IMG/VR virus record: IMGVR_UViG_3300014205_000220
Coordinates: 4,867 to 68,866 of that record
Origin: a virus
Lineage: Duplodnaviria > Caudoviricetes
Length of the DNA: 64,000 nt
Strand: one strand, 5' to 3'
The position numbers were made by a program, and so were the translations under genes. The notes beneath the pieces were generated by a model. That model was not told the DNA's origin, did not search any database, and saw only the letters and a program-made list of their open reading frames with translations. Shown piece by piece: positions 1-64,000 of the stretch. How positions within the stretch are numbered: the first letter of the stretch is position 1; each line of letters begins with the position of its first letter.

Positions 1-1085
1 AAGTGAATTACATAACCGTCTTTTTGCAATGACATAAATCCGATTTTGGACAAGTCATTGTTTAAACAACAGATGTCAACGTTAACAGTCACTCCAAGAG
101 CCTGTACCAATAATACGGCAAGTTTCTCTAAATATCTGTATTGAGCGTTATCTACATAAGCAATCATTTCTCGGTCAATAAGACCCAAAGAATCCCAATA
201 GGTAGTGATAGCTTCAAGGTCGGCTACTGTTTGAATATAACCTGTTTGCACAAGACCATTCTCCTTGATGTTTTGGAACAATCCTTTAGTACCATATTTA
301 CCTGCAAGATATGCACCTGATGTTTCAGTAGATTCGATGTCACGTAAAAGAGTTTTAGCTACTTTACGGTTCAAACGTTTTGTAAGCTCGATAACATTAT
401 CATCGTACCATTTCACTTCTCCACTGTCAAGGCAGAACGCATAGCGTTTCCCGCCCGCTGTTTGCATTGCGTCTTTTACAATCTGCATTTTAAGGATTAC
501 AGATTTTTTCTTACGCAATTCCATAAGACCTTCCGGTCCGCAAGATGCTTTGTCAAAATCAGTACCGTTAACGTCGATTGTAAGGTTGGTAGTTGCTACC
601 GTCCAATTTAATCCGTTACGACATACCGCTGTGAAAGTGTTGTTGGCACGGTCAATTGCAGTGATTACACCAATTTCCTCTTTTGTTGCATCATAAACTG
701 CAATTACATCATCAACTCTGAAAAAGAAACCTTCTTCTCCTGTTTCCCATCCTTCAACTGCTGACCAATCGATGGTGAAAACGTTTGCTGTTCTTGAAAC
801 TGCTCCTGTATCATCGATTACATAATCAGGTGATGTGGATTCAATAAATTGGATATAATCGGTTTCAAATCCGATGTTCATTTGGAACATGTCCAAGAAA
901 GCCATCCAATTGTCCTTTACTAATGCAGAACAGTCTGTATGAACTTTGTCTAATACTTCTTGTGGAAGACCTGCTTGGGTCGCCACTGCTGCCGCCAAGT
1001 CAAATGGGTCGGCAAAATTATCCGTAGTCAACCTTATTGGTGAAGTGTTGTTGTGCGGATTTACTGGGGTGCTTGTTATAGCCAT
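1..1085 (-). CDS. Major capsid protein (crAss-like/Bacteroidota podovirus type), truncated by the left window edge
   Basis: Missing from the ORF track. Manually translated open frame from ATG at 1085 (MAITSTPVNPHNN...GFMSLQKDGYVIH) runs to position 1 with no stop. Sequence character and position downstream of an acidic scaffold-like gene fit a capsid protein. Confidence 0.75.
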   Translation of the reverse strand, partial: MAITSTPVNPHNNTSPIRLTTDNFADPFDLAAAVATQAGLPQEVLDKVHTDCSALVKDNWMAFLDMFQMNIGFETDYIQFIESTSPDYVIDDTGAVSRTANVFTIDWSAVEGWETGEEGFFFRVDDVIAVYDATKEEIGVITAIDRANNTFTAVCRNGLNWTVATTNLTIDVNGTDFDKASCGPEGLMELRKKKSVILKMQIVKDAMQTAGGKRYAFCLDSGEVKWYDDNVIELTKRLNRKVAKTLLRDIESTETSGAYLAGKYGTKGLFQNIKENGLVQTGYIQTVADLEAITTYWDSLGLIDREMIAYVDNAQYRYLEKLAVLLVQALGVTVNVDICCLNNDLSKIGFMSLQKDGYVIH

Positions 1086-1111
1086 AATTAATTTTGTTTT
1101 TGGTTATTTTC

Positions 1112-2332
1112 TTATCTTTTTAAGATGGGTTTACCGAAGCTGCTTGAACTTTCGTCCTCTCCGAAAACCAACATTCTTGTCTTCCCATTCGCCTGTTGTT
1201 CCTGTTTTTTGATGTCTCCAAGGTCAACGTTTCTGTTGGTCTTGCTGAAATCTTCCATGAACAATGTATGGGCTTGGTCAAGCATATCGGCTATGAGTTC
1301 TTGTCTTGCTTCTGGGATTGACCACAAGGTGTCGAGATTTGATGTGTCGGGGTTTATTCCACCATCTTTGTCTTTCCAACGCTCAAAGAACGCTTCCTGT
1401 GTTTGGGTGTACTTTGAAACAAGTTCCTTTTGTTTAGGAGTTATGTTCAAGTTTATGTCACCAATCTTTCCAAGAGATATTCCAATCTCATTGAGTTCTT
1501 TCAGGGATTTATCCCTTTTTGCCCAATACGGCTGATAGTACTTTTCGATTTCCTCTGGTGTAAGTTGTCTTTGCTGTGGCTCAACGCTTTTTAGGGATGT
1601 CTTGAAGTCTTTTGCCTTGTCCTGCATAAACGCCAATGCTTCCGCATAGGTACGGTTATACTCGATTTTTCGGGATTTAAGCTCTCTTTCCGATAAGGTG
1701 TCCTCGTCTTCTTCCGTTACGGTCTTTAGGTCAATGGTATCTGCGATGTCTTCATCTGACATATTTGGGTTCTTGAACTTGTAATAAGCCGCTAACGTCT
1801 TATCTTTTGGCTCTTTAGCCCAATCTTTCTGTGAGTTGTAGAAATCCTCGATGCCACGTCCGTTCGTTTCTTCGTGAAACTTTTTGAACTGTTTTACGGG
1901 GTCTGATAATTCTTCCTTGGTTTGAATGTCTTGCAATGTGGATGCTTTGATGCCCTGTTCGTTTAAGAACTTTAGTACAACATCTTCCGTTACCGTTTGA
2001 GTTTCCTTTTGGGTTTCGGTTTTCTGTTTAGGTTCTTTGTTGAACGATACTTCAAAGTCTTTCTTTGGTGCTTTGACTTCTTCTTTTTTAGGCTCTGCCT
2101 TTGTTTCAGCTACTTGTTCCACTACAACTTCTTCCTCTACTACTTGCGTTTCAGTTTCCTTTGGTGCTTTTGTGTTGGGGTATGTAATGGTTTCTTGGCT
2201 TTGCTCTGGCGTTGCCTGTGTCTGTGTTTCGGCTTGTTCTGTTGCTTGCTCTACCGTTGCGGTATTGCCAAACACTTGAACTTCGCCACTTTGATTGTTT
2301 TCCATTATCCAATTATTTAAAGATTGGTACAA
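1112..2332 (-). CDS. Putative capsid scaffolding protein (probable start MENNQSGEV near 2305)
   Basis: Long E/T/K/Q-rich low-complexity N-terminus, helical C-terminus, directly upstream of the MCP. Confidence 0.55.
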   Translation of the reverse strand: MYQSLNNWIMENNQSGEVQVFGNTATVEQATEQAETQTQATPEQSQETITYPNTKAPKETETQVVEEEVVVEQVAETKAEPKKEEVKAPKKDFEVSFNKEPKQKTETQKETQTVTEDVVLKFLNEQGIKASTLQDIQTKEELSDPVKQFKKFHEETNGRGIEDFYNSQKDWAKEPKDKTLAAYYKFKNPNMSDEDIADTIDLKTVTEEDEDTLSERELKSRKIEYNRTYAEALAFMQDKAKDFKTSLKSVEPQQRQLTPEEIEKYYQPYWAKRDKSLKELNEIGISLGKIGDINLNITPKQKELVSKYTQTQEAFFERWKDKDGGINPDTSNLDTLWSIPEARQELIADMLDQAHTLFMEDFSKTNRNVDLGDIKKQEQQANGKTRMLVFGEDESSSSFGKPILKR

Positions 2333-2394
2333 TGATAAACACGAAAAAAGAAAAAGTGTGTGAAAGTCGGTAATGTGGGAAGTTGTGGAATGAA

Positions 2395-2426
2395 AAAAGG
2401 CACAAGTTTAGAGCCTTGCGCCTTTT
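2395..2426. terminator. Intrinsic terminator-like hairpin
   Basis: aaaaggcacaag / cttgcgcctttt stem with 8-nt loop, followed by a U-run on the minus strand. Confidence 0.6.
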
Positions 2427-2512
2427 AAAAACCGCCATGATTCGGTTCTCTTAACTAATAACACGATGTAAAAGTATATTAAATATTCTTAAATTGCAAT
2501 AAATTAAATGCT

Positions 2513-2974
2513 ATGGATTATTACGGTGAACCACTAAAGGTTACTTCTGATAAAAAGATTACTCTAAAGAAGTCTGATCTGTTCGTTGAGAAGGATGTGG
2601 AATCCGAAAGCGGAAGTAAACTGTGTTATCTGATTTTCTGTTATGAGGATATACGTATGCGGTATAATTTAAGCGTTGACGATGTGAACATACTGCTTTA
2701 TCTAAAGGAACTTTGGCTGTTCAACCTACAATTGGAAGTACATGGTAGGTTTATAAGGCTTGGAAGGTATTTGGAGAACGAATATATAGCGGAAGATTAC
2801 ACTTACAAAAATAAGAAACTGTATAAGTTGACCGATAAAGCACGGAACATTATAAAAGAGTTTGACGACGGTATATTGAACAGTAATATCCACTTCTCAA
2901 AGAACAGACAAGTGGATATGGATTTAAAGAGTACGCTGAAATCGGTGCTTTCGGATATTTATGTAAAGGAATGA
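2513..2974 (+). CDS. Winged-helix (MarR-like) DNA-binding protein, putative regulator
   Basis: C-terminal wing-like motif KKLYKLTDKARNIIKEF. Lone plus-strand gene between early and capsid genes. Confidence 0.45.
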   Translation: MDYYGEPLKVTSDKKITLKKSDLFVEKDVESESGSKLCYLIFCYEDIRMRYNLSVDDVNILLYLKELWLFNLQLEVHGRFIRLGRYLENEYIAEDYTYKNKKLYKLTDKARNIIKEFDDGILNSNIHFSKNRQVDMDLKSTLKSVLSDIYVKE

Positions 2975-2979
2975 TATTG

Positions 2980-3315
2980 TTATTCGTCAAATTCATTACC
3001 ACAATTTGTGCATATTTCAAATCCATAAGGTGTTTTAATGGAGTGTTTTTTACATTCACAAACTTCTAATTTCAATTCTACCACTTGCAAGTATTCACCT
3101 CCGGAATCCCTAAACAACTTTGCTTTATTTCTTAAAGACTGTACTTCTGATTCGGTGAGGGGTGTTCTTTTAGCTGGTGCATCAGATTCAAGGCAATTAA
3201 AAGTTAAGAAGTTTTTTGCGTTGACTTCTTTTTTGTTAAGACCTAATTCCTTGACGTGAGACAGATAGTCATCATAAGCAATTAGAAGTGCGTTTATGTC
3301 TTTGTGTAGTTTCAT
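2980..3315 (-). CDS. Hypothetical protein with C-terminal zinc-ribbon
   Basis: CECK...CTNC motif. Confidence 0.5.
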   Translation of the reverse strand: MKLHKDINALLIAYDDYLSHVKELGLNKKEVNAKNFLTFNCLESDAPAKRTPLTESEVQSLRNKAKLFRDSGGEYLQVVELKLEVCECKKHSIKTPYGFEICTNCGNEFDE

Positions 3316-3319
3316 AATT

Positions 3320-4592
3320 TCAATCTATTGTACCATTGTCTAATGGTTGGTTATTGGTTAAAATCTCACAGTCCATCCAATTCTCAAAATCATTTCCAAA
3401 CAAATGATAAATACTATCAAATTCGTCTGCATCAGGATTCCAAATTGCGGGTGCTGTTTTATTTGTGGTATAAAGCCCATTATCATATTCAAAATCACCA
3501 TCAACCAATTCTATTATTTCACCATCTTCAAAACCGTGTTCATCAGCATAATTTTTGCCCAACTTTATTTGAGTGCCAACAATTAAATTAGCTTCAAAAT
3601 AATTTTTATCAAATTTCATAATTTCAATTCTATTTATACCCTTTAATGTGGTTGGTTAATTAATATTTTCTAATGAATAAGAGCCTAAAACAGCTATCTT
3701 ATTTGACGAATGGTCAAACTTTTCACTTGCTTTATGTAATGCTTCTGTAACGTGTTTTTTAGCGAACTCAATCATCATTTCTGTAGAAGTGGTTTCGTCA
3801 TTTTCTATTAACATTTTATCAAATAATTCTTTTGCTGTTTCCATAATATAAATATTAATCCCTTATAGGGTGTTTGGTTAATCCCATTCTTCTTTGTCTG
3901 CTTGTGTTTCTGCCATTACTGCAATAATTTGCCTTTCACGTTCAGTAAAGTCAAACCAATTTTTCTGCCATTCGTAAGGTACGTAATTTCTCCAATCATG
4001 CACTTTTCCTGACTTATCGAAATCAGGATTTTCTATATCAATTAATTCGGTAAATTTTTCAAAAATATTCATAATTATTTTATTTAATGTTAGGTTGTTT
4101 TAATGCTTTGTTTAAAACTGATTGAGCATTTTTCCAAGCTATCGGTTGTGCTTTTAAATATTGAGCGTCTTTTCCATACTCATCTTTCCATTCTTTAACT
4201 TGAACAAGTTCTTCCAACACTTCAATAGCTTCATTATATCTCTCCAATAGTTCAGAGTTATTAGTTTCAATCGATTCTTTTAAAAACCCGCCCAAAATAT
4301 CTACAAGCCAATGAGCTGAATCATCAGAACCATAAATGACTTCATTTGGATTTAAATTATAACTCTCTAAAAATTCTCTTATATGCTTTGATTCCATAGC
4401 TTATTTATTTTTTTCTATTAATTGAAAGTATGTATTATCAAAATACATAGGATGTACTAAATATTTTCTGCCTTTGTGATAAATCTTAACATCGCAAGGC
4501 TTAATATGACCGTTGCAGTATCTTTCCATATCATCCTCGTCAGGGAATGTCGTTTTGCAAATTGCCATAACTAAATTTTTGTTTGATTCCAT
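3320..4592 (-). CDS. Run of five small hypothetical phage ORFs (3320-3619, 3656-3844, 3878-4072, 4080-4397, 4401-4592)
   Basis: Tightly packed co-oriented ORFs with A-rich leaders, no recognisable motifs. Confidence 0.6.
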
Positions 4593-4794
4593 AGTATTAA
4601 TGTGTTTGGTTATTGTTACTTGATACTATCAATATCATTATCAAAAAGCAAGTTGTTAATCTTGCCTTTCTCGTGGCTTTCCTTTATCTTATTAAAGGCT
4701 TCGTCCATATCACTAAACCATTGGTCTAATTGTGGGAACTTGTTGTTGAATGCTTCTTGTGGTGTCATAGTTTTTTGTGTTATTAATTGTTATT

Positions 4795-5079
4795 TCAATC
4801 TACCAAACTCATAGCCATTTCTAAAATACTTGGCATAATGAAGTCGTACTGCTTTCTTTTTTCCTCTGGTACATCTTCTCTTTTTAGAGACATTATAAAA
4901 AGTATATGTATGTTTATATCAAGGTGTTTGCAGATGTTCCTTAAAGTCGGTATTGATGGCTCTTGCTTGTCGTTCTCGATACAGTTGTAGTATGGATTGT
5001 TGAGCTTTAGTTTCCTTGCGAATCCTTGCTGTGAATAGCCTTTTTCTTTTCGTAGTTTTTTTATTGTTTCTCCTAACAT
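4795..5079 (-). CDS. XRE-family helix-turn-helix regulator
   Basis: IKKLRKEKGYSQQGFARKL...YYNCIENDKQEPSIPTLRNICKHLDI is a classic HTH_3 pattern. Confidence 0.85.
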   Translation of the reverse strand: MLGETIKKLRKEKGYSQQGFARKLKLNNPYYNCIENDKQEPSIPTLRNICKHLDINIHILFIMSLKREDVPEEKRKQYDFIMPSILEMAMSLVD

Positions 5080-5092
5080 GATTAATTTTTAT

Positions 5093-5284
5093 TTAAAATG
5101 GACAATATTCTTTTTTGGGTTTAGGTATCAGATATTGATGCTCTCTTTTTAGCTTTTCTGAAATTGAATCACGTATGAATTGACAAACATTAATGTTATA
5201 TGATTCAAGTTTCTTCAAAGTATTATATTGAACTTCTGAAATCTTAACCGATTTTACTTTCGTATATTTTATAGACTTTGCCAT
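5093..5284 (-). CDS. Small ribbon-helix-helix-like DNA-binding protein
   Basis: N-terminal beta strand (VKSVKIS) followed by two helices (QFIRDSISEKL). Confidence 0.55.
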   Translation of the reverse strand: MAKSIKYTKVKSVKISEVQYNTLKKLESYNINVCQFIRDSISEKLKREHQYLIPKPKKEYCPF

Positions 5285-5326
5285 TGATAAGTAATACTTT
5301 TATTAATCATACTGACTTGTTAGGCA

Positions 5327-5602
5327 CTATTGTTGCAATTTACGGTCTTGTACAACTTTATTAGCACCTATTAAACTTTCTGTTGCTGCATCAAACCCTT
5401 CTTTGTATGCTTGCAACAACAGTTCGCTTTGCTGCCTAACATGTTGTATAGGTAATAATTTTAAAAATAGTCCCTCCAATTCAGTAGCAACGCTCGGTGC
5501 GTCTGCTGCATCTCCATCAACATCTTTTCTTGGTATCTTACTTACCACTTTGTAGATTTGTTCCCATACCTCGCTTCTTTGTATTCTGTTACTTTGTTCC
5601 AT
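5327..5602 (-). CDS. Cassette 1 hypothetical protein
   Basis: ORF track. Stop abuts the GTTAGGCA core and the frame reads through the R''/L'' arm. Confidence 0.65.
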   Translation of the reverse strand: MEQSNRIQRSEVWEQIYKVVSKIPRKDVDGDAADAPSVATELEGLFLKLLPIQHVRQQSELLLQAYKEGFDAATESLIGANKVVQDRKLQQ

Positions 5603-5666
5603 TTTATTAAGTTTTATCTGTTAATTATTTTTAAAATTACATACCCATACACCCAACCGTTATAGC
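5433..5666 (+). repeat. attC-like site 1 (long loop carrying the 5' part of ORF 5327-5602)
   Basis: R'' 5433-5440, inner arms 5446-5469 and 5626-5650 (near-complementary), R' GTTATAGC 5659-5666. Confidence 0.75.
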
Positions 5667-5672
5667 CAATGC

Positions 5673-5972
5673 CTAAAGAGAGTTCAGTCTATCAATTTCG
5701 GCAGCTATCAATGCACCAGCCTTTTGAAGTTCTCGTACACGATTTTCAGGCGTTCTTTTTAGCCATTTAAGTTCAAAAGGCCATATATGTAAGTGCATAT
5801 CGTTCCCCCATTCATTGTCTATAAAATCAATCGTGTCTTCGGTCATTGCATAATAAGCTGCTGCATTAGCAAGTTCACCTTCTTTATGCTCTGCATCGTG
5901 TTCGGAAGTCCATCCTTCTTTTTCAATTTGTCGCTGCCTTTCTTCGGCAATTAATTCAATTCCAGTTTTCAT
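5673..5972 (-). CDS. Cassette 2 conserved phage hypothetical protein (ERQRQIEKEGWTSEHD family)
   Basis: Motif recalled from many phage proteins, function unknown. Confidence 0.75.
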   Translation of the reverse strand: MKTGIELIAEERQRQIEKEGWTSEHDAEHKEGELANAAAYYAMTEDTIDFIDNEWGNDMHLHIWPFELKWLKRTPENRVRELQKAGALIAAEIDRLNSL

Positions 5973-5996
5973 AATTAAATTTAGTTTGTGGCACTA

Positions 5997-6093
5997 GCTA
6001 TAACAAAGTGTATAGCAAATAGCCTATTAATATTCAGTTTTTAATTCGTTGGTTCGTGCTTCGGCTACTTGCCATACACAAACCGTTGTGGTG
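5997..6093 (+). repeat. attC-like site 2 (97 bp, canonical size)
   Basis: R'' 5997-6004, arms gtgtatagcaaatagcc 6008-6024 / ggctacttgccatacac 6063-6079, R' 6085. Confidence 0.85.
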
Positions 6094-6104
6094 CATTAAA
6101 ACGA

Positions 6105-6392
6105 CACCACAACACGGTATATAAATAATAAATAATGCTAATCAACATCGTGCTTCAAACACTCGCCATTGGTATGTTTTATATATTGGCGTTTAGTCAT
6201 ATTAGCAATCCATCTATCATCCCTACACGCAGGGTTTTTACAATATTTTTGGTTTCCAGAATCCATTTCAAATTCTTCATTGCACCAAATACAGTTCTTT
6301 AAAATACCTGCTTCGCTTATGTTTTCGTGTTTGTGTTGAAAATATCCCATATCGCATTATTTACTATTCATATACCATCTACGTTATAAGCT
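6105..6392 (+). repeat. attC-like site 3 enclosing the complete ORF 6138-6350
   Basis: 23-nt arms 6116-6138 and 6354-6376, complementary at 21 of 23 positions; R' 6383. Confidence 0.8.
6138..6350 (-). CDS. Cassette 3 small zinc-binding protein (inside the attC loop)
   Basis: CIWC...YCKNPAC motif. Confidence 0.65.
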   Translation of the reverse strand: MGYFQHKHENISEAGILKNCIWCNEEFEMDSGNQKYCKNPACRDDRWIANMTKRQYIKHTNGECLKHDVD

Positions 6393-6395
6393 ATG

Positions 6396-6674
6396 TTAAT
6401 CTCCTACTATCAGAAAATCTATTCTGCATTTAGTAACAATGAATTTACCTTCTTTTTCTAATTGATTTCTAACGGCTTTTCGTGCTTTTTCTATATTGGT
6501 AGCACAAACTAATTGAGTTAACTTCATCGGTTCTGAAAAGTTAATTCCATTTCTAATTGAAATTGGCATACTTGCGTAAATATTGTCTTTTTCTTTTTCT
6601 GAATAAAAATATTCTGAATGTGACATATAGTATTTTTTACCAACTGTAGGTAAATTATCATTTAAATCTTCCAT
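6396..6674 (-). CDS. Cassette 4 hypothetical protein
   Basis: ORF fills the space between R' 6383 and R'' 6703. Confidence 0.7.
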   Translation of the reverse strand: MEDLNDNLPTVGKKYYMSHSEYFYSEKEKDNIYASMPISIRNGINFSEPMKLTQLVCATNIEKARKAVRNQLEKEGKFIVTKCRIDFLIVGD

Positions 6675-6702
6675 TTATATTTGTTTTATAAATCAAAAAC
6701 AC

Positions 6703-6839
6703 AGCTTATAACAATCGCTATATTTCAGCTTTAGGTTAGTGTTTAATTTAATGTTCTGTAATTCTTGGTTTAGTCTTTTTCAACCGAAACGCCTTTTGTG
6801 TTTGTTCAGCCGAAATTATAGCGATGGACGTTACAAGCA
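6703..6839 (+). repeat. attC-like site 4
   Basis: R'' 6703-6712, arms 6714-6730 / 6808-6825, R' 6830-6839. Confidence 0.85.
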
Positions 6840-6842
6840 ATG

Positions 6843-7313
6843 TTACACAACATCATGAATAGAAATTCCTCGACCTTCTTTAATGTGATTAAACACATCG
6901 AAATTCCATTCAAGAAACCTTTCAATTATACCAAATTTTACTCCTTTATAATGGATAAAATTGTTTTGAAATTCAATAATATCTTCTTTTGAGTGTTTAA
7001 ATGCGTTGTAATTAATAGGTACGAACAAATTTTCGTTAATGTTTATTTCGTTTGTTAAATCACTTTTTGGTCTAACAATTATTTTAACATCATCAAATTT
7101 TACATCGTATTGATACTCGCCGTTAGCAATAGTCATTTCTTCTTCTCGAAGTTCAACTATTTTGCAATCATTGTGTAATATCTCACGTTCATCGTCAAAA
7201 TATTGAAATAAAAAACTATTAGCCATTGCTATTGATAAATGTTCTAAAGTCAAAACACTGCTTGTAACAGTCGCTTTGTCTAATGGCTGGGCTTGGTTAT
7301 TTTCTGAAATCAT
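6843..7313 (-). CDS. Cassette 5 hypothetical protein
   Basis: ORF track. N-terminus (QPLDKATVTSSV) is encoded by the att arm. Confidence 0.7.
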   Translation of the reverse strand: MISENNQAQPLDKATVTSSVLTLEHLSIAMANSFLFQYFDDEREILHNDCKIVELREEEMTIANGEYQYDVKFDDVKIIVRPKSDLTNEININENLFVPINYNAFKHSKEDIIEFQNNFIHYKGVKFGIIERFLEWNFDVFNHIKEGRGISIHDVV

Positions 7314-7398
7314 AATTTTTAAATTTATTGTTAGTGTATTTTTGTGAAGTCTAGTCTTAAATCGTCGCCACTAGACAAAGTGACCGAACGTTAGCACC
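7259..7398 (+). repeat. attC-like site 5 (loop contains the start of ORF 6843-7313)
   Basis: R'' 7259-7268, arms gtcgctttgtctaatggc 7270-7287 / gccactagacaaagtgac 7367-7384, R' GTTAGCACC 7390. Confidence 0.85.
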
Positions 7399-7402
7399 AA
7401 TA

Positions 7403-7627
7403 CTACTTTAGTGCTTCTAATTCATTTTTTACTTCGCTCCAAACTGTAATAGCAGATGGTGTTTCATCATCGTAAGTGTCCCAATAAGTTTTTGTTGGGT
7501 TTTCTTCCAAAATCTTATCTACAATTAGCAATGCAATCTCAATACATTCATCGTAGAATAAAGGTGCTTTTAAACTTATTTCTTTTAACAAGTTATCTGC
7601 TTTTAATTTCACTTCTTCTTTTGTCAT
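7403..7627 (-). CDS. Hypothetical protein after the last GTT core
   Basis: ORF track. Confidence 0.65.
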   Translation of the reverse strand: MTKEEVKLKADNLLKEISLKAPLFYDECIEIALLIVDKILEENPTKTYWDTYDDETPSAITVWSEVKNELEALK

Positions 7628-7680
7628 TTCAATTTAATTGTTGTCTTATTGTTCTTTGTAAGGTTATAGCCTTCCATTTG

Positions 7681-7705
7681 AACTGTTCGGAATTTCCGAA
7701 CAGTT
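7681..7705. repeat. Perfect 10-bp-stem palindrome
   Basis: aactgttcgg-aattt-ccgaacagtt, intergenic. Confidence 0.8.
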
Positions 7706-7732
7706 GCCTTTGTTATTTAACCACGATTAACG

Positions 7733-8245
7733 TTACCATCCAATCAACTTCCCAACAAAATCTTTATCAAACCAAGCAAAGAAATCTTCAAGGCTGTCAA
7801 ATCCATCGTTCTGCGCCAACCTTTCGTAATGTTTGGGGTGTAATGCCACATCATCGATTAAAATGCAAGGAAGTGCCTTAAACTGATTGCAAATGGCACT
7901 ATCGTAGGTTATCTGAATCTTGTTAACTGACTTGACTTTTAGAACAGGTGCAAAACGGAACGATTTTTTGGTTCTTGCGCCAATGTAAAAATGAATCTTC
8001 ATCCCTATTTTCCAACGGTCTTTACTATCTCTACGGATTGTGGTGTTCTTTTCCTTACCGCTAAAGTTACCGTTCATAGCGTAGGTGTCGTTGTCTTTGA
8101 AATACTCAAAGAACTCTTTGTTCTCGTTCAGTACCTTCCAATGGTTCTTTGCGATGCCTTTCCAAATCTTTTCTGGAAACATTGTTGGAAGTCCTGATAG
8201 CTTGCCTTTGTCATTTGGGAATACTGTACTGAAATTTAATATCAT
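7733..8245 (-). CDS. ASCH-like (PUA-superfamily) domain protein
   Basis: TTIRR...WKIGMKIHFYIGAR...LAQNDGFDSLEDFFAWF matches the ASCH signature. Confidence 0.7.
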   Translation of the reverse strand: MILNFSTVFPNDKGKLSGLPTMFPEKIWKGIAKNHWKVLNENKEFFEYFKDNDTYAMNGNFSGKEKNTTIRRDSKDRWKIGMKIHFYIGARTKKSFRFAPVLKVKSVNKIQITYDSAICNQFKALPCILIDDVALHPKHYERLAQNDGFDSLEDFFAWFDKDFVGKLIGW

Positions 8246-8275
8246 AATGTTTCTGTTTTTAATGTTTGTGTGTTA

Positions 8276-8659
8276 TTAATTTTTATATTTTCCTCCTAAA
8301 ATCTCAACCAATTTACCATCTGTAAATTTTGCGTTAAACTCCCACCAATCGTCATTTTTGTCAGAACTGTAAAAAATTACAAAACCGTGATAGTCTTTTA
8401 AATCAATCCATTCTACATTTTTTTCTATCAAAGCACCTTTTTTACCAGTCACTTTAGTCATTGTGCTGATTCCGTTTTCATCCCAACCGTAAGAAAAACT
8501 CCTAAATTTTAATTTTCCATCTTCCGTAATTTCAGCAGTAGAAAAAATACAGTCAAAGTCTTTGGTCTGCCAATCAGGATTTTCCCCCAATAGTTTTTTG
8601 TCATCATCAGAAATAGGAAGCATTTCTGTTTTGATTTTGAGGTTGTCGTACATTCCCAT
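8276..8659 (-). CDS. Conserved phage hypothetical protein (MGMYD...WQTKDFDC...F.AKFTDGKL)
   Basis: ORF track, familiar phage motif. Confidence 0.7.
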   Translation of the reverse strand: MGMYDNLKIKTEMLPISDDDKKLLGENPDWQTKDFDCIFSTAEITEDGKLKFRSFSYGWDENGISTMTKVTGKKGALIEKNVEWIDLKDYHGFVIFYSSDKNDDWWEFNAKFTDGKLVEILGGKYKN

Positions 8660-8725
8660 GGTTTCTATGTGTTATTTGGTATAAAGATAATTTAATTTTG
8701 TTTTAAAACAAATTTATTATAGAAA

Positions 8726-8944
8726 TTAATTGATATATTCGCTTGCATCCTTATCAAGCCATTCAAGAAGTATTATAAACGTTTTCATAGTGATATGCTT
8801 TTGTTTATTCATTCTTTGAAATACCGTATGTGAAATTCCTAACTTTTTTTCGAGATAATATCTTGGCTTTTTTATTGAATCAAGACGCTTGATAATATCG
8901 GTGTGCATCTTTCTGGTCTTGAATGTTAATTTTTTTGTTTTCAT
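8726..8944 (-). CDS. Small HTH DNA-binding protein
   Basis: LEKKLGISHTVFQRM helix-turn-helix pattern. Confidence 0.55.
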   Translation of the reverse strand: MKTKKLTFKTRKMHTDIIKRLDSIKKPRYYLEKKLGISHTVFQRMNKQKHITMKTFIILLEWLDKDASEYIN

Positions 8945-9720
8945 TATCTTAAATCCATTTCTTTTTCAACCATTTCATATAATTCAGCATCGAACTTCGG
9001 GCTTTCACAATCCACATTCAGCAAATAGTCTTTTAACGATTCCGTGCTTTGGTTTTTTATAGAGATAAACATATTATCCAAAAATGTTTTACGGTCAACA
9101 ATCGGTGCTTTATAATCACTTGGCACTTCTAAATTTTCCTTTGCTCTTTGACCCAACTTCGATGGTAACGTTAGTTTTTCCGAAACCTCCATTTTATCAA
9201 ACGATTCCTTGCTCCAATTGAAACTGTTCATTCCGTTCTTCTCTCCTTTTGATTTATTGTGGTGCGATTCCCTTTCAATGGATTTAAGTTCGAGATATTG
9301 CGGAACCCATTTTTGCATTACAGTCTGACCGTCCAACTTATATTCTGTGCCACCTATTTTCCCTTGCCTTGCTAATTTGAACATCAAGACAACATCTTCC
9401 AATGTTTCATAGGCGAATATTTCCGAAAGGTCTAAAGCCATAATCGAAGCCTGTTCTTCCGTGAATTTTTGTTTTACGTTGAAGTTGTCTGATAATCTCA
9501 AAACAAGGTATGTTATGGATTTTACGATGTTGATCTTGTCGATTGACTTTTCAAGTTTTCTTAAAGACAAACTGTTCATTGCTTTTGATACGGTAAGTTC
9601 GCCCTCTAATATCAATAGCTTCATATTGTCATTTTCTGCCAAACATTCTATCAACCGCATCACTGGCTGACCTTTTAAGTTCTGCATCTGATTTTGGGAT
9701 ATTGTTATTCCTGTTTCCAT
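8944..9720 (-). CDS. Replication-associated protein (helicase-loader position)
   Basis: Overlaps and follows the O-like initiator; function inferred from position only. Confidence 0.45.
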   Translation of the reverse strand: METGITISQNQMQNLKGQPVMRLIECLAENDNMKLLILEGELTVSKAMNSLSLRKLEKSIDKINIVKSITYLVLRLSDNFNVKQKFTEEQASIMALDLSEIFAYETLEDVVLMFKLARQGKIGGTEYKLDGQTVMQKWVPQYLELKSIERESHHNKSKGEKNGMNSFNWSKESFDKMEVSEKLTLPSKLGQRAKENLEVPSDYKAPIVDRKTFLDNMFISIKNQSTESLKDYLLNVDCESPKFDAELYEMVEKEMDLR

Positions 9721-10474
9721 TTTCTTGTGATTTTATACTTAATTGTGAAAATTTTTCTCTTAATTTTTTTGTGGATAATATATTTGGTTTCCAAAATTCA
9801 CCTTCATTGCTTCCAAGATACTTAAAAACCTTTGTTAATTGTTCTTTTGTAACCCCATCGTTTTCCATCATCAAACGTATCGGGTCAACATAATTTTTGA
9901 ATTTAGCTTGCTCTTGAATTTTCGATGGTGAATTTTTTTCTTTTAGGTTTTTAATAAAAAGTTGTTGGAATGCTTTTGCTATTTGAAAATATTCTAAAAC
10001 ATTATCTTCCAAGTCTGAAATTTCAATTTCTGACAAAAGAGTATTGTTTATTGTTAACTTGTTTAATTGTTCTTTGTTTAATTGTTTATCTATGTGTTCA
10101 GTTGTCTGCTCAAGTGCTTGCTCACGTGCCTGATTAGATGCTTGTATATGTGCCTGCTCAAGTGCTTGATTAGATGCCTGCTCATTTTTTGATATAGCAA
10201 TAATTCTTGATTGGTGTTGATTCTTTGATTCAGAAACCATTTTTATAAAGCCAAAATCACATAAATCATTAATTACTTTGTAGTAAGTGTTTCTTGAACC
10301 TATACTTAAATTCTCCATAGTTATCATAGTAGGAAGCCCAAACTTTTCTTTTTGACCAAGCCTATTCCATAAATCTACAATATAGAAGTACATATCAGAA
10401 TGAATCGCCTTTACTTTGTCTGGGTTTTCAAACTTATAATTATACCAATACCTTGTCAAGTCGTACCCGTTCAT
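9629..10474 (-). CDS. Lambda O-like replication initiator
   Basis: N-terminal wHTH region, low-complexity Q/A linker, C-terminal FWKPNILSTKKLREKFSQL resembling the lambda O C-terminal motif. Confidence 0.75.
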   Translation of the reverse strand: MNGYDLTRYWYNYKFENPDKVKAIHSDMYFYIVDLWNRLGQKEKFGLPTMITMENLSIGSRNTYYKVINDLCDFGFIKMVSESKNQHQSRIIAISKNEQASNQALEQAHIQASNQAREQALEQTTEHIDKQLNKEQLNKLTINNTLLSEIEISDLEDNVLEYFQIAKAFQQLFIKNLKEKNSPSKIQEQAKFKNYVDPIRLMMENDGVTKEQLTKVFKYLGSNEGEFWKPNILSTKKLREKFSQLSIKSQENGNRNNNIPKSDAELKRSASDAVDRMFGRK

Positions 10475-10476
10475 AG

Positions 10477-10680
10477 CTACTGAATTTTATTGATTTCAGC
10501 GCGTAGGGTCTTTGCGAATTTAATTGCAGTTGATTTGTCCAAACAAATATGCGCTCTGTCATTATCTTGCATATTCACTTCAATAAATATTTCATCTTCA
10601 TTATTAATAAAAACTTCCAAAGTAAAATCTTCAGTTCCACTTTTTTCAGTGCCTTCAAAAAGTAATCTAACATTTGCCAT
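10477..10680 (-). CDS. Conserved Bacteroidota phage hypothetical protein (ICLDKSTAIKFAKTLR)
   Basis: ORF track, commonly seen next to replication genes. Confidence 0.65.
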   Translation of the reverse strand: MANVRLLFEGTEKSGTEDFTLEVFINNEDEIFIEVNMQDNDRAHICLDKSTAIKFAKTLRAEINKIQ

Positions 10681-10731
10681 GATAATAAAGGTTTATAAGA
10701 TACCAGTAAACTATTAAATTAGTCTATAAAA

Positions 10732-10834
10732 AAATCCCTACAAATCCAACTGGGTCGAGCAGTTTTCATTGTAGAGATTTACCTTGAATTTTTTAACGTT
10801 ATGTTTCTCGACCTCATAACTAAAAACAAATATA
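10732..10834 (-). promoter_or_regulatory. Bacteroidota sigma promoter (-7 TATATTTG at 10827-10834) with two-hairpin structured leader
   Basis: Inverted repeats 10798-10803/10815-10820 and 10732-10743/10769-10780; loops carry the complementary ggtcgag/ctcgacc. Confidence 0.6.
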
Positions 10835-10863
10835 CAAAATAATTACATTAGTTGTATGTGGTA

Positions 10864-11550
10864 TTAGAATAAAGTTTCCTGTTTTGGTTCAATGATTGGT
10901 TCTGGCGCAAAACGTATCGTCTTTTCAGTTTCCTTTAAAACCCTTTTTATTGATTCATCGAAGTATCCTTTATCAAGTTCGCAAGCCGTCAAAGTCAAAC
11001 CCATTCCATCAATCTTGTTTGCGCTGTCTACTGCAATTGCTATTGAGCCACTTCCTAAATGAGTGTCTAATATCTTGTTTCCTTCTTTTGCGTAATTATC
11101 TAAAAGCCATTCATATAATTTAACGGGTTTTTGGGTTGGGTGTATTCTATTTGCGCCACCCATTCCACTCATATCATATTGCCTTGTTGCTCTGTCAAAG
11201 GAAGTCCAAGCAAGTTCGCCATCTGCAAACGTCATCCCTTTTTGTTTAAACCAGAAAATCCAGCCTTGACTTGGTATTAAATAGTTAGTAAAATAGTTAC
11301 CTCCCCATATAATTTGATTTTTTGAAGCCCTAAATAGTTCTATCCAATATTGTTTTTTAGGTATTTCATTATCCCAATTTTTCCTTTCCCATTTCTTAAA
11401 ACCACTATTTTTTGACATGCCTCCAGAATTAAGTCTTTTTATCCCATACGGCGGATCAACAATTGCCAAATCAAAATAATTATCAGGATAACGAGCCATT
11501 AAAGACATATTGCACTCATTAGTTAAATTCAAATAACCATTTATAATCAT
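10864..11550 (-). CDS. Orphan N6-adenine/N4-cytosine DNA methyltransferase
   Basis: DPPY catalytic motif, HPTQKP, and ILDTHLGSGS SAM-binding motif. Confidence 0.9.
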   Translation of the reverse strand: MIINGYLNLTNECNMSLMARYPDNYFDLAIVDPPYGIKRLNSGGMSKNSGFKKWERKNWDNEIPKKQYWIELFRASKNQIIWGGNYFTNYLIPSQGWIFWFKQKGMTFADGELAWTSFDRATRQYDMSGMGGANRIHPTQKPVKLYEWLLDNYAKEGNKILDTHLGSGSIAIAVDSANKIDGMGLTLTACELDKGYFDESIKRVLKETEKTIRFAPEPIIEPKQETLF

Positions 11551-11627
11551 AACACAACCTAAATATCATTAATATAATTCTTTGATAGCCTATAAGTATT
11601 GCACCTGATTTTCATCTTTTGATTTTT

Positions 11628-12191
11628 TCAGAAGTAAACCTGACCTTTGCCAGTTATAATTTTGAAATTATATTTTCCTATTATTGAATTTATTTGGTCT
11701 TTATTTAATTTAAACCACTCCCCTCTAACCCTTAACTTATTAAAAATTTTGTGAAGTTTTGTTTCTACATCTAAATCACATATAGCAAATAGTGTTATAG
11801 TTGGTTTCTCTGATTGAAGAGTACGTTCTCTAACTCTTGGATTTTTCGACCTGCCTATTTTGGTTAAAAATGTATTTTCGTCAAACATAAGATATGTCTT
11901 AAAAATTGTTTTATTTAAGTATTCTGGTTTGATTATTTTGGTTGGTATTTTGTTTTTTAAAACAATGGACTCATTTAAAATTAAAACATCTATCAGTAAA
12001 TCATCTTCTGTTGATATATTAGAACTAATTAAAGAAGCTAACGGATTAATTTGTTCGTAATCTTCCAAAACACTAGAACATTCTTTTGCCGATGCATATA
12101 AATTTGAATTAATTTTATACAAAGTTAATCCATAATTATTAGTTATTGTTTTGCTGTTTTTAAAGATTGAAAATTCGATTAGTCTTGTCAT
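11628..12191 (-). CDS. T5orf172/MUG113-like GIY-YIG domain protein
   Basis: TYLM...TKIGRSKNPRVRERTLQ...ETKLHKIF...RGEWF. Confidence 0.8.
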   Translation of the reverse strand: MTRLIEFSIFKNSKTITNNYGLTLYKINSNLYASAKECSSVLEDYEQINPLASLISSNISTEDDLLIDVLILNESIVLKNKIPTKIIKPEYLNKTIFKTYLMFDENTFLTKIGRSKNPRVRERTLQSEKPTITLFAICDLDVETKLHKIFNKLRVRGEWFKLNKDQINSIIGKYNFKIITGKGQVYF

Positions 12192-12205
12192 TTTTTACGT
12201 TTTTA

Positions 12206-12293
12206 TACTACGTGTTAAAAGAAGTGCAGCAGGACGTAGTACCTCATTGAATCAGACCGCTAAATCTGAACTGCACTGTAATTTACAAAATTA
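12206..12293 (-). promoter_or_regulatory. Promoter (-7 TAATTTTG at 12286-12293) and structured leader with interleaved inverted repeats
   Basis: tactacgt 12206/acgtagta 12234, gtgcag 12224/ctgcac 12271, tcaga 12252/tctga 12265. Confidence 0.55.
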
Positions 12294-12297
12294 ATAA

Positions 12298-13122
12298 TTA
12301 ATTACCATAAGAATCAAATATTTTTTTAAGGTAATCCTTATCAATAGCTGAATAGACATTGTAACTTGATGAATGTCCGAAACGGTTTGTGAAACGAACC
12401 CTTTCACGGGTTGCAATATTTTTCATAAGGTCGGATTCAATCTCCGAAAGCCTTGTTTGGAATTTAAAGAACATAGAATCGTTAATAACGAACTTTAAAC
12501 TGATTGCGTCAAAGGTAATTAAATACCAAATCGCTAATTGATGTTGATTTTTAGGTTTCATGGTTTATGTGTGTTATTTGTTATTTAAGTTTTATCCTAT
12601 CCATATTAATTTATTGCTATCGCCTAAATCATATAGTTGGTTTAAGTAGTCGTTAAAGAATTCTTGAAAATCTCCATCAAAACCATTATGAATCCCAATT
12701 TTTGGATTTTATAGTTCCGTCTGCTAAATTTTTTAAAAATTCAAAGTTATCTACTAAAGTTTCCAATTCATAGAAAATAGTATCTCCATCATCAGAAGTT
12801 TCATATTTTTTAAGTATTGGGTTTAATTGTCTTAAAAGCTCGTTACATAACTTAACTATAAGTTCTTTACTAGTTTCATCTTCAAATAGATGTTTTATTT
12901 TAATTTTGTGCTTCCATTGTTTCATAATTTCTGTGTTATTTAAAGTTGATTTTTAAGGTCTAAATGATGTCCTCTTTCAAAGTACTTGCGTTCTGCCGGA
13001 AGTAGGTCTTTATCTCCGCGAATAAATCCTTTCACGAATGTTATGGCTACCTCTACGCCATCTTCACGGAATATGTAGTAGGTTTCTTGGTTTTGGCAAA
13101 TTGCGGTTGTTACGATCATCAA
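12298..13122 (-). CDS. Three small hypothetical ORFs (12298-12561, 12686-12925, 12940-13122)
   Basis: ORF track, co-oriented. Confidence 0.6.
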
Positions 13123-13562
13123 AATTCAAGTGTTATTTCTTCGTTAGGCTTTGGAATTTCAGTATTAAAGAAATCCTTTGCAAGTGTTCTGCAACGCTCG
13201 TAGAATGTTTCCGCTTCGGTTGTAGTGTTCTCTGTACTTCGTTTCGTTCTCCTTAAAACTTCTCCAGTCTTTTCGTTTACAAGTTCTTCGTAATTACAGT
13301 TGGTCAACAAAAATTCGTGTACCCTTTCAATACTCCATAGTTCAGCCCATTCTTCTTTTATTGCATTTTGGAATATTGGAACGATACACGAAAAATAATA
13401 TTTGTTCTGTTGATTTGACCGTTTATTAGAACGCTTTTTGAACGCAACATCTATCGTATGCCCTTCGTAATGCTCTAAAATCTGTTTTATTAGATTTAGG
13501 TTTGACGCAAATTTTCCGTTTGTAATCTTAACAGGTATTTGGATAGATGATGCTACTTTCAT
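13119..13562 (-). CDS. ninB: NinB-like recombination protein
   Basis: KRSNKRSNQQNKYYF...RSTENTTTEAETFYE pattern in a lambdoid recombination context. Confidence 0.65.
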   Translation of the reverse strand: MKVASSIQIPVKITNGKFASNLNLIKQILEHYEGHTIDVAFKKRSNKRSNQQNKYYFSCIVPIFQNAIKEEWAELWSIERVHEFLLTNCNYEELVNEKTGEVLRRTKRSTENTTTEAETFYERCRTLAKDFFNTEIPKPNEEITLEF

Positions 13563-13563
13563 T

Positions 13564-14067
13564 TCAATTGATTTTTAGATTCAAGTGGTTTTCCAATCTG
13601 CAACCATCAACCTCTAAACCACTTTCGAGTGCCTTTTTGATGGCTACTTTATTCGGTGCTTCGGTTACTTTTACGGTCTTATACTCTTTAGGAAGTTGAT
13701 TGACCATATCTTCATCCACTTCTACCGATGTAGATTTTCTTGTGCCAAAAGAAGTCAACCCTACTTCAAAGTTTCCAAATGTTTTTACCGCTGAAAGTAA
13801 GTTGTCTTTTAATCGGTCAACAATGTTGTTGTTTCGTTTCTTCATCGCTTGAAGTCTTTTGACCTCGTTGTCGATTAAGTCGTTCATAGCATCTTTTGTT
13901 GAAATAACAGTTAAATAAGCGATGCTTTTCTGTTTTAGGTTGGATTCGTTCAATGCGAGTTTTTCTTCCATTTCTTCTGTAAGCTCTCCCTCCATTGCTT
14001 CGATTTCCATAATCAACATCCGTTGTTCTTCGTTGATGTCGTAAAGTGATTGTTTTGTAGTTTCCAT
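13564..14067 (-). CDS. Siphovirus Gp157-family protein
   Basis: SLYDI...EVKRLQAMKKR...RKSTSVEVDE...PNKVAIKKALESGLEVDGCRL. Confidence 0.85.
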   Translation of the reverse strand: METTKQSLYDINEEQRMLIMEIEAMEGELTEEMEEKLALNESNLKQKSIAYLTVISTKDAMNDLIDNEVKRLQAMKKRNNNIVDRLKDNLLSAVKTFGNFEVGLTSFGTRKSTSVEVDEDMVNQLPKEYKTVKVTEAPNKVAIKKALESGLEVDGCRLENHLNLKIN

Positions 14068-14101
14068 TGTTTATAATTTTTAAGATTTATTAATTGTTTG
14101 G

Positions 14102-14197
14102 TTATAGTCGGATATTGTTTATTGGTGATTGAATTTTACTATACCCTCTACGTTTCATTTCCTGAATGAATTTGGTTTTGTGTTCAGACGTGTTCAT
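14102..14197 (-). pseudogene. Internally deleted tyrosine integrase (IntI-like) remnant, 31 aa
   Basis: Manual translation MNTSEHKTKFIQEMKRRGYSKIQSPINNIRL*. The first part resembles an integrase N-terminal SAM-like start and the last part resembles the IntI C-terminal I.SPL motif. It points away from the adjacent cassette array. Confidence 0.55.
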
Positions 14198-14387
14198 GTT
14201 TTTATATTGGTTTTATTAGTGTTTTAAGATGTTGAATACATATAATAGTTATAGTTAATGCCTTACTCGAACGCTTTATAAAAAAGGCACTAACAATAAC
14301 ACCGTGTATAAAGCAGTCTTTAGGTCGTTTCATTTCTGCAATCTCATTTCCTTTCCCGATGAAAAAACAAAAAGCCATTGCGCTTTT

Positions 14388-14804
14388 TTAGTTACTTACG
14401 GTTAATTCCTCTCCCTCAAAAAAATAAAATAGGTTTTGCAATTGATGAACGTATTTTATAAGAAACTCAATATCGCAATTGGCTATTTTGAAAATTTCAC
14501 AATCAAAGACGCCTATTCTTTTGTTTTCCCAAACAAGGCTAAAACTGTTTTCTTTAAATCCTAGTTTCTTTAACCAATCTTCGGTTAAAATTATTCCCTC
14601 AAAACTTTCAAAAATTTCAACGTTTGTATCTTTAGTTTCAATCCAGATTGAATGAGTTGTATATCCAACATAATCTAATAAAACGACTTGGCCTACTGCC
14701 TTATCCATTACTAATTCAGAGTTTTCATAATCCCAATCACATTCAAGGCCTTTCTCATAATTTCCAACTACGTAGTTACCTATTCTTAATTCGTTTGTTT
14801 TCAT
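14388..14804 (-). CDS. Hypothetical phage protein (MKTNELRIGNYV...KYVHQLQNLFY family)
   Basis: Probable start is the ATG at 14804; common Bacteroidota phage motif. Confidence 0.75.
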   Translation of the reverse strand: MKTNELRIGNYVVGNYEKGLECDWDYENSELVMDKAVGQVVLLDYVGYTTHSIWIETKDTNVEIFESFEGIILTEDWLKKLGFKENSFSLVWENKRIGVFDCEIFKIANCDIEFLIKYVHQLQNLFYFFEGEELTVSN

Positions 14805-14808
14805 GTTT

Positions 14809-15090
14809 TTAATTGTAAATTCCTTTTTTTGCATCGCCTAAAGTTTCATACCACAAATCTTTAGTTTCTTCATCAACATTCCACCAAATAATATCTTCTT
14901 TTTCCTTTTCAATTTTTTTAATTTCCTTTTCTGAAAGTCCTTTTTTTAATTCCTCAATGAGTGATAATATTTTTTGATTTTCCATTTTGTTATTAATTTT
15001 TAGAGTTATTACTGTGTCGCATTTTGACATACATATTTGAAAATAACCTCTTTGGTTTCCAATAGTCTTCCATTCGTGATTACATTTCAT
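14809..15090 (-). CDS. Hypothetical protein (probable start MKCNHEW)
   Basis: The track ORF extends to 15177 across the att arm; the first ATG inside the loop is at 15090. Confidence 0.55.
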   Translation of the reverse strand: MKCNHEWKTIGNQRGYFQICMSKCDTVITLKINNKMENQKILSLIEELKKGLSEKEIKKIEKEKEDIIWWNVDEETKDLWYETLGDAKKGIYN

Positions 15091-15194
15091 ATTTAGTCTT
15101 TTAATTGCACTTCTATTTTTTTTTTTGGCTGTTTTGCCGAGTTGATTTTTAGCCCAGACCGCTTCATACACGATCAACGTTGTAGGTAATAAGC

Positions 15195-15437
15195 CTACTC
15201 ACTTTCTGCTACAATTGGAGATACATAAACAACAATGCTGTCGTAGTTTTCCAATTCTGTCGATATATGATGGCAAACATTTTCAACTAAAAATGCCCTT
15301 GTACCAAACTCGTTTTTCCGCTCCCAATTATATGGTAACATCCATATCGTTTCCCCAATTCTTGGCACATAGTTTTTTGTCGATGTTCCAATTGATTCTT
15401 CAGAGTTTTCTAATTCTACAATAAATTCAATATTCAT
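15195..15437 (-). CDS. Cassette 7 hypothetical protein
   Basis: ORF between R' 15179 and R'' 15482. Confidence 0.7.
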   Translation of the reverse strand: MNIEFIVELENSEESIGTSTKNYVPRIGETIWMLPYNWERKNEFGTRAFLVENVCHHISTELENYDSIVVYVSPIVAESE

Positions 15438-15481
15438 AATTTCAGTTTTTAGTTTTTAGTTTTCAAATCCGTAGGCTTACA

Positions 15482-15534
15482 TACCTACAACAATGTATAA
15501 ACGGCATTAAAACGACCGTTTATACTCACCGTTA
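15482..15534 (+). repeat. attC-like site 7 (minimal, 53 bp)
   Basis: TACCTACAAC-aat-GTATAAACGG-cattaaaacga-CCGTTTATAC-tcacc-GTTA. Confidence 0.85.
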
Positions 15535-16050
15535 AGTTACATCCATTTCATAAACATCGACTTCATAGCCTTTGTTCCTTTTAGCAAATTCGTTTACGTG
15601 AAATTCAAGGCTCATAGAGTGACCTATTTTGAGTTTCAGTAGTTTGTAAAGTTCTCTTTTGTCGATTTGCTCCCCATTGAGCCACGCTTTGTAGAAGTAG
15701 CCGTAATTGGTTATAGAAACTTTTAATTTCTGCGGTTCTGAATTTACGTGTTCTGCGTAAAGATGACCTGACATATCAATATCGAAGTTCTGTTGTCTTA
15801 ATTCGTCGAATGATTCTCTTGTTGCTCCCATTGTGTGTTATTTATGTGTTATTAAATTATAAAACGATACTAAACGTGCGTGATACGGTAAAAAAAGTTT
15901 ATTCCCCTTATTGCTCAATAAAGCGTTTATATGAGATTCAGCGAACGTTCTCTGATTTTCTACGATAGTACATTGATCCAATCTTATCGGTTCGTTACTG
16001 AACTCTGTATGCTCTACAAAGTGTATTAATTGTTTAAGTGTTGGGTTCAA
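15532..16050 (-). CDS. Two hypothetical ORFs (15532-15831, 15838-16050)
   Basis: ORF track. The stop of the first overlaps the GTTA core at 15531. Confidence 0.65.
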
Positions 16051-16956
16051 TTATTCTTCCTCAAATTCATTAAATATTTTATCAATGAGCGCAGAGATAT
16101 AACTTGTTGTTATTTTTTCTTTATCCTTTACAGATCTCAACGCTTCAATCAAAATACCGAAGTAAGCTACATCAACTCCAATCAACTGTTCTTCCAATAC
16201 CTCAATATCGTGCAAGTCCAATTCTGAAATCTGGAACATGATTTTTAAGATTTCACCTGCGCTAATCTGCCAATGACGAAGCAAGAATTTCTTCATTCTG
16301 ATAATAGAAGTCAAAGGATAAAGTGAGCCTTGATATCTTAAATCTTTAGTGAGAATGCTTTCAAGTGCATTTTGGTTAAGTACAAGACCTTCTCTAAAAG
16401 TGAAATAGTTTGTTGCGTGTATGAAATCGAAGGTCTTGTGTATTTCTTCGGCATTGCCATTAAATCTTAAAACAATTTGAATATCATCTGTCAATGAAAT
16501 TGCGTTCTGTGAAAGAAATGCTACTTGGTAAGATTCTTCTATTGGCTGAACTAATTGCTCTGTTCTGATCCCTACGCTTGGTATATCAAGTTTTATTTGG
16601 TTTGCCTTTAGGTTTTTAATCCTTACAAAAAGCTCGGCTTGGTATTCTTCCCCATCGATAGTTTTACCATCAAATTCTTCATATTTAGGGTATCTATCTT
16701 TGATTAGTTCATCCCTTTTTCTTCCATCGAGAACACGATCTTTGCAATAGTACTGTGCTAATTCCAAAAGAGCATCCATATCTTGAATATAAACATCAAA
16801 ATCGTTTACATCTTCTTTCAATAACATAGATGTTATACATCCACCTGAAACAAGTAAATTATCTTTTACCTTATCTCTCAATCTATCATCATTAATAGAT
16901 TTAAGCCAAGCATTCATTTTGCCTGTAATTACTTTTTTAATTGTTTTGGTTTTCAT
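16051..16956 (-). CDS. Pol-beta-superfamily nucleotidyltransferase-like protein
   Basis: VSGGCITS...VNDFDVYI matches hG[G/S]x9-13DhD; later FDFIH and IRMKKF segments resemble CCA/poly(A) polymerase head domains. Confidence 0.65.
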   Translation of the reverse strand: MKTKTIKKVITGKMNAWLKSINDDRLRDKVKDNLLVSGGCITSMLLKEDVNDFDVYIQDMDALLELAQYYCKDRVLDGRKRDELIKDRYPKYEEFDGKTIDGEEYQAELFVRIKNLKANQIKLDIPSVGIRTEQLVQPIEESYQVAFLSQNAISLTDDIQIVLRFNGNAEEIHKTFDFIHATNYFTFREGLVLNQNALESILTKDLRYQGSLYPLTSIIRMKKFLLRHWQISAGEILKIMFQISELDLHDIEVLEEQLIGVDVAYFGILIEALRSVKDKEKITTSYISALIDKIFNEFEEE

Positions 16957-16965
16957 AATTTCTGT

Positions 16966-17640
16966 TTATTTTGTTTTTGCTTTCAGTTCTTCAATCCTCA
17001 ATACGATGTTGCCTTCTTGGTCTTCTGTCATATCGTAGTATGCAAGTGCTTTCTCCAACTTTGTAAAGTCTTCAAGTTCCATTGCTTCGTCGTACTTTGC
17101 TTGTGGCATTTTAGGTTTCGCTTTTGGCTGTGGTGCAACTGTTTTTGGTGGCTCTGTTGTTTTTGGCGTATCGTGTTCATCACTATGTTTTGTGTCGGTG
17201 TCGTCAATCTTTCCAACAGGTGTAAGGAACGTGTAAAGAAGTACGTTTTTAAGTGCGTATGTCGTTGCCTTGGCGGATCCCTTGTCTTGCGGGTCAATTC
17301 CGTGACCATATCCAGCTAACTCTTGACTTTCTCCACTTTCGTGTAAAAGAAGATATTTAGTGGTTACTTTAGTGAAAACACTTTGTTTTGTTTTTGTGGC
17401 TTTTGGCGTTTCTTTACTCCATTGGTCAACTTCTTCCCATCTGTCTATGTGTGTTGATTCTTCGATTCCGATAGGTAGAATACAAAGACCGTGTTTAGCC
17501 ATTGCATCGTTAAAAACTTCTTTGACGTCCTTGTCTTTTGTACCGTCATAAGCACTGTTTCCTACGCCTATTCGACTGTTCTTTTCCATTCCTTTTACTT
17601 CTTTCATTACCGCTATAACGGCTTTTGCTAAATTTTTCAT
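16966..17640 (-). CDS. erf: ERF-family single-strand annealing protein
   Basis: GYGHGIDPQDKGSAKATTYALKNVLLYTFL...DDTD. Confidence 0.9.
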   Translation of the reverse strand: MKNLAKAVIAVMKEVKGMEKNSRIGVGNSAYDGTKDKDVKEVFNDAMAKHGLCILPIGIEESTHIDRWEEVDQWSKETPKATKTKQSVFTKVTTKYLLLHESGESQELAGYGHGIDPQDKGSAKATTYALKNVLLYTFLTPVGKIDDTDTKHSDEHDTPKTTEPPKTVAPQPKAKPKMPQAKYDEAMELEDFTKLEKALAYYDMTEDQEGNIVLRIEELKAKTK

Positions 17641-17652
17641 GGTATTTCGTTT

Positions 17653-18471
17653 TTATAAGTAATTAAATTTTCTGTTTGAATGTCTTTTGTGGTTTGGGTT
17701 TATATATGCTCTTTGAGTATCATAACTCATTTTTTTGATTTTGCAAGCGGTTTTTAAGCATTCAAAAATTTCTCCTGTTTCAATAAAAATACATTTCTTG
17801 GCTCTTGGATTATTTTCTCCTGACAACAGTTCGCTTTTTCCAAAAAAGAAGTTGTTTTCGCCTCTCCTTTTTTCTTTCCATTGTTCGCTTTTTAGTATTC
17901 CTTTTCCTCCTTCGCTAATTTTTCTCTTGTGTTCTTTGGAAAGTTTTTTGCCTTTATGTGCTATGCTTAATTTTTGCTTTTGTTCGTCAGACATCTTTTT
18001 GCCGTAATTAGCGTTGTTGATTCCTTTGTTCTTGTCTGATTTTAATAATGCTTCACTAATTTTATTTCTTGTTTCTTTCGTGTGAGTTTTGCCGTAGAAG
18101 TGATTTTCCTTACCAAATCTTTTTCCTTTGCCTTTACTGGCTTTGCTTAATTTCTCTCTATAAGCATCTGTTATTTCAAATCCGATACAACCCTCTCCTC
18201 CGTCGGTTAAATTACATAATATACCTGTTTTCAAGTTTATTCTGCCGTGCTTTTTTATTAATTTAATCTCTATTTTTTTAGCTTCTTCCCAAGAAATATT
18301 TGATTTATATATCTCAACATAAAAACCATATTTTTTAACAAGTCTTTTCCAAAAATCACTTCTTTTTCTGATATCGTTTGCTCTTGTGTATAAATCATCG
18401 TTTGACTTACTTATTCCTACGTAGAATAATTCATCATCTGATTTCTTTTTATGTAAATAAACGTAAGCCAT
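17653..18471 (-). CDS. Free-standing GIY-YIG homing endonuclease with NUMOD3 repeats
   Basis: YVYLH...FYVGIS, NLTDGGEG, repeated SEE.K.KIS / FYGKTHT motifs. Confidence 0.9.
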   Translation of the reverse strand: MAYVYLHKKKSDDELFYVGISKSNDDLYTRANDIRKRSDFWKRLVKKYGFYVEIYKSNISWEEAKKIEIKLIKKHGRINLKTGILCNLTDGGEGCIGFEITDAYREKLSKASKGKGKRFGKENHFYGKTHTKETRNKISEALLKSDKNKGINNANYGKKMSDEQKQKLSIAHKGKKLSKEHKRKISEGGKGILKSEQWKEKRRGENNFFFGKSELLSGENNPRAKKCIFIETGEIFECLKTACKIKKMSYDTQRAYINPNHKRHSNRKFNYL

Positions 18472-18473
18472 TA

Positions 18474-18743
18474 TTATAGTTCTCGTCTTTTAAGCATTGC
18501 CTCCGCCATTCGGTATGATTTGTCAGCTATTCTTTCAAATGCAGTTGGTAGGTCTTTGCCGTAAGATTTACTCATATATTCTGTGGCTTCTGGATTTGAA
18601 AATGTTCCTTGCATAGCCTTTGCAGCGAAGTAATCTCTTAATGTCATTCCGAACTCTTGCCTTTTAGCAAGTAATCCTACTGAATTATATTCTTCATATT
18701 CTAATGGAAATGCTTGCGAATCTTTTGGTTTATTTGATTCCAT
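18474..18743 (-). CDS. Conserved phage protein (QAFP...GMTLRDYFAAKAMQG family)
   Basis: Motif widespread in lambdoid phages. Confidence 0.75.
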   Translation of the reverse strand: MESNKPKDSQAFPLEYEEYNSVGLLAKRQEFGMTLRDYFAAKAMQGTFSNPEATEYMSKSYGKDLPTAFERIADKSYRMAEAMLKRREL

Positions 18744-18746
18744 AAT

Positions 18747-19207
18747 CTAATTTTTTTCTTGTTGTTTATAGTTTGTAAACGCTTCTAATTTCTGCGTAAA
18801 ATCTTCATCGGTACTGTTACCGTAGAACAAATGGTTAATCTTGTGCGGTTCGTTCTGATACTCTGGATATTTCCTTACAAAACAATCCAACACTTTCTTG
18901 ATGCCGAGTTCTATAAGTTTTGCCCTGCAAATCTCAACCCTCAATTTGAGTTCGTTCTTTTTTTCGACCTCTTTAATCTGTTTCAAATCCATAATTTCTC
19001 GTATAAGTTTCTTGCTGTGAATAAATAAAATATGCCGTTGGCGGTCTTAAAAAATGCTTTACTGTAATCTCCTAAAGATGTTTCGCTACGGTCTAAACAA
19101 TAATGAGCGAACCTCACAAGGTCTGAATCGGTATTACATAATAATAGACTTTCCTTGATGCCGTCATACTCTGGACGGTTGGGGATGTAAACTTGAAATT
19201 TTCTCAT
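18747..19207 (-). CDS. Two small hypothetical ORFs (18747-18992, 18983-19207)
   Basis: ORF track. Confidence 0.65.
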
Positions 19208-19218
19208 GGCTTTATGTG

Positions 19219-19968
19219 TTATTGTTTCTCTTTTTGTTTATGGTTTACAAACGCTTCCAATTGTTCTGTGAATTGTCTATCTGTTATGGCGCAATACCAA
19301 AGATTGTAAGCCCTTTTACATTTTTGATCTGTATCATAAGTATCCTTGTGATATAAAAGAAATTTTTCTAAAGGTTTTTTTATTTTCATTATCTTTAATT
19401 CATTTCTTAATTTTAGAACTTTTATTTTGTGTTCGTTTTTTACTTTTTCCTTATAATCTTTTAAAGACCTAGAGATTATTCTATTGCTTGATGGTTTGTG
19501 TGATTTATCAAAATCAATAGAATCTAATTTAAGGTGATATATTTTTTTACTTCCTTGTGTAGCTAAAATCAATCTTTCTTTTTGACTCCATTTGTACTCG
19601 AATAACATATAAGGCTTTCTAACCAACCTTTTGGTTGAAAGGTTTATTATTCCCGCAAAATCAGGTACAACTTCGTATGCTTTTTTTAGCATTTTTTCAG
19701 GAACTGCGTAATAAAAATATTTTATTTTACCAAAATAATTTTTAAACAAAACAGGGTCTTTAATCGAGATTATGTGATTTTTTTTAATTTCAGAAAGAAG
19801 GTCTGGCATAGATGTTTTTATTTCTACTACTTTTGCGTAATTTTTATTGGTTAATACCACTAAATCGCTTTCAAAATCAACTACTGGCTTATTTGCCCTT
19901 GGAACAACGAGGTTGTTTTTAAAATCAAAAAATTCAAACAATATTGTTTCTGCTGTAACTGTATTCAT
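19219..19968 (-). CDS. MmcB-like PD-(D/E)XK nuclease-fold protein with a C-terminal extension
   Basis: ESDLVVLT...VVEIKTS...YFYYAVP...GII pattern. Confidence 0.65.
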   Translation of the reverse strand: MNTVTAETILFEFFDFKNNLVVPRANKPVVDFESDLVVLTNKNYAKVVEIKTSMPDLLSEIKKNHIISIKDPVLFKNYFGKIKYFYYAVPEKMLKKAYEVVPDFAGIINLSTKRLVRKPYMLFEYKWSQKERLILATQGSKKIYHLKLDSIDFDKSHKPSSNRIISRSLKDYKEKVKNEHKIKVLKLRNELKIMKIKKPLEKFLLYHKDTYDTDQKCKRAYNLWYCAITDRQFTEQLEAFVNHKQKEKQ

Positions 19969-20062
19969 ATCATATATAATTTTAATTAGGCTAATTTATA
20001 AAAAATATTAATACTAAAGAAATAATTTACAATATATTTTTATTTAAAATAAATATCTTTTT

Positions 20063-23000
20063 TCAAACATTGATATATTTAGTGCAAAAGTCATAAAAGT
20101 CGTTGATTATTATCTGCCTATATTCCTCGCTCAATTCAACATCTGACTTAAAATTGTATAGGTTTCCGTCGGCATTGTCATAGACAATCATACATTTAGG
20201 TTTTATCTCTCTCCATACACGGAATTTAGAACCGCCCTCTATTGCCTTGAAACGGTAGCTGTTGAAGTCAGTCAATCTAAAGTGCATTTCTACGCTCGAA
20301 AACTCTATAACACGGCTCAAATCGTTCACTATGTTGTTAGAGTTGTCGAATAGGATTGCCAAAAGTTCTTCCGGAACGTTTGTGTTGATGGCTATCTCGT
20401 CCATGCTCAAACCTTTTTCAATGAACTTTTCTTTTGCAGCATCGAAAACATCTGTAAGCGTTGCCGATTTTATCTTTGTGAACTGTGTTATTTTCATAAG
20501 TTTTCCTTTAGCCAATCTTCTAAATTATCATCATCATAGGTATTCATACCTGCAAAATTATTTACAGCAGATGAAATTAATCTTTCAACTTCTTCTCTGT
20601 TCCAACTGTCTTTAATAGAATGAACAATAACACAGTTGTTAGAATCTACTTTTGCTTTAATTGTTTTCATAATTATCGTGATTTTAGATATTCGTTTAAC
20701 GTTGGTACTTTGTTTAGTTTTTTATAAAGCAAGATATAATCCTGCCAATTTTTAGTTTCTTTAAAGAACGCTCTCAAAAACTCGTTCTTTGTCATTGGCT
20801 GATAGCCTTTGTAGAACTCATAAGAGAAGGTATTAGACATTATAAACTTCCATAGGTCGTAGATGTCGTACGACTTGCGTATGTGTCCGTAATCAGTCTT
20901 TAACTTCCACATTACTTTTCTGTAAATTTAACCCAGTCATCGCAAATCTTCAATCTTTCCTTTAATTTTGCCGATTGCTTTTCAGAAGATTCAATTCGGT
21001 CTTTATAGACTGCTACACTACATTTCAAATCGTCAATCTTGTTTCCGTCAATTATTGTATTGACCATAAAAGCAAAGCTGATTGTGAATATTATAAGCAA
21101 TAGGTCGGTCTGTTTATCGTGATAGCTTCTCATAATTTCTCTTGTTTTTCAATGATGATGCTTTCGCATTTATAATAGTCATTTGCTTTTATGCGCTCTC
21201 CGAACCAATGGAAAAAGTTTTGTGACTTTCTTTCAAATCTGAATGTTGGTGTCTGTGTTGTCATAATATATCGTTTTTATGTTGTTCGTAATAATCGTAT
21301 GTTTCAAGTAAATCAACTGAACTAATCAATTTTCTGCGGTTGTCATCCCTCTTGATAAGGATGTTTGCAAGCTCAAAGAAGTTGTTGCTGTTCTTGATTT
21401 TCTGCAAGTATTTTTTTAGAAATACATTCCTATCGACGATGTTGGGTTTTGCTGTCCAATCAATAGTCCTAATCTTGGCGTTTCTGTTCTTTGTGATGAA
21501 CTCGAACATCTTTTTAAAGTCGTCGGTGCATATCATGGTTTCATTTGTAACATCTGTCAAAAGATAGTGCTGTCTTTTGTTGTCTGTGTCGTGTTTGGAT
21601 AATTTTCTCTTTGCCATTTCTGTCTTGTTAAATATCGTTCTACTATTGCGTTGAAATTGTCGGTTAGGTCAAGTTTTGGGGTCTTTGTTTTCATAAGTAA
21701 ATAAATAAAGTCAATTTACGTTCTGTGCATTAGCTACAATGCTCAAAAGAGTTAAAATAAATAGTGCTATGTATGATATGAAACATACTTTGTACGAGTA
21801 TTCTTTGTTGTTTTTCATGGTTTCTAATTGTTTAAGATTAATATTTTAGTAAAGTGCTTATCTTGTCCGTCGTAAAAGCGCACCAACTTTTCACGATATG
21901 TAAATCTCTGTTTTACCTCTGGCACGAAAACTTGCTTGCCGTTTTCATCTTCAAAGGATATATTTCGTTCTTTCAGTATGCCGAAGGTTGCGTAAATCAG
22001 TATATCAATATCTTCTTTTGTCCTTGACTTTGTAAATTCCCTGTCGTCCATTGCCTTGAAATTGTTTAGCAAGGTTTTAAAGATCGTGTCGTTGTCGAAG
22101 CTGTTGAGTATTGAAATTTGCTTATCTCGTAACTCTTGAAAGTTTTCGTTGCTGTTCGGTTTCATTCGTTATTTTTTTCGTAGTACTTTTTGTTGTATGC
22201 GTTCTTATCAAACGATTTGTCGCTTTCCCTGTTTACCTTTTGCATGGTCACTGGGTTGCAAGGTATTTCCCAAAATGGGAGGTTTTTTGTCTGTGTTTTC
22301 ATGGTCTTAAACGGTTTTTAAAAGTTGTTTTGCTCTGCTCATTCCCAAAATAAAATAATTCATATCGCTATATTTTAAAGTGGGTGAAATGGTGTGTTTT
22401 CCGTGTTGGATAAAAAATTTAGGTGTTGTTTTCCTTTTGTCGTAGGCTATGTATTGATACAATTTCAATTCCTTATTGCCTACACATGACAAATGATTTT
22501 CTAATGCTTGTTTTTGGTCTGTTGCGCTCATGGTTTTAGTGTTTTATTTAGTTAAAATCTTTTTGCTCTAATCCTAAAATACGATTTCTTAATTTCCATT
22601 TCATTTTATGATTTGCCCTATCTGACGCATAGCTTTTACAGTAGTGAAAATTACCTTTACAATAGTTTTGACATATAACAAAAGAAACTAATTCTTTTGA
22701 CGTACAATTTTCATCAATCATCTTATCAACTTCGGCTGCTAAACTTTCAGCTTTTAAATAGGATTGTCTTTCTTGTCTAACAAAATTAACTGCTCTTGTC
22801 AGGTTGCCTAGACTATCATCTTTTGTGTGGTGTGGCTTCATGTTTTTACTGTTTAAAAGTTAATAGTTTATCAAAGTAAAAGTTTTGGTTTTCAAATGAC
22901 TTTTTAGCTAATTGAGTAGTGAAAAAATTAATAGCTAAATGCCTTGTTTCATCGTCTGTAAGGACTTCTGTTATGCGGTGCTTATTAAGTGATGCATATT

Positions 23001-25582
23001 CAAATAATGCGCTCTTAAAACCGTTTGTAAAGGTTCTTAAATTTTCTTCTGCAACTTCTTTAAATACTTCCAGTTGCTTTGCTTTTTCTTCTTCGGTGTA
23101 ATTGTTCATCGTGTTATTATTTAAAGTTAGTACCCGCATTGCTTCGATGATACGACTTAATCGTGCGGGTGGTGGTTGCTATTAATCTAAAATTTTAGTC
23201 TGTTTTAATATATCCTATTATAGAATTTTCAATATCCTTAATACTATATATCAATCCGTTTTTGTTTTTTACTTCTTTTAGTCCTTCTCTTTTCATTAAG
23301 GCTAATGCTGTGGCTCTATATCCGATATTTTCATTATTTATAATATATCCTCCTGTTGGTGCATCTGTTTTGGTTTTCATGATTTTCTTAATTTAAAAAG
23401 TTAGTACGATTGTTAAAATATTCGGTTGCTTTTTCTAAATTGTTCATAGTGTTATAAGTTTTAAAGATTAGTATTAAATTAAATGCTTATTGAGTTAATT
23501 TGTATCGTGCTAAAATCATCTTCTTTCAAACCGATGTGTTTTAAAACATCGTCTTTTATTTTAGTGTTTAAAATAGAGTGTTGTTTTTCGGTTCTTTCGC
23601 AAGTGTTTAAAAATTTCATTCCTTCGCCTAAATCGAATAAAACAGAATAAGTAAATTTAACATTGCCGTTTTTTAGGTATCTGAATTTGTAAGTAAAAAA
23701 TATGTTTAACATGGCTTTTGTGTTTTTAAGATTAGTATTAAAATTAGTTCCCTCGTTAAATTTCGCTTTTATAAATTGCATCTATGCAAACGAGGGATTT
23801 AAAGTGTTAGTTAAAGAGTTCTAAAAAACGCTCCTTTGATCCGTGATAAGTTAGCGAACCACCGAAATAAGATTGTACATTTAACCCTGTTTTATTATCA
23901 AGAGTAAAAAAAGCGTATGTTTCAGGATTTTTAGCCTTTGAGTTTTCATCGACTTTTTTATATATGCAATTGAATGACAAAACATTTTTATCAATATTAA
24001 TCCATATATTTAAACCGTTTGAGGTTTCATATTTTAAAACTCCTTTGATATATTTATCGTTTGTTACATGTTTGTAATTTGATATACAAAGTAAAAACGG
24101 ACTATCTGTAAATACTGGATCTTTACCTGCAAATTTCAAAAAAGCGTTGTTTTTAGAAGGTTTAAACGCTTTGAGAATTTTTTTAATACCTCCTTTATCG
24201 CTTGCGTCAAAAGTTAGCCAATTTTCATCTATTGCGCTACATTTTAAGCCTGTTAATTCAGTGCCTAAAATTTCTAAATCTAATTTCTGAAGAGACTTAA
24301 TTTTTTTATCTTCGATCTCTTTTTTTCTGTTTTCAATTTCTAAAGTATTCATAAGATTATTTTTTTAAATTGTTAATTGATGTTTGTAAATTCGATAACT
24401 TCCGGTTCTAGTCTTTCAATTGCATTTTTGAGTTTATAAACTAACTCTTTAGCTTCTTTTATTTCGTTTTGGCTTAAATGGTTGCCGTTTAATAATTGGT
24501 TTACTAATTGTTCGGTTTTCATGGTTTCTAATTTTTAGTGTGTTATTATTTGTTTATTAAATTACTTCCAGTCGCTTGTGCATCTTTGAGACGTGTAAAC
24601 GTTCATCCCTGCGGTTCTGTATTCGCTTGCAAGGCGTTTTAATTCTTTGCTAAATTCTCTATAATTAGCGAAGTCTTTAACGTCTAATTGGTCAACTGTT
24701 TCAGTTCCGTGATTCGTTTTTAAATTAAAGTATCTCATAATTTCTAAATTTTAGTGTGTTATTAAATTAAACTTTGTTTTAAAATGCTCTTTCAAGCGTC
24801 AAAGGATTGTTAAAGATGTTAACGACTGCTAGTATTAAAGTTACTGCAATGAATGATAGGACTAATACAGTTACTAAATTAACTGCCTTGTTTTCCGTTC
24901 CTGTTAATGTGCTTAATGTTTTCATGGTTTTGTGTTTTATTTATTTAGTATTAATTGTTTGTTTGTACCATTTTTTATATTTATTTAATTCCTCGATACA
25001 CTTTAAATCAGTAATTAATCCCCTCATTAATTTAATCGGTGTTCTTTGGTTGTTTTGATTGTACCAACAGACTTCTATACTTGAATGATTTGAAACATTT
25101 GTGACGGAGGCATCAGATAATATTAAACACTTAAAAATATCTTTATGCTTTTCAATTAATTCTAAAAAATCTTTCTTTTTCATAGTCTTTTATTTTAACT
25201 CTTTTATTAAAAATATTGTTTTTCTGTTATTACTCCGTTTAAATAAGGTTTTACCGCTGTTACCAGGTAACGACCTTTTGAATCCTTTTTAGAAACTCTT
25301 ATACTATTAAATAACTGTACAGTCGTTTCAGTTGCTTGTGAGTTTCCTAAAATGTTTTGTAAAGAGATGAAGTTTTTCATGGTATATATTATTTGATTAA
25401 TTAAAAAAAGTAGATGCGATTAACATAGAAGTCGTGAATGCAATTATAAAACATATTACACCGGTTAATACTTCTTTAAGGTCTTTTGATATTTTTAATT
25501 TTGTTTTCATGGTATATATTATTTGATTGTTATTAATACTGTAAATATATAACCATATTTCAAATAAACAAGTAATTTTCAT
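20063..25582 (-). CDS. Early-region cluster of about 20 small hypothetical ORFs (host takeover/anti-defence candidates)
   Basis: Dense co-oriented ORFs of 45-180 aa with recurring AATAACAC/AAACCATG leaders, no recognisable domains. Confidence 0.6.
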
Positions 25583-26707
25583 CTTTTTTTTACTTGTTGT
25601 AACTTACATAATATCAACACGTTACAAAGATATTCAAAACTTTAACACTTTTTTGTTTTGATTTTAATGTAAAAATACGTCAGATTTTAATGCTGCTATT
25701 CAAATCATCGACGAAATACACTATCTATATCAGTACTTTAACTACTAATATCAATCATCTACATTAATACACGCATACGCACGTTATAAGGTACGATTCT
25801 ATAAATTCATTCATTCAATAGGATTTTGCTGCAAATTGTAGGGATTATTGGTTTTTTGGGTGGGTTTAAGCACAATCAACCCCCTTTACGTGCATTTCAT
25901 CGATTATTTCATCAAAAACCACGTTTTACCCTGCATTTCGTCCTGCAAATCGTGCATTTAGTCGAAAACGTATATTTTCAATCAAAACAGTAACCAATGG
26001 ATGATATATATAGGAGTGTTTTCCCTCACCGGAACGGTAAAACAGTAAGTAAGTGACACTATATATAAGTACAATATCTTCAACAGTCTTTAATATATAT
26101 AGTATAGTAAATTCTGTTTTACCCTCACGATTAACAGTCAACAAGATTAACAACAGCAAGTGAACAGCGAAGATAAAATAGTAGTGTAATTGGAAACATC
26201 TTCAGCCTGTATGTGAATCTCAAAAACATTTTGTGTATGGATCCGAAATGACACCCGCCTACGTTTGGGAATGTGGTTTTGCCTTGGGAATGTTGGGGAT
26301 AATTTTGTATAGCTAACCCCCAGTACCTAAACGAATAATATTTTTTAAAATATAAGCAGTACCCAACTGAATAGAGTTTTCAATTTTCAGAACATCATCC
26401 CTTAAATCTGAAAACCAATACGCATATAACACCGAATACGTACCGTGCATACTTTTAAAAACGTGTGTAATAAGCCGTGTGGATTGATTTGAGTGTGTTT
26501 TAAGCGTGTTTGAGTGTAAAGTGGATAGTTAGTATAGTTTGTGGATAGATAGTTGTTTAAAAGAGTTGTTTTAAACGCAGTACTCATTCGTTAAAATACT
26601 TGATAGAATAATGGCTGTTACTACTAAATAGTTTAAGGAATGAGTACTATTGGTAAAATTAGGATAGTACATTTATTTATTTTATATTTGTACTATAAAT
26701 AAAAAGT
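25583..26707. other. ~1.1-kb non-coding divergent control region (candidate genome terminus, pac site or origin)
   Basis: No credible ORF; genes diverge on both sides; TATCTTTG (minus, 25625-25632) and TATATTTG (plus, 26683-26690) promoter motifs. Confidence 0.5.
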
Positions 26708-27568
26708 ATGTTATTAGACAGCAGGGTAAAGGTTTACGGTAAAGATGTATTCAGACCTAAATTGAGTATTGTAGATGTTAAACGTGGCAATGGGGTATTG
26801 GTAGATGTATTTTCCTCAAACGATGAATTGAGTAAGGATGGTGTAAACTTCTCTGAAAAAGCATTGACTTTCGTTGACGAGCCAATAGTGATACCTAATT
26901 CAAGTTATCTATACTATACAAGGTTGAGAACTGTTGATGATGTTATTCTTGAAAGGCTTGTAAGTGATTTGATGTTCTACAATCCAAATATTGGGGAAGT
27001 GGGAATATCTAAAATGGTTTCTTGGATTGTGAGTTATTTTGTTGGCTGTGATAAAGAGAATAGAAAACTTATAACTCACGAACAACTGTTGCCGAGGGTG
27101 TCTGAATTGTGTGATAAATATCACGGTGGCGATATAGATATTATACAGAACAATAGGGTCATACTTTACAGTCTTGAAAGCATGCTTACAAAGCACGATA
27201 AGCAATGGTACAGTAACTATTATCGAAGCAAAAGGATAAGCAACATAAGAGCTGAATTGATTCACGAGGGAGCTTTAATAGCTTCAAAAAATCTTCACAA
27301 GTATTTAAAGATAACAAAGCCACGTGTAGTTGATTTTACAAAAGACACAAATAGTGTTATGGTTATGAATAGGTACATATCGGAAAAGACAGTTCAGTTT
27401 TTGGAGGATGAAAACAACCGTAGGTATTTTAAAAGTGATGAAACGATTCGCAAATATATCATATTCACTGAAAGTTACGATAAGAACAAGCCACTTGATT
27501 TTTATACTGAACAATTGAACATAAGCAAGAGTACTGCCGTGGAATTTAAAAAACTATTAAACAAATAA
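26708..27568 (+). CDS. Hypothetical protein with a possible C-terminal HTH
   Basis: 286 aa; ends TEQLNISKSTAVEFKK. Confidence 0.6.
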   Translation: MLLDSRVKVYGKDVFRPKLSIVDVKRGNGVLVDVFSSNDELSKDGVNFSEKALTFVDEPIVIPNSSYLYYTRLRTVDDVILERLVSDLMFYNPNIGEVGISKMVSWIVSYFVGCDKENRKLITHEQLLPRVSELCDKYHGGDIDIIQNNRVILYSLESMLTKHDKQWYSNYYRSKRISNIRAELIHEGALIASKNLHKYLKITKPRVVDFTKDTNSVMVMNRYISEKTVQFLEDENNRRYFKSDETIRKYIIFTESYDKNKPLDFYTEQLNISKSTAVEFKKLLNK

Positions 27569-27572
27569 AATT

Positions 27573-28145
27573 ATGGTTTACACTTATTTAATGACAGATG
27601 GATTTAACTATAAAATAGGGAAAAGTAAAGACCCTTTTAAAAGGTTGGTTCAGTTAAGAACTGCAAATATAAATCTATTCCTTCTTTGTTGTGGAGTTGG
27701 AATATCTGAAAAACAGTTGCATATAAACTATGCCGATAAAAATATAAAGTTAGAATGGTATTCTTTAGACCAGAATGAAGTTGATAAAATAATAGATTTG
27801 ATATTCGATGATGAATTTGGTTGGTCGTATTTTAAAAGCAACAATGTTTATTTTACTTTTAGAACGCAGAAATTAAATGCTAATGGATTGATGTCAGATG
27901 GTTGTTTTGCTTTCCTTAACAAAGTAATAAACCGAAACGGGCATAACCCTTATAAATACAACGGAGCAGTCATAGAACATAAATTGCCATATTTCAAGGA
28001 AAGATACGGAAAGACAACATTCTTTAAGTACAAAAAAGAACTCTTGGACTTAAATATAATAATTGATTACGGAAAAAACTACTATGTTTTCAATCCTAAA
28101 TATCTTAATACAATCAGTCGTGTTAGAAAACTATTGAACGAATAA
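27573..28145 (+). CDS. T5orf172/GIY-YIG domain fused to a RepL-like wHTH
   Basis: YTYLMTDGFNYKIGKSKDPFKRL...EKQLH...EWY, then KTTFFKYKKELLD...YVFNP. Confidence 0.7.
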   Translation: MVYTYLMTDGFNYKIGKSKDPFKRLVQLRTANINLFLLCCGVGISEKQLHINYADKNIKLEWYSLDQNEVDKIIDLIFDDEFGWSYFKSNNVYFTFRTQKLNANGLMSDGCFAFLNKVINRNGHNPYKYNGAVIEHKLPYFKERYGKTTFFKYKKELLDLNIIIDYGKNYYVFNPKYLNTISRVRKLLNE

Positions 28146-28182
28146 ACACTCAACAATAAACAACACTTAAAAAACAGAAATA

Positions 28183-28657
28183 ATGGGAACACTTACAAAT
28201 GATTTATTAAATGCTCAAAAAATTAACGATTGGTTTTCTGGACTATCGAATAAGCGAAGGGATGAATTGTGCGATGAATATGAATTTCCAAAATACAGTA
28301 GCGGAAATTTGCATAACTGGATGGTTAAACATATTTATCAAAACGAAGTATTATGATGTACGGAGGAAAAAACTCAATAAGCGGTGGTACTTGGATATTT
28401 TTAGGTATCTGCCTTATAATTGGAATCATAGCAATTATAGCTTGGATAATCAAAGGTATTGTTTGGTTAGTAAACCATATTAATTTTACATAGACATGGA
28501 ATCAGAAAAGGTATGGATAAGCGCAAAGGTAAAGTGTGATTTATGCAATTACGAATGGATTGCGGTTTATCATAAGGATTCCGAGAAACTTGAATGTGAT
28601 GACTGTGAAAATGTTTCTTATTTTGAAGTAGTAGAGATAATTAAAAAACAGAAATAA
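28183..28657 (+). CDS. Three small ORFs missing from the track: 28183-28356 (57 aa), 28353-28493 (46 aa, membrane), 28496-28657 (53 aa, CxxC..CxxC)
   Basis: Manual translation; overlapping stop/start junctions indicate translational coupling. Confidence 0.65.
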
Positions 28658-29304
28658 TGGAAGAACTATTCAACAAATGGCTTAAAAGCCTTGACACATC
28701 AACAAATGTTATCGAGCATCTGAAAACACAAAAGAATTTTCATATTGAATTTATTAAGTATGCAGTAGGACACCACGCATTTGCAGATACCGACTTATTG
28801 AACCATATCAAACCTTTGCTGAATGAAATAAGATACGCATCAGATAAGATTGATATGATTATGGGAATCGATAGGAAACGTGAAGGTATAGACTTGAACA
28901 ACATAAAGGGCATGGTATTGAATACAGGAGACAAACTTACTCTCGAACAATATACATCATTAGTTAGAGCAGATGGGTTTGATTTTACAGAAGACGAAAT
29001 ATCAAAAGAGTTTAAACCCAAAGAATCATATCCAAGCCCTTTGGGGATATATGAAGATTTAAATAAACTTATTTGGTTCAAAGATTCAAGAAAAAGGCAA
29101 GAAGCTATCGATAAATTTGTAGAGCATATCGAAAATGAAAACCAATGGATTGAAACAGAATATGCTCTGCCACCAAAGGACAAAACAATCATAATACCTT
29201 GTCTGAAATACAATGTAAAACAGAATGTTGAATCTGAAACTGAATGTATCTACAACGATGAAATATGGAAGACACTAAATCCTATAAAGTGGAAACACGT
29301 TTAA
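28657..29304 (+). CDS. Hypothetical protein
   Basis: ORF track, coupled to the previous ORF. Confidence 0.65.
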   Translation: MEELFNKWLKSLDTSTNVIEHLKTQKNFHIEFIKYAVGHHAFADTDLLNHIKPLLNEIRYASDKIDMIMGIDRKREGIDLNNIKGMVLNTGDKLTLEQYTSLVRADGFDFTEDEISKEFKPKESYPSPLGIYEDLNKLIWFKDSRKRQEAIDKFVEHIENENQWIETEYALPPKDKTIIIPCLKYNVKQNVESETECIYNDEIWKTLNPIKWKHV

Positions 29305-29308
29305 CAAA

Positions 29309-29337
29309 AAAGACCGTTACTCTATGTAGCGGTCTTT
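29309..29337. terminator. Bidirectional terminator at the convergence of the two transcription blocks
   Basis: aaagaccgttac-tctat-gtagcggtcttt. Confidence 0.7.
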
Positions 29338-29594
29338 AAATATTCCTTAAATGATTCCTTGAAGTGTTCTTCTCCATACTCGTCGAAATGAATGAAACGA
29401 TCCGTTCTAATAGCATAGCCGTCTATATCGTAGTACTTGTCTCCAATCTTGGTTATGATGTGGTCTGAATTGTAATACCCCTCTCCACCGAATACCGACT
29501 TTAAAAGCAAGTGGAACTTGTAACAACCTCCGGAATAAGGTTTGTATCTTCCAAAGGTGTTGTTACATAGGTTTATGAAGTCTATTGGGTTCAT
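29322..29594 (-). CDS. Conserved phage hypothetical protein (GGCYKF...YYNSDHIITKIGDKYYDIDG)
   Basis: ORF track. Confidence 0.7.
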   Translation of the reverse strand: MNPIDFINLCNNTFGRYKPYSGGCYKFHLLLKSVFGGEGYYNSDHIITKIGDKYYDIDGYAIRTDRFIHFDEYGEEHFKESFKEYLKTAT

Positions 29595-29893
29595 TCGTAT
29601 TGGGCAGTTTCATCAGCTTGTCTCAACAACTTTGAAAACACATCAACAAACTTTTCGTTCTGTGATAGTTCGTACTCACGCATTGTATCAAGTATCATGT
29701 GTACTTTTTCGTGATAGAAAGTGTCGTTAATTACATCTTCTGTAACGTGGTCGCCCTTATAAGAAGTTGCAATACTTATTTCAGAACCGCACAAATTTGA
29801 TTCTCCAAGTATGCTCTGTGCTTGTAATGACGGTGTGTCGAAAACAACATTTATAGTGTTTGCGAACAGTTTGAAGTTCTTTGGTATTTTCAT
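29591..29893 (-). CDS. Zincin-like HExxH metallopeptidase-fold protein
   Basis: DTFYHEKVHMILD. Confidence 0.65.
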   Translation of the reverse strand: MKIPKNFKLFANTINVVFDTPSLQAQSILGESNLCGSEISIATSYKGDHVTEDVINDTFYHEKVHMILDTMREYELSQNEKFVDVFSKLLRQADETAQYE

Positions 29894-30768
29894 AATGACT
29901 GAATAAATTTATAGAGTTCGTAGTTCCATCGAGCGTCTGCCAATGCGTTGTGTTCGTCTTTTTGTTTTGGGTAATTTTCAGACTTTTTTAAGTCAAATGT
30001 AGGAACTACGCCAAACCCTTTTCTTCTGTTTTTAGCTCTCGATAAATCAATGAAATACTTTTGTTTCTCATCAAGAATTTGTTTTAAATCTATTGTGAAC
30101 ATAGGAAATGATTTAGGCAAGTCACTCATCTTGCCAAATATCCAACTCAATAAAACGTGGTCGTATGCGGAATAGTAACCGTACAATTCTATTTTAGGCT
30201 CTTTTGCTTCTTTGAGTGCTGAATAATAATCAGAAGAAAAACCTAACCAATTATCAAACCCTTTACCGTCGGAATCTAAAGCAAACTGCAATATTTCAAA
30301 CTGAATTTGAGTTTTTGATTTTCCGTATCTTTGGATTAATTTTTCAGTATTCTTATAGTTGAACGCGTAAGACTCAAAGCCACTATAAATCCCTATACGT
30401 TTCGCCATATTTGATTCTTCTGCCATTTTCACAGAAAGTTCTTCAAATATGGGTTTTATCACATTGTTTCTAATCAAATAATCTTTAATCGAATAAGAGC
30501 CTTCATCTGTATCATCTGGATAAACTTTTTTTAAATCATGTCTATTCCACGCTTCTTTTAAGTTAAAATCTTTTGATACAGCGTAGTACTCTCTTGATGA
30601 ACTATATTTTGAATCACCACTACCGTCTTTGTATTTAAGAGGTTTAATCTCTGTAACAATGCCAATGCTTATCAAATCAATCGTAGGTTTGGTTTCTCCG
30701 TATTTAATACCGAGAAACCTTTTATCTTGTTTTCCTTCAAGAAATTCGCAGTCGTAAAATAGTTTCAT
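29890..30768 (-). CDS. DEDDh 3'-5' exonuclease (Rv2179c-like)
   Basis: LFYDCEF, ISIG, AYDHV, HNALADARWN. Confidence 0.85.
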   Translation of the reverse strand: MKLFYDCEFLEGKQDKRFLGIKYGETKPTIDLISIGIVTEIKPLKYKDGSGDSKYSSSREYYAVSKDFNLKEAWNRHDLKKVYPDDTDEGSYSIKDYLIRNNVIKPIFEELSVKMAEESNMAKRIGIYSGFESYAFNYKNTEKLIQRYGKSKTQIQFEILQFALDSDGKGFDNWLGFSSDYYSALKEAKEPKIELYGYYSAYDHVLLSWIFGKMSDLPKSFPMFTIDLKQILDEKQKYFIDLSRAKNRRKGFGVVPTFDLKKSENYPKQKDEHNALADARWNYELYKFIQSL

Positions 30769-30968
30769 ATTTTAAAATGTTCAATAATAGACTGTGCCGT
30801 TGACTTCGCATTATATACACAATCCAAACGGTTGATATAGCCCTCTGAACTCGATGCAATGATATTGCCGTTGTGTTTACTCTTAATTTGCCACCTCCAT
30901 TCTTTCTTTAAAGACCGTAGGGATAGCTTGCGTGTAAATGTTACCTGATGTGTTTTGATTGCTTCCAT
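30765..30968 (-). CDS. YegP/DUF1508-like protein
   Basis: EWRWQIKSKHNGNIIASSSEGY. Confidence 0.75.
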   Translation of the reverse strand: MEAIKTHQVTFTRKLSLRSLKKEWRWQIKSKHNGNIIASSSEGYINRLDCVYNAKSTAQSIIEHFKI

Positions 30969-31019
30969 TTTTTTATAGTTTATCTATTGTTGACTTGCTC
31001 ATTGGTTTCTATTTTTTAA

Positions 31020-31532
31020 TTAAACTTCCTCAAACCTTAAATCATCCATCATCAAACGCTTCTGCATTTCCTCTCCAAAGATTACCATTGCAAACTCCCT
31101 GTTGTTTATCATTGCTCCGTTCACAAAACTATCCTTGCATTCTTCACAAGGACACGTTATCTTTGATTGTCTTACCTTTTTTCCAATCCTATCCAGAAAC
31201 CATAGTTTACGGTCTTCAAATGATTCGATAGTCCAATCGAGCAAATCCCTGTAATACGTAGCCTTATGGTATTCTTCGTTCTTCTCGCATACAGATAGCT
31301 TGTGCTTTACTTTTTTGATGTAATCGGTCATATCTGTATTTGATTCCTGTACGAGCATCTGTGATATTCTTTCAAAGCCTATGTCGTTGTTAAAAAAGTC
31401 TTCCATTTCTTCTTCGTCAAATTCATCGTACTGAATGTTCTCGTAGTAACGGTGTATAAAGTATGCGCTTACAAAAGCACCGATTATAAGACCTAAAAGT
31501 AAGAATGTTGTGGATGCGAAAAATATAGTCAT
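31020..31532 (-). CDS. Membrane-anchored hypothetical protein
   Basis: N-terminal hydrophobic helix. Confidence 0.6.
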   Translation of the reverse strand: MTIFFASTTFLLLGLIIGAFVSAYFIHRYYENIQYDEFDEEEMEDFFNNDIGFERISQMLVQESNTDMTDYIKKVKHKLSVCEKNEEYHKATYYRDLLDWTIESFEDRKLWFLDRIGKKVRQSKITCPCEECKDSFVNGAMINNREFAMVIFGEEMQKRLMMDDLRFEEV

Positions 31533-31536
31533 AGTG

Positions 31537-31923
31537 TTATTGTTTATTTATTGTTTCTAAAACTTTATCGCATTTGCTTTTCCATTTTTGATTTCCAAAA
31601 CAAGATATGCCAACGACATCAGTTTCTGCATTTATAAAGTTAAGTTCTATCCAATCATCGTCCAAATGAAACAAGAATGATTTGTCTTTTAAACTAACAG
31701 ATTTATTTTCGTAGTTACAAAATATAATATTTTCTCTTGATATTCCTATTTTATCACTTATAGCAAATAAATCGTCATTCCATCCTTTGTCCGAGTTCTC
31801 TGGCGATAATCTACTTGTGCATATCCAAACATCGAATCCTTTCTTAATTAAACTTTGAGCATATCCTTGAACATCGTTTCTGCTTAATGTGCTATCAAAA
31901 TCAAAACTAACCTTATTCTTCAT
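31537..31923 (-). CDS. HAD-superfamily phosphatase-like protein
   Basis: SFDFDSTL (motif I), ICTSR (II), K (III), HLDDD (IV). Confidence 0.8.
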   Translation of the reverse strand: MKNKVSFDFDSTLSRNDVQGYAQSLIKKGFDVWICTSRLSPENSDKGWNDDLFAISDKIGISRENIIFCNYENKSVSLKDKSFLFHLDDDWIELNFINAETDVVGISCFGNQKWKSKCDKVLETINKQ

Positions 31924-31924
31924 T

Positions 31925-34367
31925 TCATTTATTGTTTACATCAAAGGGTATTCTTCTCCAAACTTCCATTCGGTCTGTGTATAAATCATCTTCATTTTCG
32001 TAGCACTTTCCGCAGTCTCCCTCTTTCATAACGTGGACAAGGACTGATTTGATTATTCCGCTTGAATAACGTCTGTACTTTTTGGGGAATATGTTTTCTT
32101 GGTTGAATGTTAGTGGTTTCTTATTCACTTGGTCAATTCTTTATATGCTTCTCGGTAATAATCCCTTATTCTTACAAGTTCTTCCCTATCCCATTTATGG
32201 TCAATCAACTTGTCTTTCTGTGCCAATAATTCAAGCTCTATAAAATCTTCTTCACCAATCCGTTTCGGAATCCTTACTCTATATTCGCTTTCGTTTCCGT
32301 CCTTTCTGATATTACACCCAACGCATTGACCGTGTATATTGGTTTCTAAAAACTTTAATGTGCTAAAAGTTTCAGCTTTATAAAAATGTCCTGCTTGGTG
32401 GTTTGGATTATATGGTTCATCACAACTTATGCAAGGCTTTCCTTTATCTCTTAATCTAATGTATTTATGGCAAGCAATGACTGTATTTTTTAATAGCCAA
32501 GATAATGATGTATTCTCTTTTGTTTCTTTTTCAAAAGATTCAAATTCCCTTCTTTTCTTTGTAGCTTTTAAAGTAGCTTTATCCAAAACTTTTTTACCTT
32601 CATCGGTAGTTAATAGCCATTTGGCATAACATTTTTGGCATAACCCACGATTACGAAACAATGCGTTTTTACCGCAACCATCAAAATCTTTTGCGATACC
32701 AGTGGATTTGCAAGGTTTTTCTTTAGTCTTAATCATTGAACCATTCTTTATATTGTTCAACAAATTGAGTTCCAACCATAAGAGGATATGTAGAAAGAAC
32801 CATATAAAGTAATTGAGTTGGTATAGGTTTTTCCAACTCTTTGCTACGTTTATTAAGGTGCGCTATATTGTATGCAATAGTTTCCTTTTTCTTTTTTAAA
32901 AACTCTTCATGTTGTTCGGTTGCTTTGTTCCACCAATCCTCGAAGTCTTTTTCGTTTAACGCGCCATCGTGAACAGCAATAGAGTTGATATGTTTCATTA
33001 TACCACCTTCATTGTGGTTTAAATCGTCTTGGTCGTACCAATTTTTAGTCTTCATCCTCTTTTATTGGTTTAATAGATTCAACTTTTTTTATTAAGGAAT
33101 TATTTAAAGTCAATCCTTTAGTCACAATTTCTTCCCATCCTTTAGCAGAAGTCAAAACAGACTGTAAAGACTTTAATTCAAATAATATCTCTTGTTTTTC
33201 AAACTCTGTCATCCTCTTACAGCTTTAATATCGTGTCTGCCACAAAGTATATCTTCTGAATTGTGTCCTGTCCAATAAGCTATGTACTTTGGTACAAACT
33301 TTCCGTTCTTGAATAAATTATATCCCATTAGCTCGGAATGGAAATCAAAAAATGTTTCGTTGTTCATTTAGTTGTGGGGTTTTTAAAATAATAACATTTC
33401 AATTTCTTTTCGTTCAACAGGACTTAATAAATTATAATCGTTCTCTGGGTCAATTATCTCGCCATTTATAACCTTAACGTCCTTTATCTTTCCGTTGTTC
33501 TCCAATCGGTACATATTGCTGAATACTTTGTAAATATACACTATTCTTCTGCATCTTTTTTACCTTTAGCGTATCCAATATTCTCTTTATGAATTAAACT
33601 ATAAAAATATAAAATACAGATTACATAAATAGCCAATAACCAATACCTGTTATCATAAGCGTAAATACCTTTTAATAATTCATTTCTAAATAATAAATTC
33701 CAAAGAATTTTAACACCAAAAACAATTACAGTGGTGAATATAAAAACAACTGTAACTAAAGTGAATGAATATAGCAATGCAACTCGTTTTTTCATGTTAC
33801 TCTTTCGCTTTTTTGCTTCCGACTTTGAATCCCGTATTATAACCGCCCTTATACGTATTCTTACCTATCTCTGCAATAGGACAGGTTGGTGTAGGTGGAA
33901 CAACTGCATATTGACCCTTAACGTCTTTATAGCCTTCGGAAAATCCTTCGGTAAATCCATCGCAAAAGTCACTGTAAGATCTCGATTCAAAAGCATTAAG
34001 ACTGATGAACATTGCAATCGTAAGCAATAGTAGTGTAAATCGTTTCATATCGTTTGTTTTAATTGGTTTCTTCAATTTTTATAGCATCAAATATTCTAAC
34101 CAAATCAGCTACATCCTTATCAAATGATTGTTCTTCTTTAATTGCGTAAGTATTACAAAAAATAAAAGTACTATGTCCTCCGTATTTGCTTACCAATGAA
34201 TAACTACAAAATGAATCGTCTTTAGAAACACCAATATAATGTTTCATTTTAAATTTTTCATCTTCCAATTTTTTTATTTGTGATGAAATTGATTCAATAT
34301 CAAAAGGACTATTTACTTTTATTGGAATTTTGGTAGATTCTTTTATTTCTTCGTAAGTGAAATCCAT
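31925..34367 (-). CDS. Other small ORFs (31925-32128, 32729-33055, 33541-33795 membrane, 33797-34048 signal peptide, 34059-34367)
   Basis: ORF track. Confidence 0.55.
32125..32775 (-). CDS. ninG: NinG/Rap-like endonuclease
   Basis: YIRLRDKGKPCISC...AGHF...NIHGQCVGCN. Confidence 0.9.
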   Translation of the reverse strand: MELNLLNNIKNGSMIKTKEKPCKSTGIAKDFDGCGKNALFRNRGLCQKCYAKWLLTTDEGKKVLDKATLKATKKRREFESFEKETKENTSLSWLLKNTVIACHKYIRLRDKGKPCISCDEPYNPNHQAGHFYKAETFSTLKFLETNIHGQCVGCNIRKDGNESEYRVRIPKRIGEEDFIELELLAQKDKLIDHKWDREELVRIRDYYREAYKELTK

Positions 34368-34399
34368 ATCGTAAGTTTTTAATGGGTTATTGTTTCGAT

Positions 34400-34774
34400 T
34401 TAAAATGGTAAAGTATCATCAGAATCATCATCAGAATCCAATCCATCATTAGACTGTGGTTTCGATGCGCTTTTTTGAGGTTGTGATGTGGCGTCGATTT
34501 TTTCTACTCGCCATCCTTGAATTGAATTAAAGTACTTTGTTTCGCCCTGCGGATTTACCCACGCTCTACCATTTAGGTTGTAAGATATTTTAAGAATATC
34601 TCCAATATTGAATTTATCCATTAAATCGGTTTTGTCTTGTATGAACTCAACCATAATAGTCTGTGGATATTGACTATCTTCTGTGGTTATTACGACTTCT
34701 CTCTTTCTGAAATTGTTTGCACCGAATGATTGTGTTTCTCCTTTTACTGTCAGTTTGCCTGTTACTTCGCTCAT
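34400..34774 (-). CDS. DUF3127-family OB-fold ssDNA-binding protein
   Basis: FRKREVVITTEDSQYPQTIMVEFIQDK...NLNGRAW...YFNSIQGWRVE, acidic tail ending LPF. Confidence 0.9.
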   Translation of the reverse strand: MSEVTGKLTVKGETQSFGANNFRKREVVITTEDSQYPQTIMVEFIQDKTDLMDKFNIGDILKISYNLNGRAWVNPQGETKYFNSIQGWRVEKIDATSQPQKSASKPQSNDGLDSDDDSDDTLPF

Positions 34775-34783
34775 TTTTATTTA

Positions 34784-35149
34784 TTATTTAATTGTTGTTT
34801 GTTTTCCTTTTTCCAATACAGTTAGCCTATCATAGACCTTTGGTTTCTCTATATAAGCATCCTTACTGACTATCATTGCTATACGGTTTGTTTCCATAAT
34901 GACAACGAATATAACGCCCTCTGAATTAATTACTACATCGTTCTGTTTTAATCTTACATTGCCTACATAACGCACTTTGAACAAGTACTGGTATTTGTCT
35001 GCAAGTGTCAGTTTAAACAGCTTTGCTATCTTATGCTGAAACTTTGAGTACATTGTCTGCACTTGTTTCTCGTGCAAGTTTGATTCAGCAATCGATACGT
35101 GCTGTCTGATAATCTTTTTCGGTAAATCGATTTTGTTACTTTTTGCCAT
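34784..35149 (-). CDS. Hypothetical protein
   Basis: ORF track. Confidence 0.6.
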   Translation of the reverse strand: MAKSNKIDLPKKIIRQHVSIAESNLHEKQVQTMYSKFQHKIAKLFKLTLADKYQYLFKVRYVGNVRLKQNDVVINSEGVIFVVIMETNRIAMIVSKDAYIEKPKVYDRLTVLEKGKQTTIK

Positions 35150-35321
35150 TGATATAGTTTAATGTTTGTTTAAGTGGGTTTGCTTCATTGTCAAGTCCGT
35201 CTTGTACGAACTTCTCTATAAGGGATGAACGATTATATTTTGATTTTGAAACATAATTGTCCAACCTATCCAATGTGGTTAGTTTCAATGTTACTCCGAT
35301 GTTTAAAGTTTTTCGTGCCAT
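35136..35321 (-). CDS. Ribbon-helix-helix regulator
   Basis: NIGVTL...LDRLDNYV...NRSSLIEKFVQDGL. Confidence 0.75.
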   Translation of the reverse strand: MARKTLNIGVTLKLTTLDRLDNYVSKSKYNRSSLIEKFVQDGLDNEANPLKQTLNYINGKK

Positions 35322-35329
35322 AATTAGTT

Positions 35330-35380
35330 CAAATGTAATATAATATATTATTAAAACAAATAAAATAATGTATATATTTG
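35330..35380. promoter_or_regulatory. Divergent Bacteroidota promoters
   Basis: TACATTTG (minus, 35330-35337) and TATATTTG (plus, 35373-35380) match TAnnTTTG. Confidence 0.6.
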
Positions 35381-35397
35381 AAAAAACTTTCCTAAAA

Positions 35398-36095
35398 ATG
35401 TCAAAAGGTATTGTACGCTATGGGTTTCTTATAAAGGGTAACGAAGTTTACGACACCAAGATTCTCTCTTACAAACTCACAAAAGAAGTACTTGGCTCTA
35501 ACATAGTTTACCAAATGAACCCTACAAACTACAAAAGGTTGCATATATTTGAATCATTGCTATACCGATATGACATTGATAAAGTGTTTGAATTACTGCG
35601 TTTCAACAAGCATCTTGAAGAATGTAGGAAAAAGGAAAGTGTCTTTAGAGAGGAAAAACTGCAACACGCATCGAATATGGCTGTCATCTACAACTATCCA
35701 CCGACATATCTTACCGGAAAGAAATTCAGTCTTTACAAGATTGCACAGGAACTCAAAAAACGACTTGAATGAAAAAAATAGCACTAATAGCGGAAAGCAT
35801 ATCTTTTACCAACTTCGCCATAATATACAATGTAAGGCTTTCAGAGGGTGTTTTAGAGAATATCAATCCAATTATACTATGTTGTGATGATATATGCAGA
35901 AAAGACCTTATAATAAAGCCTACTGCGCTATCTAAAGAGAGTATGAGGGTTGTATTTACACCGAGCAACGTAACGCCACAATTTTACCAAGATTTATTGA
36001 ACAAAAGTCTAAAGAACCACCAAGAGTACAAGACCGAACTCAAATATATCTATAACGTTGGCGATATTGTAGGATATGTACTTCTTATGGAATAA
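35398..36095 (+). CDS. Two plus-strand hypothetical ORFs (35398-35772, 35769-36095)
   Basis: Coupled ATGA junction; the start at 35398 lies downstream of the promoter. Confidence 0.6.
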
Positions 36096-37164
36096 CATTG
36101 ACAAAAACAGTATCGGAAGATGAAAGACCGAATGAATCTGTTACTGTTACCTTAAATACATAATTGCCTGCAACCAATCCTGTGAATACTGCTGTAGGTT
36201 TAGTCGCATCGGCAATAACCGCATTACCGCCCACAACTTTCTCCCATAAATGAACAAGCAATCCACCTTCATCTTCTGTGTAAGAAGAAAGGTTTACGGT
36301 ATCTATAGGCAGTTGGATGATTTGATCTGAACTAGCGTAGATTATAGGTGCTACATTAGTGTTTTTATATGATAGTGTTACTTTATCTATATTTGTATTT
36401 GAAACAGTCTTTGTTGCATCAGTGGTTTCTACGATTATCACGATTTCATCGAATTGCGAATCTGTAAAGATGTTTTCTGGAATAGGAAGTGTTATTTTCA
36501 TATAGCCAACAGTAAGATTCGAGAATCCATAACTGCCCTCAAATATAGATAGCCAACCAACAACGGAAGATGCTTTATAAAATTCAACTTTCATCTGCAT
36601 ATCAGGACTGAACTGTCCTCTACTGAACATAAACTCTAAATTCTTTATGTTTAAAACAGGACGCATAATATCCGAAGTAAAGGTTATTCTGTTAAGCTGC
36701 TCTTTTCTCGTTTCTTTGATGCTTATCGATTTTATTCCAGAATAAGGATTTACAAGTGAATCCAATGACATATTATTTCCACCACTTGATTCTGTAACAG
36801 TCCATTCCGTAGGAAGTCCTAAAAACTCGTCGTATAGGTCAAAAACAATATCTTCGTTACCACCGTTGCAACAATTGTTCTGTATGTAGGTTACTGCGGT
36901 AATAAGTTCGCATAGCTTTTTTTCGTGCATCAATAAAACCTCGACCAATTGCAATGGAAGTATGTACGTTTCTCCTGTTTCACAATCGGTAGCCGTAGTA
37001 CTTGGATATGTAAGACAACTTTTGCCAAGCGCATTGAGATTGAACAACTGATTCATTATAGAACCCACTTCCGCATTCAGAATGTTTCCGTTAGGTGTTT
37101 TGATAGCAAATCTATCTTTTGGGTCTAAAGGGAATTTTATAGGTTTATCGAATAAGGATGCCAT
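36085..37164 (-). CDS. Structural protein with a carbohydrate-binding-like jelly-roll and a C-terminal PKD domain
   Basis: LVAGNYVFKVTVTDSFGLSSSDTVFVNV is PKD-like. Confidence 0.6.
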   Translation of the reverse strand: MASLFDKPIKFPLDPKDRFAIKTPNGNILNAEVGSIMNQLFNLNALGKSCLTYPSTTATDCETGETYILPLQLVEVLLMHEKKLCELITAVTYIQNNCCNGGNEDIVFDLYDEFLGLPTEWTVTESSGGNNMSLDSLVNPYSGIKSISIKETRKEQLNRITFTSDIMRPVLNIKNLEFMFSRGQFSPDMQMKVEFYKASSVVGWLSIFEGSYGFSNLTVGYMKITLPIPENIFTDSQFDEIVIIVETTDATKTVSNTNIDKVTLSYKNTNVAPIIYASSDQIIQLPIDTVNLSSYTEDEGGLLVHLWEKVVGGNAVIADATKPTAVFTGLVAGNYVFKVTVTDSFGLSSSDTVFVNVIP

Positions 37165-37190
37165 AACGTTACTTTTTTTTCAAAAATAGA

Positions 37191-37727
37191 TTAAAATATC
37201 TTGTACCTCAACTTTAATAAGTAATTGAACTGGTAATCTGAACCGCTTTCAAGTCCTATCGGTTGTAGTTGTGCCTTTAGACCAAAATCAAAGTTCTTCA
37301 TTTCGTACATAAGCTCTGAATTTGGTATGATGTTTCCGAACTCAAACCTCGGTACTTCAACACCACCGTAAAGATGTATGCCTTTCCATCTGAACTTCTC
37401 TTTTTTAAACTGTTCATCGGATATTTCGTCTATACGTGTATTTGAATCGTCTATTATCTTTTTTGACTTCGCAATCTCTATAAGAGTATTCTTAAAATCC
37501 TCTTTTAGAAACTCAATCCTATCCATAAGTTCGTCAATCTGCAAATCACGTACTTTAAGAACGCTATCCATTACTTTCTCATTGGAAACACATTTTGACA
37601 AGTCTATGATACGTTCTACCGTAAAAATACTGTCAATTCGTTTCTGTTGGCTTGGCGTTATATCGGTACGTTGACAGAATGTCCAAAGAGGTGTCAAGGT
37701 TACGATTAATAAAATAAGGTTTTTCAT
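37191..37727 (-). CDS. Secreted coiled-coil protein, spanin-like partner
   Basis: Signal peptide; overlaps the upstream TM protein; follows the holin-like and endolysin genes. Confidence 0.45.
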   Translation of the reverse strand: MKNLILLIVTLTPLWTFCQRTDITPSQQKRIDSIFTVERIIDLSKCVSNEKVMDSVLKVRDLQIDELMDRIEFLKEDFKNTLIEIAKSKKIIDDSNTRIDEISDEQFKKEKFRWKGIHLYGGVEVPRFEFGNIIPNSELMYEMKNFDFGLKAQLQPIGLESGSDYQFNYLLKLRYKIF

Positions 37728-37971
37728 AAGGAATGTATTTTATTTTCAAAGGCAAATTTGCTATACTGTCGATACGTTTATTTGATTTTTCTATAACTTG
37801 GTCTATACGTAGCGAAGCCGAATCCCTTACACGTATAAGTTCTACTTTTTCTTTTGTCTTATACTCCAAGAATTCGGATTGTATCTTGTTGGTTTTCCAA
37901 TCAAAGTAAAAATAAAGCCCTATCAAAAGAATCAATAGGGCTATTATAATATAGGGTTGTGCTTTTTGCAT
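37633..37971 (-). CDS. Inner-membrane spanin-like protein
   Basis: Single N-terminal TM followed by coiled coil, within the lysis cassette. Confidence 0.5.
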   Translation of the reverse strand: MQKAQPYIIIALLILLIGLYFYFDWKTNKIQSEFLEYKTKEKVELIRVRDSASLRIDQVIEKSNKRIDSIANLPLKIKYIPYEKPYFINRNLDTSLDILSTYRYNAKPTETN

Positions 37972-38378
37972 TATTGTCTTGCTTTCAATCTCTGTGAATC
38001 GAAATAAGCCTTTATGATAGCTGTAAGACCTGCTCCGAGCAACAATAGGTTATCTGTGTTCAAATCCAATGTACCTCCCAATCCTTCTTCCACAAGGAAT
38101 TGATATTGTGGCACAAAATATTGGATTGCAATAAGAACGATTGCGCCTACTACTGAAAACAATAACGGTTTTAGGTTGCCTTCCCAAAATTGACCCCAAC
38201 TCCATTGACCTGCCAAGAAGTGTTTTACGGCAAAAGCCAAAAGCGTTGTGCCAATGGACGCTAAAAATCCAAGTACAAATTTAAAGAACGGTAATTGTTC
38301 GGGTTCTACTTCCTGTGAAGTAAAGGCGAATGCGCCAATGCTGACGAACAGAAATGCGATAAATAAGATTTTTTTCAT
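37971..38378 (-). CDS. Multi-pass membrane protein (holin candidate)
   Basis: Three to four hydrophobic segments, adjacent to the endolysin. Confidence 0.5.
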   Translation of the reverse strand: MKKILFIAFLFVSIGAFAFTSQEVEPEQLPFFKFVLGFLASIGTTLLAFAVKHFLAGQWSWGQFWEGNLKPLLFSVVGAIVLIAIQYFVPQYQFLVEEGLGGTLDLNTDNLLLLGAGLTAIIKAYFDSQRLKARQ

Positions 38379-38421
38379 AATAAATGTTTTATTGTTAGAT
38401 GATTATAGGTTTCAAATATAA

Positions 38422-39012
38422 TCAAAATTCGTCAACCAAAAGATATGTGTATGTTTTTTGTTTGCTTTTCTTGAACATAGGAATCCAATAGCCAAAATAT
38501 TTCTGTCTGTCATTGGCTACTTGACAGCCTACCGACCATCCACCGATTATCCAAGTCTTAACAGAACTCCAAGTATCGTATGTGTTGCAATGGAAGTTAA
38601 ACCCTTTCCAATGCTCCCAACTCCAATCCGTGTTGCAATCATTATTTGATATTTTTCTTATAATCTTAAACCCACCGACTTGTGTAAGTGCATCCATTTT
38701 TAGCTTGTGAAGTCCAAGTTTCCATACATCATAGTACCATTCGTTTGATTTAATCTCTCCAATACCTTTGGGATTCCATTTTAAATAGTTTTTAAAGCCA
38801 TAACTACCTGAATCTGTAGTAGCTGTTATGACATCTATAAATGTTTCGTCCTTGAATAGATATATTTTATCGTCATATACATCTTCTTCTTTTTCGTTAG
38901 AACGTATTCCCATTAGCCAATAATCTTTTGGAAAGCCATTGAAGCTATCCATTGATTTTGCCTTGTTCAAAAGTTCTTTATCAGAATAACCTCTAACGTT
39001 TGTCTTTGCCAT
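38422..39012 (-). CDS. Endolysin with a YkuD/L,D-transpeptidase-like catalytic motif
   Basis: GFNFHCN...GGWSVGCQV (His/Cys pair), lysis context. Confidence 0.7.
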   Translation of the reverse strand: MAKTNVRGYSDKELLNKAKSMDSFNGFPKDYWLMGIRSNEKEEDVYDDKIYLFKDETFIDVITATTDSGSYGFKNYLKWNPKGIGEIKSNEWYYDVWKLGLHKLKMDALTQVGGFKIIRKISNNDCNTDWSWEHWKGFNFHCNTYDTWSSVKTWIIGGWSVGCQVANDRQKYFGYWIPMFKKSKQKTYTYLLVDEF

Positions 39013-39984
39013 CTGTATTAATTTGTGACTGTGATAATTTTATGTCGTGTATAGTAGATAGTAAATCGTTCTGCAATAAAATTGTTTTACCGTGTCTTAT
39101 TTTCTCTTTATATATCAACCGTTCAAGCTCGTACGGCATTTTGTTTTCCACAACAATCTTTTTATCTTTTGCGCTTACGGTATCATTATTGGCTACTTTT
39201 GAAAAAAACAATAATGGTATAAAAAAATAGAATAATATTTTACTCGAATGTCTTCTCATTTTTTTTGTCTTTAATATCTTTTTTTAATTGGTTTAGTTCA
39301 AATTCAATCCTCAAAGTCCGTTCGTATGTTTCCTTGTTGCTCTCGCTCTTTTCTGTCACAAATAATATCCAACTTTTATATATTGCGGAAATCTGACCAT
39401 TGAGCATTTCCTCTTTGGCTATTTTCTCCTTTCTCAAATCATAGTAAGCAAACATCAAAAATGCAACAAGTATGATAAGGAACGTATTAAATCTCTTTGG
39501 GGTTGTCATCTTCTGAAACTCCAGAAAGATTTCCTTTGCTATTGCTAAACTCATCCCCAAATCAAGAATCCTTCTTGTTAATCTTTACTATAGTTTTCTC
39601 CAAAGTGACATTATTCATCAATTTATGTAAAATATATTGAAAAAACAAACCCAACAAGATTCCATAAGCCATTTTATCGCCCAATTGAGGCACATCGAAC
39701 TTGGTGCTTAAAAAATTCATTGCATCGGGAAAGAACCTGAATACACTGAACGCAGCCATAAAAGCCAATCCAAAATCGATGATGTTATCGTCAATCCATT
39801 CTGCCCTATTGAATTTCATACGTTCGGGATAATGCTCTAAATTGTACTTTTTCTTTCTCGAATTATAGCTCAAAAGTTTTACAAAATACATTCCTATAAA
39901 TGTAAAGAATACAAATCCAAGCGTCTGTAATACGCCCTCTGTTCCAAAAAATACTTCTATAAATTCTTTCATAATTGTTTTCAA
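38993..39984 (-). CDS. Three membrane-associated lysis-region ORFs (38993-39259, 39240-39560, 39562-39984)
   Basis: Hydrophobic segments; holin/antiholin candidates. Confidence 0.55.
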
Positions 39985-40412
39985 TTTAATTCTAATTCGT
40001 GAAATTTATTGTCTTCTTCAATCATTTGATTTAACCTTTCAATCTCACGGCTTTTTAAAACAGAACTAGCACGTAAATTGAAAACAAAAGAACCTACAAA
40101 TCCCGACCCAGTACCATATCCTATATCGTTCCATGACCACTTTCCGCCTTTGTTTACATCAGTCCATTCTTTGAAACATCCAAAAGCAAACATATTTACA
40201 GTACCACCAAGAACGCCTAACCAAAAGCTATCTGTTTTTTCTCTCCAAAATAAAGAACTAGTGCCACCAACAACAAAACCGCCCAACATGTGAGCCTGTG
40301 TATCCATTGGTATATTTTTATGTTTAACAAACAACCATCCTTTGTCATCTGGTTGTTGAGCGTAACTGTTAAATGTGAATAGTAAGAGTAATGTGATTAG
40401 TAATGTTTTCAT
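39981..40412 (-). CDS. YfiM/DUF2279-like membrane protein with signal peptide
   Basis: D.QAHMLGG...KEWTD...WSWNDIGY; probable start at 40412. Confidence 0.6.
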   Translation of the reverse strand: MKTLLITLLLLFTFNSYAQQPDDKGWLFVKHKNIPMDTQAHMLGGFVVGGTSSLFWREKTDSFWLGVLGGTVNMFAFGCFKEWTDVNKGGKWSWNDIGYGTGSGFVGSFVFNLRASSVLKSREIERLNQMIEEDNKFHELELN

Positions 40413-40432
40413 TTTTATATTGTTTTTATTTA

Positions 40433-41335
40433 TTATTCTAAACCTCCATCGGTTATAATCCAACCTCTTGATATTAAGATGTCTCTTGCAACTTTACCCG
40501 CAGAATTGTATTTACTAGTTCCACCTCCAAATGTTACGTTTAAATTAGGGTTAGTGTCTTTCATGTCGATTAGAAGTTGTGAGTATCTTGATGTGTTTAT
40601 GGTTGAGCTAAAGAAATTGCCATTATTCCCCGTAATTGCACTTAACTTCATATTTGGAGGTAAGTCCGTCAATGGCGTGCCAAATAAACATGCATTTCCA
40701 TTTTGAATACCAACAAGTGTCAATGTACTTGGCAATATAGACATTCCACAATCCCTGAAAGTTGAAGAACCAACTGTCATTGCTGACAATGAGAATCCTT
40801 CTTTTATAGATGGCAAAGATGTGCAACCCCTAAATGCATTTGAAGCGGTTACAACATTTGAATCCCATAAGTTATTATCACCAGCTATTTCTGTTAGATT
40901 GGCACAGCCATAATAGGCTCCAGTCTGATTTGGGACTGGTACAATTGTGCCCCAATTCAATATTTTTGTGAGCTTTAGCCTGTCACCGCCATTGTTAAAA
41001 AAAATACGCTCAAAAGTTCCACTAATATAAACCTTATGTATTCCAGCACCGCTAGGAAATGTTATCGTATGATTCTCTGTTATGCCCGTTGCGGAATAGC
41101 CGTCATCGGTTGTTACAGAATAATTAAATGTCGCACCGCCACCAGTGGTAGTTGGTATGGTAAATTGATTAGAAGACGAAGTGCCTGATTTACTAGAATC
41201 TACTTCATAGACTAATCTTGTTTCAGGGATTACGGTCTTATCATAAAATAGAGTATTGCCCAAATAGGCTTTCTTTATCTCGGTATTTGCAAGATAAAGT
41301 TTATTGATTTCTGTATTTCCTAGTTTTATTGGCAT
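40433..41335 (-). CDS. Tail-associated protein with BspA/DUF285-like repeats
   Basis: N-terminal KAYLGNTL tail motif, then ILNWG, AFRGCTSL, TFRDC repeats. Confidence 0.65.
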   Translation of the reverse strand: MPIKLGNTEINKLYLANTEIKKAYLGNTLFYDKTVIPETRLVYEVDSSKSGTSSSNQFTIPTTTGGGATFNYSVTTDDGYSATGITENHTITFPSGAGIHKVYISGTFERIFFNNGGDRLKLTKILNWGTIVPVPNQTGAYYGCANLTEIAGDNNLWDSNVVTASNAFRGCTSLPSIKEGFSLSAMTVGSSTFRDCGMSILPSTLTLVGIQNGNACLFGTPLTDLPPNMKLSAITGNNGNFFSSTINTSRYSQLLIDMKDTNPNLNVTFGGGTSKYNSAGKVARDILISRGWIITDGGLE

Positions 41336-41628
41336 TAGATATTTGCGTAATAAGATTCTGCTAAATCATTAAAAGCTGAATTAACTGTAAATTGTATATC
41401 AGCATCGGTACTTGATTCATTGATAACAGGGTTTGCAATTACTTGATAAACTGCGGAGTTTAACCACGCACCTCCAATATTATTGACAACGTGTGATGCA
41501 AACTTTTTAACCAAAACAGGACTGCCACCTGCTATAATGAGTTCTCGTGAACGGTTGTTCATTGCCATTGCAATTTTCTTTCTGAATATTGGATCTTCTA
41601 CTAATTCTGCTTGTTCTTGTAAAGTCAT
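41335..41628 (-). CDS. Hypothetical tail-region protein
   Basis: ORF track. Confidence 0.6.
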   Translation of the reverse strand: MTLQEQAELVEDPIFRKKIAMAMNNRSRELIIAGGSPVLVKKFASHVVNNIGGAWLNSAVYQVIANPVINESSTDADIQFTVNSAFNDLAESYYANI

Positions 41629-41639
41629 TTTAGAGTTAT

Positions 41640-42302
41640 TTAAGGGATTATGAAATAATATGTGTTTGCGTTCTTTGTCAATATTGCATCATATTGGGCT
41701 TGTGTACCGTCCCAAAATTGACGTGTGTTATTTGCTCTTGTTTCTTTAATTGTATTTTTATCATCTACAAATTTCTTATTTGCAGTCTGTGTATCTGTTG
41801 TTGGTGTAGGTACAATAGGGCTTTTAAGAAAAGTTTTAACACCATCAATTTCTTGATCCGTTGTGGTTATCACCGCGCCTGCCGCTTTAATGTTTACTGT
41901 CGTTACATTAGCATCGCTTCCATCTACTCCATCTGTACCATCTGCTCCCACTAAAGAAGCCAACCAACTTGTTTCATCACCTACATATCCATCATCAACT
42001 GCAATTTCATAGGCTGAAAGTCCATCTGAACCATTTGTGCCGTCAATACCATCGATTCCATCACTTCCATTAGTACCATCTATTCCATCAGCACCTTTTA
42101 ATGACAATAGCCAATCAGATTCACTTCCTATAAAGCCATTGTTTACCGCTATTTCGTAAGCACTTAATCCATCAGCACCTCCACCACCTCCACCACCGTT
42201 CTTAACAACTACCGTAGGTGTCAACTTAATGAAATTACCGTTTTGGGTAACTTTTAGGTTTACCCTATTGACGCTCTGTGTAACCTTTAGATTAGTAGTC
42301 AT
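41640..42302 (-). CDS. Collagen-like tail fibre protein
   Basis: Two GLSAYEIAV..G..G.E..WL.SL.G units with G-X-Y repeats; C-terminal TQAQYDAI...NTYYFI. Confidence 0.8.
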   Translation of the reverse strand: MTTNLKVTQSVNRVNLKVTQNGNFIKLTPTVVVKNGGGGGGGADGLSAYEIAVNNGFIGSESDWLLSLKGADGIDGTNGSDGIDGIDGTNGSDGLSAYEIAVDDGYVGDETSWLASLVGADGTDGVDGSDANVTTVNIKAAGAVITTTDQEIDGVKTFLKSPIVPTPTTDTQTANKKFVDDKNTIKETRANNTRQFWDGTQAQYDAILTKNANTYYFIIP

Positions 42303-42659
42303 TTAAACTTGTTTTGTGTATTCTTTTACTATTTTATAAACTACATCGCAGTAAGTCACCCTATCGTTGTTTGGAAATGTAACCTCAATATCACCTCTAT
42401 GTATTCCTGCTCTCAAAGAGTTTCTTTCCACTTCGTCTATGTTAAACTTTTTTGCAGTGAGTATTGTAATACCGTTACCTGTCGAAATATCCATTGTACG
42501 CTCTCCTTGTTCGTTATAAAGTTGCATTTTGATTGTAGAGCCTATAAGATTAATAGGTGTATCATCAAAGTCAAACTCTATGGCAAAGATGGTATCGCCC
42601 TCCTTTATTTCGGGATTTGGAAACTCATTTGATTCAATAGGTATTTTAAGTAGTGCCAT
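42303..42659 (-). CDS. BppU-like Ig/baseplate domain protein
   Basis: EGDT..I.F...PINLIGSTIKMQ...GDIEVTFPN. Confidence 0.6.
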   Translation of the reverse strand: MALLKIPIESNEFPNPEIKEGDTIFAIEFDFDDTPINLIGSTIKMQLYNEQGERTMDISTGNGITILTAKKFNIDEVERNSLRAGIHRGDIEVTFPNNDRVTYCDVVYKIVKEYTKQV

Positions 42660-42660
42660 T

Positions 42661-44100
42661 TTATATTCCGTTTAAATATTCTTCAAGCCATGTGTAGCCA
42701 CTTGGCGCAATGTCATTGTAAGACGCACCACCCATATTTGCAGTAGCCCAAGTATCAGGAATACCGTCATTATTACTATCCACAGGAACACTTGACATAT
42801 TAGCTAAACTAGAATAAGCTGTACCAAAATCATTTTCATCTAATTTACTAGGTGAGTTTCCCGGTCCATTATTATTCTCTGCTTGACTAATTGCACGTAA
42901 ATCAGTTGCATCCCTATAAAGATTACAACCGAAATCATTCTTAAGTGTTGACCATACAGATAGTCCGGGAATCAAAGTAACTCCGTCATTTACTATTTGA
43001 GTAGCATGTGGTGTTAAAGTTTGATACAAAGTGTTTGCAGGAGTAGTAAAATTACTTCCATAATCTGTACTATATGTAGTTATTAAGTTCCAAGCAGTTC
43101 CTGTCTTTGTAGGTCTGTAACGACTGTCAAAGTTCTCGTCATTAACATAATACTTGCTTCCTGTATTTTCTTCAAATAGAACCCATCGCCTACTTTGATT
43201 AAGTGCCGATTCGTTTGCTTGCCAATAGTTATTCATAATATTTAGAGCAAATGGAGTAGAGTTTCCTACATAAGCTTGTGTTCCTAAACCAAAGAAACCT
43301 AAATTGGATGAATAGTTATTAATAAACTCATATTTAGCAGGTGTAGCTGAATTAACTGCTTTTGGTGAAAACAATGGATTTCTTTGTCCTGATTCAGATT
43401 GAAATGTTCTATAAATTGATACAAAATCTGTTCCTGTTAACATTAATAATTTACCTCCTTCAGCGGGAGTTACCTCGCTCAATGGTTCAGTGAATAAACA
43501 ATTTTGAAAAGTTATATTAGTAGAATCAGTCATGTCAATTAATTCGTCAGAACCATAACTTGCAGAAACGTGGTCAAATATTATATTTGATTGATCGACA
43601 CAAAGAAAAGCATCTCCCGCCGAACTCCCTTCAATTCTTTGTCCGGGTCTAATTCTTATATACCTAATAATTAAATTACTTCCAGCATCAACTAAAGGTC
43701 CATCCCAAGGGCTTACTGCGCTCTTTCTTAAAGTGATTCCCTGACCCCCATTCCTAAAGGCAGTCTGCCCCGCTATTGTTATATTGTTCCATATTTCTAA
43801 TGGAGATAACAGGTCAATATATCCTGCGACTTCGAAAACTACCGTTCTGTTACTTACACTAGTTGCTTGTCTCAATGAACCTGCACCACTATCATTTAGA
43901 TTAGTTACTTTGACTACAGAATGTCCTCTTCCCCCTGTTGCGTTCTTTCCGTAACCTTCTGCTGATGGAAATGCTTTTATAGCTTGTGGAGGTGTAACCT
44001 CACCACCACTCTGTTGAAGTCTTAAACGCTCAAATATCTCTAAACTCTGACTTTGCAATCCTATGGAGACAAAGAAAATAAGGTATAATAGTTTTTTCAT
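42661..44100 (-). CDS. Polysaccharide lyase family 1 (pectate lyase-like) protein with signal peptide
   Basis: AFPSAEGYGKNATGGRG...VTNLNDSGAGSLR...TIAGQTA...IIFDHVSASYGSDE...DSNNDGIPDTW. Confidence 0.85.
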   Translation of the reverse strand: MKKLLYLIFFVSIGLQSQSLEIFERLRLQQSGGEVTPPQAIKAFPSAEGYGKNATGGRGHSVVKVTNLNDSGAGSLRQATSVSNRTVVFEVAGYIDLLSPLEIWNNITIAGQTAFRNGGQGITLRKSAVSPWDGPLVDAGSNLIIRYIRIRPGQRIEGSSAGDAFLCVDQSNIIFDHVSASYGSDELIDMTDSTNITFQNCLFTEPLSEVTPAEGGKLLMLTGTDFVSIYRTFQSESGQRNPLFSPKAVNSATPAKYEFINNYSSNLGFFGLGTQAYVGNSTPFALNIMNNYWQANESALNQSRRWVLFEENTGSKYYVNDENFDSRYRPTKTGTAWNLITTYSTDYGSNFTTPANTLYQTLTPHATQIVNDGVTLIPGLSVWSTLKNDFGCNLYRDATDLRAISQAENNNGPGNSPSKLDENDFGTAYSSLANMSSVPVDSNNDGIPDTWATANMGGASYNDIAPSGYTWLEEYLNGI

Positions 44101-44101
44101 T

Positions 44102-44509
44102 TTAATTCCAATTTAAGAAAAAGTGATAAATTTTATTGTCGCTATCTTGTGAGAATATTACCCTAAAGGTTGTATTCTTTGCAAATGGAGCACCAAGTAT
44201 TCCCTTTGAATTATAGATGGTAGGAAACTTTGTTCTATTCTTTGTGGATATGTAAACCGCTTTCAAAGGCTCATTCTTTAAATATGCCTTTGCATCCATA
44301 CTTGATGGATTGATGACATTGGAAATAGTGTTGTAAGCATAATTAATTGTGGGATTCTGTGTTACACACTTCTCTAAAGCTATATTGCTTTGCTTTTCTA
44401 CTTCTCCAACCATTTTTTTAAGGTCGTCAAAATAATTTGTCAAAGGTGATTGTTGACTGAAACACATTGTACTCAATGTGAGAAATAAGATTGTAATTAG
44501 TTTTTTCAT
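44102..44509 (-). CDS. Secreted hypothetical protein
   Basis: MKKLITILFLTLSTMCFS-Q signal peptide. Confidence 0.65.
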   Translation of the reverse strand: MKKLITILFLTLSTMCFSQQSPLTNYFDDLKKMVGEVEKQSNIALEKCVTQNPTINYAYNTISNVINPSSMDAKAYLKNEPLKAVYISTKNRTKFPTIYNSKGILGAPFAKNTTFRVIFSQDSDNKIYHFFLNWN

Positions 44510-44520
44510 ATTTTCATTAT

Positions 44521-46518
44521 TTAGAATTTTATAAAATAGTAAACGGGTGTTGTACCGTCATAAGTGGTTACGATCATTTCAAATACAACATCAGCTTCAA
44601 AAGCTGCGCCTGTTTTTAAACCCGTTGTTGAGCCATTAAGCGTTGGGAAAGCCACCATTCCTGTAGTATCTATGAAATTGACTACATAACCACCTCTTTT
44701 AAGATTGGATGTCGTAAAATCTGATGCTGTACTCGGTGTGGTATAATTGAATATCTGACCTACAATGTTATCTCCTAAATCAAGCACTGTACCACTTGAT
44801 GCTACTGTGCCTGATAGGCTTACTGTATCATCTACATATTTCTTTTGTACGTAGGTGTTGTCGTCATAGTTTGCTCCGTAATATATTTCAGAATATAAAC
44901 CTCTACTTGTTGGTAATGATGCATAAATAGAAATACCCTCAAGTCCTGCATATATTTCAGAATATATAAGCAAATCATTGTCTTTATACCCCATTCTAAT
45001 ATCCGAACTATAATGTGGTATTGCTAAATATCTGTATATGTTTGTGCCTGCTTCTTTTGCTTTTAGCAACATTCCTGGTGATGATACTTCTCCAAATGTA
45101 TCTTCATAAGCAGAAATGCTAAATTCTTCATTATCTTCGGATATATGTTTTATTAAAACGCTTGCTTCTGTTTCAATATCCCCAGTAACAGGACTACCAA
45201 CTTCTGTTCCCGTAAGTGGTATGTATGCACCACCAATAGCCTGTGAACCATATTTACCTGCATCATCAATGGTAAGTGCGTAGGTTTCTCCATATGGTGC
45301 TGCTATCTTTGGTTGGAAGATGTCTGCGTTGTTGAGCATCATATCTCCTCTATCTGCGTAGAATGAATATGTATCAAAGCCTGTTCCTGTAACTTGTGGA
45401 TTTGCTCTGAATGATGCGTATTTTGAGTTTGTGTTTGTCGAAAGGTTTACAAAGTCATTTGCTTCAATACCTATTGCAAAATAGTTATCAGAAATAGCAC
45501 TTGACCTATAATCTCGTCTTTCGTAAATACCTTTTCTTGTAGAATTGTTTTGAGTAGCACCTGCGACACCATCAGAAACAAAAGTAAATCCTGTATGATT
45601 AGGATTACCACCGTTAAAAGATATTCCGTAATTACCTGCGATTTTTAATGCACCAGCTCCAACGGTGTTTATACCTGTGCCGTTGGCAGGTACTCTTAAA
45701 CCATCTGACACAACTATACCATTATGGATAATACTTCCAACGTTTAAACTTGCAGGCACTCCTGTATTTCCAAATAATGAATTTGCCTTATTCCAAACTT
45801 GGTCGGGATTGAGGGGTGTAACAATAGGAGTAAAATCTATAAAATCATCAGCTACCGCAGTATCGGTACAAGTGCTTCCGTAAGTACCTCCATTACCCAC
45901 AAAAAGATATTGGAAAAGTTCTCCATCGTTAAGCGTATTGGCAATTACATAACCGTCTATTTGGTCTTGGACTAAAAAACAAGGTGTTAAAAGATTGAAA
46001 GCATCTACAACGGGTGTATCGCCAATTTCTCCAACTTCTATAAACTGCGTGGATGCCAATTGTGATAAATCAGTTAAAAGAATAAAATCCTCCTCTATTG
46101 CTGTTTTAGTTCCACCTACTCCATAGTCGCCTGCCAATCCCACAAATAAGTACTGTAATACTTCTCCTCTTTGTGTGACATCTATAAGCACATAACCATC
46201 TTCTTGTCCTTGAACAGGGTCTTCGCTTCCCGTAAACGTGTGACCGTTGAAAGCATCTACAATACCCGTTGTACCGGCATTTCCAAGATTTATGAATTGT
46301 GTTGAAGCTAAATCGGCAATCTCTGTAGTGTTCAAAGGAATCCATTTATCTACTTGATATAGATAAACAACTCCGTCTGTCTTATACATGATTTGACCGT
46401 TAACAGGGCTTGAAGGAAAGTTAGCCTGTGGCTTATACTTCGTAGATGTCTGTGTATTGACCTGTCCAAAAGATATTGAACAGATTAAAAATGATAGTAT
46501 TAATAGTATTTTTTTCAT
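44521..46518 (-). CDS. Tail fibre-like protein with signal peptide and an internal ~80-aa tandem repeat
   Basis: Two LASTQFI...VDAFN...DGYV...QYLFVG..G.YG units; GAYIPLTGT and YVQKKYVDD fibre-type motifs. Confidence 0.7.
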   Translation of the reverse strand: MKKILLILSFLICSISFGQVNTQTSTKYKPQANFPSSPVNGQIMYKTDGVVYLYQVDKWIPLNTTEIADLASTQFINLGNAGTTGIVDAFNGHTFTGSEDPVQGQEDGYVLIDVTQRGEVLQYLFVGLAGDYGVGGTKTAIEEDFILLTDLSQLASTQFIEVGEIGDTPVVDAFNLLTPCFLVQDQIDGYVIANTLNDGELFQYLFVGNGGTYGSTCTDTAVADDFIDFTPIVTPLNPDQVWNKANSLFGNTGVPASLNVGSIIHNGIVVSDGLRVPANGTGINTVGAGALKIAGNYGISFNGGNPNHTGFTFVSDGVAGATQNNSTRKGIYERRDYRSSAISDNYFAIGIEANDFVNLSTNTNSKYASFRANPQVTGTGFDTYSFYADRGDMMLNNADIFQPKIAAPYGETYALTIDDAGKYGSQAIGGAYIPLTGTEVGSPVTGDIETEASVLIKHISEDNEEFSISAYEDTFGEVSSPGMLLKAKEAGTNIYRYLAIPHYSSDIRMGYKDNDLLIYSEIYAGLEGISIYASLPTSRGLYSEIYYGANYDDNTYVQKKYVDDTVSLSGTVASSGTVLDLGDNIVGQIFNYTTPSTASDFTTSNLKRGGYVVNFIDTTGMVAFPTLNGSTTGLKTGAAFEADVVFEMIVTTYDGTTPVYYFIKF

Positions 46519-47066
46519 ATTGATTGGTCTGAATAGATTTCTAAATTAGCTTCTGTTGTATGCGGTAGCGCAATTACTTTTGCCTTGATATATCTTCCGC
46601 TTCCGAAAGGATATTCACCGTCTATCAAGTCGTTTACCTGAATAGCAAGATAATTGGTATTGCTGCGTTTATTGACTGCCATTCCTGCAATCTTTAATAT
46701 CACTCTTGAATAATCTACCAATTCGGGGTCTTCACCACCTCCACCTGTTGTGGTTTCCGAACAGTATATTGCCGTGTTAACGTTGTCGATACAATCTCCC
46801 AAAGAGGGTTGTGTAACGCCATCAACTTGCCATTCTTCAAAATGTACCAAATCCGCAGGTAGGTTTGATAACGTGTTTCTTTTTTTGACACCTACGCCTA
46901 TAAACCCTGCCTGATTGGTAGGATATACATTTGACAATGCTATTTCAAGGTCGCACTTTCTGTAAAGCGTTCGGTTCAAAAAGACTTCATTGTCCTTTAC
47001 GGTGTATGTTTGTCCAACCGCTAAAGTAACAACCTGTCCTGACGAAAATAATGTATTCTTAATCAT
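46515..47066 (-). CDS. Virion protein, paralog of 47063-47368 with an extra C-terminal domain
   Basis: Alignable by eye over ~100 aa. Confidence 0.65.
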   Translation of the reverse strand: MIKNTLFSSGQVVTLAVGQTYTVKDNEVFLNRTLYRKCDLEIALSNVYPTNQAGFIGVGVKKRNTLSNLPADLVHFEEWQVDGVTQPSLGDCIDNVNTAIYCSETTTGGGGEDPELVDYSRVILKIAGMAVNKRSNTNYLAIQVNDLIDGEYPFGSGRYIKAKVIALPHTTEANLEIYSDQSI

Positions 47067-47368
47067 TGGAACGATGTATTTATGTTTTCTACCAACTGAC
47101 CCAATGAGGTCGGTACAGTACCGTTAATTTTCCATTCTGTATATTTCTTCAAGTCCGCAGGCAAGTTACCAAGTGGGTCACGTTTTTTGATGCCTACCGT
47201 AACTGCTGTCTGTGGATTCGTAGCTTCCGAGCCTGCAATGGCTATCTCCAAATCTTTCTTCTTGTAAAGACTATTGTTGAGAAACAACTCGTTATCCTTT
47301 ATGGTGTAGGTTTCCCCAACCGCTACGATTATTGATTCTCCCGATGTTATTAAAATATTATAGTCCAT
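47063..47368 (-). CDS. Virion protein downstream of portal
   Basis: Paralog of the next gene. Confidence 0.65.
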   Translation of the reverse strand: MDYNILITSGESIIVAVGETYTIKDNELFLNNSLYKKKDLEIAIAGSEATNPQTAVTVGIKKRDPLGNLPADLKKYTEWKINGTVPTSLGQLVENINTSFQ

Positions 47369-47407
47369 TGTCTTGAATTGAGTTTAAAAATAATCTATTT
47401 TGAACCA

Positions 47408-49822
47408 TTAAACGTTTTGGTTTAGTAATGGCTGACTTTCAAATATATCGGATAGCCTGTTCTCAAAATCTATTGGCGGTTTCTTGTTTATCCTTTGGTC
47501 AACTATTTCTGATGTATTTGAACTTTGTTTGTCAATTCTTTCGTCTTTTCTGTCTTCCTTGTTCATATCGACATAGGTTTTACCTTGAAATTTAAGCCGT
47601 TCAAGTTCCATATCCCTTTTATGCTTTTCTTGGTTGGCAAGTTCGGTAATCATTGCGTTGTTACGGAACTCTTGGCTTCTAATCTGCGCTTCCAAGAGCA
47701 AAAGATTCTTCTTGGTTTCAAACTCTACCGTTAACGTCTGTTGTTTGGTCTGCTCTACGATTACGCCTGTCTGTGCGTTTGCCTGTGCATTGGCTTCGAT
47801 ATTCTGTAAGGTTTCAGCCTGTTTCTTTTTCTCGTTTTCGGCAATGACGTATTCAAGGTATTTGATGGCTGATTTTACATTGTTTATCTGACGTGCTTGA
47901 TTGTACTGTGCAACGTTTATTTCACCTTTTTGGTAAGATTCAATTAAAGAGCCTTCAAAAGCTACCCTTTCATCGTTATCTGGTTTGAAATCGAAATAGA
48001 TTGCGAATTTTGACGTAGGATATTTTTTAAGTTCGTTCAATAACTGTACATTATCGCTACCAATCATATCCATATAACGGTCTTTCAGCGCAGGTGTATT
48101 CCATACATCGACAAGCCTTGAAGATACTGCTTCGGCAAACCTCAATGATATGTTGAAACTCGCTTTTACAATATGGTTTGTTTGGTTGTTTGAACTTGCA
48201 AGCAATAGTTTTTGAACCGTTACCGCAGTCTTTGAGTTTGGTTTTGTAGTGCCGTCACGGACTTCGTTGATACCTAATAACTGTCTTAACCTACCATAAC
48301 CATTGACTATCTCGTTTGAAAGAAAACTGATTGCGTTGTTTGACATACCACCACTTCTTTCCTGTATTGCATCGGCTATCTTGATACCGTCTTCATCATA
48401 TTCATCTGCAAGCAATACACCACGACCAAAATACATATCCAATAAATCTTGACCGCTTACCTTTTCGCCATTGAGCATTGTATTGTTCAATGCTCTTGGA
48501 CTTATCTTTACTGTACTCGGTCTTAACTCCATTTTAAGTTGTTGGAATTTGTACCAATCACGGTGAATATCATCTATGATAGGGATTGCCCTTGCTACCA
48601 AACTATCAAAACGGACTTGTCCTTTTTCGGACAACTTCTTGACCTTTGGCGCATAGACTACAAAAGGTGGCAATGGGGTATTTACATCGTCTGCGGCTTG
48701 GTTAGGAATTTCGTTCCATTTGATAAGTACTTTTGCGGTAGGGATATAAATGCCCTCATACCAAACCTTGTAAGGAATAGACATTTTCTTTGCAGGGTTC
48801 GATGGATTGTAAGATTCTTCGTCCTTGCTTCTGTCTATAAGAGTAACATTCTTATTCTTTCTCAAACGTTTGTAAACACGCTCTTTTCTGACTTCGTAAG
48901 TGAAATAAAGATATTCAACAAGTCTATGTGCGTCATTGTCGGCTACGTAGGCATCGTTGTTTGATAAGTTGTTTATTGCAACGTTTTTAATGTCTTTTAA
49001 CTGCTCTTTTGTAAGACCGCCCGCCTGTTTTTCAAGGTCTGCAATCGTGCCTTTTTCCATTACACCTGCAAGTCGTATATCACGACCGTCTTCCATTTCA
49101 AAAGCGTTGGATATAAAATTGTAAGGGTCAACGTATTTAAGTTTGATGCCCTCTGTGTTGTCTGTATAGTGCCGTCCGATACCTATTCCAAGAGCCACCA
49201 AATCGGGGTCTATGGAATCTTTTATTACCTCAAAACGCTCTGACTTCATTACGTTCTCTACCGCTAATTCCTGTGCAAGTTCTATAAGTGGTTTGAACTC
49301 CAATTTTTTAACGTCAAGACCTCTTTCATCGGCAGGAATATCCTTTGGCACAATATCTATTCCTATACCTTGGCTTACAAGCTGTGCAAGTTCCTGTGTA
49401 TAGAAATCATCCTCCATTTTTTTGAGGTAGTTCTTTTTGTTGTTTACTGCTGTACGGTCAATGGCTTGCGCTCGTGGTTTAAAAAGACTTTCATCGATAG
49501 GGTTTACTATCAAGTCCATAAACGTAGGAAAAATACGTAAAGGTGTGTAGTCAATCTTATGTGTCTTTACATCAAGACCGTTCTTTTCGTTCTTTCTCTC
49601 TCCCTCAATGGTTCTTTTAATGGCTGAAACGTCTTGCTCTCCCCTTGCATAGCTACGCATTGTATCAATCCATAATCGACGGCTTGGCAATAGACCACTT
49701 GTTATCCATTGGTTCTCGAACATTTTGGCTACGGTCATACCGTATTCTTCGCTGTCCTTTTCGTGGTTGGATGCGAACTCGTCTGGGTAAGTGGTATTCG
49801 TAATATCTGCCATAGTGACCAA
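47408..49822 (-). CDS. Portal protein (crAss-like, 804 aa)
   Basis: Follows TerL; YARGEQ...LRIFPTFMDLIV...GINEVRDGT pattern; coiled-coil C-terminus. Confidence 0.85.
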   Translation of the reverse strand: MVTMADITNTTYPDEFASNHEKDSEEYGMTVAKMFENQWITSGLLPSRRLWIDTMRSYARGEQDVSAIKRTIEGERKNEKNGLDVKTHKIDYTPLRIFPTFMDLIVNPIDESLFKPRAQAIDRTAVNNKKNYLKKMEDDFYTQELAQLVSQGIGIDIVPKDIPADERGLDVKKLEFKPLIELAQELAVENVMKSERFEVIKDSIDPDLVALGIGIGRHYTDNTEGIKLKYVDPYNFISNAFEMEDGRDIRLAGVMEKGTIADLEKQAGGLTKEQLKDIKNVAINNLSNNDAYVADNDAHRLVEYLYFTYEVRKERVYKRLRKNKNVTLIDRSKDEESYNPSNPAKKMSIPYKVWYEGIYIPTAKVLIKWNEIPNQAADDVNTPLPPFVVYAPKVKKLSEKGQVRFDSLVARAIPIIDDIHRDWYKFQQLKMELRPSTVKISPRALNNTMLNGEKVSGQDLLDMYFGRGVLLADEYDEDGIKIADAIQERSGGMSNNAISFLSNEIVNGYGRLRQLLGINEVRDGTTKPNSKTAVTVQKLLLASSNNQTNHIVKASFNISLRFAEAVSSRLVDVWNTPALKDRYMDMIGSDNVQLLNELKKYPTSKFAIYFDFKPDNDERVAFEGSLIESYQKGEINVAQYNQARQINNVKSAIKYLEYVIAENEKKKQAETLQNIEANAQANAQTGVIVEQTKQQTLTVEFETKKNLLLLEAQIRSQEFRNNAMITELANQEKHKRDMELERLKFQGKTYVDMNKEDRKDERIDKQSSNTSEIVDQRINKKPPIDFENRLSDIFESQPLLNQNV

Positions 49823-49863
49823 AAATAAAGTATTTATAATTTACGTTGCAATCTATTAAGTAA

Positions 49864-52128
49864 TTAAGCACTAAAGTCTTTAAGCGAAAGACCTTTGCCC
49901 TCAAAGAAATCTACTGTTGTTCTTTTTCGTGTTTGATATTGGCTTGCCATCTTCGCCAATCCACTTGCCACACCTAAATCGAATTTCTTACGTTTTTTAA
50001 GGTTAAAGTGAATCCATTCTGTAATAAGTTCGATAAACCATACATTACATTCATCCTCTACATTTACTCCGATGTTATCTACAATATAATCTTTTAGAAG
50101 TGATGCTTGGTCTTCGATAACAGGTTGGCTACTTGGAATACCGCCCCAAAGTTTCTCGTAGTCCTTTAAGTCTTTCCATTTTTTGTCCTGTCTTCGCATC
50201 GAATAACCTGTGTAACCTTTATCGTACATATATTCCAAAAGACGAGGTTTATTGCTTTCTATAAGTGCGTAGAATCCAAAGAAAACACAAGCCTTGATTA
50301 CATCGTCATAAAAGTCGTTACGTTTTTTAGGACGTTCTTTGTAAATGAGCATGAAAGAGTTTGATGGTGCGCCAACCATATTGAACTTTGTATAGCCTAC
50401 AATCGTACCGTCAGAGCCGTCATCAGTTGTGCCTACAATGTCATAACTATCCACTCCAAATGCGCCTATATGGTTGTTCATTGGTGCAACAATGGTTTTT
50501 CCGTGAAAGTTTATCTTATGGGATTTGTTCTGCAAATCCTTGTCGGGAATCCAAGTAGTCTTGAAACGTCCTTCGGGATTTGGTTTCCAAATAACCTTTG
50601 AATTAAATTCCTCGCCCTCCCAATCCAAATTACCAACGAATATCCTTTCGACCTTTTCCATAGGCGTAAGGTTATTAAGAAAGTCGTAGTGCGTATTAAG
50701 GTTGTCAATATCAAAATCATTGTTTACGCCACCTTCGTTTCTAAATGCGTGTTCGGGTGTACGTGGATGCTGTCTTAAAAAGTTGTTGTAATCTGATTTA
50801 TCGCCTTTCTTCATTTTTTCAGCAGTCATATTCCATACGGAGATACTGCCGAACTCAATCCAAGAACCTTCTTCGTTTTCAATTGGCTCTTTTGGGTCAA
50901 ATACAATAGGATAGCCCCATTTATCGAAATAACCAGCCGAAGTGTAACAATCATCGACAAAAAGAGAGATAAGACCTGTATTAGTCCTTCCCATTTCGTC
51001 ACGATTCTTTGCGCTTGCTTCCTCAAATTCGTACTGATAGGATTCTCCACCGTTGGCGAACGAACCTGCGGTACTACCAAACTTTCCTTTTCCGACAATC
51101 TGTGTCATCCCTTTGAAATGGCAATCCTTATGGTTTCCCCTAAACTCTGTAAAGGTGACGTTGGTATATTTTCCTACCTCGTCATTGATTGAATAGGTTG
51201 CTTTTGTACTATCATAGGCTACGTCTTTTGTAGGGTAGTATGATATTGTGGAAACCTCTTGTTGGTCGGTATCAAATGTTATTTCAAGGTTGTTCTTTGC
51301 CTTGTTGTTTGGATCATCCGTCAACTGTAAAAAGTATGTTGGATAATATTGGAATGGGTTTACTATTTTATTGGTGAACAACATCGATGCAAGCCTGTCT
51401 GTTTCACTGACTATCGGAATCTCCGCATACGTGACCTTTGTAAGTTTGTTGAGTGCTATTGAACACGCTTCCACCGTCCAAGCGACACGACGTGATTTTA
51501 ACCTTAACTCTCCCCAAGACTGACTGTCTGCACAAACGGCTTCCCAATGCCACCAAGTGTGCATAGCGGTAATCCTAAAGTTTGGGTAAATCTTGTCTTC
51601 CGTAAGGTAGTAGTAGTTGAGGAACATATAGTTTTCCCCTGTGATATAGCATATTTGGTTGTCAATCTTCACAAAAAGACCGTTCTTTCTTCTGTACTGT
51701 TCTTGCTCTATGAACTTGTGGTGTTTTTTTTCAAGCACATCCCTATCGAGAACGTATTTCTTTTTAACATCGTTACGTTTAAGACCTTTCACCTTACGCA
51801 TCTGACGTTTGAACTCGACTTCAAGGTTTATAAAATCTCTTGGTATCTCGGTGCGTTGCCATACGGAATCATCGTCTGACTTATCGATGTTGAGTATTTC
51901 TTTGCCTTCTGAACTTGGAAGACCAATCTTTAAATCGCCTACTTGCCAAATCTCTCCAAGAGTGCCGTCGGTAGAAATACATATAAAGTTTGGGTCGTAT
52001 TCCGGATAACGTCTGTACGCCCATTTTTTAGAATCGTTCTTTTTTTTGTAGTCGTCTTTTGGCATTAATGAAAACGGACTTATTTCGGTTGCAATGATGC
52101 CACGGTAACTTCTATCTCTTTCTTCCAT
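49864..52128 (-). CDS. terL: Terminase large subunit
   Basis: LKSRR motif, Walker B-like INDEVGK, GSTAGS, HPRTPEHAF, nuclease GAFGVDSYD, LIESNK. Confidence 0.9.
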   Translation of the reverse strand: MEERDRSYRGIIATEISPFSLMPKDDYKKKNDSKKWAYRRYPEYDPNFICISTDGTLGEIWQVGDLKIGLPSSEGKEILNIDKSDDDSVWQRTEIPRDFINLEVEFKRQMRKVKGLKRNDVKKKYVLDRDVLEKKHHKFIEQEQYRRKNGLFVKIDNQICYITGENYMFLNYYYLTEDKIYPNFRITAMHTWWHWEAVCADSQSWGELRLKSRRVAWTVEACSIALNKLTKVTYAEIPIVSETDRLASMLFTNKIVNPFQYYPTYFLQLTDDPNNKAKNNLEITFDTDQQEVSTISYYPTKDVAYDSTKATYSINDEVGKYTNVTFTEFRGNHKDCHFKGMTQIVGKGKFGSTAGSFANGGESYQYEFEEASAKNRDEMGRTNTGLISLFVDDCYTSAGYFDKWGYPIVFDPKEPIENEEGSWIEFGSISVWNMTAEKMKKGDKSDYNNFLRQHPRTPEHAFRNEGGVNNDFDIDNLNTHYDFLNNLTPMEKVERIFVGNLDWEGEEFNSKVIWKPNPEGRFKTTWIPDKDLQNKSHKINFHGKTIVAPMNNHIGAFGVDSYDIVGTTDDGSDGTIVGYTKFNMVGAPSNSFMLIYKERPKKRNDFYDDVIKACVFFGFYALIESNKPRLLEYMYDKGYTGYSMRRQDKKWKDLKDYEKLWGGIPSSQPVIEDQASLLKDYIVDNIGVNVEDECNVWFIELITEWIHFNLKKRKKFDLGVASGLAKMASQYQTRKRTTVDFFEGKGLSLKDFSA

Positions 52129-52412
52129 TATTGCAAGTGTTTGTTTCTATCTGGCGTGTTATCCCTTTTCTCTTTCTTGGCGTTTGGATTGTTGATTTCT
52201 TCAAGTTCTTTGTTGATTTCCTTGATTTCGTCAATCAGTTTACGTGATATTTCCTGTGCCTTACCTTTTCCCTCTGCGACAATCTTCCATTTATCCTCGT
52301 TTATATCTTCAAGTTCAATGGGCGTTATGAGAATGTCGAGCATCTGTTCGTGCGCTATATGCAGGCTGTTTAGCTTCTTTGTAAGAAGTTCTTTTGTTGT
52401 AAGCATATCCAT
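52128..52412 (-). CDS. Putative terminase small subunit
   Basis: Small helical protein coupled to TerL. Confidence 0.45.
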   Translation of the reverse strand: MDMLTTKELLTKKLNSLHIAHEQMLDILITPIELEDINEDKWKIVAEGKGKAQEISRKLIDEIKEINKELEEINNPNAKKEKRDNTPDRNKHLQ

Positions 52413-52424
52413 TACTTATTGTTT

Positions 52425-55400
52425 TTATTTTTCTTTAATCGGTATTTTACTACTATTAAATATAGGTAAATTGTTTGTTGGTGTATTGCTTGGGTTGTAT
52501 ATTGGTAAATCGTTAGGGTCTATTGCTTCTGATGTACTACCTGATGATTTTTTAGACCCATATACCGAACTGTTTATACCAAAGAACGAAAGTGCTTCCA
52601 AGTATCTTACCACTAAATTAGGGTCTTCTCCCTCAATCTCTATAATAGAGTTGATATACATTGGATAAAGGTTTTCTTTCATCGTTTCCATAATAGGTTG
52701 ACCATATCTAACTCTCATTTCCTCTCCATTGACAGTTTTAACTTCGCTATCCAAATATCTATATACAATCCCCATAGATGGACTAAATTTGTTCTCTACG
52801 TAAGTCCTCATGAGATTATCCCATTGCGTATCTGCATTATATCCTTTGCCGATTCTTTCTATTTTGCCCTTGCTATTTTTGGTGTTGCCGTCAAAAAGTT
52901 TAGCCAAAAACACAACTTGTGGTTTCATTCCGTGCCAAGGGTCAAATCTAACATCGTTATTTTTTCCTTTAATCTTCATTTGCATAAAATCACTACTTCT
53001 TGGGTCGGTTTCTATTTTTATGATAGGCTCGTCATCATCATCACTTCCTGCAAAGGCTTGTAATAAAAGCATTGATGCAGTTGTAGTCGATACAAATGTA
53101 AGCATATCTCTGACTGCTATTTTTTGTGCAACTGATGGTTTATAAATAGGGTCGTTTGGCGAATGTTGCATAACGTACCAAACAGGATTCAGTTGATTGA
53201 AAACCGAAACCGTATTTTTGAAAGAGAAAAATATTGTATTAAGAATATCGTTTATGCTTTCTAAATTAGTTGCTTTATCTCCAATCTTCCAATTAAGTTC
53301 CGCCCTACCGGTTAAAGTGTTTATTGCTCTCGCAAGTTTTCTGTAATCTTCTGGATTGTCGTTTTCATTTTTACCTTCCATTTCTATCATTTTCATTCCG
53401 TCCAAGTATCTCATACTACGGATTTCATTCATATAGATAGTGTTTCCACGCTCAAATGCGAGTAAAGGATTCATATTTTTGAAGCGTTCTGAAATTGGAA
53501 GTTTTTCTTTTTTAATATCGCTCTTGATAACTGATAATAGAGTACTTCCAACAGATGCCACATCTTTAACTCCAAATACTTTTACAGAACCATATTCAAG
53601 TCCTTTGCCTATCATATTCCAAAGACCATAGACCAAATTGTTGCCTATAAATTCTTCTTCACGAAGTTCCATTTTATAATCCGCTTCTGTAAGACCCAAT
53701 TTGAATTTCTTCATAGTATCGTAATACGGATTGGTCTTTAGCCTTGAAGTGTATTCGTCTGATTTCCTTTGACTGCCAACTGCTAAAAATGCCTTTCCAA
53801 ATGTTCTTGCAAGTGCTTTTGGATTTCTTGTAAGCAAACTTATTGTTTGAACTCCACCTTGAATAAGCACCATAGACATTTCTCCACCTGCCATAAGTAT
53901 TCTTGGGATATTCAATATTCCAATGGCTAAATCCTTGAATTTTTGAGCATTTGTTCTGTTTTTAAGTTCTAACTGATAGCTTTCCTTGTCATAAACTTCT
54001 TGCCATTTTATTTTTTCAGCAATCAAATCCCTTAACTCGTTGTCTTCTTTTATAGGGTTTCTTTCGGGTTTTGAAAAATCTTTTTCCCTTAAACGTCTTT
54101 TATATTCCTCAATCTGTTTGTTGACACGTTTTTTAGCACTTTCGATACGTCTTTTTTCTACGATACCTGCGTCCTTACGAAGTTTAAGCAATTCGTCCGA
54201 CAATGCTTTTTTAGCCTGTTTAAGTTGCTCTATTTTAGCGTTTGTGATTGTATTTTGTGTTTCACGGTATTCAAGATTCCCATCTGCAATCTGATCTGTT
54301 AGTTTTGTTATTGCGTTTTCGAGTGCTGTAACAGTCCTGTTTATTTTTTGTTGGTCTGTAAGTTCTTTTTTACCCACAAGATTGTCCAATTCTTCATTGA
54401 GCGTTTCAAGTTGTTGCTTTAATGCAATTGTTTCAGCGTCAAGTTTTGTAGGTTTTTTTTGTAATGTAGTCCGCTGTTTACTGTCAATCTGTTTTTGTAC
54501 GTCCTCAATACGGTTTTTAATACGTGACTTGATTTTATCAAGAGCGTTTCTCCATGCAACATCTAAATCAGCATCGTCAACAGGCAAATCTTTCATTTTG
54601 TCTTCAATCAATGATTTGAGTTCACGCTCTGTCTGTGTCGGTTTACGTCTTTGTAATCCACTTTTTTTAGGTCTATCGCCACCTATAACATCTTCAAGTG
54701 CAGAAAGCAACCTACCTACACCTTTCATTTCAGCAATCTTCGCTTTAAGTTGGTCTTGGGTTGGATTTATGGTCTTTCCGTATTTAGTGATTGCATCCCT
54801 AACTTCACGGATTGTAAGCCTTGTATTTGGGTCGTCTTGTTTTATTATTTCAAGTATGGCACTTGAAAGTTCGTCAATATCTTCGATGCCGTTGGCTACT
54901 AACTCATTTATTAGGCTTTGTGGAATCTGAATCTTTCCATCGTATGATAATGTGACTACGTTGTTTGCCGATGAATCAACTATGCTGTTGTTGAAAGCGT
55001 TAATAGCTTCGTCTTGGTCTGATTTTGAAAGTGATTTATACCAGTCACTTTTTTTAATGTAAGCTACGCCTTGTTTTATGGCATCTGCTATTGTGCCACC
55101 TGCTTCGATTGATTTTGCTGTTAGTTCGACTGCACCATCCCATACCAAAGTTGCAGGTGTAGCTGATGAAAATATATTCGGTCTGTGTATTTTAGCCTTT
55201 CTTACGTTATCTGCTATCTTTTTAGCTTGTGACCTTGCTGTTCTGCTTGGTTTTTTAGGATTTGGATTACGTGTATTGGCTTGTTTTATATTCTGAATCG
55301 CTTGGTTGCCTTGCTTTTTAAGATTTTCTTCTTCAAGTGCTTTTATCTTGGTTTCAAGTTCTTTTATCTTTTTATCGGCTTCCTTAAACTTGGTAAGTGT

Positions 55401-58400
55401 TTCTTCATCAATTACACCGTTGTTTTTAGCTTTGTAATCAGCGACTTGTTTGGTAAGTGAGTATTGTGTATCAGAAGTTAGAAATACCCTGTTTAAAGCC
55501 CCTATAAATCGACCTGCATTCCTAACCTCGTCTTCAAAAGCGACTAGTGCTTTGTCTAAAGTTGTACTATAATCATTTTGTACTTTTCCTATTTGTTCAA
55601 TAGAAGCCCCTTCTGACGCTTGTTTTAATCTGTCAAGGATTTCTGCATAAACAAAAGTTCTTTCAGCGCCTTTTATAAGATTATCGTCCAATGCTTTCAA
55701 GGCATTATCAATCCCTACTTTTTGAACAAACTTACGTGCTGCATCTTGTGCTTTCTCTTGGTTTTCTATTTTGTAGTTTAGACCGTTTGCTTCAATTACA
55801 TCAAGAATATCTTCGTTTGTTTCTCCTTCATAAATTCTTGCAAAAAGTGATTTTACACCTTGTTTTCTTTGAAAATCATTAGGTGCATTTTTCGGTTGTT
55901 TAGGATTCATCCTTTCCTTAACCTTATCAATATCCACATCAAAGTCAAACTTCTGTTTAAGAGCGTCCACTACTTGTTTTATAGCGGTATCAATGTCTAT
56001 GGTTGCGCTTACAAGGCTTTTAGCGGAAGATGCTATAAGGTTTATAAGTTGGTCTTGCGTGATACCGTTGGCGTTAATATCATCGGTATTGAATTTAGCT
56101 GACGGCAATGATGCTTTTAACCAATCGGCTATTTCATCAATCTTGGCATTGGCTATTTTTTTGCGCTCTTGTTTTGATTGCGTAGTATCAGTAACATTCT
56201 TTTTGCCTTTTCTTCTTTCGGCAGGTTTTTTAGCCACTTCTGAATCTGTTGCTTGGTTTCCATATATTTCTGTTTGAGTTTCTGTACTCTGTTTGTTGAA
56301 CCATTCTTCATATTGATTAGACAAAGCGTCCGTTTCGGTATTCAGTCTTTCAAGTTCTTGTTCGTTAAGTTCGGTGTCATAGTCGATACGCTCTGCTAAA
56401 GGTACTGAAAGTCTTTCTATTTGTTTTCCACTTCCTTGAATATATTCGTAGTTGCCACGCTCTTTAGCCTGTCTTAATGCTTCTACAAGACGTTTGGCAG
56501 GTACTGTATTGTTATTGCCTTTAAGTAAATCTGCTTCGCCCTTGACAATATCAGCCCTTGTCATTTCCAAGTCTATTCTTGGTGACGATGGGTCGTTATT
56601 CCATAATAGAACGCCTCTGTCAATTTCTTGAAGTGCGTAGTCTATGTCAGATGGTTTTGATGGTGGCAACTGTTCTTTAAAAGCTATTTTACCTACGCTT
56701 TTACCTAAATCATTTGTTACGGTAAGTTTGTTGGATGATTCAGAAACTTTGAAACCCAAATCTTTTGCAAGTTCGGTAACGTTACGCTTTAGCTCTCTAC
56801 CTTTTTGGCTTCGTTTTCGGGAATCGGAAAGTCGGTTGTACTCGTTACGCCTATCGACCAATGCGTTCTGTTTCTTTTGGTCTTTGGTCAGTTCTTGGGT
56901 TTCAACAACATCTGTTTCTTGTGCTGTTTGTCCTTCTGGTTCTGAAATGGTTTGCGGTTGTTGATTAGTGTTTTCTTCAATGGTTGTAGTATTATTTGGT
57001 GTATTTTCTAAAACCTCGCTGACCATTTGTGGTTTGATACTGCCTTGCTGTACCAAAAATTCGGCTTCGGTCATTTTATTACCGTCCTTGTCTATACGGC
57101 TACCGTTCTCTCTTGCTCTTGGTTGGTTAAAATCGAATTTTGATGGGTTGTTCAATGCTTTAACCAATCTTTCCTTGAACGTGTTTACAAAATCGGATTT
57201 AAGCACGCTTTCTTCCACTCCCTGTTCTTCGAGATAGTCAAGATAGCTTTGGGTGTGTTGTTCTGCAATAGCGTCAATCTGTTGGTCTTTTTGGGTTTTA
57301 TCTTCTGTTGTTATTGTGGAAGCAAGTCTTCCAATGGCTTCTCCCTCGCTTTCAAGTGGGTCGAAGTCTGTATTATTAACAACACCTTCTTTTTTTGATT
57401 GGTCTGCTTCTACAAAATCATCTTTAGGTATTCCAAGTTCATCTAAAATCTGTGCCTTTTTGGTATTTTGGTCTTCTTTCCCTACAAGTTTTATTTTGTT
57501 TGCAGGTATGCCCAATTTATCTGCAATGAATTGTCTGTTTTGAGGCGTATCTTCTCTTGCCGATATGATTGTTACATCCTCGCCATTGGCTACTTTAGAT
57601 TGGACTTCTTTACCTAAATCGGTCAACTGTTGTGATTTGTTGTCGAACAATGTATCATCAAAGTCGTATGCTGACTTTGTATTTGTAGGATTCAACTCTA
57701 CCGTAGGTGAAAGAGTGTCTTCTACTCCTTGGTTTGTTGGTGTTTCTGCAATCGATTTAAGTTGATTGTTTAGTTCTTCAATCTTTGCTTTTTTGGCAAC
57801 TACAAGTGATGGGTCTTTGCCTGATATTTCTTGTTCAAGTTTAGTCCTTTCCTTTAGAATATCTACCGCTTGCGATTTTTGTTCTACGCTCAAATCTTCT
57901 GGAACTGCTCTTAATTGGTTTTGAATTTCCTCAAAATTATCGTATGTGGTTTTAGCTTCCTCTTTTGAAATGCTACCTTCTATAACTTGTTGTGCTAATT
58001 CTATTTTTACTTGTTTTGAGTCAAGTTTTGAATCGTTCAGTATCTGAACCGCATCTTTAGTACTATTGTCGCTTGTAGCTTTCTTTATGCCCTCTAACGC
58101 AATACCAAATCCACCACCGCTTCCAACTCCTATAAGAAACGCATCGGCAACACCTTCCATTATGTTTAAATCGGGTGCTTCTCCTGAATGTATGCTAATA
58201 GCATTTTGTGTTATCTGTGTCGCTGCTTCTTCGATACCTTCACCTACCATTGCTGTTGGAATAGAGTATTTCTTCAATAGTGATTTGTAGGTTTCTATCA
58301 GTCCGTTCTTAAATATAACAGAACCTTCCTTAACACCTTCTTTCTTTAAAATCTCTTTTCCTGCTACACCGATTGTTCCTGTGCCTATTGTAGAGAAAAC

Positions 58401-59360
58401 ACCTTCTGAAAACCCTGTGCCAAGCGCATTTATGGTTTGCATACTATTGGATAGACCGCTATCTGATTCTTTCAGGTCTTCATTCTTTCCTGCTCCAAAA
58501 GTTCCTGTCGTCGCTACTAATAACGACGGTGTAGATAAAGCACCACCACTTAACGCTATCGATAAAGTAGTTGGCAATGATTCCGCAATACTGCTTGTGA
58601 GGATTCTGAAACTATCTACATAATTTCCTTGTTGAATATTATCGACTATACCACCTGTGTACTTTTTATCAAAAATTTCTTTTTCGGCAGTAGTCTGTTT
58701 TACTTTTTCGGCATAAAAGTCTTTGACTGGATTTTTTATGGAAAGGTTTTCTTTAAAGGATTCTGAATCTGCGCTTAACCCACCGATGCCAAAAGTTTCA
58801 GCGACTACGTTTTGAGGGATTGCAAATACATCATATATAAATTCAGGGATTGCAGCAATATCCCTTCCCATTCTTTCAGAACCTCTTTTTATACTTCTGT
58901 AAAGTTCGTTTCCAAAGCCGTCCGATTTATCTTCTGGCTTGAATTTATTTGGTTTTTCAGTCAATACAGCACCATCCTTTACGAGTTGACCCTTTGCAAG
59001 ATTAGTGTCTGTCGTTACACCTGACTGTGATGGCGAGAGTATTGTTCCGAGTTTTGAGGATGCACTACTTTTCTGTCCAGCCTGCGATATAACCGACGAA
59101 GAATCCGTAGTACTCGCTTGCGATACCAACTCTTGATTTGTTGAAGTGGATTTGACATTTTCTTGGCTTTTTTTTTTAATGCCTATTAATGATGAAAAAC
59201 TGTTTAAGTCGCCATTATAACCTGTGTCAACGAATAGTTTGTGAGCGTCGTTTAAGGCATCGGGATTTGTGGAAACAAGAGTTTTATAGGATTCAATAGT
59301 TCCTTTGTAGCCTGTGTCCTTGAATAGCTTATATGAATCGATTAACGCTTCGTCTTCCAT
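52425..59360 (-). CDS. Giant internal virion / DNA ejection (polyvalent-type) protein, 2311 aa
   Basis: Third and largest of three consecutive ejection-type genes; Gly/Ala-rich membrane-like segment, coiled coils, embedded HAD motif, C-terminal DPRSSDF region. Confidence 0.75.
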   Translation of the reverse strand: MEDEALIDSYKLFKDTGYKGTIESYKTLVSTNPDALNDAHKLFVDTGYNGDLNSFSSLIGIKKKSQENVKSTSTNQELVSQASTTDSSSVISQAGQKSSASSKLGTILSPSQSGVTTDTNLAKGQLVKDGAVLTEKPNKFKPEDKSDGFGNELYRSIKRGSERMGRDIAAIPEFIYDVFAIPQNVVAETFGIGGLSADSESFKENLSIKNPVKDFYAEKVKQTTAEKEIFDKKYTGGIVDNIQQGNYVDSFRILTSSIAESLPTTLSIALSGGALSTPSLLVATTGTFGAGKNEDLKESDSGLSNSMQTINALGTGFSEGVFSTIGTGTIGVAGKEILKKEGVKEGSVIFKNGLIETYKSLLKKYSIPTAMVGEGIEEAATQITQNAISIHSGEAPDLNIMEGVADAFLIGVGSGGGFGIALEGIKKATSDNSTKDAVQILNDSKLDSKQVKIELAQQVIEGSISKEEAKTTYDNFEEIQNQLRAVPEDLSVEQKSQAVDILKERTKLEQEISGKDPSLVVAKKAKIEELNNQLKSIAETPTNQGVEDTLSPTVELNPTNTKSAYDFDDTLFDNKSQQLTDLGKEVQSKVANGEDVTIISAREDTPQNRQFIADKLGIPANKIKLVGKEDQNTKKAQILDELGIPKDDFVEADQSKKEGVVNNTDFDPLESEGEAIGRLASTITTEDKTQKDQQIDAIAEQHTQSYLDYLEEQGVEESVLKSDFVNTFKERLVKALNNPSKFDFNQPRARENGSRIDKDGNKMTEAEFLVQQGSIKPQMVSEVLENTPNNTTTIEENTNQQPQTISEPEGQTAQETDVVETQELTKDQKKQNALVDRRNEYNRLSDSRKRSQKGRELKRNVTELAKDLGFKVSESSNKLTVTNDLGKSVGKIAFKEQLPPSKPSDIDYALQEIDRGVLLWNNDPSSPRIDLEMTRADIVKGEADLLKGNNNTVPAKRLVEALRQAKERGNYEYIQGSGKQIERLSVPLAERIDYDTELNEQELERLNTETDALSNQYEEWFNKQSTETQTEIYGNQATDSEVAKKPAERRKGKKNVTDTTQSKQERKKIANAKIDEIADWLKASLPSAKFNTDDINANGITQDQLINLIASSAKSLVSATIDIDTAIKQVVDALKQKFDFDVDIDKVKERMNPKQPKNAPNDFQRKQGVKSLFARIYEGETNEDILDVIEANGLNYKIENQEKAQDAARKFVQKVGIDNALKALDDNLIKGAERTFVYAEILDRLKQASEGASIEQIGKVQNDYSTTLDKALVAFEDEVRNAGRFIGALNRVFLTSDTQYSLTKQVADYKAKNNGVIDEETLTKFKEADKKIKELETKIKALEEENLKKQGNQAIQNIKQANTRNPNPKKPSRTARSQAKKIADNVRKAKIHRPNIFSSATPATLVWDGAVELTAKSIEAGGTIADAIKQGVAYIKKSDWYKSLSKSDQDEAINAFNNSIVDSSANNVVTLSYDGKIQIPQSLINELVANGIEDIDELSSAILEIIKQDDPNTRLTIREVRDAITKYGKTINPTQDQLKAKIAEMKGVGRLLSALEDVIGGDRPKKSGLQRRKPTQTERELKSLIEDKMKDLPVDDADLDVAWRNALDKIKSRIKNRIEDVQKQIDSKQRTTLQKKPTKLDAETIALKQQLETLNEELDNLVGKKELTDQQKINRTVTALENAITKLTDQIADGNLEYRETQNTITNAKIEQLKQAKKALSDELLKLRKDAGIVEKRRIESAKKRVNKQIEEYKRRLREKDFSKPERNPIKEDNELRDLIAEKIKWQEVYDKESYQLELKNRTNAQKFKDLAIGILNIPRILMAGGEMSMVLIQGGVQTISLLTRNPKALARTFGKAFLAVGSQRKSDEYTSRLKTNPYYDTMKKFKLGLTEADYKMELREEEFIGNNLVYGLWNMIGKGLEYGSVKVFGVKDVASVGSTLLSVIKSDIKKEKLPISERFKNMNPLLAFERGNTIYMNEIRSMRYLDGMKMIEMEGKNENDNPEDYRKLARAINTLTGRAELNWKIGDKATNLESINDILNTIFFSFKNTVSVFNQLNPVWYVMQHSPNDPIYKPSVAQKIAVRDMLTFVSTTTASMLLLQAFAGSDDDDEPIIKIETDPRSSDFMQMKIKGKNNDVRFDPWHGMKPQVVFLAKLFDGNTKNSKGKIERIGKGYNADTQWDNLMRTYVENKFSPSMGIVYRYLDSEVKTVNGEEMRVRYGQPIMETMKENLYPMYINSIIEIEGEDPNLVVRYLEALSFFGINSSVYGSKKSSGSTSEAIDPNDLPIYNPSNTPTNNLPIFNSSKIPIKEK

Positions 59361-59363
59361 TTG

Positions 59364-60842
59364 TTAGTTGTTGTATTTAGAGCCTACTCCTTTAGTTGTT
59401 GGTGTATTTGTTTTCGGTGTTAAAGGTGCTTTTTCTCTTGCATCATCTTTCCATTCATTAAGGTCTTTGTAGAAGTCTTTGGTTTTAGGATTCCAAACAC
59501 CTCTTATCATATTCCCTAAAATTACATCGTCATCTACTATTGTTGTTTGTAATGTAGTTTCTTTTTCATCTTGTTTTGGAACTTTCGTATCTACTCCATT
59601 GATTTTTTTGATTTCATAAACCTGATTCCCTTTAGAATCTAAAACAGGCGATATGGTGGTTTGTTTTACTTCTACAACACCTTCTACATTTCCATCAGCA
59701 CGTAGAATAGGATTTTTAAGGAAGCCTGTCTGATTTTCTTTTCCGTTCCAATTGGTAGCCCCTATTTTAGCGTCTATTGGTAGTGTAAACACCACATCAT
59801 CATCTCCTAAAGGTTGAAGTTTTCCGTCTATAAATATTTCACTTGCTTTAGCCTTACCTTCTTTAGTAGCAACTTCCGTAGTAGGTTTTTCTTTCTTGTT
59901 GTCTCTTTTTGCTTTATCTAAATTTTCAGCTTTTATAGCGTTGTTAAGACCATCGGTAGATTTCTCTAACTGTATAAAATCTTTAGTCCACTTATTAGTA
60001 AGAATATCCATTGTACCCGGGTTTTCCCTGATTCTTTCAGCAGTCCAAGCAAGTCCTGTTTCTTCATCAATATATTTATTCTCTCCCGCCCAAGTTCTTA
60101 AATTCACATCGTTGTCGAAGTAGGATTTGACCATTTCTTTAATCTTGGTTTCTTCTGTTTCGCCCGGTCTTATCTCTCCATTGTTTTTAGCGGTGTCGAT
60201 AGCTGTTTTTAGAGTATTTGCATCTTTTACCCAATCAGGATAACCGCTATAAGGTATTTTTGCAAGTTTATTGGTCTGAAATTCAGATGGAGATTCAAAT
60301 ACTAATTTGCCGTCTTTATCATAAGTGCCTATGTCTTGGTTTTTAATTACATAATCCCAATCAGCATATTGACTTAATTCTTCTAATTTATCGGGGTCTG
60401 TGTATTTGTTTCTTTTATCGGCTTGCTCTGCGTAATACTTCGCTGTATCGATTACATTCTGTTTTGTCTCGTTAAGATTCTTCTGTTTTTGGAATATAAT
60501 GTTGGCTTTAGTTAGATAAACGTTATCTTTTGTTTCCTCATACAATCTTTTATATTCGGCATATTTGCCCGAAACATTTTCATCGTAATCAGTCAATACT
60601 TGGTCTTGAAACCAAAGAGTGGCATCAGGTGCAGTTAGTTTTTGAAATTCATCACCTCTTGCTTTCTTTTCGTCGGCTATTGCTTTATTTTTAAGAGCAT
60701 CTTGCTTTGCTTTTTCAGCATCTTGGTCGTCTTTGTATTTTCTCCACCAACGGTTTCTTTCTTCTAATAAAAGACCTACGTTATCGTTCTCTAAAGGACG
60801 AAGCTGTTGGTATGCTAATGCGTTTGTATTCTGTTCAGCCAT
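59364..60842 (-). CDS. Internal virion / ejection protein
   Basis: 492 aa, charged and helical, between the small and giant ejection-type genes. Confidence 0.6.
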   Translation of the reverse strand: MAEQNTNALAYQQLRPLENDNVGLLLEERNRWWRKYKDDQDAEKAKQDALKNKAIADEKKARGDEFQKLTAPDATLWFQDQVLTDYDENVSGKYAEYKRLYEETKDNVYLTKANIIFQKQKNLNETKQNVIDTAKYYAEQADKRNKYTDPDKLEELSQYADWDYVIKNQDIGTYDKDGKLVFESPSEFQTNKLAKIPYSGYPDWVKDANTLKTAIDTAKNNGEIRPGETEETKIKEMVKSYFDNDVNLRTWAGENKYIDEETGLAWTAERIRENPGTMDILTNKWTKDFIQLEKSTDGLNNAIKAENLDKAKRDNKKEKPTTEVATKEGKAKASEIFIDGKLQPLGDDDVVFTLPIDAKIGATNWNGKENQTGFLKNPILRADGNVEGVVEVKQTTISPVLDSKGNQVYEIKKINGVDTKVPKQDEKETTLQTTIVDDDVILGNMIRGVWNPKTKDFYKDLNEWKDDAREKAPLTPKTNTPTTKGVGSKYNN

Positions 60843-60846
60843 TGAA

Positions 60847-61584
60847 TTATGAGTTTCTTATAAAGAATGGATTTCGGGGGTCTAATAATAATTGATTGTT
60901 CAATGGGTCGGTGACAAAGGGATTTCTTGGGTCAACATAAGTATTTGGGTTTGCATTCGTTGAATTAGCCGATACTTCTGCTCTACGTATATCTGTTGCT
61001 ATTGGCGCACCTTTACCTACGCCTATATCATCACCACCATCTTCTCCGTCCTTTTTTGACATAATAGCATCCCCTAAAGATAATACACTACTAAAAGCAC
61101 TTGCTATACCACTTGCCGAATCCTGTCTTGCGGTCTGTAACTGCTGACCCAATCCAAGAAGTGCGTTTGATTCACGACCCTCTCTGATAGCCATTATATC
61201 ACTTTCTCCTTTTGCAATCAACTGTGACCTTTCAGCATCCTGCCTCTGCAAATCCTGTGATATGATGTTCTGTAAAAGTATGTTTTGTTCGTTAACTCTT
61301 GGAATACCGCCTATAACAGCTCTTGTACCACCTCTTTGAAGTACGTCGATAGATGAAGCCATATTAGATGTATTGGCTTCTGTCTGTTGGTCAGCTTGTA
61401 AAGTAGCCAATTGTATGTTCTCATAAGAGTTTACAAGGTCTTGACGCTTAAAGTCGTTTATAGCGTTTTTAGCATCTTTTTTCTGTTTTTCGGCTTCTGA
61501 AATCTTGTATGCAGAAATTCCTAAACTCACGACGCTCGACGTGATAGCTGCTTCTTTAAAGTGATATTTTTCTAAATCAAACAT
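60847..61584 (-). CDS. Small ejection (pilot-like) protein
   Basis: N-terminal AAITSSVVSLGISAY helix and Q/A-rich body; probable start at 61584, downstream of the promoter. Confidence 0.6.
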   Translation of the reverse strand: MFDLEKYHFKEAAITSSVVSLGISAYKISEAEKQKKDAKNAINDFKRQDLVNSYENIQLATLQADQQTEANTSNMASSIDVLQRGGTRAVIGGIPRVNEQNILLQNIISQDLQRQDAERSQLIAKGESDIMAIREGRESNALLGLGQQLQTARQDSASGIASAFSSVLSLGDAIMSKKDGEDGGDDIGVGKGAPIATDIRRAEVSANSTNANPNTYVDPRNPFVTDPLNNQLLLDPRNPFFIRNS

Positions 61585-61609
61585 AGAATATATATTTATG
61601 TAATCCCAA

Positions 61610-61637
61610 CAAATATAATGCAATTTAGCTATATTTG
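61610..61637. promoter_or_regulatory. Back-to-back TATATTTG promoters
   Basis: Minus 61610-61617, plus 61630-61637. Confidence 0.65.
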
Positions 61638-61655
61638 GTTTATAAAAAGTAATGT

Positions 61656-62066
61656 ATGGATTTTACCGTAAGAAACACCCAAGAGAGTGACTACGAAATG
61701 TTATGCGAATGGTGGAAAGCGTGGCGGTGGACGCCTGTTGATAGATTGATACTTCCCGACAACATATCAAGCGGTCTAATGGTGTCTTATAATGGTGTTG
61801 AACTATGTAGTGGTTTTGTTTATAAGACTTCTTCTTCGTCATTGTTTTGGCTCGAATGGATTATATCTAACCCTAATGTGAAAGATAGAGAAGTACGTAG
61901 AGAGGGTTTAGAGTTTCTAATGAAAGGTCTTTTATATATGACGAATGAACTCGGTGCTAAAGTAATCTATTCATCACTCGTAAACCCACATCTTATAAAT
62001 ATGTATGAAAAATGTGGGTTTGTAAAAGGCTCTGTTGGTGCAACTGAAATGATATATAGGTTTTAG
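61656..62066 (+). CDS. GNAT-fold acetyltransferase-like protein
   Basis: WLEWIISNP...RREGLEFL...HLINMYEKCGF. Confidence 0.7.
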   Translation: MDFTVRNTQESDYEMLCEWWKAWRWTPVDRLILPDNISSGLMVSYNGVELCSGFVYKTSSSSLFWLEWIISNPNVKDREVRREGLEFLMKGLLYMTNELGAKVIYSSLVNPHLINMYEKCGFVKGSVGATEMIYRF

Positions 62067-63814
62067 TTTTTTAGTGTTTTTGAATTACCGTGGTATAATT
62101 GAAATGCGCCTAATATTGTTGCGTTAAATTCAAATATTTCTTCCAAAGAATAATGTTCGTTGTTTCTTTTGATATATTGCCTAATTCCATCTAACATAGT
62201 TTGATTACGCCTGCTATCAAAAATACTTTGCCTTAAATCAATAGATTTTAATATTTCTTCTTTTTTCATAATCTATGATTTTTTAGTGTAGAAGCACACG
62301 AGGACAATACGAGTGCCTCTCTCAATCTTACTCGGAAACTTTGCGTGGAATTGATTGCTTGAATAGGTAAGCATACGATTTGGTACACTTGTGATTATAT
62401 CCTTTATCTGCCACTTTAAAGGGTCGTTGCTATCTTCCTTTAGTAACTTGTCAAATTCTTCGTTAGAAATGTTCTCTGGAAGTTCTCTTTTATAGTAATT
62501 GTGAGAATAAAAGGCTGTCCCGTTCTTTGAAACATCTTCTTCGTTGTTTATATAAAGTACCGATGCGAGGGCTGTTTTATGACCGTTAATCAAATTATCA
62601 GCGTGTATAGATGGCGTGGTGTTGTGATTTTTGTCTGCCATCCGAATAAACGAAAGCACAAGTTCGTGTCCACTGAATTGCAATAAAGGAATCAATTCTT
62701 TGGGTGTTTCAAGAACAAAGAAGTCTTTACCCTCTGTTTCTACTTTCTGAAACTCATTGTTGTTACAGTAGTCTTGTAATGCTTTGAATGTTTCGGTTGT
62801 AAAGTATTGGTCTTGTACGAAAATCATACGTTTTTTATATAAGAATTTATGCACTTTGTTCTTTTGGATTGTGCAATATCCATAATTCTTTCAGCATCAA
62901 AAATCAATAACGCTTGTTTCATAACGTTATAAACATCTGCTAATTCAGAATACATTTCTGATTCAATTTGCTCTTTATCTTTGGTAGAGCAAAGTGATTT
63001 AAGAATTACAGTAGCTAATTCACTACATTCTTCACCAATTTTAATAATTTGCTTATCTTTTCCAAAATGGTCTAAAATAAGCTGTGATTCTTCTCTAATG
63101 TTATCTTTCATAGTTTCTATATTTTTGGTAAATCATTACTCTCACTACCAACAATCTCATATTCAAAGTTTATTTCCTTTGTTAGTTCCGTTAGTTGAGG
63201 TATTGTTTTTCTATCACTTGCTACTCTATAACCTTTACTCATTCCTATTGGTATGAGGTTCATCTTCTTTAAAGGGAAGTGTCTGCCACTGATTATTGAA
63301 GGTAGTCTGTAAAGCTGTTCGTTCTTCCATCCGTAGGTAATTCCTTTGTAGGTGAATCCGTATTTGAATGTTTGTTTCATGTGTTTAATTTTAAATTTTT
63401 ATATGATTAAGCGTAAAACCCACTGATGCCGACAGGCTCGGTGGGGAAAAATGACAATTCTTCTGTCATTGTAAACTTGCCGTTTTCAACTGCATTTTTA
63501 AAACGTTCGATGTTTGTTTATGTTTTCATTGGTTGTATTTTATAAGTGATTATACACAGTAGTTATATGCAAATGTATAAAGGGTCGTACTTATCACAAT
63601 CTATGTCAAGGCAATATAAACCCATCCCCCCATTTAAATATTCTACTTCTACATTATGTATGTCTGTAGCAATCCCTGTAATTATCCCAATATTGCCATC
63701 AGTATCTTTTACTTTGGTCTGTAATTTTACATCAGCATATAACAATGGGTATAATCCATTACTTTTTTTATATCCTCGCTTCAGTAATCTTAAAAATGTT
63801 CTTACACTTATCAT
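62063..63814 (-). CDS. Other small hypothetical ORFs (62063-62269, 63117-63380, 63563-63814)
   Basis: ORF track. Confidence 0.55.
62273..62854 (-). CDS. 2OG-Fe(II) oxygenase
   Basis: HAD (HxD)...VLYIN...GTAFY...NRML...FH...RIVLVCF. Confidence 0.85.
   Translation of the reverse strand: MHKFLYKKRMIFVQDQYFTTETFKALQDYCNNNEFQKVETEGKDFFVLETPKELIPLLQFSGHELVLSFIRMADKNHNTTPSIHADNLINGHKTALASVLYINNEEDVSKNGTAFYSHNYYKRELPENISNEEFDKLLKEDSNDPLKWQIKDIITSVPNRMLTYSSNQFHAKFPSKIERGTRIVLVCFYTKKS
62824..63111 (-). CDS. MazG-like NTP pyrophosphohydrolase
   Basis: QIIKIGEECSEL...ELADV. Confidence 0.8.
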   Translation of the reverse strand: MKDNIREESQLILDHFGKDKQIIKIGEECSELATVILKSLCSTKDKEQIESEMYSELADVYNVMKQALLIFDAERIMDIAQSKRTKCINSYIKNV

Positions 63815-63879
63815 AATTTATTTTTTATTTATTAATCAGTAACGTATCATACCCTAAACCGTGATCCGCTCGTTGTGTG

Positions 63880-63887
63880 CAAATATA
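63880..63887 (-). promoter_or_regulatory. Bacteroidota -7 promoter element
   Basis: TATATTTG; the 17-nt context caaatatacaaaataat is identical to that at 10827-10843. Confidence 0.6.
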
Positions 63888-64000
63888 CAAAATAATACAA
63901 TATAATGGTATTTAATGGTAAAGTATATTCAAAATAAAACGGAACAATTTTCAAGCCCTCTCAAACCTTTAGATTATTCCGTTCTTAATTAATCAAATCC

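Follow-up and report, generated by a model that had tools for sequence, protein, structure and literature searches.

The window, the 64,000-nt stretch of phage DNA analyzed here, contains ten abutting inverted-repeat pairs that tile positions 5319-7398 (array 1). GTT...AAC units carrying genes alternate in this array with hairpins of 17-25 bp. On the plus strand, each AAC is followed by 1-4 nt, an imperfect inverted repeat of 17-25 bp, 4-7 unpaired nucleotides and the next GTT, and the complementarity of the cores extends to the G of GTT and the C of AAC and no further. The features of array 1 are listed below.

5093-5284, minus strand: conserved anchor gene (63 aa, phrog_25647), directly downstream of array 1
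5319-5440, minus strand: terminal GTT...AAC unit, the last before the anchor gene, inside ORF 5327-5602; it looks decayed, with 8-bp pairing only (cores 5319-5326 and 5433-5440)
5445-5651, minus strand: hairpin unit L1, 25-bp arms (5445-5469 and 5626-5651) with one indel; the loop contains the start of ORF 5327-5602
5659-6004, minus strand: module C, exact 8-bp cores (5659-5666 and 5997-6004) and a 15-bp stem with G.T at position 11; it encloses ORF 5673-5972 (99 aa, a widespread family of unknown function)
6008-6079, minus strand: hairpin unit L2, 17-bp arms (6008-6024 and 6063-6079), 72 nt, non-coding
6085-6113, minus strand: empty module, 9-bp stem (6085-6093 and 6105-6113) with the conserved 11-nt loop TCGTTTTAATG (coding strand); this element is present in more than 120 viral contigs
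6116-6376, minus strand: hairpin unit L3, 23-bp arms (6116-6138 and 6354-6376, 21/23 paired), with ORF 6138-6350 in the loop (70 aa, weak HNH-like match)
6383-6712, minus strand: module E, exact 10-bp cores (6383-6392 and 6703-6712), 15-bp stem, ORF 6396-6674 (92 aa)
6714-6825, minus strand: hairpin unit L4, arms 6714-6730 and 6808-6825, 112 nt, a member of a hairpin family of about 110 nt with an A-rich loop
6830-7268, minus strand: module F, exact 10-bp cores (6830-6839 and 7259-7268), 15-bp stem, ORF 6843-7226, which would extend to 7313 if it started in the loop of the next hairpin
7270-7384, minus strand: hairpin unit L5, 18-bp arms (7270-7287 and 7367-7384), 115 nt
7390-7404, minus strand: orphan 3' arm AGTATTGGTGCTAAC (coding strand), after ORF 7403-7627; a partner arm was sought and none was found

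The preliminary description of this DNA had reported five GTT...AAC units with exactly complementary cores, each AAC core being followed by a 17-25 bp imperfect inverted repeat and the next GTT, with a stop codon close to GTT in four of them. All five units (cores of 8-10 bp) and the five repeats were located as described, and the stop codon was measured at 0-6 nt from the GTT core in 4/5 units. The pairing of 8-mer GTT/AAC cores alone was not significant: 130 such pairs occur in the window, and loose chaining of them yields chance chains of 8, so they were dropped as sole evidence. The tiling was then compared with 40 dinucleotide shuffles, using an arm score of at least 9, a span of at most 520 and a gap of at most 7; the genome contains one chain of 8 abutting pairs, compared with a maximum of 2-4 in the shuffles. 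In relatives, the same format was found upstream of the anchor gene, with chains of up to 15, and the anchor gene marks the identical array position in 17 related contigs.

The array system reaches beyond the region first described. A second array lies at 14248-15531, and a solitary module is located near the right genome end.

14102-14247, minus strand: conserved leader (TATTATATGTATTCAAC...) and remnant of an Xer-like recombinase gene, with the ATG at 14197
14248-14300, minus strand: small module, closest of all units to the recombinase remnant; its stem is 17 bp and has G.T at position 11
14303-15172, minus strand: hairpin unit, 17-bp arms; two ORFs, 14388-14804 and 14809-15090, lie in its loop of 836 nt
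15179-15491, minus strand: module with a 10-bp stem and ORF 15195-15437
15495-15525, minus strand: small hairpin whose loop is the conserved 11-nt one; an orphan GTT half-site comes next, at 15531
63562-63743, minus strand: solitary module, 182 nt, with the geometry of the array modules

The recombinase remnant (14102-14197) comprises 31 codons, is internally deleted with the C-terminal KIQSPINNIRL before its stop codon, and ends array 2 together with the leader. No match to PF00589, PF00239 or PF01797 was found in the 68.9-kb genome of this phage (with terminal repeats), and no tyrosine or serine recombinase and no Y1 transposase was observed other than the deleted remnant. Judged from its gene content, this phage has no functional recombinase, the gene apparently having been lost by internal deletion; thus, its two arrays would be mobile only with an enzyme supplied by a co-infecting phage or prophage. 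Several other candidates were considered and rejected, including ORF 16051-16956 as a diverged recombinase (hhalign probability 6%) and a HUH endonuclease that would nick the conserved loop (a Y1 transposase is absent, and none of ten unannotated proteins had such a Pfam match). A virion RNA polymerase with hairpin promoters was likewise rejected: the 2311-aa ORF had no PHROG or PDB match, and no hairpin promoter was found in the crAss-like literature.

The format was found in many Bacteroidota phage contigs. The modules read GTTR...YAAC and either are empty, with the 11-nt loop, or enclose one small gene; position 11 of their 15-bp stem is a G.T wobble, which in all cases lies on the coding strand. 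The spacer hairpins have stems of 17-20 bp and span about 35, 55, 70 or 110 nt. A junction reads ...YAAC, 5-6 nt, a 17-20 bp stem with a variable loop, 1-3 nt and GTTR..., and the units are joined at invariant feet (...YAAC/G(G)TT.. and ..T/GTTR..., the slash marking the joint). In a set of 48 modules, stem positions 1-9 and 12-15 were Watson-Crick, position 11 was G.T in 37 modules and Watson-Crick in 3, and T..G flanks surrounded the stem in 32; conserved bulged bases were not observed in these module stems. The wobble recurred among 265 recombinase-adjacent modules (G.T in 168, Watson-Crick in 21). The stem positions that depart from Watson-Crick pairing were G.T in 84 cases versus A.C in 15, and the coding strand gave the more stable fold in 45/45 module stems. 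Pairing also persisted where the sequence changed, since 145 of the 168 free stem positions were Watson-Crick in 28 distinct hairpins whose loop and ends alone are fixed, and homologs of cassettes E and C retained pairing through compensatory changes. The stem is not a property of the gene that it encloses, as only 2 of 80 homologs of gene C have it.

The mRNA has the sequence of the folded strand; thus, a role at the RNA level is possible. A long-range helix would close each cistron of an early transcript, with hairpins between cistrons, and would serve processing, protection of mRNA ends or insulation; the modularity would reflect the short conserved sequence of the feet and the loss of all recombinants in which a unit is broken. 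The fold lies on the coding strand in every array, and the arrays are always co-oriented with the flanking transcription, which in Polaribacter phage P12002L holds in both orientations. The stop codon overlaps the 3' arm of the module (with modes at 13 and 1 nt ahead of the final C), and a fixed wobble of the G.U type with a conserved loop is typical for RNA motifs. The GTTG...CAAC ends may resemble some CRISPR repeats, and the stem foot may resemble RNase P substrates; these possible likenesses carry no weight here. However, no Rfam family matched, and stems acting only in RNA leave unexplained both the linked recombinase and the transfer of units described below. We therefore consider this explanation unlikely.

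In the relatives, the arrays are accompanied by a gene for an Xer-like tyrosine recombinase of about 265 aa (PF00589, E=8e-25), in which the residues R, K, H, R, H and Y are fully conserved. One member of the family is encoded at L183:6918-7709. The conserved leader (TAYYATATAT...) separates the gene from the last unit, which ends 40-70 nt upstream of it, and the gene was co-oriented and at the downstream end of the array in 13/13 loci. In the reciprocal test, with loci found from the recombinase alone, a unit ended within 200 nt upstream in 63/71 loci, compared with a background of about 4; a dedicated recombinase at this fixed distance has no place in an account based on RNA alone. Among 120 loci, no protein family other than the recombinase was found near the conserved hairpin more than 23 times. 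Pairs with near-identical leader and recombinase had differing units beside the leader. The linkage of recombinase and variable region could in part reflect the usual build-up of accessory genes beside integrase genes. The closest solved structures were those of Xer-like proteins and IntI4. A 264-aa recombinase aligned end to end with the 292-aa XerC-like chain 4a8e, whereas its alignment with IntI4 (2a3v) was limited to residues 15-173, which suggests from the alignments that the enzyme lacks the IntI-specific insertion.

A comparison of relatives for gain, loss and reordering of units, as called for in the preliminary description, revealed all three, together with replacement, and the breakpoints lay at the AAC/GTT feet. 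Module E was also present in contig L018 and in an unrelated phage, G001 (contig L019, 68.7 kb), with limits exactly at GTT and AAC; the homology stopped at window positions 6382/6383 and 6712/6713 in both. Cassette E is nearly the sole DNA common to G001 and the phage studied here, the rest being unrelated over about 69 kb, and the hairpins adjoining the cassette E homologs were unrelated on both sides. The collection contains no relatives in which to look for an empty site of the solitary module in G001. In all nine pairs with one side in common (9/9), divergence began 0-2 nt after AAC, and unrelated contigs shared non-coding blocks at 92-100% identity. Neither these non-coding units nor the transfer of a lone module into an unrelated genome is explained by a function confined to RNA. 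Contigs L010 and L012, with backbones 99.6% identical, carry two blocks in the orders A-B and B-A, with all junctions after YAAC, and the block that changes place consists of a hairpin plus a module. On the plus strand, this permuting block is a module plus the following hairpin, and the folding strand is the complementary, "bottom" strand; this fits the strand chosen for folding in the preliminary description. These sequence patterns suggest that modules and hairpins are exchangeable and sometimes inherited separately, which a single crossover point would not explain. Close relatives of the array region were sought among GenBank phages, and none was found.

Such exchange resembles that of the PeSL cassettes of T4-type phages, where small ORFs without known function change places between stem-loops that recur in the intergenic regions, with circular intermediates reported; PeSLs are promoter-plus-terminator motifs that act via homologous recombination (PMC2839356, PMC4122927). 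Both systems concern hypervariable phage regions with small ORFs shuffled among stem-loop elements. By this precedent (PMC2839356), general or annealing-type homologous recombination between conserved intergenic hairpins, with an Erf-like protein and stimulation by nearby homing endonucleases, could have moved the units without a site-specific enzyme. The hairpin elements do fall into sequence families common to different phages, and in contig L074 one 108-nt element lies on either side of a module. Genes for homing endonucleases and for Erf-like and Gam-like proteins are present in this phage, and the L010 and L012 arrays are abutted by different homing endonuclease genes. However, the breakpoints lie at the feet, 0-2 nt from AAC, and not within homologous hairpins; the module stems are cassette-specific, so different modules offer no homology to each other; and the strand-specific pairing and fixed wobble are unaccounted for. 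In contrast to PeSLs, the stems here bracket each gene, are unit- and strand-specific and are joined at their feet, and a site-specific recombinase is linked. The hairpin loops are A-rich (50% A) and do not show a promoter-plus-terminator design; inspection by eye of the hairpin loops revealed no Bacteroidota -7 motif (TAnnTTTG), and no T-runs followed the stems. Homologous shuffling of this kind thus appears quite unlikely.

Integrons are the textbook device for single-gene capture and, to our knowledge, are known almost only from bacteria with IntI. The arrays share with them a series of small, mostly promoterless one-gene units, each with a start that is complementary to the end of the same unit, and the separation of units by imperfect hairpins that have GTT/AAC cores. 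In both, one specific strand folds and the exchange joints lie at the core; in the relatives, as in integrons, a tyrosine recombinase and a conserved leader occupy one array end and the leader-adjacent unit is variable. The junctions follow the attC layout of core, stem, spacer and loop (RYYYAAC/GTTRRRY), and complementarity within units is combined with crossover at the GTT/AAC core. Orphan arrays without an enzyme (CALINs) also exist among integrons, and the five junctions at 5319-7398 and the two at 14248-15531 correspond to the CALIN definition (two or more attC-like sites in a stretch of a few kb that lacks a nearby integrase), although these sites are not classical attC. The differences are equally specific. 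The enzyme is Xer-like, with a full-length match to XerA/XerC-like proteins and a match to IntI4 over the first two thirds only, and no IntI-type integrase is adjacent. The R stem is 15 bp, cassette-specific and marked by a fixed G.T, whereas integrons have 7-bp R boxes shared among cassettes and conserved extrahelical L-box bases, neither of which was found here; the spacer is 5-6 nt versus 1-3 nt. The genes lie on the folded ("bottom") strand, co-oriented with the recombinase, and also occur in hairpin loops; hairpins and modules can move separately, and the range is that of Bacteroidota phages.

One such junction in P12002L was called attC/CALIN by HattCI and was tested with IntI1 as P12002L_attC1; it is the only one of six sites without verified recombinants (PMC9892861), which speaks against IntI1 but not against other enzymes. 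This attC1 has exactly the junction format described here, with the identical 11-nt loop, and P12002L carries several GTTR...YAAC modules. For one of them (14622-15197), the relation of fold strand to gene strand is ambiguous because overlapping ORFs lie on both strands. As far as its accessible text goes, PMC9892861 handles the sites as classical attC and leaves the module stems, the coding-strand wobble and a linked Xer-like recombinase undescribed. We considered whether the arrays could be a genuine integron fragment on whose sites a bacterial IntI integrase acts, as the HattCI call, the attC-like order R''-L''-loop-L'-R' and the GTT/AAC cores would allow. The result with IntI1, the absence of IntI here and beside the arrays of relatives, the stem design without extrahelical bases and the inversion of the genes relative to classical cassettes have largely refuted this explanation, which is now very improbable.

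Xer recombination on folded single-stranded DNA is known for the CTX phage and IMEX elements; in CTX, host XerCD and a dif-like site integrate the whole phage genome. There, an Xer-type tyrosine recombinase acts on a hairpin from one strand of a mobile element, as may also apply to the arrays, but the Xer-like enzyme here is phage-encoded and linked to arrays of many small units. A duplex Xer/dif core site has two inverted arms of about 11 bp around a central region of 6-8 bp. In the arrays, the arms are 11 nt apart or far more, and the bias of G.T over A.C on one strand is unexpected for a duplex site; thus, the units are not double-stranded sites of the Xer/dif type.

Taken together, the sequence comparisons lead us to propose, with a probability of about two in three, that this region belongs, as an orphan array, to a phage-borne, integron-like system of gene cassettes in Bacteroidota phages. 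The system would work like a bacterial integron but is neither a true integron nor a member of the integron family, because it has no IntI, uses another site design and carries its genes inverted, and because the P12002L site gave no verified IntI1 recombinants. The recombinase would recognize the single-stranded, folded coding strand, by analogy with IntI on attC bottom strands and XerCD on folded CTX phage DNA, and cut at the ...AA/C foot; a hairpin-plus-module block would be excised as a circle and reinserted beside the leader. The preliminary description had interpreted the units as integron attC cassettes through which this phage shuffles genes. The integron-type architecture stands, and units of relatives do shuffle at their feet beside a dedicated tyrosine recombinase, but the sites and enzyme are not those of integrons, and this phage could not shuffle its genes alone. 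Its statement that such recombination is not well described for phages or Bacteroidota is correct in part: the published descriptions that were found are isolated "attC/CALIN" calls such as that of P12002L (PMC9892861).

The cargo consists of small genes of unknown function and then of small DNA-binding regulators, and probably represents accessory or counter-defence genes. With somewhat less assurance, we regard it as rather probable that Bacteroidota phages possess a second, independently built integron-type platform for gene capture, in which a phage Xer-like recombinase joins folded coding-strand DNA at the stem feet. Through it, hundreds of unrelated phages, including jumbo phages, would trade single accessory, probably counter-defence, genes and empty landing-pad hairpins, the window representing a decayed copy served by the enzyme only in trans. 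If so, a parallel phage system, with another recombinase lineage and another folded site, would explain the one-gene-at-a-time turnover of the hypervariable early-gene islands of Bacteroidota phages, and the small ORFs of such islands would be a pool of traded accessory or anti-defence genes. The sites would then add a new family to the structure-specific recombination sites, and one simple rule would define it (GTTR/YAAC feet on a stem of 15 bp that has G.T at position 11); software matches to "attC" in phages need not be classical integrons.

The source genome of the window is a phage in a single contig of 68,866 nt with direct terminal repeats, and all genes between 3 and 20 kb lie on its minus strand. 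A preliminary description had proposed five GTT...AAC units with inverted repeats between them; the positions of the five units were exactly reproduced, and the inverted repeats were found exactly where they had been placed. A single 8-mer GTT/AAC pair carries no meaning by itself, because the window contains 130 such pairs in total and, at loose settings, runs of eight abutting pairs turn up by chance elsewhere in the genome. Under strict settings (arm score ≥9, span ≤520, gap ≤7), one eight-pair chain was observed in the genome (5659-7384), compared with a maximum of 2-4 in 40 dinucleotide shuffles. The complementarity ends precisely with the G that opens GTT and the C that closes AAC. Besides this first array, the following features were located:

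14248-15531, array 2
14102-14247, minus strand, conserved leader and 31-codon remnant of an Xer-like recombinase, downstream of array 2
63562-63743, solitary unit of 182 nt (GTTATATGC...GCATATAAC) that shares the family geometry and lies close to the genome's right end, distant from both arrays

The family geometry was satisfied by modules C, E and F of array 1, by the small module of array 2 and by the solitary module. The unit at 5319-5440, with a stem of just 8 bp, appeared decayed, and three half-sites without a partner were present at 7390, 7663 and 15531. Read in the coding sense, the first array gene is closely preceded by a 22-nt palindrome of another type than GTT/AAC (7683-7704; CTGTTCGGAAATTTCCGAACAG, 10-bp arms with a central AT).

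In coding orientation, two kinds of self-complementary unit alternate in the arrays: modules of the form GTTR...YAAC, and spacer hairpins. Stem geometry was analyzed over a set of 48 modules, drawn from the window and from its relatives. Positions 1-9 of the module stem were Watson-Crick pairs in 45-48 of the 48; position 11 held a G.T wobble in 37/48, the G being on the 5' arm, and a Watson-Crick pair in 3/48; positions 12-15 were again Watson-Crick, and no pairing was seen from position 16 on. The bases immediately flanking the stem were T and G in 32/48, the start codon lay a median of 38 nt past GTT, and the stop codon ended 13 nt or 1 nt ahead of the final C. An empty module also exists (6085-6113), in which a 9-bp stem encloses the loop TCGTTTTAATG. 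The spacer hairpins begin 5-6 nt past AAC, after a gap that is usually G(G)TTn, and stop short of the next GTTR by 1-3 nt, the base preceding GTT being T in every case. Their stems of 17-20 bp show the same apical order as the modules (G.T wobble, about four pairs, loop), and their spans are about 35, 55, 70 or 110 nt, the 110-nt hairpins forming one sequence family with a small inner hairpin and an A-rich loop. Genes were also observed in hairpin loops, at 6138-6350 in array 1 and as two ORFs in array 2.

The non-Watson-Crick stem positions on the coding strand comprised 84 G.T versus 15 A.C, a bias that would not be expected of a duplex protein-binding site. With RNA parameters, the coding-strand module stem was the more stable in 45/45 cases (-19.3 vs -15.1 kcal/mol), and with DNA parameters in 42/45. 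The G.T bias and the coding-strand stability therefore indicated that one strand folds.

A search with the anchor gene, a conserved 63-aa gene directly downstream of array 1 (5093-5284, minus strand), retrieved 17 related contigs, most of which carried same-format arrays immediately upstream of this gene, in chains of up to 15 units; the window's own cassettes were absent from all 17. Scanning the viral collection with the empty-module pattern GTTR-N5-TCGTTTTAATG-N5-YAAC yielded more than 120 contigs among the matches listed, and in 28 distinct hairpins among these matches, 145 of 168 unconstrained stem positions were Watson-Crick, 10 were G.T and 3 were A.C. The same pattern in prokaryotes, with one genome per species, gave 65 paired hairpins, nearly all in Bacteroidota records and mostly on short MAG contigs, and 16 unpaired matches, at chance level and in other phyla. 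Compensatory substitutions (TA/TA to GT/AC; A-T to G-C) preserved the stem in homologs of cassettes E and C. Any stem was found in just 2 of 80 gene C homologs in other phages, one of the two with a different stem sequence; therefore, the stem is the format of the phage group, and its reading as a property of gene C was rejected.

The units were also found in unrelated surroundings. Cassette E showed 82-84% identity to two viral loci, L018 and L019, with homology limits at 6382/6383 and 6712/6713, and the 68.7-kb phage genome behind L019 (G001) has almost no other similarity to the window's phage. The solitary cassette E of that genome has, immediately upstream (L019:3715-3790), a sequence resembling a tRNA and a hairpin resembling a terminator. 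Cassette C was 94% identical in L021, with unrelated flanks. Among empty-module contexts, 9/9 pairs with a common upstream and a different downstream side split 0-2 nt past AAC, and non-coding blocks of 82-310 nt ending at AAC (92-100% identity) were common to otherwise unrelated contigs. Loci L010 and L012, 99.6% identical over 10 kb, carry two hairpin-plus-module blocks in the order B-A versus A-B, with all junctions immediately past YAAC. The breakpoints at GTT/AAC cores anticipated for related phages were borne out by these homology limits and junctions. An identical 9-10 bp outer core was found around unrelated contents. Given the breakpoints at the unit ends (feet), the reordering and the shared cores around unrelated contents, the units act as separate pieces that can be exchanged. 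In a few hairpins (L256, L277 and several in IMG/VR, for example GTTATGGCA-loop-TTTTACAAC) the two arms are mismatched, hybrids of different hairpins around the conserved loop, which suggests the 11-nt loop as a further route of deletion or exchange. The slot between array and anchor gene holds different homing-endonuclease-like genes in L010 (1932-2567) and L012 (7180-7682), HNH/AP2-like and GIY-YIG-like, respectively, as judged from their translations.

ORF clustering around 120 hairpin loci among the matches listed identified a protein family of about 265 aa in 13 loci, which matched PF00589 (E=8e-25) and has the invariant residues R, K, H, R, H and Y. Its closest solved structures were XerC-like/XerA proteins (full length, 1e-22); the match to IntI4 (6e-18) was limited to residues 15-173, and XerD came next. 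In 13/13 loci the recombinase was located at the downstream end of the array and co-oriented with it, and in 9/13 it started 37-67 nt past the last unit. DNA methyltransferases were the commonest protein family near the hairpins (23/120 loci, among the matches listed), an echo of the methyltransferase cassettes reported in PMC9892861. In a reciprocal test starting from the recombinase family alone (at least 483 loci, contigs up to 349 kb), 63 of the 71 loci with enough upstream sequence had a same-strand GTTR...YAAC unit whose end lay no more than 200 nt upstream of the recombinase. Unit density was 20-30 per 200-nt bin across 3 kb upstream of the recombinase, versus a background of 2-6 downstream. 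The linked units had the same stem geometry, and a conserved leader (TAttATATATaaa...) came after the last AAC; near-identical leader-plus-recombinase pairs were adjoined by different units, of 163, 717, 890 or 29 nt.

At the level of sequence, these comparisons demonstrated the architecture, a strand-specific covarying fold, unit exchange at the feet and genetic linkage to an Xer-like recombinase. A purely RNA-level role of the stems is unlikely and does not explain linkage to the recombinase in combination with transfer of units that lack coding sequence. The same combination is left unexplained by homologous shuffling of the kind seen with PeSL cassettes, the nearest analogue in phages, which we consider marginally less probable still, and by a true IntI-dependent CALIN, which is very improbable. 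We proposed instead that the Xer-like recombinase would act on the folded coding strand and cut between AA and C of the ...AAC foot; the excised block would be a circle, in which the two arms of a module would flank the hairpin in an attC-like nested structure. On the plus strand, the layout in relatives (leftward recombinase, leader, then module-plus-hairpin cassettes) matches that of integrons; unlike the integron layout, however, the genes here are on the folded strand. The integron-type reading first proposed was partly supported: integron-like working was retained, given the architecture, the exchange at the feet and the linked recombinase in relatives, but the system stands outside the integron family, and the array copy in the window's phage is an orphan.

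No tyrosine recombinase, serine recombinase or Y1 transposase was found in the genome of the window's phage, which encodes Erf-like and Gam-like proteins, an O-like initiator, a methyltransferase and homing endonucleases. A 301-aa ORF (16051-16956) was considered as a recombinase and rejected. Array 2 terminates in AAC followed by TATTATATGTATTCAAC..., and the 31-codon ORF (14197 to 14102) starts 51 nt further. Its C-terminal 11 residues (KIQSPINNIRL*) match those that end one recombinase of the family (KIQSPLSNIKL*), scoring 44, whereas the highest score from 300 shuffles was 33; toward the N-terminus it aligns in register with the same protein, but not significantly. The leader and remnant beside array 2 indicate that this phage formerly had the full platform and lost the enzyme by internal deletion.

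In PMC9892861, 17 CALINs are reported in phages, and P12002L_attC1 (TGCTAAC-GGCTAC-GGCTAAACGG-TCGTTTTAATG-CCGTTTTAGCC-AT-GTTAGGC) is the sole site of six without verified IntI1 recombinants. Judged from its sequence, this site is a junction of the present array family, and P12002L contains several modules of the same format. Neither the module stems nor the wobble rule nor the linked recombinase of Xer-like type was described in any paper found by our literature search.

The array cargo had no Pfam matches and fell into PHROG families of unknown function. In the structural block, a 2311-aa ORF (52425-59360, minus strand) belonged to no PHROG family, and its sequence matched none of the solved structures. 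Within one cassette, upstream of its ORF, an Rfam DUF805b RNA (RF02914) was matched with 47 bits (L011:298-329). At 4795-5284, array 1 is followed by the 63-aa gene (phrog_25647) and an XRE-type HTH gene, a layout that recalls anti-defence operons ending in a small regulator.

Follow-up and report, generated by a model that had tools for sequence, protein, structure and literature searches.

What does it mean when reading frames begin inside an attC-like hairpin and continue through its arm, and which segment travels as a unit when such hairpins stand in a row? These questions are raised by a phage locus in the window analysed here, a 64,000-nucleotide stretch of the 68.9-kb record, with terminal repeats, of a flavobacterial-type phage. 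The window contains two arrays of short units, array 1 at 5319-7397 and a second at 14293-15540. The arrays are part of a long operon running leftward, among whose products are an Erf-like annealing protein, a Mu Gam-like protein, an O/DnaD-like replication initiator, a DNA methyltransferase and an HTH regulator. Read on the plus strand, array 1 comprises five units, each opened by a GTT core and closed by a perfect 8-10 nt complement ending in AAC, after which an imperfect hairpin follows. Five consecutive perfect core pairs of 8-10 nt are found in 5319-7268, and more occur in the related loci L029, L030 and L013 (L numbers denote relatives, which are mostly short metagenome contigs). Each AAC core pairs with the GTT core that opens its own cassette, the complementarity being shifted one unit along the array. 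The core consensus RYYYAAC/GTTRRRY is not followed: one of the six GTT cores of array 1 (at 5319) fits GTTRRRY, and the other five have in common only GTT and a mostly purine fourth base.

The ORFs of both arrays lie on the minus strand. That all cassette ORFs do so had been proposed in a first-pass annotation, and this holds for every array-filling ORF of at least 60 aa:

5327-5602, 5673-5972, 6138-6350, 6396-6674, 6843-7313 and 7403-7627, minus strand: array ORFs of at least 60 aa

Pfam returned zero hits among ten array and flanking ORFs, and the cassette ORFs match only PHROGs families of unknown function. The 70-aa ORF 6138-6350 (minus strand) fills the loop of hairpin E and weakly matches (E = 1e-4) the zinc-finger part of a PHROG HNH endonuclease family. 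Rfam, which has no attC model, gave no match in the window at gathering thresholds. The neighbouring gene 7733-8245 has no relatives in viral contigs, so there is no syntenic sister phage to compare. Just upstream of array 1 in the gene sense, 7681-7705 is a perfect 12-nt palindrome followed by a T-rich run, terminator-like by score on the plus strand only.

Hairpins of this kind are far more frequent than expected by chance. Requiring core partners, we counted 101 AAC..GTT hairpins in the window's 4-17 kb region plus 17 loci, versus 1 in shuffled sequence. It was the core-partner requirement that removed the noise; a scan for cores only (169 hits versus 92 in shuffles) and a duplex scan that ignored core partners (385 versus about 190) were both too noisy and were rejected. 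Loops reach about 880 nt and can contain genes. A profile scan of viral contigs recovered nothing beyond loci already found, and a scan of genome contigs yielded one MAG contig only. At 49 curated sites, sense-strand folds contain 77 G·T pairs versus 5 A·C mismatches, and the sense duplex is the more stable in 42 of the 49 (p = 2e-8). The open frame is longer on the sense strand in 37/42 bodies, and in about 35 of 38 high-confidence sites the spacer on the AAC side, of about 5 nt, is longer than the one on the GTT side, of about 2 nt. Read-through ORFs, defined as starting inside the hairpin and continuing for at least 20 codons past GTT, occur at 19 of the 49 sites, with GTT in phase 0 in 18 of the 19; counted by distinct hairpin family, phase 0 is found in 13 of 14.

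One read-through ORF lies at the end of array 1, where the features are as follows:

5319..5326, minus strand: distal core of the tail unit, sense TGCCTAAC, a perfect complement of the core at 5433-5440; here the 344-bp mobile unit and array 1 both end
5327..5602, minus strand: ORF of 91 aa; residues 1-55 are the N-module, encoded by the loop and 3′ arm of hairpin D, and residues 56-91 the tail module, encoded by the small body unit
5433..5440, minus strand: in-frame core, sense GTTAGGCA, whose GTT is codon Val55; exchange point between N-modules and tails
5441..5469, minus strand: short spacer (5441-5444) and sense 3′ arm of hairpin D (5445-5469), the arm coding for codons 45-54
5470..5625, minus strand: 156-nt loop of hairpin D, holding the ATG (5600-5602) and codons 1-44
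5626-5651, minus strand: sense 5′ arm of hairpin D, in the 5′ UTR
5652-5658, minus strand: long spacer of hairpin D, hypervariable among near-identical copies
5659..5666, minus strand: core closing the upstream body 5659-6004, sense GCTATAAC; the mobile unit 5319-5662 ends within its AAC

On the plus strand, hairpin D is seen with the AAC core 5433-5440 on one side and the GTT core 5659-5666 on the other. As the first-pass annotation had stated, the ATG of ORF 5327-5602 is in the loop and the frame reads through the arm and core (LPIQHV|RQQ). The hairpin is conserved, with 93% of cells paired among 14 sequences versus 41-52% when partners are slid, and three pairs of the stem show compensatory changes. 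Third-position entropy in arm codons 45-53 is 0.40, versus 0.89 elsewhere (p = 0.017). This extra constraint on synonymous sites is, as judged from codon variation, the dual constraint expected of a segment that both codes and forms a stem. The arm is judged to be translated because the N-module is conserved as a protein with a fixed start, and all 74 N-module homologues open with the same ME.. motif. An AlphaFold model of the ORF (pLDDT 79) predicts three helices, with the junction falling just past a break at residues 50-51; the window's own tail is modelled as a single long helix. One relative (L019:246-481) carries an N-module copy that has kept the coding 3′ arm and lost the 5′ arm, with an AAC core 22 nt ahead of the ATG, and there the arm codons persist without a hairpin.

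The second read-through ORF occupies the opposite end of the array:

6830..6838, minus strand: distal core of body 5, complement of the core 7260-7268
6843..7313, minus strand: ORF of 156 aa, laid out as a 15-codon leader (loop and arm of hairpin C), Val (GTT core) and body; translation might alternatively start at an in-frame TTG, 7251-7253
7260..7268, minus strand: in-frame core, sense GTTACAAGC, read V-T-S
7269..7397, minus strand: hairpin C, with arms 7270-7287 and 7367-7384 and a loop (7288-7366) that holds the ATG 7311-7313 (minus strand); the long spacer is 7385-7389, and the core 7390-7397 (GTT on the plus strand) has no partner and marks the array end

The geometry claimed for this ORF by the first-pass annotation also holds, LDKATVTSS covering the arm and core, and a start in the loop with translation across the arm is probable from comparison of its relatives. 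Seven divergent leaders of the family all keep the frame open from an ATG placed in the loop, and none of these variants was called in the TTG-start form. Homologues that lack the hairpin begin four residues before LEHL, which is the position of the TTG at 7253. Leader types and body types reassort within this family.

A third case comes from the second array:

14202..14378, minus strand: third read-through ORF, 58 aa
14293-15186: site F, a giant hairpin

ORF 14202-14378 begins within the loop of hairpin F and continues in phase 0 over the arm and the core 14293-14300. In the same array, site G (15484-15540) resembles the published P12002L_attC1 at L030:2489-2541 in having the same 11-nt loop and similar arms, and this loop recurs at L030:~1607-1617. 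The body unit 15175-15492 and L029:1346-1624 have only their two ends in common (30 + 45 nt, 96-100% identical); these ends include the cores, and the middles differ. Many tail modules likewise have conserved first and last residues around a variable middle, with ends that are complementary in the DNA.

A search with ORF 5327-5602 returned 82 proteins, 74 of which contain the N-module, and their comparison indicates that the in-frame core is itself a place where protein modules are exchanged. In the largest N-module cluster, a fixed Val (GTT) links the module to at least 22 tail clusters, and the tail cluster of the window is found with seven N-module clusters. Of 80 proteins, 71 have Val at the junction, and in 69 it is followed by Ser or Arg, which bears out the earlier suggestion that att DNA seeds recurrent peptides. 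At the DNA level the break falls at the sense GTT, and the short spacer remains with the hairpin. Each of the seven tail types with an identified partner core lies between complementary cores of its own, and several use the TAA of a CTAAC core as their stop codon. Many of the alternative tails attached to the N-module are rich in Cys, with zinc-ribbon-like paired CxxC motifs (P0025, P0033, P0038, P0042, P0044, P0067, P0069 and P0070).

These observations revise two statements of the first-pass annotation. It had held that neither ORF crosses the crossover point; neither does reach the GTT core of the plus strand, but the internal core 5433-5440 is itself an exchange point, and the statement holds for one of two classes of junction. 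It had also held that each ORF stays intact as a mobile unit, which is not supported, as relatives whose hairpins are 92-96% identical have unrelated tails; in L010 and L013, for example, the hairpins are 96% identical and the tails unrelated. The combination present in the window is probably the ancestral one, since homologues that lack both core and hairpin (L012, L015 and L017) encode one continuous protein resembling the window's N-module plus tail. L029 has two copies of one leader hairpin, of which one precedes a body with its own start codon and the other is fused in frame to a body that has none. The near-identical leader-bearing hairpins of that locus (1621-1740 and 2193-2313) diverge solely in the 5 nt immediately before GTT, and each copy's 5 nt are the complement of the variable portion of the core that comes next. 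Tentatively, and as something we regard as possible while falling a little short of probable, hairpin sites could resemble phase-compatible exon borders in DNA, at which any N-module could be joined to any C-terminal module by site-specific recombination to give combinatorial small early proteins.

Establishing which way the units face requires information beyond the cores. The first-pass annotation called the cassettes inverted because their ORFs oppose the GTT-to-AAC direction, yet polarity cannot be read from the cores, because the arrangement [GTT core-body-AAC core][hairpin] looks the same from either strand, and each gene on the minus strand likewise runs from a GTT core to an AAC core. 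The argument from cores alone thus fails, but the idea of inversion is upheld in that the unit seen in relatives is a hairpin followed by a body on the folded strand. Two features within the window are polar. One is the spacer adjacent to GTT on the plus strand, which is always the longer; the other is the stem mismatches, which are A·C on the plus strand and G·T on the gene-sense strand. Pairing and stability at the 49 sites show the strand selected to fold to be the gene-sense (bottom-like) strand.

Copies of the 344-bp unit 5319-5662, 95% identical, are present in L010, L011 and L029, where the DNA to either side is unrelated. In sense order it consists of AAC, long spacer, hairpin D, GTT core, tail and closing AAC core, and both of its ends fall at sense AAC cores in four contexts. 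Hairpin C together with body 5 recurs in L001 with identical cores, arms that have diverged yet still pair, and different flanks, and L013 and L014 share hairpin D and a tail between unrelated flanks. Among 16 close pairs, which are pairs of loci with hairpin D at least 90% identical, DNA upstream of the hairpin is homologous in none, whereas the tail is homologous in 6 and unrelated in 10; past the tail, homology is found in only 2-4 of the 6 tail-sharing pairs. Both arrays that are seen complete at the tail end finish in a body without a hairpin. These comparisons support, at the level of sequence, a usual co-travelling unit of hairpin plus the body downstream in the gene direction, mirroring classical cassettes. 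In the long spacer (window 5652-5658; L010:~614-620; L029:~2480-2486), 3 of 7 positions differ among copies whose hairpin and tail are 95-99% identical. In the pairs L013/L014, L020/L024 and L025/L026, the long spacer is identical and the upstream cores are different. The variability of the long spacer among near-identical units is not explained by clean crossover at AA|C.

We consider it on balance probable that the ORFs are genuine genes belonging to a cassette system of Flavobacteriia-type phages that is bounded by hairpins and resembles an integron array with mirrored polarity. Each junction, in the gene sense, leads from a body-specific AAC core and a spacer of about 5 nt into an imperfect stem with its loop and return stem, and then through a spacer of about 2 nt to the next GTT core. 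A start codon lies in the loop at about 40% of sites, from which the ORF crosses the 3′ arm and, with GTT as Val, enters the body. Both sides of the hairpin are natural exchange points, so that N-terminal modules carried by hairpins and C-terminal tails carried by bodies are recombined in frame. The exchange would occur by site-specific recombination of folded single-stranded DNA, possibly of either strand, with a recombinase for the folded sites that is presumably not phage-encoded; expression would come from the phage's own leftward early (replication/recombination) transcript. A search for tyrosine recombinases (PF00589) found no match, and no adjacent IntI plus attI was found, in the 68.9-kb phage or four related phage records. 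On the minus strand between 4060 and 8709 there is no Bacteroidota-type -7 motif. We likewise obtained no support for the hairpins as intrinsic terminators, given the absence of terminator-like T-runs at them, or as carriers of sigma-70 or Bacteroidota promoters.

Several points weigh against the mirrored arrangement. On the folded, gene-sense strand it is the AAC arm that carries the surplus unpaired bases, as on classical top strands, and by the classical rule alone this would imply canonical gene orientation. The intact hairpin-plus-body units could reflect selection for whole genes instead of the position of the crossover. Neither a recombinase nor an excised circle or transcript was observed. 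An array or CALIN of ordinary polarity would have crossovers only at the sense G|TT and cassettes made of a body plus the downstream hairpin, the ORFs that start in loops being chimeras or over-called starts. The location of the surplus bases agrees with it, as do ORFs that stop just before or inside the AAC core preceding a hairpin, like those of classical cassettes, and the frequency of exchange between hairpin and body, as seen in the ten close pairs with unrelated tails. Within one such cassette, however, the DNA upstream of the hairpin would not be expected to be unrelated in all 16 close pairs, nor would the unit 5319-5662 be bounded by sense AAC cores in four contexts. Arrays that finish in a body without a hairpin, folding that favours the sense strand and bodies that lack their own start codon also fit poorly, and we regard ordinary polarity as quite improbable.

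A somewhat better alternative, still unlikely in our estimation, is that the hairpins act mainly as RNA elements of an early polycistronic mRNA, as stems for processing, stability or translation control that enclose starts, and that the mosaicism arose by relaxed homologous recombination (Erf-like annealase, Gam) at short conserved stems. The G·T bias would equally fit hairpins that function in mRNA, since it appears on the transcribed strand as strong G·U-type pairing, and start codons within loops, Erf-like annealing and Mu Gam-like proteins in the same operon, and the failure to find a recombinase in five phages all suit this explanation. The homologous P12002L attC1, which IntI1 did not recombine, suits it as well. 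Neither RNA function nor homology-driven exchange, on the other hand, predicts 8-10 bp complementary cores with invariant GTT/AAC on every body, or breakpoints at cores where unrelated partners have only 3-5 nt in common, and the hairpins show neither a terminator-like T-run nor a promoter motif. That the overlaps are chance open frames in AT-rich DNA, with untranslated arms, is very improbable. The 15-codon leader of ORF 6843-7313 is short and low in complexity, and its hairpin-less homologues start where TTG 7253 lies, as chance would allow; in contrast, the N-module of ORF 5327-5602 is conserved as a protein with a fixed start in 74 sequences, all seven diverged leaders of the 6843-7313 family are open with no TTG-start call, and phase 0 prevails in 13/14 distinct read-through families.

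The usual picture of an integron cassette is a whole promoterless gene followed by its recombination site. In these arrays the site precedes the body, often supplying the start codon and an N-terminal segment, and a second exchange point is placed inside the reading frame in fixed phase. If the mirrored cassette system is real, phage recombination hairpins would shuffle protein parts as well as genes, and an integron-like system would perform natural, in-frame protein shuffling on the coding strand. Engineered attC-in-ORF systems would then have a counterpart in nature, and the recurrent junction peptides (Val then Ser or Arg; hydrophilic leaders) in small Bacteroidota phage proteins would be explained as well. 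A practical consequence is that attC tools that orient sites by classical rules will mis-orient arrays of this kind or catch only some of their sites. We found no published description of mirrored polarity or of in-frame shuffling in the literature.

The closest described relatives of the locus are CALINs, clusters of attC sites without an integrase, in virulent phages, among them Polaribacter phage P12002L (Qi et al. 2023, PMC9892861). HattCI called P12002L_attC1, which is homologous to site G of the window; the attC1 oligonucleotide of that study shows the same architecture and an identical 11-nt loop, and it was the only one of six phage sites without verified IntI1 recombinants (Qi et al. 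2023). The P12002L locus has the same alternation of bodies and hairpins, the same relative gene strand and no integrase, and its gp37 starts in a hairpin loop, as the ORFs do here. Qi et al. (2023, PMC9892861) call two P12002L sites only, in divergent directions, and describe no mirrored unit, loop-starting ORFs or module shuffling; classical orientation rules may lie behind the divergent calls.

The likeness to classical integrons extends to the overall design, including arrays of small promoterless genes, a folded imperfect hairpin with unpaired spacers between inverse cores ending in AAC/GTT, and cores complementary to the far end of their own cassette instead of to an array neighbour. Unlike in classical attC arrangements, the genes here are on the folded strand and the hairpin heads the cassette instead of ending it; where a classical cassette has its ORF on the top strand with its own attC after it, the order here is hairpin and then ORF body. 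In classical attC sites the top strand carries its extrahelical bases on the AAC arm (Nivina et al. 2016, PMC5027507), and by this rule the surplus bases on the AAC arm of the folded strand differ from those of classical bottom strands. Loops of up to about 880 nt, exchange at both sides of the hairpin and the absence of IntI are further differences.

Among known att-encoded ORFs that pass a crossover point, ORF-11 of attI1 comes closest as a precedent; ORF-11/ORF-18 of class 1 integrons is a short ORF inside the att site (review PMC8876359). Like ORF-11 (PMC8876359), the leaders described here have their own start in an att site, cross the crossover point and serve the downstream cassette, and a start inside the att site followed by passage across the exchange point is found for ORFs 5327-5602, 6843-7313 and 14202-14378 and at 19/49 sites. 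ORF-11, however, lies in attI and not in a hairpin, is stopped by a TAG within the core and acts via translational coupling, whereas in these phages the core is translated in phase 0 as Val and the leader becomes part of the cassette protein. Fused class 1 integron cassettes (PMC4670013) likewise have one ORF spanning two cassette-derived parts; such fusions are rare and result from loss of attC, while here the hairpin is intact and fusion is systematic. Structure-specific sites within reading frames have a further parallel in synthetic attC sites placed in coding sequence (Nivina et al. 2020, PMC7439510). Those sites are engineered, whereas the arrangement in these phages is natural and widespread in metagenomes.

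Follow-up and report, generated by a model that had tools for sequence, protein, structure and literature searches.

Can a complete gene reside inside the loop of a recombination hairpin, rather than in the cassette body that such hairpins normally join? This question was raised by a locus in a 64,000-nucleotide stretch of the viral record IMGVR_UViG_3300014205_000220 (hereafter the window), in which an earlier note had claimed that a cassette with a body of only 29 bp carries its gene entirely between the inner arms of an attC-like site, so that cargo can sit in the loop instead of the body. The complete record is 68,866 bp long with direct terminal repeats and no tyrosine recombinase domain (no PF00589 match). 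The window is AT-rich, with small minus-strand ORFs followed by large structural genes, encodes Erf, NinG, GIY-YIG/NUMOD3, two T5orf172-type proteins and a DNA methylase, and has nucleotide matches among cultured phages only to Flavobacterium phages.

In order to determine whether the described anatomy is real, the region from 5400 to 7450 was first read directly, revealing a chain of alternating units. In this chain, a GTT core is followed some distance on by its exact reverse complement ending in AAC (the body), after which comes an imperfect inverted repeat that ends at the next GTT (the site). The features of the locus and of the related elements in the window are collected in Table 1. The two arms of the site enclosing the gene are 91% complementary (21/23), the highest complementarity among the 25 longest inverted repeats listed for the window, and on the minus strand the two mismatches become G·T pairs. 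The predicted DNA fold of that strand pairs all 23 positions and, beside them, the 9-bp outer hairpin (z = -3.96; plus strand z = -3.74). Anchored at the independently defined cores, the arm alignment scores 34 against a maximum of 29 in 20,000 random AAC/GTT pairs, and is the best of all AAC...GTT pairs lying 40-1200 nt apart in the window. The ORF fills 213 of the 215 nt between the arms, its stop codon overlapping the arm by one base. The observation is confirmed, although the 29-bp body is not inert filler, but a conserved family hairpin that is often exchanged independently of the gene block.

Table 1. Coordinates of the loop-cargo cassette and related features in the window
Coordinates	Strand	Feature	Observations
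5660..6004		Ordinary body with a 99-aa ORF	Recurs in locus L012
5998..6090		Neighbouring ordinary short site	86 nt between cores, no ORF
5998..7392		Array 1	Four consecutive sites
6085..6113		Outer hairpin (the 29-bp body)	GTT core plus 6 nt, 11-nt loop, 6 nt plus AAC core; perfect 9-bp stem (6085-6093 and 6105-6113 exact complements); read on the minus strand, the loop is the family's standard cap TCGTTTTAATG
6111..6113		AAC core on the plus strand (GTT on the gene-sense strand)	Inner boundary between the outer hairpin and the loop-bearing site; in the survey a second, less frequent break point
6114..6115		Short spacer (2 nt) between core and arm	Family-wide 1-3 nt on this side
6116..6138		Inner arm (3' arm on the gene-sense strand)	1 of 23 positions varies among four copies
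6138..6350	-	Cargo gene	70 aa, CxxC...CxxxxC zinc-ribbon motif
6354..6376		Inner arm (5' arm on the gene-sense strand)	GTATAT-type box of the family and two conserved G·T positions
6377..6382		Long spacer (6 nt) between arm and core	Family-wide 5-6 nt on this side
6383..6391		GTT core on the plus strand (AAC on the sense strand) and start of the next unit	Cassette boundary; exact reverse complement at 6704-6712; in the survey the universal break point
6383..6712	-	Neighbouring ordinary cassette body	92-aa ORF between complementary 13-15-nt ends; moves alone in loci L009 and L010
14102..14197	-	31-codon remnant of the family's Xer-like recombinase gene	
14238..14250	-	Partnerless end-of-array motif (attI-like)	Directly after the empty outer hairpin of array 2; one match against 0.11 expected
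14248..14304		Empty outer hairpin of array 2	
14248..15533		Array 2	
15505..15515		11-nt loop of a short site in array 2	Identical to the loop of the 6085-6113 hairpin

The enclosed ORF is a real gene of unknown role, probably a small nucleic-acid-binding zinc ribbon. Six homologues at 64-99% identity keep all four cysteines, and the four DNA copies that could be read are all intact with an excess of synonymous over replacement change per site. No Pfam hit was obtained for this or the other ORFs among nine from the cassette region, a PHROG search gave only a weak match covering the zinc-ribbon part of an HNH family, and an AlphaFold model from a 7-sequence alignment had a mean pLDDT of 61, too poor to use.

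We next asked whether the gene travels with its hairpin. While a protein search of the genome contigs with the 70-aa sequence found nothing, searches with the protein alignment recovered a viral contig and a TARA contig sharing the same context (L003 and L005), two short metagenome contigs (L006 and L007) and one 56-kb contig (L008). BLASTN of these loci against the whole window gave a single match each: 6111-6387 to L003/L005 at 92.4%, 6094-6376 to L006 at 90.5%, 6110-6376 to L007 at 83.9%, and the ORF only to L008 at 75.7%. In the first three contexts, which are otherwise unrelated, similarity stops at, or within a few bases of, the AAC and GTT cores and the neighbours differ on both sides, arguing against homologous recombination through shared flanks. 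In L008 the homologue (67%) has no arms and overlaps the next gene, making it an ordinary operon gene. The arms are paired in 97.8% of cells in four distinct copies, with one pair changed on both sides and one changed from G·U to A·U, whereas sliding the partner by 1-3 columns drops pairing to 30-52%. The arms vary at 5 of 46 positions and diverge less than the synonymous sites of the gene, which differs between the window and L007 at 38 of 213 positions. For this particular block there are, however, only four distinct copies and one compensatory change, and a search with the exact 5'-arm pattern found only the L003 contig again, providing no case of the same arms around different cargo. Ordinary bodies behave alike, as the similarity of the 92-aa and 99-aa ORF bodies to their recurrences ends at, or within about 13 nt of, the two cores, the neighbouring sites are otherwise different, and the two ends of each body have changed together. 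Body and site units can therefore reassort, with the cores as the joints. Both outcomes that the earlier note had named as counting against its reading, a lack of conserved arm pairing and movement of the short body without the gene, came out the other way, and its interpretation is supported.

In order to establish whether this layout is a one-off, the outer hairpin was surveyed in IMG/VR. The features at 6085-6391 match the survey consensus. The hairpin occurs with co-varying stems in at least 120 contigs, the two six-base stretches being fully complementary (6/6) in 99 of 124 copies and 5/6 in 22, with many different stems, and is always flanked by a 3' arm ending 1-3 nt before the GTT and a 5' arm starting 5-6 nt after the AAC. 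The same loop caps short sites in this window, in L006 and in many Bacteroidota genomes, where short-loop cassette arrays also occur, although about half of the 17-mer hits in the genome contigs were chance matches in unrelated GC-rich genomes and were ignored. As naive whole-window scans for AAC...GTT hairpins or complementary core pairs gave hundreds of chance chains in this AT-rich DNA, seeded walks with a decoy control were used instead. An upstream partner arm was found for 57 of 92 seeds against 10 of 276 decoy GTTs, and most such sites have loops of 180-900 nt holding a co-oriented ORF whose stop lies 15-24 nt before the GTT. Walking outwards from the seeds yielded 52 unique long-loop sites with a co-oriented ORF, 1 with a reversed ORF and 72 sites of 81-179 nt without an ORF, in addition to 59 bodies with a co-oriented ORF and none with a reversed one. 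Because the survey was seeded on empty outer hairpins, the share of loop cargo is biased upward. The arms of long-loop and short-loop sites are equally stable.

Taking each site together with the body that follows it on the gene-sense strand, the ORF lies in the loop only in 46 cases, in the body only in 46, in neither in 29 and in both in 2, against 18.7 expected (Fisher p = 2e-11). The opposite pairing shows no exclusion, with 15 having both against 10.6 expected. Among contigs that share flanks, the outer hairpin stays with the upstream site in 13 pairs and never with the downstream site alone (0 pairs, against 8 where the downstream site is shared but the hairpin differs). The cassette is therefore site plus following body on the sense strand, which on the plus strand of the window is body then site, corresponding to the third cassette of the earlier note at 6085-6383, and its universal boundary is the AAC 5' of each site. 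A second, rarer break at the GTT also exists, as eleven surveyed pairs share the upstream arm but not the hairpin stem, and this very block is followed by three different bodies in the window, L006 and L003. A one-strand, one-cleavage integron model does not predict this second break point, and we cannot explain it. Regarding the strand that folds, the arm mismatches in 65 well-paired sites are 85 G·T, 3 T·G and 1 C·A, plus 14 others, against 1,154 matches (88 G·T against 1 A·C in total), and the sense strand is more stable than the antisense strand (p = 5e-14). The longer spacer lies 5' on that strand.

A candidate enzyme was found beside the arrays. Only nine of 50 records with the hairpin carry a tyrosine recombinase, including 2 of the 10 that are at least 90% complete. 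The recombinase of L003 is 281 aa and scores best against the XerA-type model (197 bits, cut-off 220), while its match to IntI (145 bits, cut-off 265) is in two pieces and skips the IntI-specific region, positions 181-240 of the model. Homologues at 33-41% identity (265-283 aa) start 33-70 nt after the AAC of a terminal hairpin in seven independent viral contigs, co-oriented with the cargo, with a conserved motif following the AAC (AAC-TATNATATRT) and no partner arm beyond the gene; seven more lie within 0.3-2.5 kb. The link between enzyme and sites rests on adjacency only. This phage has no intact tyrosine recombinase, but the end motif occurs once in the window, and the nearby 31-codon ORF joins an N-terminal piece, in which residues 17-22 match residues 25-30 of the L003 enzyme, to a last 12 residues matching the C-terminus of the recombinase of another contig, L154 (9/12 identical, 12/12 similar). 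This phage once had the enzyme and now holds orphan arrays.

In total, we regard 6085-6385, with moderate confidence, as one gene cassette of an integron-like, hairpin-based gene-exchange system common in phages of Flavobacteria-type (Bacteroidota) hosts. A cassette is one long stem that separates two loops, the stem consisting of an outer perfect helix containing the GTT/AAC cores and, after an unequal spacer, an inner imperfect helix. Usually the gene lies in the loop closed by the outer helix and the inner helix closes a short non-coding loop, while here the roles are swapped. Both layouts give the same dumbbell once the cassette is a single-stranded circle, so one short loop is enough to nucleate the stem; the hairpin with the short loop would form first and the stem would zip up from it whatever the size of the other loop, which would explain why two long loops are rare. 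Recombination itself is inferred, as no recombination product was observed, and recombination of this 288-bp site has not been shown. The Xer-like enzyme, acting in trans here, is proposed to cleave at the AAC 5' of each folded site on the gene-sense strand and to excise or insert cassettes as integron integrases do. In the array, excision of a loop-cargo cassette would need pairing across 215 nt, which is plausible on the abundant single-stranded DNA of replicating phage. It is possible, though somewhat less likely than not, that phages of marine and freshwater Bacteroidota carry their own analogue of the integron, consisting of a small Xer-like recombinase, a partnerless capture site and cassettes that fold on the coding strand into a two-loop dumbbell, in which site and body would be interchangeable positions of one structure and sites of 200-1300 nt would be functional.

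Of the alternatives, an unlikely one is that the arm-gene-arm block is a self-contained module bounded by terminal inverted repeats and moved as double-stranded DNA, by a site-specific recombinase or transposase acting on the cores or by nicking at hairpin bases followed by Erf/NinG-type repair, so that no folded 288-nt site would ever form and a gene in a hairpin loop would be only a formal description. Both cores of the block are break points, bodies and sites reassort independently, and the phage encodes Erf, NinG, GIY-YIG and T5orf172 proteins. However, arm mismatches that are almost all G·T are not expected for duplex inverted repeats, the arms of long-loop sites are indistinguishable from those of short-loop sites, the exclusion rule and the one-sided linkage of the outer hairpin define a two-part cassette instead of free modules, and the fixed cargo orientation shows that inversion between the repeats is not happening. 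Slightly less probable still is that the arms and small hairpin act in RNA, as long-range stems in the early polycistronic transcript that bracket each ORF for processing or stability, like RNase III sites between phage early genes or the stems flanking rRNA, with gene shuffling as a by-product. The strand bias fits an RNA structure equally well, all cargo ORFs lie on the strand that folds best, the hairpins are intergenic with a conserved 11-nt loop, and this phage lacks an intact recombinase. In contrast, an RNA role does not require that similarity between unrelated contigs stop at, or within a few bases of, the invariant triplets with no shared flanks, the two ends of bodies up to more than 1 kb apart co-vary, the loop-or-body exclusion follows cassette boundaries, arrays end at a partnerless site beside a tyrosine recombinase gene, and no Rfam family matched at gathering score, with only chance-level hits at E up to 5. 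The two roles are not mutually exclusive. A chance or decaying inverted repeat, for which only the AT-rich DNA and one other anchored pair scoring 30 or more in the window can be cited, is contradicted by the placement of the arms exactly at independently defined cores, their score above the null maximum, their conservation with a compensatory change in three other contexts and the dozens of analogous sites.

Finally, the locus was compared with known systems. As in integron gene cassettes, the arrays consist of units bounded by AAC/GTT cores (invariant in all four copies, and in every surveyed unit by construction, although the flanking four bases fit the RYYYAAC...GTTRRRY consensus only loosely), with imperfect inverted repeats and an asymmetric spacer, complementary cassette ends as in a circularised cassette, one strand that folds better than the other, and a partnerless site at the end of the array next to a tyrosine recombinase gene that reads away from the array. 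Here, however, the site is 275 nt from core to core, or 288 nt with the full boxes, and its terminal loop is a 70-codon gene under purifying selection, where classical sites generally span about 57-141 nt with a non-coding loop. There are no extrahelical bases, the asymmetry being carried by spacer length and fixed wobble positions instead, the outer helix is 9-18 bp rather than 7, and the elements are carried by lytic-type phages. By strand bias and spacer length the gene-sense strand corresponds to the recombined (bottom) strand of classical attC sites, so that the genes are inverted relative to classical cassettes; on the gene-sense strand the site precedes the body. The enzyme is Xer-like and below the IntI cut-off, and no TIGR02249 match over the cut-off was found in 10 Bacteroidota genomes that carry family sites. 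Integron tools and models assume a short non-coding loop, and as attC finders probably cap site length at around 200 nt, such cassettes would be systematically missed if cargo can sit in the loop; natural loops of 200-1300 nt also make the idea that loop length limits site folding testable. What is new here is the loop-or-body exclusion, a simple structural rule of one short loop per cassette for a system that appears widespread in Bacteroidota phages and moves methyltransferases and many small early genes.

The arrays of this window, with consecutive sites and only a recombinase remnant, also resemble CALINs, the attC clusters lacking an integrase that were reported in virulent phages including Polaribacter phage P12002L (Qi et al. 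2023, PMC9892861). P12002L_attC1 of that work is a short-loop member of this family, with the same cores, spacers and 11-nt loop, lying between methyltransferase genes. It was treated there as an ordinary short attC site of classical integrons and was the one site of six whose integration by IntI1 was not confirmed, which fits a different cognate enzyme. Loop cargo, the outer hairpin and the Xer-like enzyme are not described there, nor in any other paper found in our literature searches, which were not exhaustive. Like the PeSL (promoter-early stem-loop) modules that flank mobile small ORFs in T4-type phages (Arbiol et al. 2010), the hairpins are stem-loops between small accessory phage genes that mark where genes are swapped between related phages. 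PeSLs, however, probably work through homologous recombination between about 50 nt of conserved sequence that includes a promoter, whereas here unrelated neighbours share only the 3-nt core, the stems co-vary and a recombinase is linked. Shufflons and invertons likewise combine a tyrosine recombinase with segments bounded by inverted repeats, but cargo orientation in this family is fixed in both loops and bodies, and the repeats therefore do not drive inversion.

A small (265-283 aa) XerA/XerD-like tyrosine recombinase gene, found in L003, the contig that shares the 70-aa gene block, and next to the terminal hairpins of contigs L204, L136, L199, L096, L154, L097 and L168, starts 33-70 nt after the last hairpin of cassette arrays. 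The gene follows a conserved partnerless motif. This is the likely enzyme and capture site of the family. In the window, the end-of-array motif is accompanied by a 31-codon ORF in which an N-terminal piece is fused to the last 12 residues of the family recombinase. This ORF is an internally deleted enzyme gene, with the deletion apparently having occurred between two short identical stretches. In addition, sequences resembling tRNA 3' ends directly precede some terminal hairpins, being located just upstream of the hairpin in contigs L095, L167 and L170. ARAGORN calls no tRNA at these positions, and the sequences may be attachment-site fragments.

The window also contains a second loop-cargo cassette, in which an empty 57-bp outer hairpin is followed by a site whose arms enclose two ORFs, the same architecture as that observed around the 70-aa gene. 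L003 seems to hold another loop-cargo site as well, around a 146-aa ORF, with an empty 64-bp outer hairpin carrying a non-standard loop residing between this site and the shared gene block. In L007, a short metagenome contig that carries the block, a partial duplicate of the block's 5' arm, with its own AAC, lies about 30 nt upstream of the real one. The 11-nt loop TCGTTTTAATG is conserved in both kinds of empty hairpin while the stems co-vary freely, as seen in the window, in L006 (a second short metagenome contig with the block) and in at least 120 IMG/VR contigs. This loop could be a protein-binding cap, a folding nucleus or a scar.

Coordinates of additional features related to the hairpin cassettes in the window and in other contigs
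Sequence	Coordinates	Strand	Feature
Window	6094-6104		Conserved 11-nt loop
Window	15505-15515		Conserved 11-nt loop
L006	1296-1306		Conserved 11-nt loop
L006	1339-1349		Conserved 11-nt loop
Window	14102-14250	minus	End-of-array motif and internally deleted recombinase gene
Window	14238-14250	minus	End-of-array motif
Window	14102-14197	minus	31-codon ORF
Window	14248-15180		Second loop-cargo cassette
Window	14248-14304		Empty 57-bp outer hairpin of the second loop-cargo cassette
Window	14388-14834		First ORF enclosed by the arms of the second loop-cargo cassette
Window	14809-15177		Second ORF enclosed by the arms of the second loop-cargo cassette
L003	5338-6183		XerA/XerD-like tyrosine recombinase gene
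L003	3390-3905		Apparent further loop-cargo site around a 146-aa ORF
L007	1225-1270		Partial duplicate of the 5' arm of the block
Window	7266-7392		Short site
L001/L002 (Flavobacterium phages filifjonk and mumin)	3501-3612		Sites related to the short site of the window (window 7282-7393)
L333 (Polaribacter phage P12002L)	29974-30077		Short-loop family site
L333 (Polaribacter phage P12002L)	30849-30964		Short-loop family site

Sites of the family were also detected in bacterial genomes and in cultured phages. Bacterial chromosomes or their prophages, represented by the Bacteroidota genome contigs L286, L249, L322 and L316, hold arrays with bodies of 250-1750 bp and sites of about 123 nt from the same family, and no IntI was found over the cut-off in those genomes. 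Among cultured Flavobacterium phages, filifjonk and mumin contain sites that are 77% identical to a short site in the window, and their arrays carry several DNA methyltransferase genes. Finally, the cultured Polaribacter phage P12002L carries short-loop family sites with the standard loop between methyltransferase genes, one of which is the published P12002L_attC1, a site whose integration by IntI1 was not confirmed.

Follow-up and report, generated by a model that had tools for sequence, protein, structure and literature searches.

A 31-codon open reading frame (ORF) on the minus strand at 14102–14197 of the window, by which we mean the whole analyzed stretch of 64,000 nucleotides, is probably what remains of the gene for the short Xer-like tyrosine recombinase of the adjoining cassette array. 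Given this origin, we lean towards a single in-frame internal deletion, which would have fused codon 19 with the final seven codons of the gene. The ORF, with its ATG at 14195–14197 and its stop codon TAA at 14102–14104, lies beyond the terminal hairpin of the array, in a genome of 68.9 kb that contains no recombinase domain (PF00589). Comparison of the DNA upstream of the ORF with complete systems of Bacteroidota phages revealed that, as judged from sequence, the terminal hairpin, the conserved box and the leader are homologous to the recombinase-proximal stretch of those systems (Table 1).

The first-pass annotation had proposed that a recombinase gene once stood here and was then gutted, and this core idea was upheld by the upstream homology, by the in-register ATG and by the match of the heptapeptide SKIQSPI to the end of the recombinases. 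It had also reported the 31-codon ORF reading leftward from 14197, which was recovered with exactly the translation given, and a GTT core at 14248 about 50 bp away, which is indeed separated from the ATG by 50 nt (14198–14247).

Table 1 Features of the terminal hairpin, the 31-codon ORF and array 2
Feature	Position	Strand	Basis or remark
Family-loop sites in the window	6085–6113; 15495–15525		11-nt loop, covarying stems, AAC/GTT flanks
Terminal hairpin, 5' arm (gene-sense)	14284–14300	-	starts with GTT on the sense strand; pairs 15/17 with 14248–14264
Terminal hairpin, loop (19 nt)	14265–14283	-	relatives usually have the 11-nt TCGTTTTAATG here
Terminal hairpin, 3' arm	14248–14264	-	sense end ...ATAAC; inside the nhmmer alignment to the recombinase-proximal region
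Conserved recombinase-proximal box	14230–14252	-	AAC, TATTATAT-type run, second AAC
Leader, box to start codon	14198–14229	-	homologue of the recombinase 5' leader
Codons 1–19, putative diverged recombinase N-terminal stub (start of SAM-like core-binding domain)	14141–14197	-	YS register, PSSM
Codons 20–26 (SKIQSPI), putative last seven codons of the recombinase gene	14120–14140	-	amino-acid and DNA PSSM
Five read-through codons and present stop	14102–14119	-	family stop position now AAC
Rest of array 2	14303–15531	-	between orf99 (15532–15831) and the Gp157-like gene (13564–14067)
Array 2 arms around two ORFs	14304–14318 / 15157–15171	-	pair 13/15
Array 2 arms around the 80-aa ORF	15179–15198 / 15471–15491	-
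Array 2 canonical hairpin	15495–15525	-	with the family loop

Genomic setting and the hairpin site family

The IMG/VR record is that of a 68,866-bp phage with direct terminal repeats, and its sole named relative is the flavobacterial Tenacibaculum phage Gundel_1, the match extending over the NinB gene. The neighboring recombination module includes genes for an ERF-type annealing protein (16966–17640), a Gp157/Gam-like protein (13564–14067) and NinB (13119–13562). Read on the minus strand, the array beside the ORF (array 2) begins at 15531 and ends with the hairpin at 14300–14248, after which comes the ORF. The genes at 14388–15831 around the ORF are all located on the minus strand; the ORF is therefore not divergent from them as genes, and the divergence claimed in the first pass holds only in the sense that the ORF reads away from the array. 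Searches for tyrosine-recombinase domains gave none in Gundel_1 or in three IMG/VR relatives. tblastn with seven recombinases against the genome gave nothing significant and nothing at the ORF locus, and the family protein HMM had no match in the genome, its best score (8.3 bits) being away from the ORF. In eight related contigs the Gp157-like gene is directly adjoined by an annealing-protein gene or by a small ORF, with no recombinase at that place in any of them. A protein 95% identical to the Gp157-like protein (P0007, Logan) is encoded on a contig of 5,353 bp.

Array 2 (14068–15531) has been inserted between orf99 and the Gp157-like gene, which lie directly side by side in three metagenome contigs (L010–L012); a 37-aa ORF of these contigs shows homology to the start of orf99. 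Gundel_1 (L001) carries a C5 cytosine methylase in the slot matching array 2. Palindromes of the form GTAGG...CCTAC, in opposite orientation at 15182–15198 and 15471–15488 (2 matches versus 0.1 expected), bracket the 80-aa ORF (15195–15437) and are the inner parts of the GTT and AAC arms of its cassette.

The sites of the array belong to a family characterized by the 11-nt loop TCGTTTTAATG (sense strand), which occurs twice in the window (at 6094 and 15505). A scan of IMG/VR revealed this loop in more than 110 contigs, and in more than 60 of them it lies within a hairpin that has covarying stems of 9–12 bp, with AAC and GTT at its flanks. The site family is hence a genuine one, and it is widespread. 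In addition, single genes are enclosed by inverted repeats at 5659/5990, 6383/6698 and 6830/7254. The pairs have a GTTAYA start in common, behind which each has its own sequence, and the arms at 14248/14284 resemble these repeats. The generic count of GTT...AAC inverted repeats (25 versus 9–21 in shuffles) was not clearly above expectation; only the specific site family stands out, not the generic repeats. An Rfam search of the hairpin sites gave no match.

In the arm pairs 5659/5990, 6383/6698, 6830/7254, 14248/14284 and 14304/15157, almost every mismatch places A against C in plus-strand reading. Since this corresponds to G-T wobble on the sense strand, the sense strand folds better, and for 14246–14302 the folding energy was -9.1 kcal/mol on the sense strand versus -8.1 kcal/mol. 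It may therefore be one particular strand, or the RNA, that folds. Toward the right end of the genome, 63562–63576 and 63729–63743 form a GTT...AAC inverted repeat of the same style with 13/15 positions paired; this repeat (63562–63743) gave a weak box-like match (nhmmer E 0.68), and 63543–63743 may be a third site.

Complete systems and the recombinase-proximal element

One site-bearing IMG/VR record contains a gene for a 267-aa recombinase that is preceded by a row of small ORFs on the same strand, with such sites between them. This recombinase consists of a SAM-like domain (PF13495) and a catalytic domain (PF00589, residues 115–257), and it has more than 7,900 relatives at E <1e-10, the top matches listed being nearly all 263–268 aa long. 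The recombinases found at array ends form a family of Xer-like tyrosine recombinases of 265–268 aa, a full-length example being the 267-aa gene product of IMGVR_UViG_3300012031_000016. Analysis of the exact loops in 42 viral recombinase loci showed that 53/53 were upstream of the recombinase and co-oriented with it, and 99% of the upstream coding sequence and ORFs in 27 complete loci were on the strand of the recombinase; the order is therefore cassette array, terminal hairpin and recombinase, all on one strand. A complete system thus comprises one- or two-gene cassettes between AAC...GTT hairpins, a terminal hairpin, the box, a leader of about 50 nt and the recombinase gene, and the layout of hairpin, box and leader is common to both recombinase subfamilies. 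Full-text searches, a limited check, found no literature description of this phage system.

Recombinases were rare among the site-bearing IMG/VR records. A PF00589 gene anywhere in the record was present in 6/50 and a tyrosine recombinase was absent from 44/50; among records at least 90% complete, 2/10 had a tyrosine recombinase. Only 2/6 of the recombinase-bearing records had the recombinase within about 2 kb of a site. Most phage arrays with such sites are orphans.

The bacterial relatives of the short recombinase (L337–L416; 38–58% identity) came almost all from Bacteroidota, including Flavobacteriaceae, Cytophagales, Bacteroidales and others. The box was found upstream of the gene in the three closest only. 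In several of the bacterial relatives the loop has the opposite orientation, suggesting that other arrangements exist in chromosomes.

The DNA in front of the 31-codon ORF was compared with the corresponding stretch of the complete systems. The first-pass annotation had found no upstream partner hairpin for the GTT at 14248. No partner lies to the left of this GTT; in plus-strand reading it forms the outer tip of a 17-nt arm, which pairs with the arm on its other side. Folded as single-stranded DNA, the minus strand of this terminal hairpin reached -9.1 kcal/mol (z -4.6), and none of 200 shuffles was as good. The complete systems have the same architecture of GTT-arm, loop and AAC-arm directly before the box.

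Profiles of recombinase-upstream DNA had their best nhmmer match in the genome at 14204–14303 on the minus strand, with E-values of 0.0068 for the full-length profile and 0.027 and 0.024 for shorter profiles; these values are modest, and in this AT-rich DNA they include a large correction for composition bias. The box, which precedes the recombinase ATG in both subfamilies, was the part of these alignments with the highest confidence. In the window its exact 16-mer TAACTATTATATGTAT is unique (14236–14251), and so is the leader motif AATAAAACCAATA just before the ATG. Over the 69 nt ending at the ATG (14195–14263), identity to the family was 66% on average and 77% at most, and the alignment score had a z of 5.5 versus random genome segments. 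The spacing from AAC to ATG is 50 nt here versus 51–52 nt in 21/29 family loci, and the ATG of the ORF is in register with the recombinase ATG of the family. Since the profile match, the identity, the box, the leader, the spacing and the layout agree, the attI-like site postulated in the first pass is supported, as a homologue of the recombinase-proximal element. The box at 14230–14252 is a candidate attI-like half-site and/or promoter. The Bacteroidota promoter pattern was not enriched and was absent at the ORF locus.

A 58-codon ORF (14202–14378, minus strand), listed by the IMG, Logan and ENA gene callers, overlaps the terminal hairpin. No relatives of the 58-aa product were found and its codon usage is poor; it is therefore probably no gene.

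Compared with the complete systems of Bacteroidota phages, the locus shares the site family and the hairpin and box about 50 nt before the ATG at the downstream end of the array. It differs in two respects: those systems contain an intact recombinase with SAM-like and catalytic domains, whereas only the 31-codon stub is present here, and their terminal hairpins have arms of about 9 nt and an 11-nt loop, whereas the present one has 17-nt arms and a 19-nt loop.

The coding part of the stub

The N-terminus of the recombinase family consists of 17–21 residues ending in Tyr-Ser, and in the ORF Tyr-Ser occupies residues 19–20; Tyr 19 is in register with the subfamily of the 267-aa enzyme, and Ser is codon 20. 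Scoring of the ORF N-terminus with the family PSSM, anchored and with no alignment freedom, gave p = 0.035. The 13 residues up to Tyr-Ser were in the top 0.13% of all 13-mers in six frames of the genome, and a broad N-terminal HMM ranked the ORF 73 of 7,600 ORF starts. The fit of the first 22 residues to the N-terminus of the family is weak (p about 0.01). At the DNA level, no similarity to the family was detected over the first 57 coding nt, and the N-terminal evidence is therefore suggestive only. The family protein HMM, run against all six-frame fragments, placed the ORF at rank 128 with 0.5 bits, the match not being at the N-terminus. A tblastn match to residues 5–22 of the ORF (E 0.26) was rejected because it falls within a 406-aa protein of L129 and L018 that is unrelated.

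Comparison with the other end of the recombinases revealed a match of SKIQSPI (codons 20–26) to the last seven residues of the family, with a PSSM score of +11.8 bits and p = 2.2e-5 per position; this segment was chosen post hoc, and the value becomes about 5e-4 to 5e-3 after correction for positions and segment lengths. At the DNA level, the 21-nt PSSM placed codons 20–26 at rank 3 of 137,692 genome positions, with a score in the range that the family members themselves reach, and 17/21 nt were identical to the gene end in L150. The codon for Ser 20 is AGT, as at the C-terminal Ser-Lys of the family, whereas the N-terminal Tyr-Ser of the family uses TCN; the junction is therefore placed between codons 19 and 20. 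The first-pass annotation had read the ORF as the two joined ends of an integrase. A C-terminal piece anchored at the stop of the ORF was not supported: the stop codon of the family is gone and the frame continues for five more codons, which is why aligning the C-terminus at the present stop gave no signal (p = 0.32). Full-length recombinases at the same relative position, which the first-pass annotation had suggested looking for, do exist (265–268 aa). A 3'-end DNA profile that included the flank had no match here, the 3' flanks of the family being themselves variable, and an unbiased two-segment composite statistic gave p = 0.62. Note that all p-values for the coding part come from short segments in AT-rich DNA.

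If the ORF is a remnant of the recombinase gene, the phage would have kept the terminal hairpin (14248–14300), the box (14230–14252), the leader and the in-register start codon, together with about 19 diverged N-terminal codons and, in the same frame, the last 7 codons. About 240 codons between them, including all catalytic residues, would have been deleted, and loss of the old recombinase stop would have let the frame run five codons further.

The same evidence has to be weighed against the reading that only the site, the box and the leader are conserved and that the 31-codon frame arose by accident or is some tiny gene of other origin. Its resemblances to both ends of the recombinase would then be coincidental, the recombinase gene having been lost entirely, as in L237, or never having been present. 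We regard this as unlikely, although several observations agree with it. The 31-codon ORF by itself is not beyond chance, since minus-strand ATG ORFs of at least 31 codons occurred in 24% of simulated 320-nt gaps of the same composition, and its codon usage is ambiguous. The N-terminal p-values are just 0.01–0.06 and lack DNA similarity beside them, and the heptapeptide test was post hoc. Moreover, in L092 a box-like match is followed by an unrelated HTH gene, and L237 retains hairpin and box with no stub. However, this reading leaves aside that the ATG is in register with that of the family, and that the heptapeptide matches in protein and in DNA, in the same frame and within 60 nt of the N-terminal stub. 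It is also opposed by unmistakable recombinase stubs at the equivalent place in four other loci, all on enzyme-less phage contigs. Behind the box, the stub of L099 (10036–10096) has lost its start, contains an internal stop and breaks off after about 19 codons; L088 has a 21-codon frame (12288–12338) that belongs to the second subfamily; L292 has 14 codons (4664); and L326 has about 17 codons (minus strand, 2742). Gutting of the gene with retention of the upstream site therefore recurs. A common breakpoint for all stubs was considered and dropped, as the breaks range over codons 14–21.

Initially, we took the frame for an accidental ORF or an orphan, situated in a variable gap within the module of ERF, Gp157-like and NinB genes, and this was abandoned once the site family and the recombinase had been found. 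That the ORF is a genuine small orphan early gene of the phage, in the variable slot upstream of the Gp157-like gene and unrelated to the cassettes, we consider very improbable. Phage early regions are full of tiny genes, relatives have ORFs of 37–92 aa directly upstream of the Gp157-like gene, and IMG's gene caller did call the 31-codon ORF. Those ORFs of the relatives are, however, unrelated to it, and no homologue of any length was found. Searches with the 31-aa product gave no significant match in Pfam, PHROGs, NCBIfam or PDB sequences, and among 1.84 billion representative proteins they returned only the ORF itself and two repeat proteins, a eukaryotic-type one and one with repeats of about 30 aa, which were judged repeat-driven noise and dismissed; the 90% cluster of the ORF is a singleton. 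Homologues of the same length with an unrelated function, which the first-pass annotation had named as the observation that would speak against it, were thus absent from these 1.84 billion proteins. A small orphan gene would also leave unexplained the homology of the 66 nt upstream to the recombinase leader.

Relation to integrons and rAID-1, and the fate of the arrays

At first, the remnant of an integron integrase had been proposed. That the ORF is the relic of a classical IntI with attI and attC sites is extremely improbable. Its geometry does fit, in that the recombinase points away from a row of hairpin sites whose cores are AAC/GTT, and CALINs have been reported in virulent phages, for example the Polaribacter phage P12002L (Qi et al. 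2023, PMC9892861). The enzyme does not fit. At 265–268 aa (267 aa for the reference recombinase), the full-length relatives reached 152.6 bits against the integron-integrase model TIGR02249, whose cut-off is 265, with an alignment in two stretches of which the first ends at model position 205 of 315; against NF011946 they reached 100 bits (cut-off 435), and the 267-aa recombinase is below every NCBIfam cut-off. IntI requires a specific insertion in the catalytic domain (PMC8138268). Nor was the integron layout borne out, since the recombinase is downstream of the cassette genes and co-directional with them, the cassette genes pointing towards it and not away.

The likeness to integrons and CALINs is nevertheless considerable. 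Both have rows of promoter-less one-gene units with imperfect hairpin sites and AAC...GTT cores, and a cassette-specific complementarity that spans each cassette, as expected with crossover at GTT. In both, a simple tyrosine recombinase stands beside a special end site and reads away from the array, and enzyme-less arrays are common. The differences concern the enzyme, which in the phages is short, Xer-like and below the integron-integrase cut-off, and the gene order, as intI is divergent from the Pc-expressed cassette genes whereas the phage recombinase lies downstream on the same strand. In addition, many phage sites carry the conserved 11-nt loop, and some phage cassette genes lie inside the hairpin loop. 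The attC sites of integrons are defined as imperfect hairpins with R''/L''/L'/R' boxes and AAC...GTT cores; the phage sites form hairpins that have AAC/GTT flanks and covarying stems. By enzyme score, gene order and strand, all read from sequence, the phage system appears integron-like and is no member of the integrons.

A second comparison is with rAID-1 of Bacteroidales, in which a XerD-like recombinase at the 5' end is followed by at least two co-directional downstream genes of low G+C content, with repetitive intergenic sequences that were described as reminiscent of integrons (10.1101/471110). rAID-1 (Ross et al. 2019) and the phage system share the bacterial phylum, a XerD-family tyrosine recombinase, a co-directional row of small genes and repetitive intergenic sequences. 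In rAID-1, however, the genes are downstream of the recombinase, whereas the loops and cassettes of the phage system are upstream in 53/53 cases; and rAID-1 is chromosomal with immunity genes, whereas the phage system is located in the recombination and early-gene region.

With regard to function, the product of the ORF does not contain the catalytic R-K-H-R-H/W-Y residues. The parts that were presumably retained correspond to family residues 1–19 and the last 7, and they exclude the core of the catalytic domain (115–257); with this domain missing, the remnant cannot be catalytic. We infer that the N-terminal codons derive from the recombinase and that the peptide is functionless. The two arrays of the phage would therefore be frozen, or moved only by a recombinase acting in trans, from the host or from a co-infecting phage. 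Action in trans is possible because relatives of the enzyme, at 38–58% identity, are common in Bacteroidota genomes. Beyond this, we tentatively entertain, while holding it doubtful, that the stub and the perfectly kept box mark an end site that is still usable and that enzyme-less lytic Bacteroidota phages swap cassettes by means of recombinases of hosts or co-infecting phages; the loss that keeps a stub of 14–21 codons would then be a recurrent and perhaps site-driven step in an undescribed, integron-like network of gene sharing across phages.

The stub itself is dead, and what gives the locus its value is the cassette system as a whole, together with the system's life history. Little has been learned about integron-like systems other than those with IntI: the evidence for rAID-1 comes from comparative genomics only, and phage CALINs were tested with IntI1 only. 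A defined pair of sites and a family of small recombinases make the mechanism directly testable. If the remnant reading is true, an orphan phage cassette array would be tied to the enzyme that built it, and there would be a concrete recombinase-proximal site, composed of hairpin, box and leader, to set against the cassette sites. It would also suggest that enzyme-less phage arrays arise from complete systems via deletion of the recombinase gene.

Follow-up and report, generated by a model that had tools for sequence, protein, structure and literature searches.

Two complementary arms that enclose 836 nt of coding DNA in the early region of a marine-type phage are probably the two halves of a single L-type hairpin in an integron-like gene-cassette array. 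By its position, its spacers, the type of its arms and the pattern of its wobble pairs the structure is a true L stem, and this giant stem is an oversized variant of the integron-like gene-swapping system of Flavobacteria-type bacteria and viruses.

The phage and its early region

The window, which is the whole stretch of 64,000 nucleotides that was analysed, comprises bases 4867-68866 of a 68,866-bp virus record of IMG/VR with terminal repeats of 81 bp. The matches of this record among GenBank phages were only weak ones, to Tenacibaculum and Cellulophaga phages. The first 26 kb of the window form the early region, which is read from the minus strand and whose genes include Erf, NinB, Gp157, a GIY-YIG endonuclease and a DNA methylase. 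A search for flanking-gene synteny revealed no neighbours in common among the relatives of Gp157 and of a 301-aa gene, and the comparison of the window with Rfam gave zero matches. The early region also encodes a free-standing GIY-YIG/NUMOD3 homing endonuclease and a T5orf172-like protein (17653-18471 and 11628-12191), neither of which adjoins the arrays described below. At 10091-10180, a 12-nt unit is repeated six times head-to-tail inside the ORF 9629-10474, which results in a four-residue repeat in the protein.

The giant stem

In an earlier note on this DNA, a giant att site was proposed, with arms at 14304-14318 (GTGTATAAAGCAGTC) and 15157-15171 (GACCGCTTCATACAC) that pair at 13 of 15 positions, are flanked by AAC and GTT cores at the spacing of the small sites, enclose two ORFs and lie beside a nearly empty cassette body. 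When the sequence was inspected, the pairing was confirmed, and the cores were located at 14298-14300 (AAC) and 15179-15181 (GTT), with the spacing that is usual for the array family. The two ORFs are present between the arms on the minus strand, and the near-empty body (14248-14300) is a hairpin, GTTATAGTTAATGCC / GGCACTAACAATAAC, with a 23-nt loop (Table 1). The designation itself holds only in part: the arms are probably the halves of one cassette-junction hairpin, but this is not an att site of the classical integron type, as the record contains no integrase, the enzymes found elsewhere are short and XerA-like and the cores agree with those of integrons in AAC/GTT only.

A bare inverted repeat of this quality is common. 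At a spacing of 50-1200 nt, 178 15-mer windows with 13/15 pairing were counted in the first 27 kb, compared to about 68 in shuffled sequences, and thus the plain repeat is not beyond chance. The ungapped match of the arms is 15/17. However, when the arms are read on the minus (gene-sense) strand, both mismatches and one further pair become G·T wobbles, and ATCGTGTATGAAGCGGTCT pairs with AGACTGCTTTATACACGGT in a stem of 19 bp (15174-15156 with 14319-14301) that consists of 16 Watson-Crick and three G·T pairs. The score of this stem (40.5) is the second best in the 27-kb early region, whereas the top score in eight first-order Markov simulations of 27 kb was 36.5.

The complete site extends over 874 nt (14301-15174), with the two ORFs inside. 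Both arms are separated from the adjoining stems by 0-2 nt in the 19-bp reading or by 3-5 nt in the 17-bp reading. The arms belong to the GTGTATG…/…TATACAC type, in which positions 7 and 12 are G·T pairs; these two wobbles are common to the giant, to the L stems at 6079/6008 and 6376/6116, and to an L stem at 2100-2274 of the bacterial locus L264. The arms of the latter (GTGTATGAAACGTAGC/GCTATGTTTTATACAC) almost equal the arm of the giant. As the 19-bp stem scores above all simulations, occupies the exact slot that the grammar of the array provides and carries the signature wobbles, the arms are not a product of chance.

Table 1. Features of the giant stem and of the cassette arrays in the window. 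Positions are those of the window.
Feature	Position	Strand	Remarks
5' arm of giant L stem	15156..15174	-	Starts with GTGTATG motif, which is also found in the L stems at 6079-6063 and in locus L264
3' arm of giant L stem	14301..14319	-	Closes with TATACAC, as L 3' arms do; immediately followed at 14300 by the GTT of the R stem
Core AAC-G (15181-15178) and spacer ahead of giant 5' arm	15175..15181	-	Sense strand CCTACAAC-G-TTG-ATCGTG
Loop of giant stem, 836 nt, two genes	14320..15155	-	Stem search
Loop gene 1, 138 aa, PHROG 10066	14388..14804	-	E=3e-18, full length
Loop gene 2, 93 aa	14809..15090	-	N-terminal part Cys-rich; without family match
Weak terminator-like hairpin and T-run just past loop gene 1	14360..14387	-	Read by eye, AAAAAGC GCAATG GCTTTTT GTTTTTT; below the threshold of the promoter/terminator scan
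Near-empty R hairpin completing the giant cassette	14248..14300	-	Arms 14300-14284 / 14264-14248; 17-bp stem, one T·T mismatch, G·T at position 11; loop 19-23 nt
Upstream neighbour R stem bracketing gene 15195-15437	15178..15492	-	Arms 15492-15472 / 15198-15178; score 30, 0/3000 null pairs; p=0.004
First L hairpin of array 2	15495..15525	-	10-bp stem, 11-nt loop TCGTTTTAATG
Array 1, four cassettes, alternating L and R stems	5657..7386	-	Includes single-gene parallel of the giant

Layout of the cassette arrays

A search for chains of adjacent stems uncovered two arrays in the window, both lacking a recombinase (5657-7386 and 14248-15533), in which stems of the type GTT…AAC ('R' stems) alternate with 'L' stems. 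The chain of array 1 comprises eight stems and that of array 2 four. On the minus strand, array 2 begins with an L hairpin (15525-15495) and continues with an R stem (15492/15178), the giant L stem and an R hairpin (14300/14248). The cassettes follow one grammar on this strand: AAC-G, 3-6 nt, an L stem-loop, 0-3 nt and an R stem-loop running from GTT to AAC. The G after AAC was invariant in the eight canonical sites that were aligned. The R stems are 13-20 bp long, start with GTT, end with AAC and have a G·T pair at position 11, and the local consensus of the cores is approximately YTAYAAC / GTTRTAR (e.g., GTTATAG, GTTACAA and GTTGTAG). Only 4-6 of the 56 early genes are bracketed in this way, which implies that bracketing is a local feature and not a habit of the genome.

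Usually the gene occupies the R loop, and the L loop measures 28-143 nt. In the giant this arrangement is reversed, with 836 nt in the L loop and 19-23 nt in the R loop. Two cassettes in the window have their cargo in the L loop together with an almost empty R hairpin, namely the giant (14248-15178, two genes) and a cassette at about 6084-6390 with one gene. In this single-gene parallel the arms (about 6378-6354 and 6138-6114) enclose the gene 6138-6350, and a nearly empty R hairpin lies beside them. Five bacterial arrays contain about 27 L loops, none of them gene-sized, and the combination of a gene in the L loop with an empty R hairpin was encountered, across all loci gathered, only in the single-gene case of the window itself.

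Several further observations were made on these arrays. An identical 11-nt loop, TCGTTTTAATG on the minus strand, is present at 6094-6104 in an R-type hairpin (6085-6113) and at 15505-15515 in an L-type hairpin, and in both cassettes it caps the 'empty' end, the gene lying in the other loop. We considered this loop as an insertion target or scar and rejected the idea, as the filled loops contained no halves of it and about 1 Mb of loci contained no other hairpin copies. We also discarded the notion that the arms are copies of a 30-nt intergenic promoter/operator motif, since what looked like a motif was an L 3' arm together with the R 5' arm that follows it. Around 7270-7384, the gene 6843-7313 begins inside an L loop, and its reading frame continues across both the L 3' arm and the R 5' arm.

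The loop and its two genes

The family of loop gene 1 is large among phages: 1718 homologues were found, the best with 54% identity, and the start of the gene at 14804 agrees with the N-terminus of the family. A search for its function in the protein atlas returned unnamed viral clusters only, and loop gene 2 had zero relatives in IMG/VR. Neither for the giant unit nor for its cargo were relatives closer than 54% protein identity detected among GenBank phages, IMG/VR and JGI metagenomes. Homologues of loop gene 1 in two other phages (loci L176 and L205) are ordinary single cassettes bracketed by GTT…AAC. The non-coding ends of the giant loop, which are 65 and 69 nt long, were both read, and neither remnants of inner L arms nor GTT/AAC brackets round either of the genes were seen there. 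The terminator-like hairpin just past loop gene 1 is considered as a lead only.

Shared units and compensatory changes

Three units of the window other than the giant are common to otherwise unrelated viruses, and the shared stretches end at the cores. One locus (L024, 99% protein identity) matches the window over 6014-5647 only, that is, over a gene and both of its R arms; two loci (L104 and L105) match it over 6713-6383 only; and an unrelated provirus (L112) matches it over 6387-6111 only, which corresponds to the L stem of the single-gene parallel with its gene and the flanking ATAAC-GTAAAT and GT-GTT. In addition, the R arms contain three compensatory double changes. The pair GTTATAG/CTATAAC of the window is replaced by GTTGTAG/CTACAAC in L024, and the pair GTTATAAGC/GCTTATAAC by GTTAGTAGC/GCTACTAAC in L105. 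Between the window and L112, the 23-nt arms of the single-gene parallel agree at 46 of 46 positions, whereas the rest of the unit differs by about 9%; according to our own calculation the chance of this is about 0.01. Among 80 homologues of the gene 5673-5972 only two are bracketed, and thus the bracket is a property of the system rather than of the gene.

The R and L units travel independently of each other, as the unit shared with L024 is accompanied there by a different L hairpin and the unit shared with L112 by a different R unit. This counts against our preferred explanation, since a single crossover point per site does not account for independent sharing of the R and L units. One possibility is that crossovers occur at both cores; the other is that recombination within the short conserved cores plays a part as well.

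In the provirus L112, moreover, an L 5' arm of 24-27 nt is present as a duplicate, at 872-895 and at 1423-1449, and either copy can pair with the 3' arm at 1531-1557. The first pairing leaves a loop of 638 nt, which encloses an R unit, and the second a loop of 81 nt. The duplicated arm may represent an intermediate on the way towards oversized hairpins.

This arrangement also bears on a different history of the giant, in which neighbouring cassettes each had an L hairpin of similar sequence and contributed one arm, the R cores and inner arms in between were lost, and the remaining arms never formed one working site. We regard such a fusion fossil as unlikely, although it has several observations on its side. 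Besides the 638-nt loop that arises in L112 from a duplicated arm, near-identical L hairpins recur within arrays (82-189 and 556-663 in G003, three copies in L254), and the homologue of loop gene 1 is elsewhere an ordinary R-bracketed cassette. However, the non-coding ends of the giant loop are devoid of visible inner L-arm or GTT/AAC remnants, and the arms pair over all 19 positions, with the wobbles placed where the family has them. Moreover, the arms of the single-gene parallel fit round their loop within 3 nt and are unchanged in a second genome. The reading of the arms as two halves of one hairpin is the more probable one.

Recombinases linked to related arrays

The phage record (68.9 kb) contained no tyrosine recombinase, serine recombinase or Y1 transposase, and a tblastn search of its genome with the array-linked recombinases gave nothing. 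A 33-aa ORF just downstream of array 2 (14097-14197, minus strand) was examined as a remnant of an integrase and rejected, as its similarity to three array-linked recombinases was no better than that of shuffled peptides.

In three of the five other cassette-sharing records (G006, G003 and G005), a tyrosine recombinase of 267-281 aa is encoded within about 2 kb of the cassettes, and in L112 the array ends 70 nt before the start codon of a tyrosine recombinase. One such short recombinase is the 281-aa product of a gene in IMGVR_UViG_3300030392_002189. The array-linked recombinases gave their best scores with the XerA, XerD and XerC models, below the curated cut-offs. Their nearest solved structures are those of archaeal XerA, and IntI was matched in pieces only; the enzymes appear to lack the IntI-specific insert.

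When species genomes were scanned with an alignment of the short recombinases, 80 loci were obtained, mostly from Bacteroidota. GTT…AAC brackets of 13-20 bp, nearly all with a G·T pair at position 11, were present in 34 of these 80 Bacteroidota-dominated loci, in runs of up to nine. The density of brackets was 15.8 per 100 kb at the recombinase loci compared to 2.8-6.6 per 100 kb in control loci. The five bacterial loci that were analysed in detail (L254, L287, L251, L264 and L226) have the same alternating R/L chains, with up to 15 stems, and the longest chains occur in L254 and L287, beside the recombinases. Two further contigs, labelled Bacillota and Azoarcus (L282 and L280), contain runs of 18-20-bp GTT…AAC brackets with G·T at position 11 beside a recombinase. 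This may mean that the system extends past Bacteroidota, or else that the bins are contaminated.

Folding of DNA or RNA

The distribution of wobble pairs indicates which strand is folded. In the 11 stems of the window, the transition mismatches read on the minus strand are G·T in 15 of 16 cases and A·C in the remaining one (p=5e-4). In the window the minus strand is also the mRNA strand, and therefore this bias alone cannot separate a DNA from an RNA reading. In the bacterial arrays, in contrast, the ORFs are antisense to the wobble (folding) strand in 26 of 27 R loops, and L112 has one R unit with a reversed gene. This implies that the bias goes with the site rather than with the transcript. 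In combination with the recombinase found beside such arrays, it favours folded single-stranded DNA over mRNA structure. Thus, of the two routes named in the earlier note, long-range folding of single-stranded DNA and a double-stranded DNA mechanism, the former is favoured. We also observed that cassette genes lie antisense to the folding strand in bacterial arrays and sense to it in phage arrays; the polarity of the cassette genes thus appears to be reversed between phages and hosts.

The same data bear on the possibility that the stems act in early mRNA, where long-range helices would enclose messages for cutting or for protection of their ends, and that the exchange of cassettes is ordinary recombination at conserved joints. 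All genes of the arrays in the window are on the folding strand, RNA tolerates G·U pairs well and in the single-gene parallel 3 nt separate the 5' arm from the start codon of the gene, which is what such a role in mRNA would lead one to expect. Nevertheless, we consider it improbable, given the antisense ORFs of the bacterial arrays, the tyrosine recombinase that arrays adjoin and the opposite-strand gene in an R unit of L112. In addition, a weak terminator-like hairpin separates loop gene 1 from the 3' arm.

Still less probable is a transposon-like element, small and double-stranded, with terminal inverted repeats that a transposase would bind and that would not fold into hairpins. The cargo is indeed flanked by inverted repeats, and L stems show conservation in the outer 7 nt of their arms. 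However, target-site duplications were lacking, no transposase was detected when the Y1 family was searched for and the early proteins were scanned, and the strong wobble bias towards one strand is not expected of terminal repeats that are bound as duplex. Finally, a chance inverted repeat between two intergenic stretches is hardly credible despite the frequency of 13/15 repeats at such distances (the 178 windows in 27 kb), because the 19-bp sense-strand stem surpasses every simulation and both arms sit in exact grammar slots with signature wobbles.

Comparison with known systems

Lytic phages, among them a Polaribacter phage, have been reported to carry integrase-less clusters of attC sites (CALINs; Qi et al. 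2023, PMC9892861), and the phage arrays described here resemble these clusters in being devoid of a recombinase gene. As in integrons and CALINs, single-gene cassettes are joined into arrays by imperfect hairpin sites with AAC/GTT cores. The layout of attC sites, with an inner and an outer paired box, an unpaired spacer, a variable end loop and folding of one strand, is also found here, and so is the cassette-specific complementarity between the start core and the end core of a cassette.

The differences are nevertheless considerable. Integrons depend on an IntI-type integrase with the IntI-specific insert, whereas the present record has none and the enzymes of related arrays are proteins of 267-281 aa closest to archaeal XerA. 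The cores of integrons, RYYYAAC/GTTRRRY, share only AAC/GTT with those found here. Unlike attC sites, the arrays have long co-varying R stems of 13-20 bp with a fixed G·T pair at position 11, and the genes of the phage arrays lie on the folding strand, which is opposite to the orientation in integrons. The sites known as attC are about 55-141 nt long and have a non-coding loop, whereas the loop of the giant comprises 836 nt and is coding. Within the arrays of Bacteroidota and phages that are linked to Xer-like recombinases, the giant conforms in the alternation of R and L stems and in the type of its L arms, but it deviates from the rule of a short L loop with the cargo in the R loop and has no adjoining recombinase gene. 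A literature search found no published description of this Xer-like cassette system of Flavobacteria-type bacteria and phages.

Three other systems offer partial parallels. The pdif modules of Acinetobacter plasmids are bounded by 28-bp duplex sites (11-6-11) without long hairpins, which stand in alternating orientation, are acted on by Xer-type recombinases in trans and allow independent exchange. Here too, gene modules would be bounded by alternating recombination sites, be exchanged independently and depend on a Xer-type recombinase supplied in trans. In contrast to pdif, a spacer of about 6 nt is found only at the joint after AAC, the stems co-vary and the wobble bias points to the folding of a single strand. 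The leader-trailer helices of 16S and 23S rRNA act in RNA and are cut by RNase III; they too have long-range complementary arms that enclose a whole functional unit, of 0.2-3 kb, but in the bacterial arrays the same grammar is antisense to the genes and lies beside a recombinase. The promoter-early stem-loop (PeSL) cassettes of T4-type phages have intergenic stem-loops that border shuffled early-gene modules, and these reportedly are direct repeats acting through homologous recombination. Repeated intergenic stem-loops at the borders of early modules in lytic phages are common to both systems. However, PeSLs are not known to have a recombinase partner, AAC/GTT cores or cassette-specific co-varying arms.

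A possible mechanism and its implications

In the mechanism that we propose, a short XerA-like tyrosine recombinase would act at the AAC/GTT cores on a folded single strand. The phage itself encodes no such enzyme, but genes for one lie next to arrays of this kind in related viruses and in Bacteroidota hosts, which might be its source. An excised circle of single-stranded DNA would have its R stem and L stem stacked on either side of a small asymmetric internal loop, which would give a rod with two end loops, and the cargo could sit in either of these loops. The point of cutting and the shape of the rod are inferences, as is any continued recombination of a site of 0.9 kb. That loop cargo is a regular second form of cassette, and that a site with a 0.8-kb loop still folds and recombines, we consider possible but rather doubtful.

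Integron sites are thought to need short non-coding hairpins, as folding limits recombination. Here the signatures of the family have been kept perfectly round a coding loop of 836 nt, and in the single-gene parallel the arms have remained unchanged while the gene between them diverged. If such sites still work, cassette systems can move multi-gene units, long single-stranded DNA must fold in infected cells, and lytic phages without a recombinase can trade early genes by means of an enzyme borrowed from the host or a co-infecting virus. If loop cargo were regular, it would imply the folding of single-stranded DNA in vivo across nearly 1 kb and would provide a route by which whole operons enter arrays. 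The giant stem thus adds a well-anchored example to the Xer-like, non-IntI cassette system of Flavobacteria-type bacteria and their phages.
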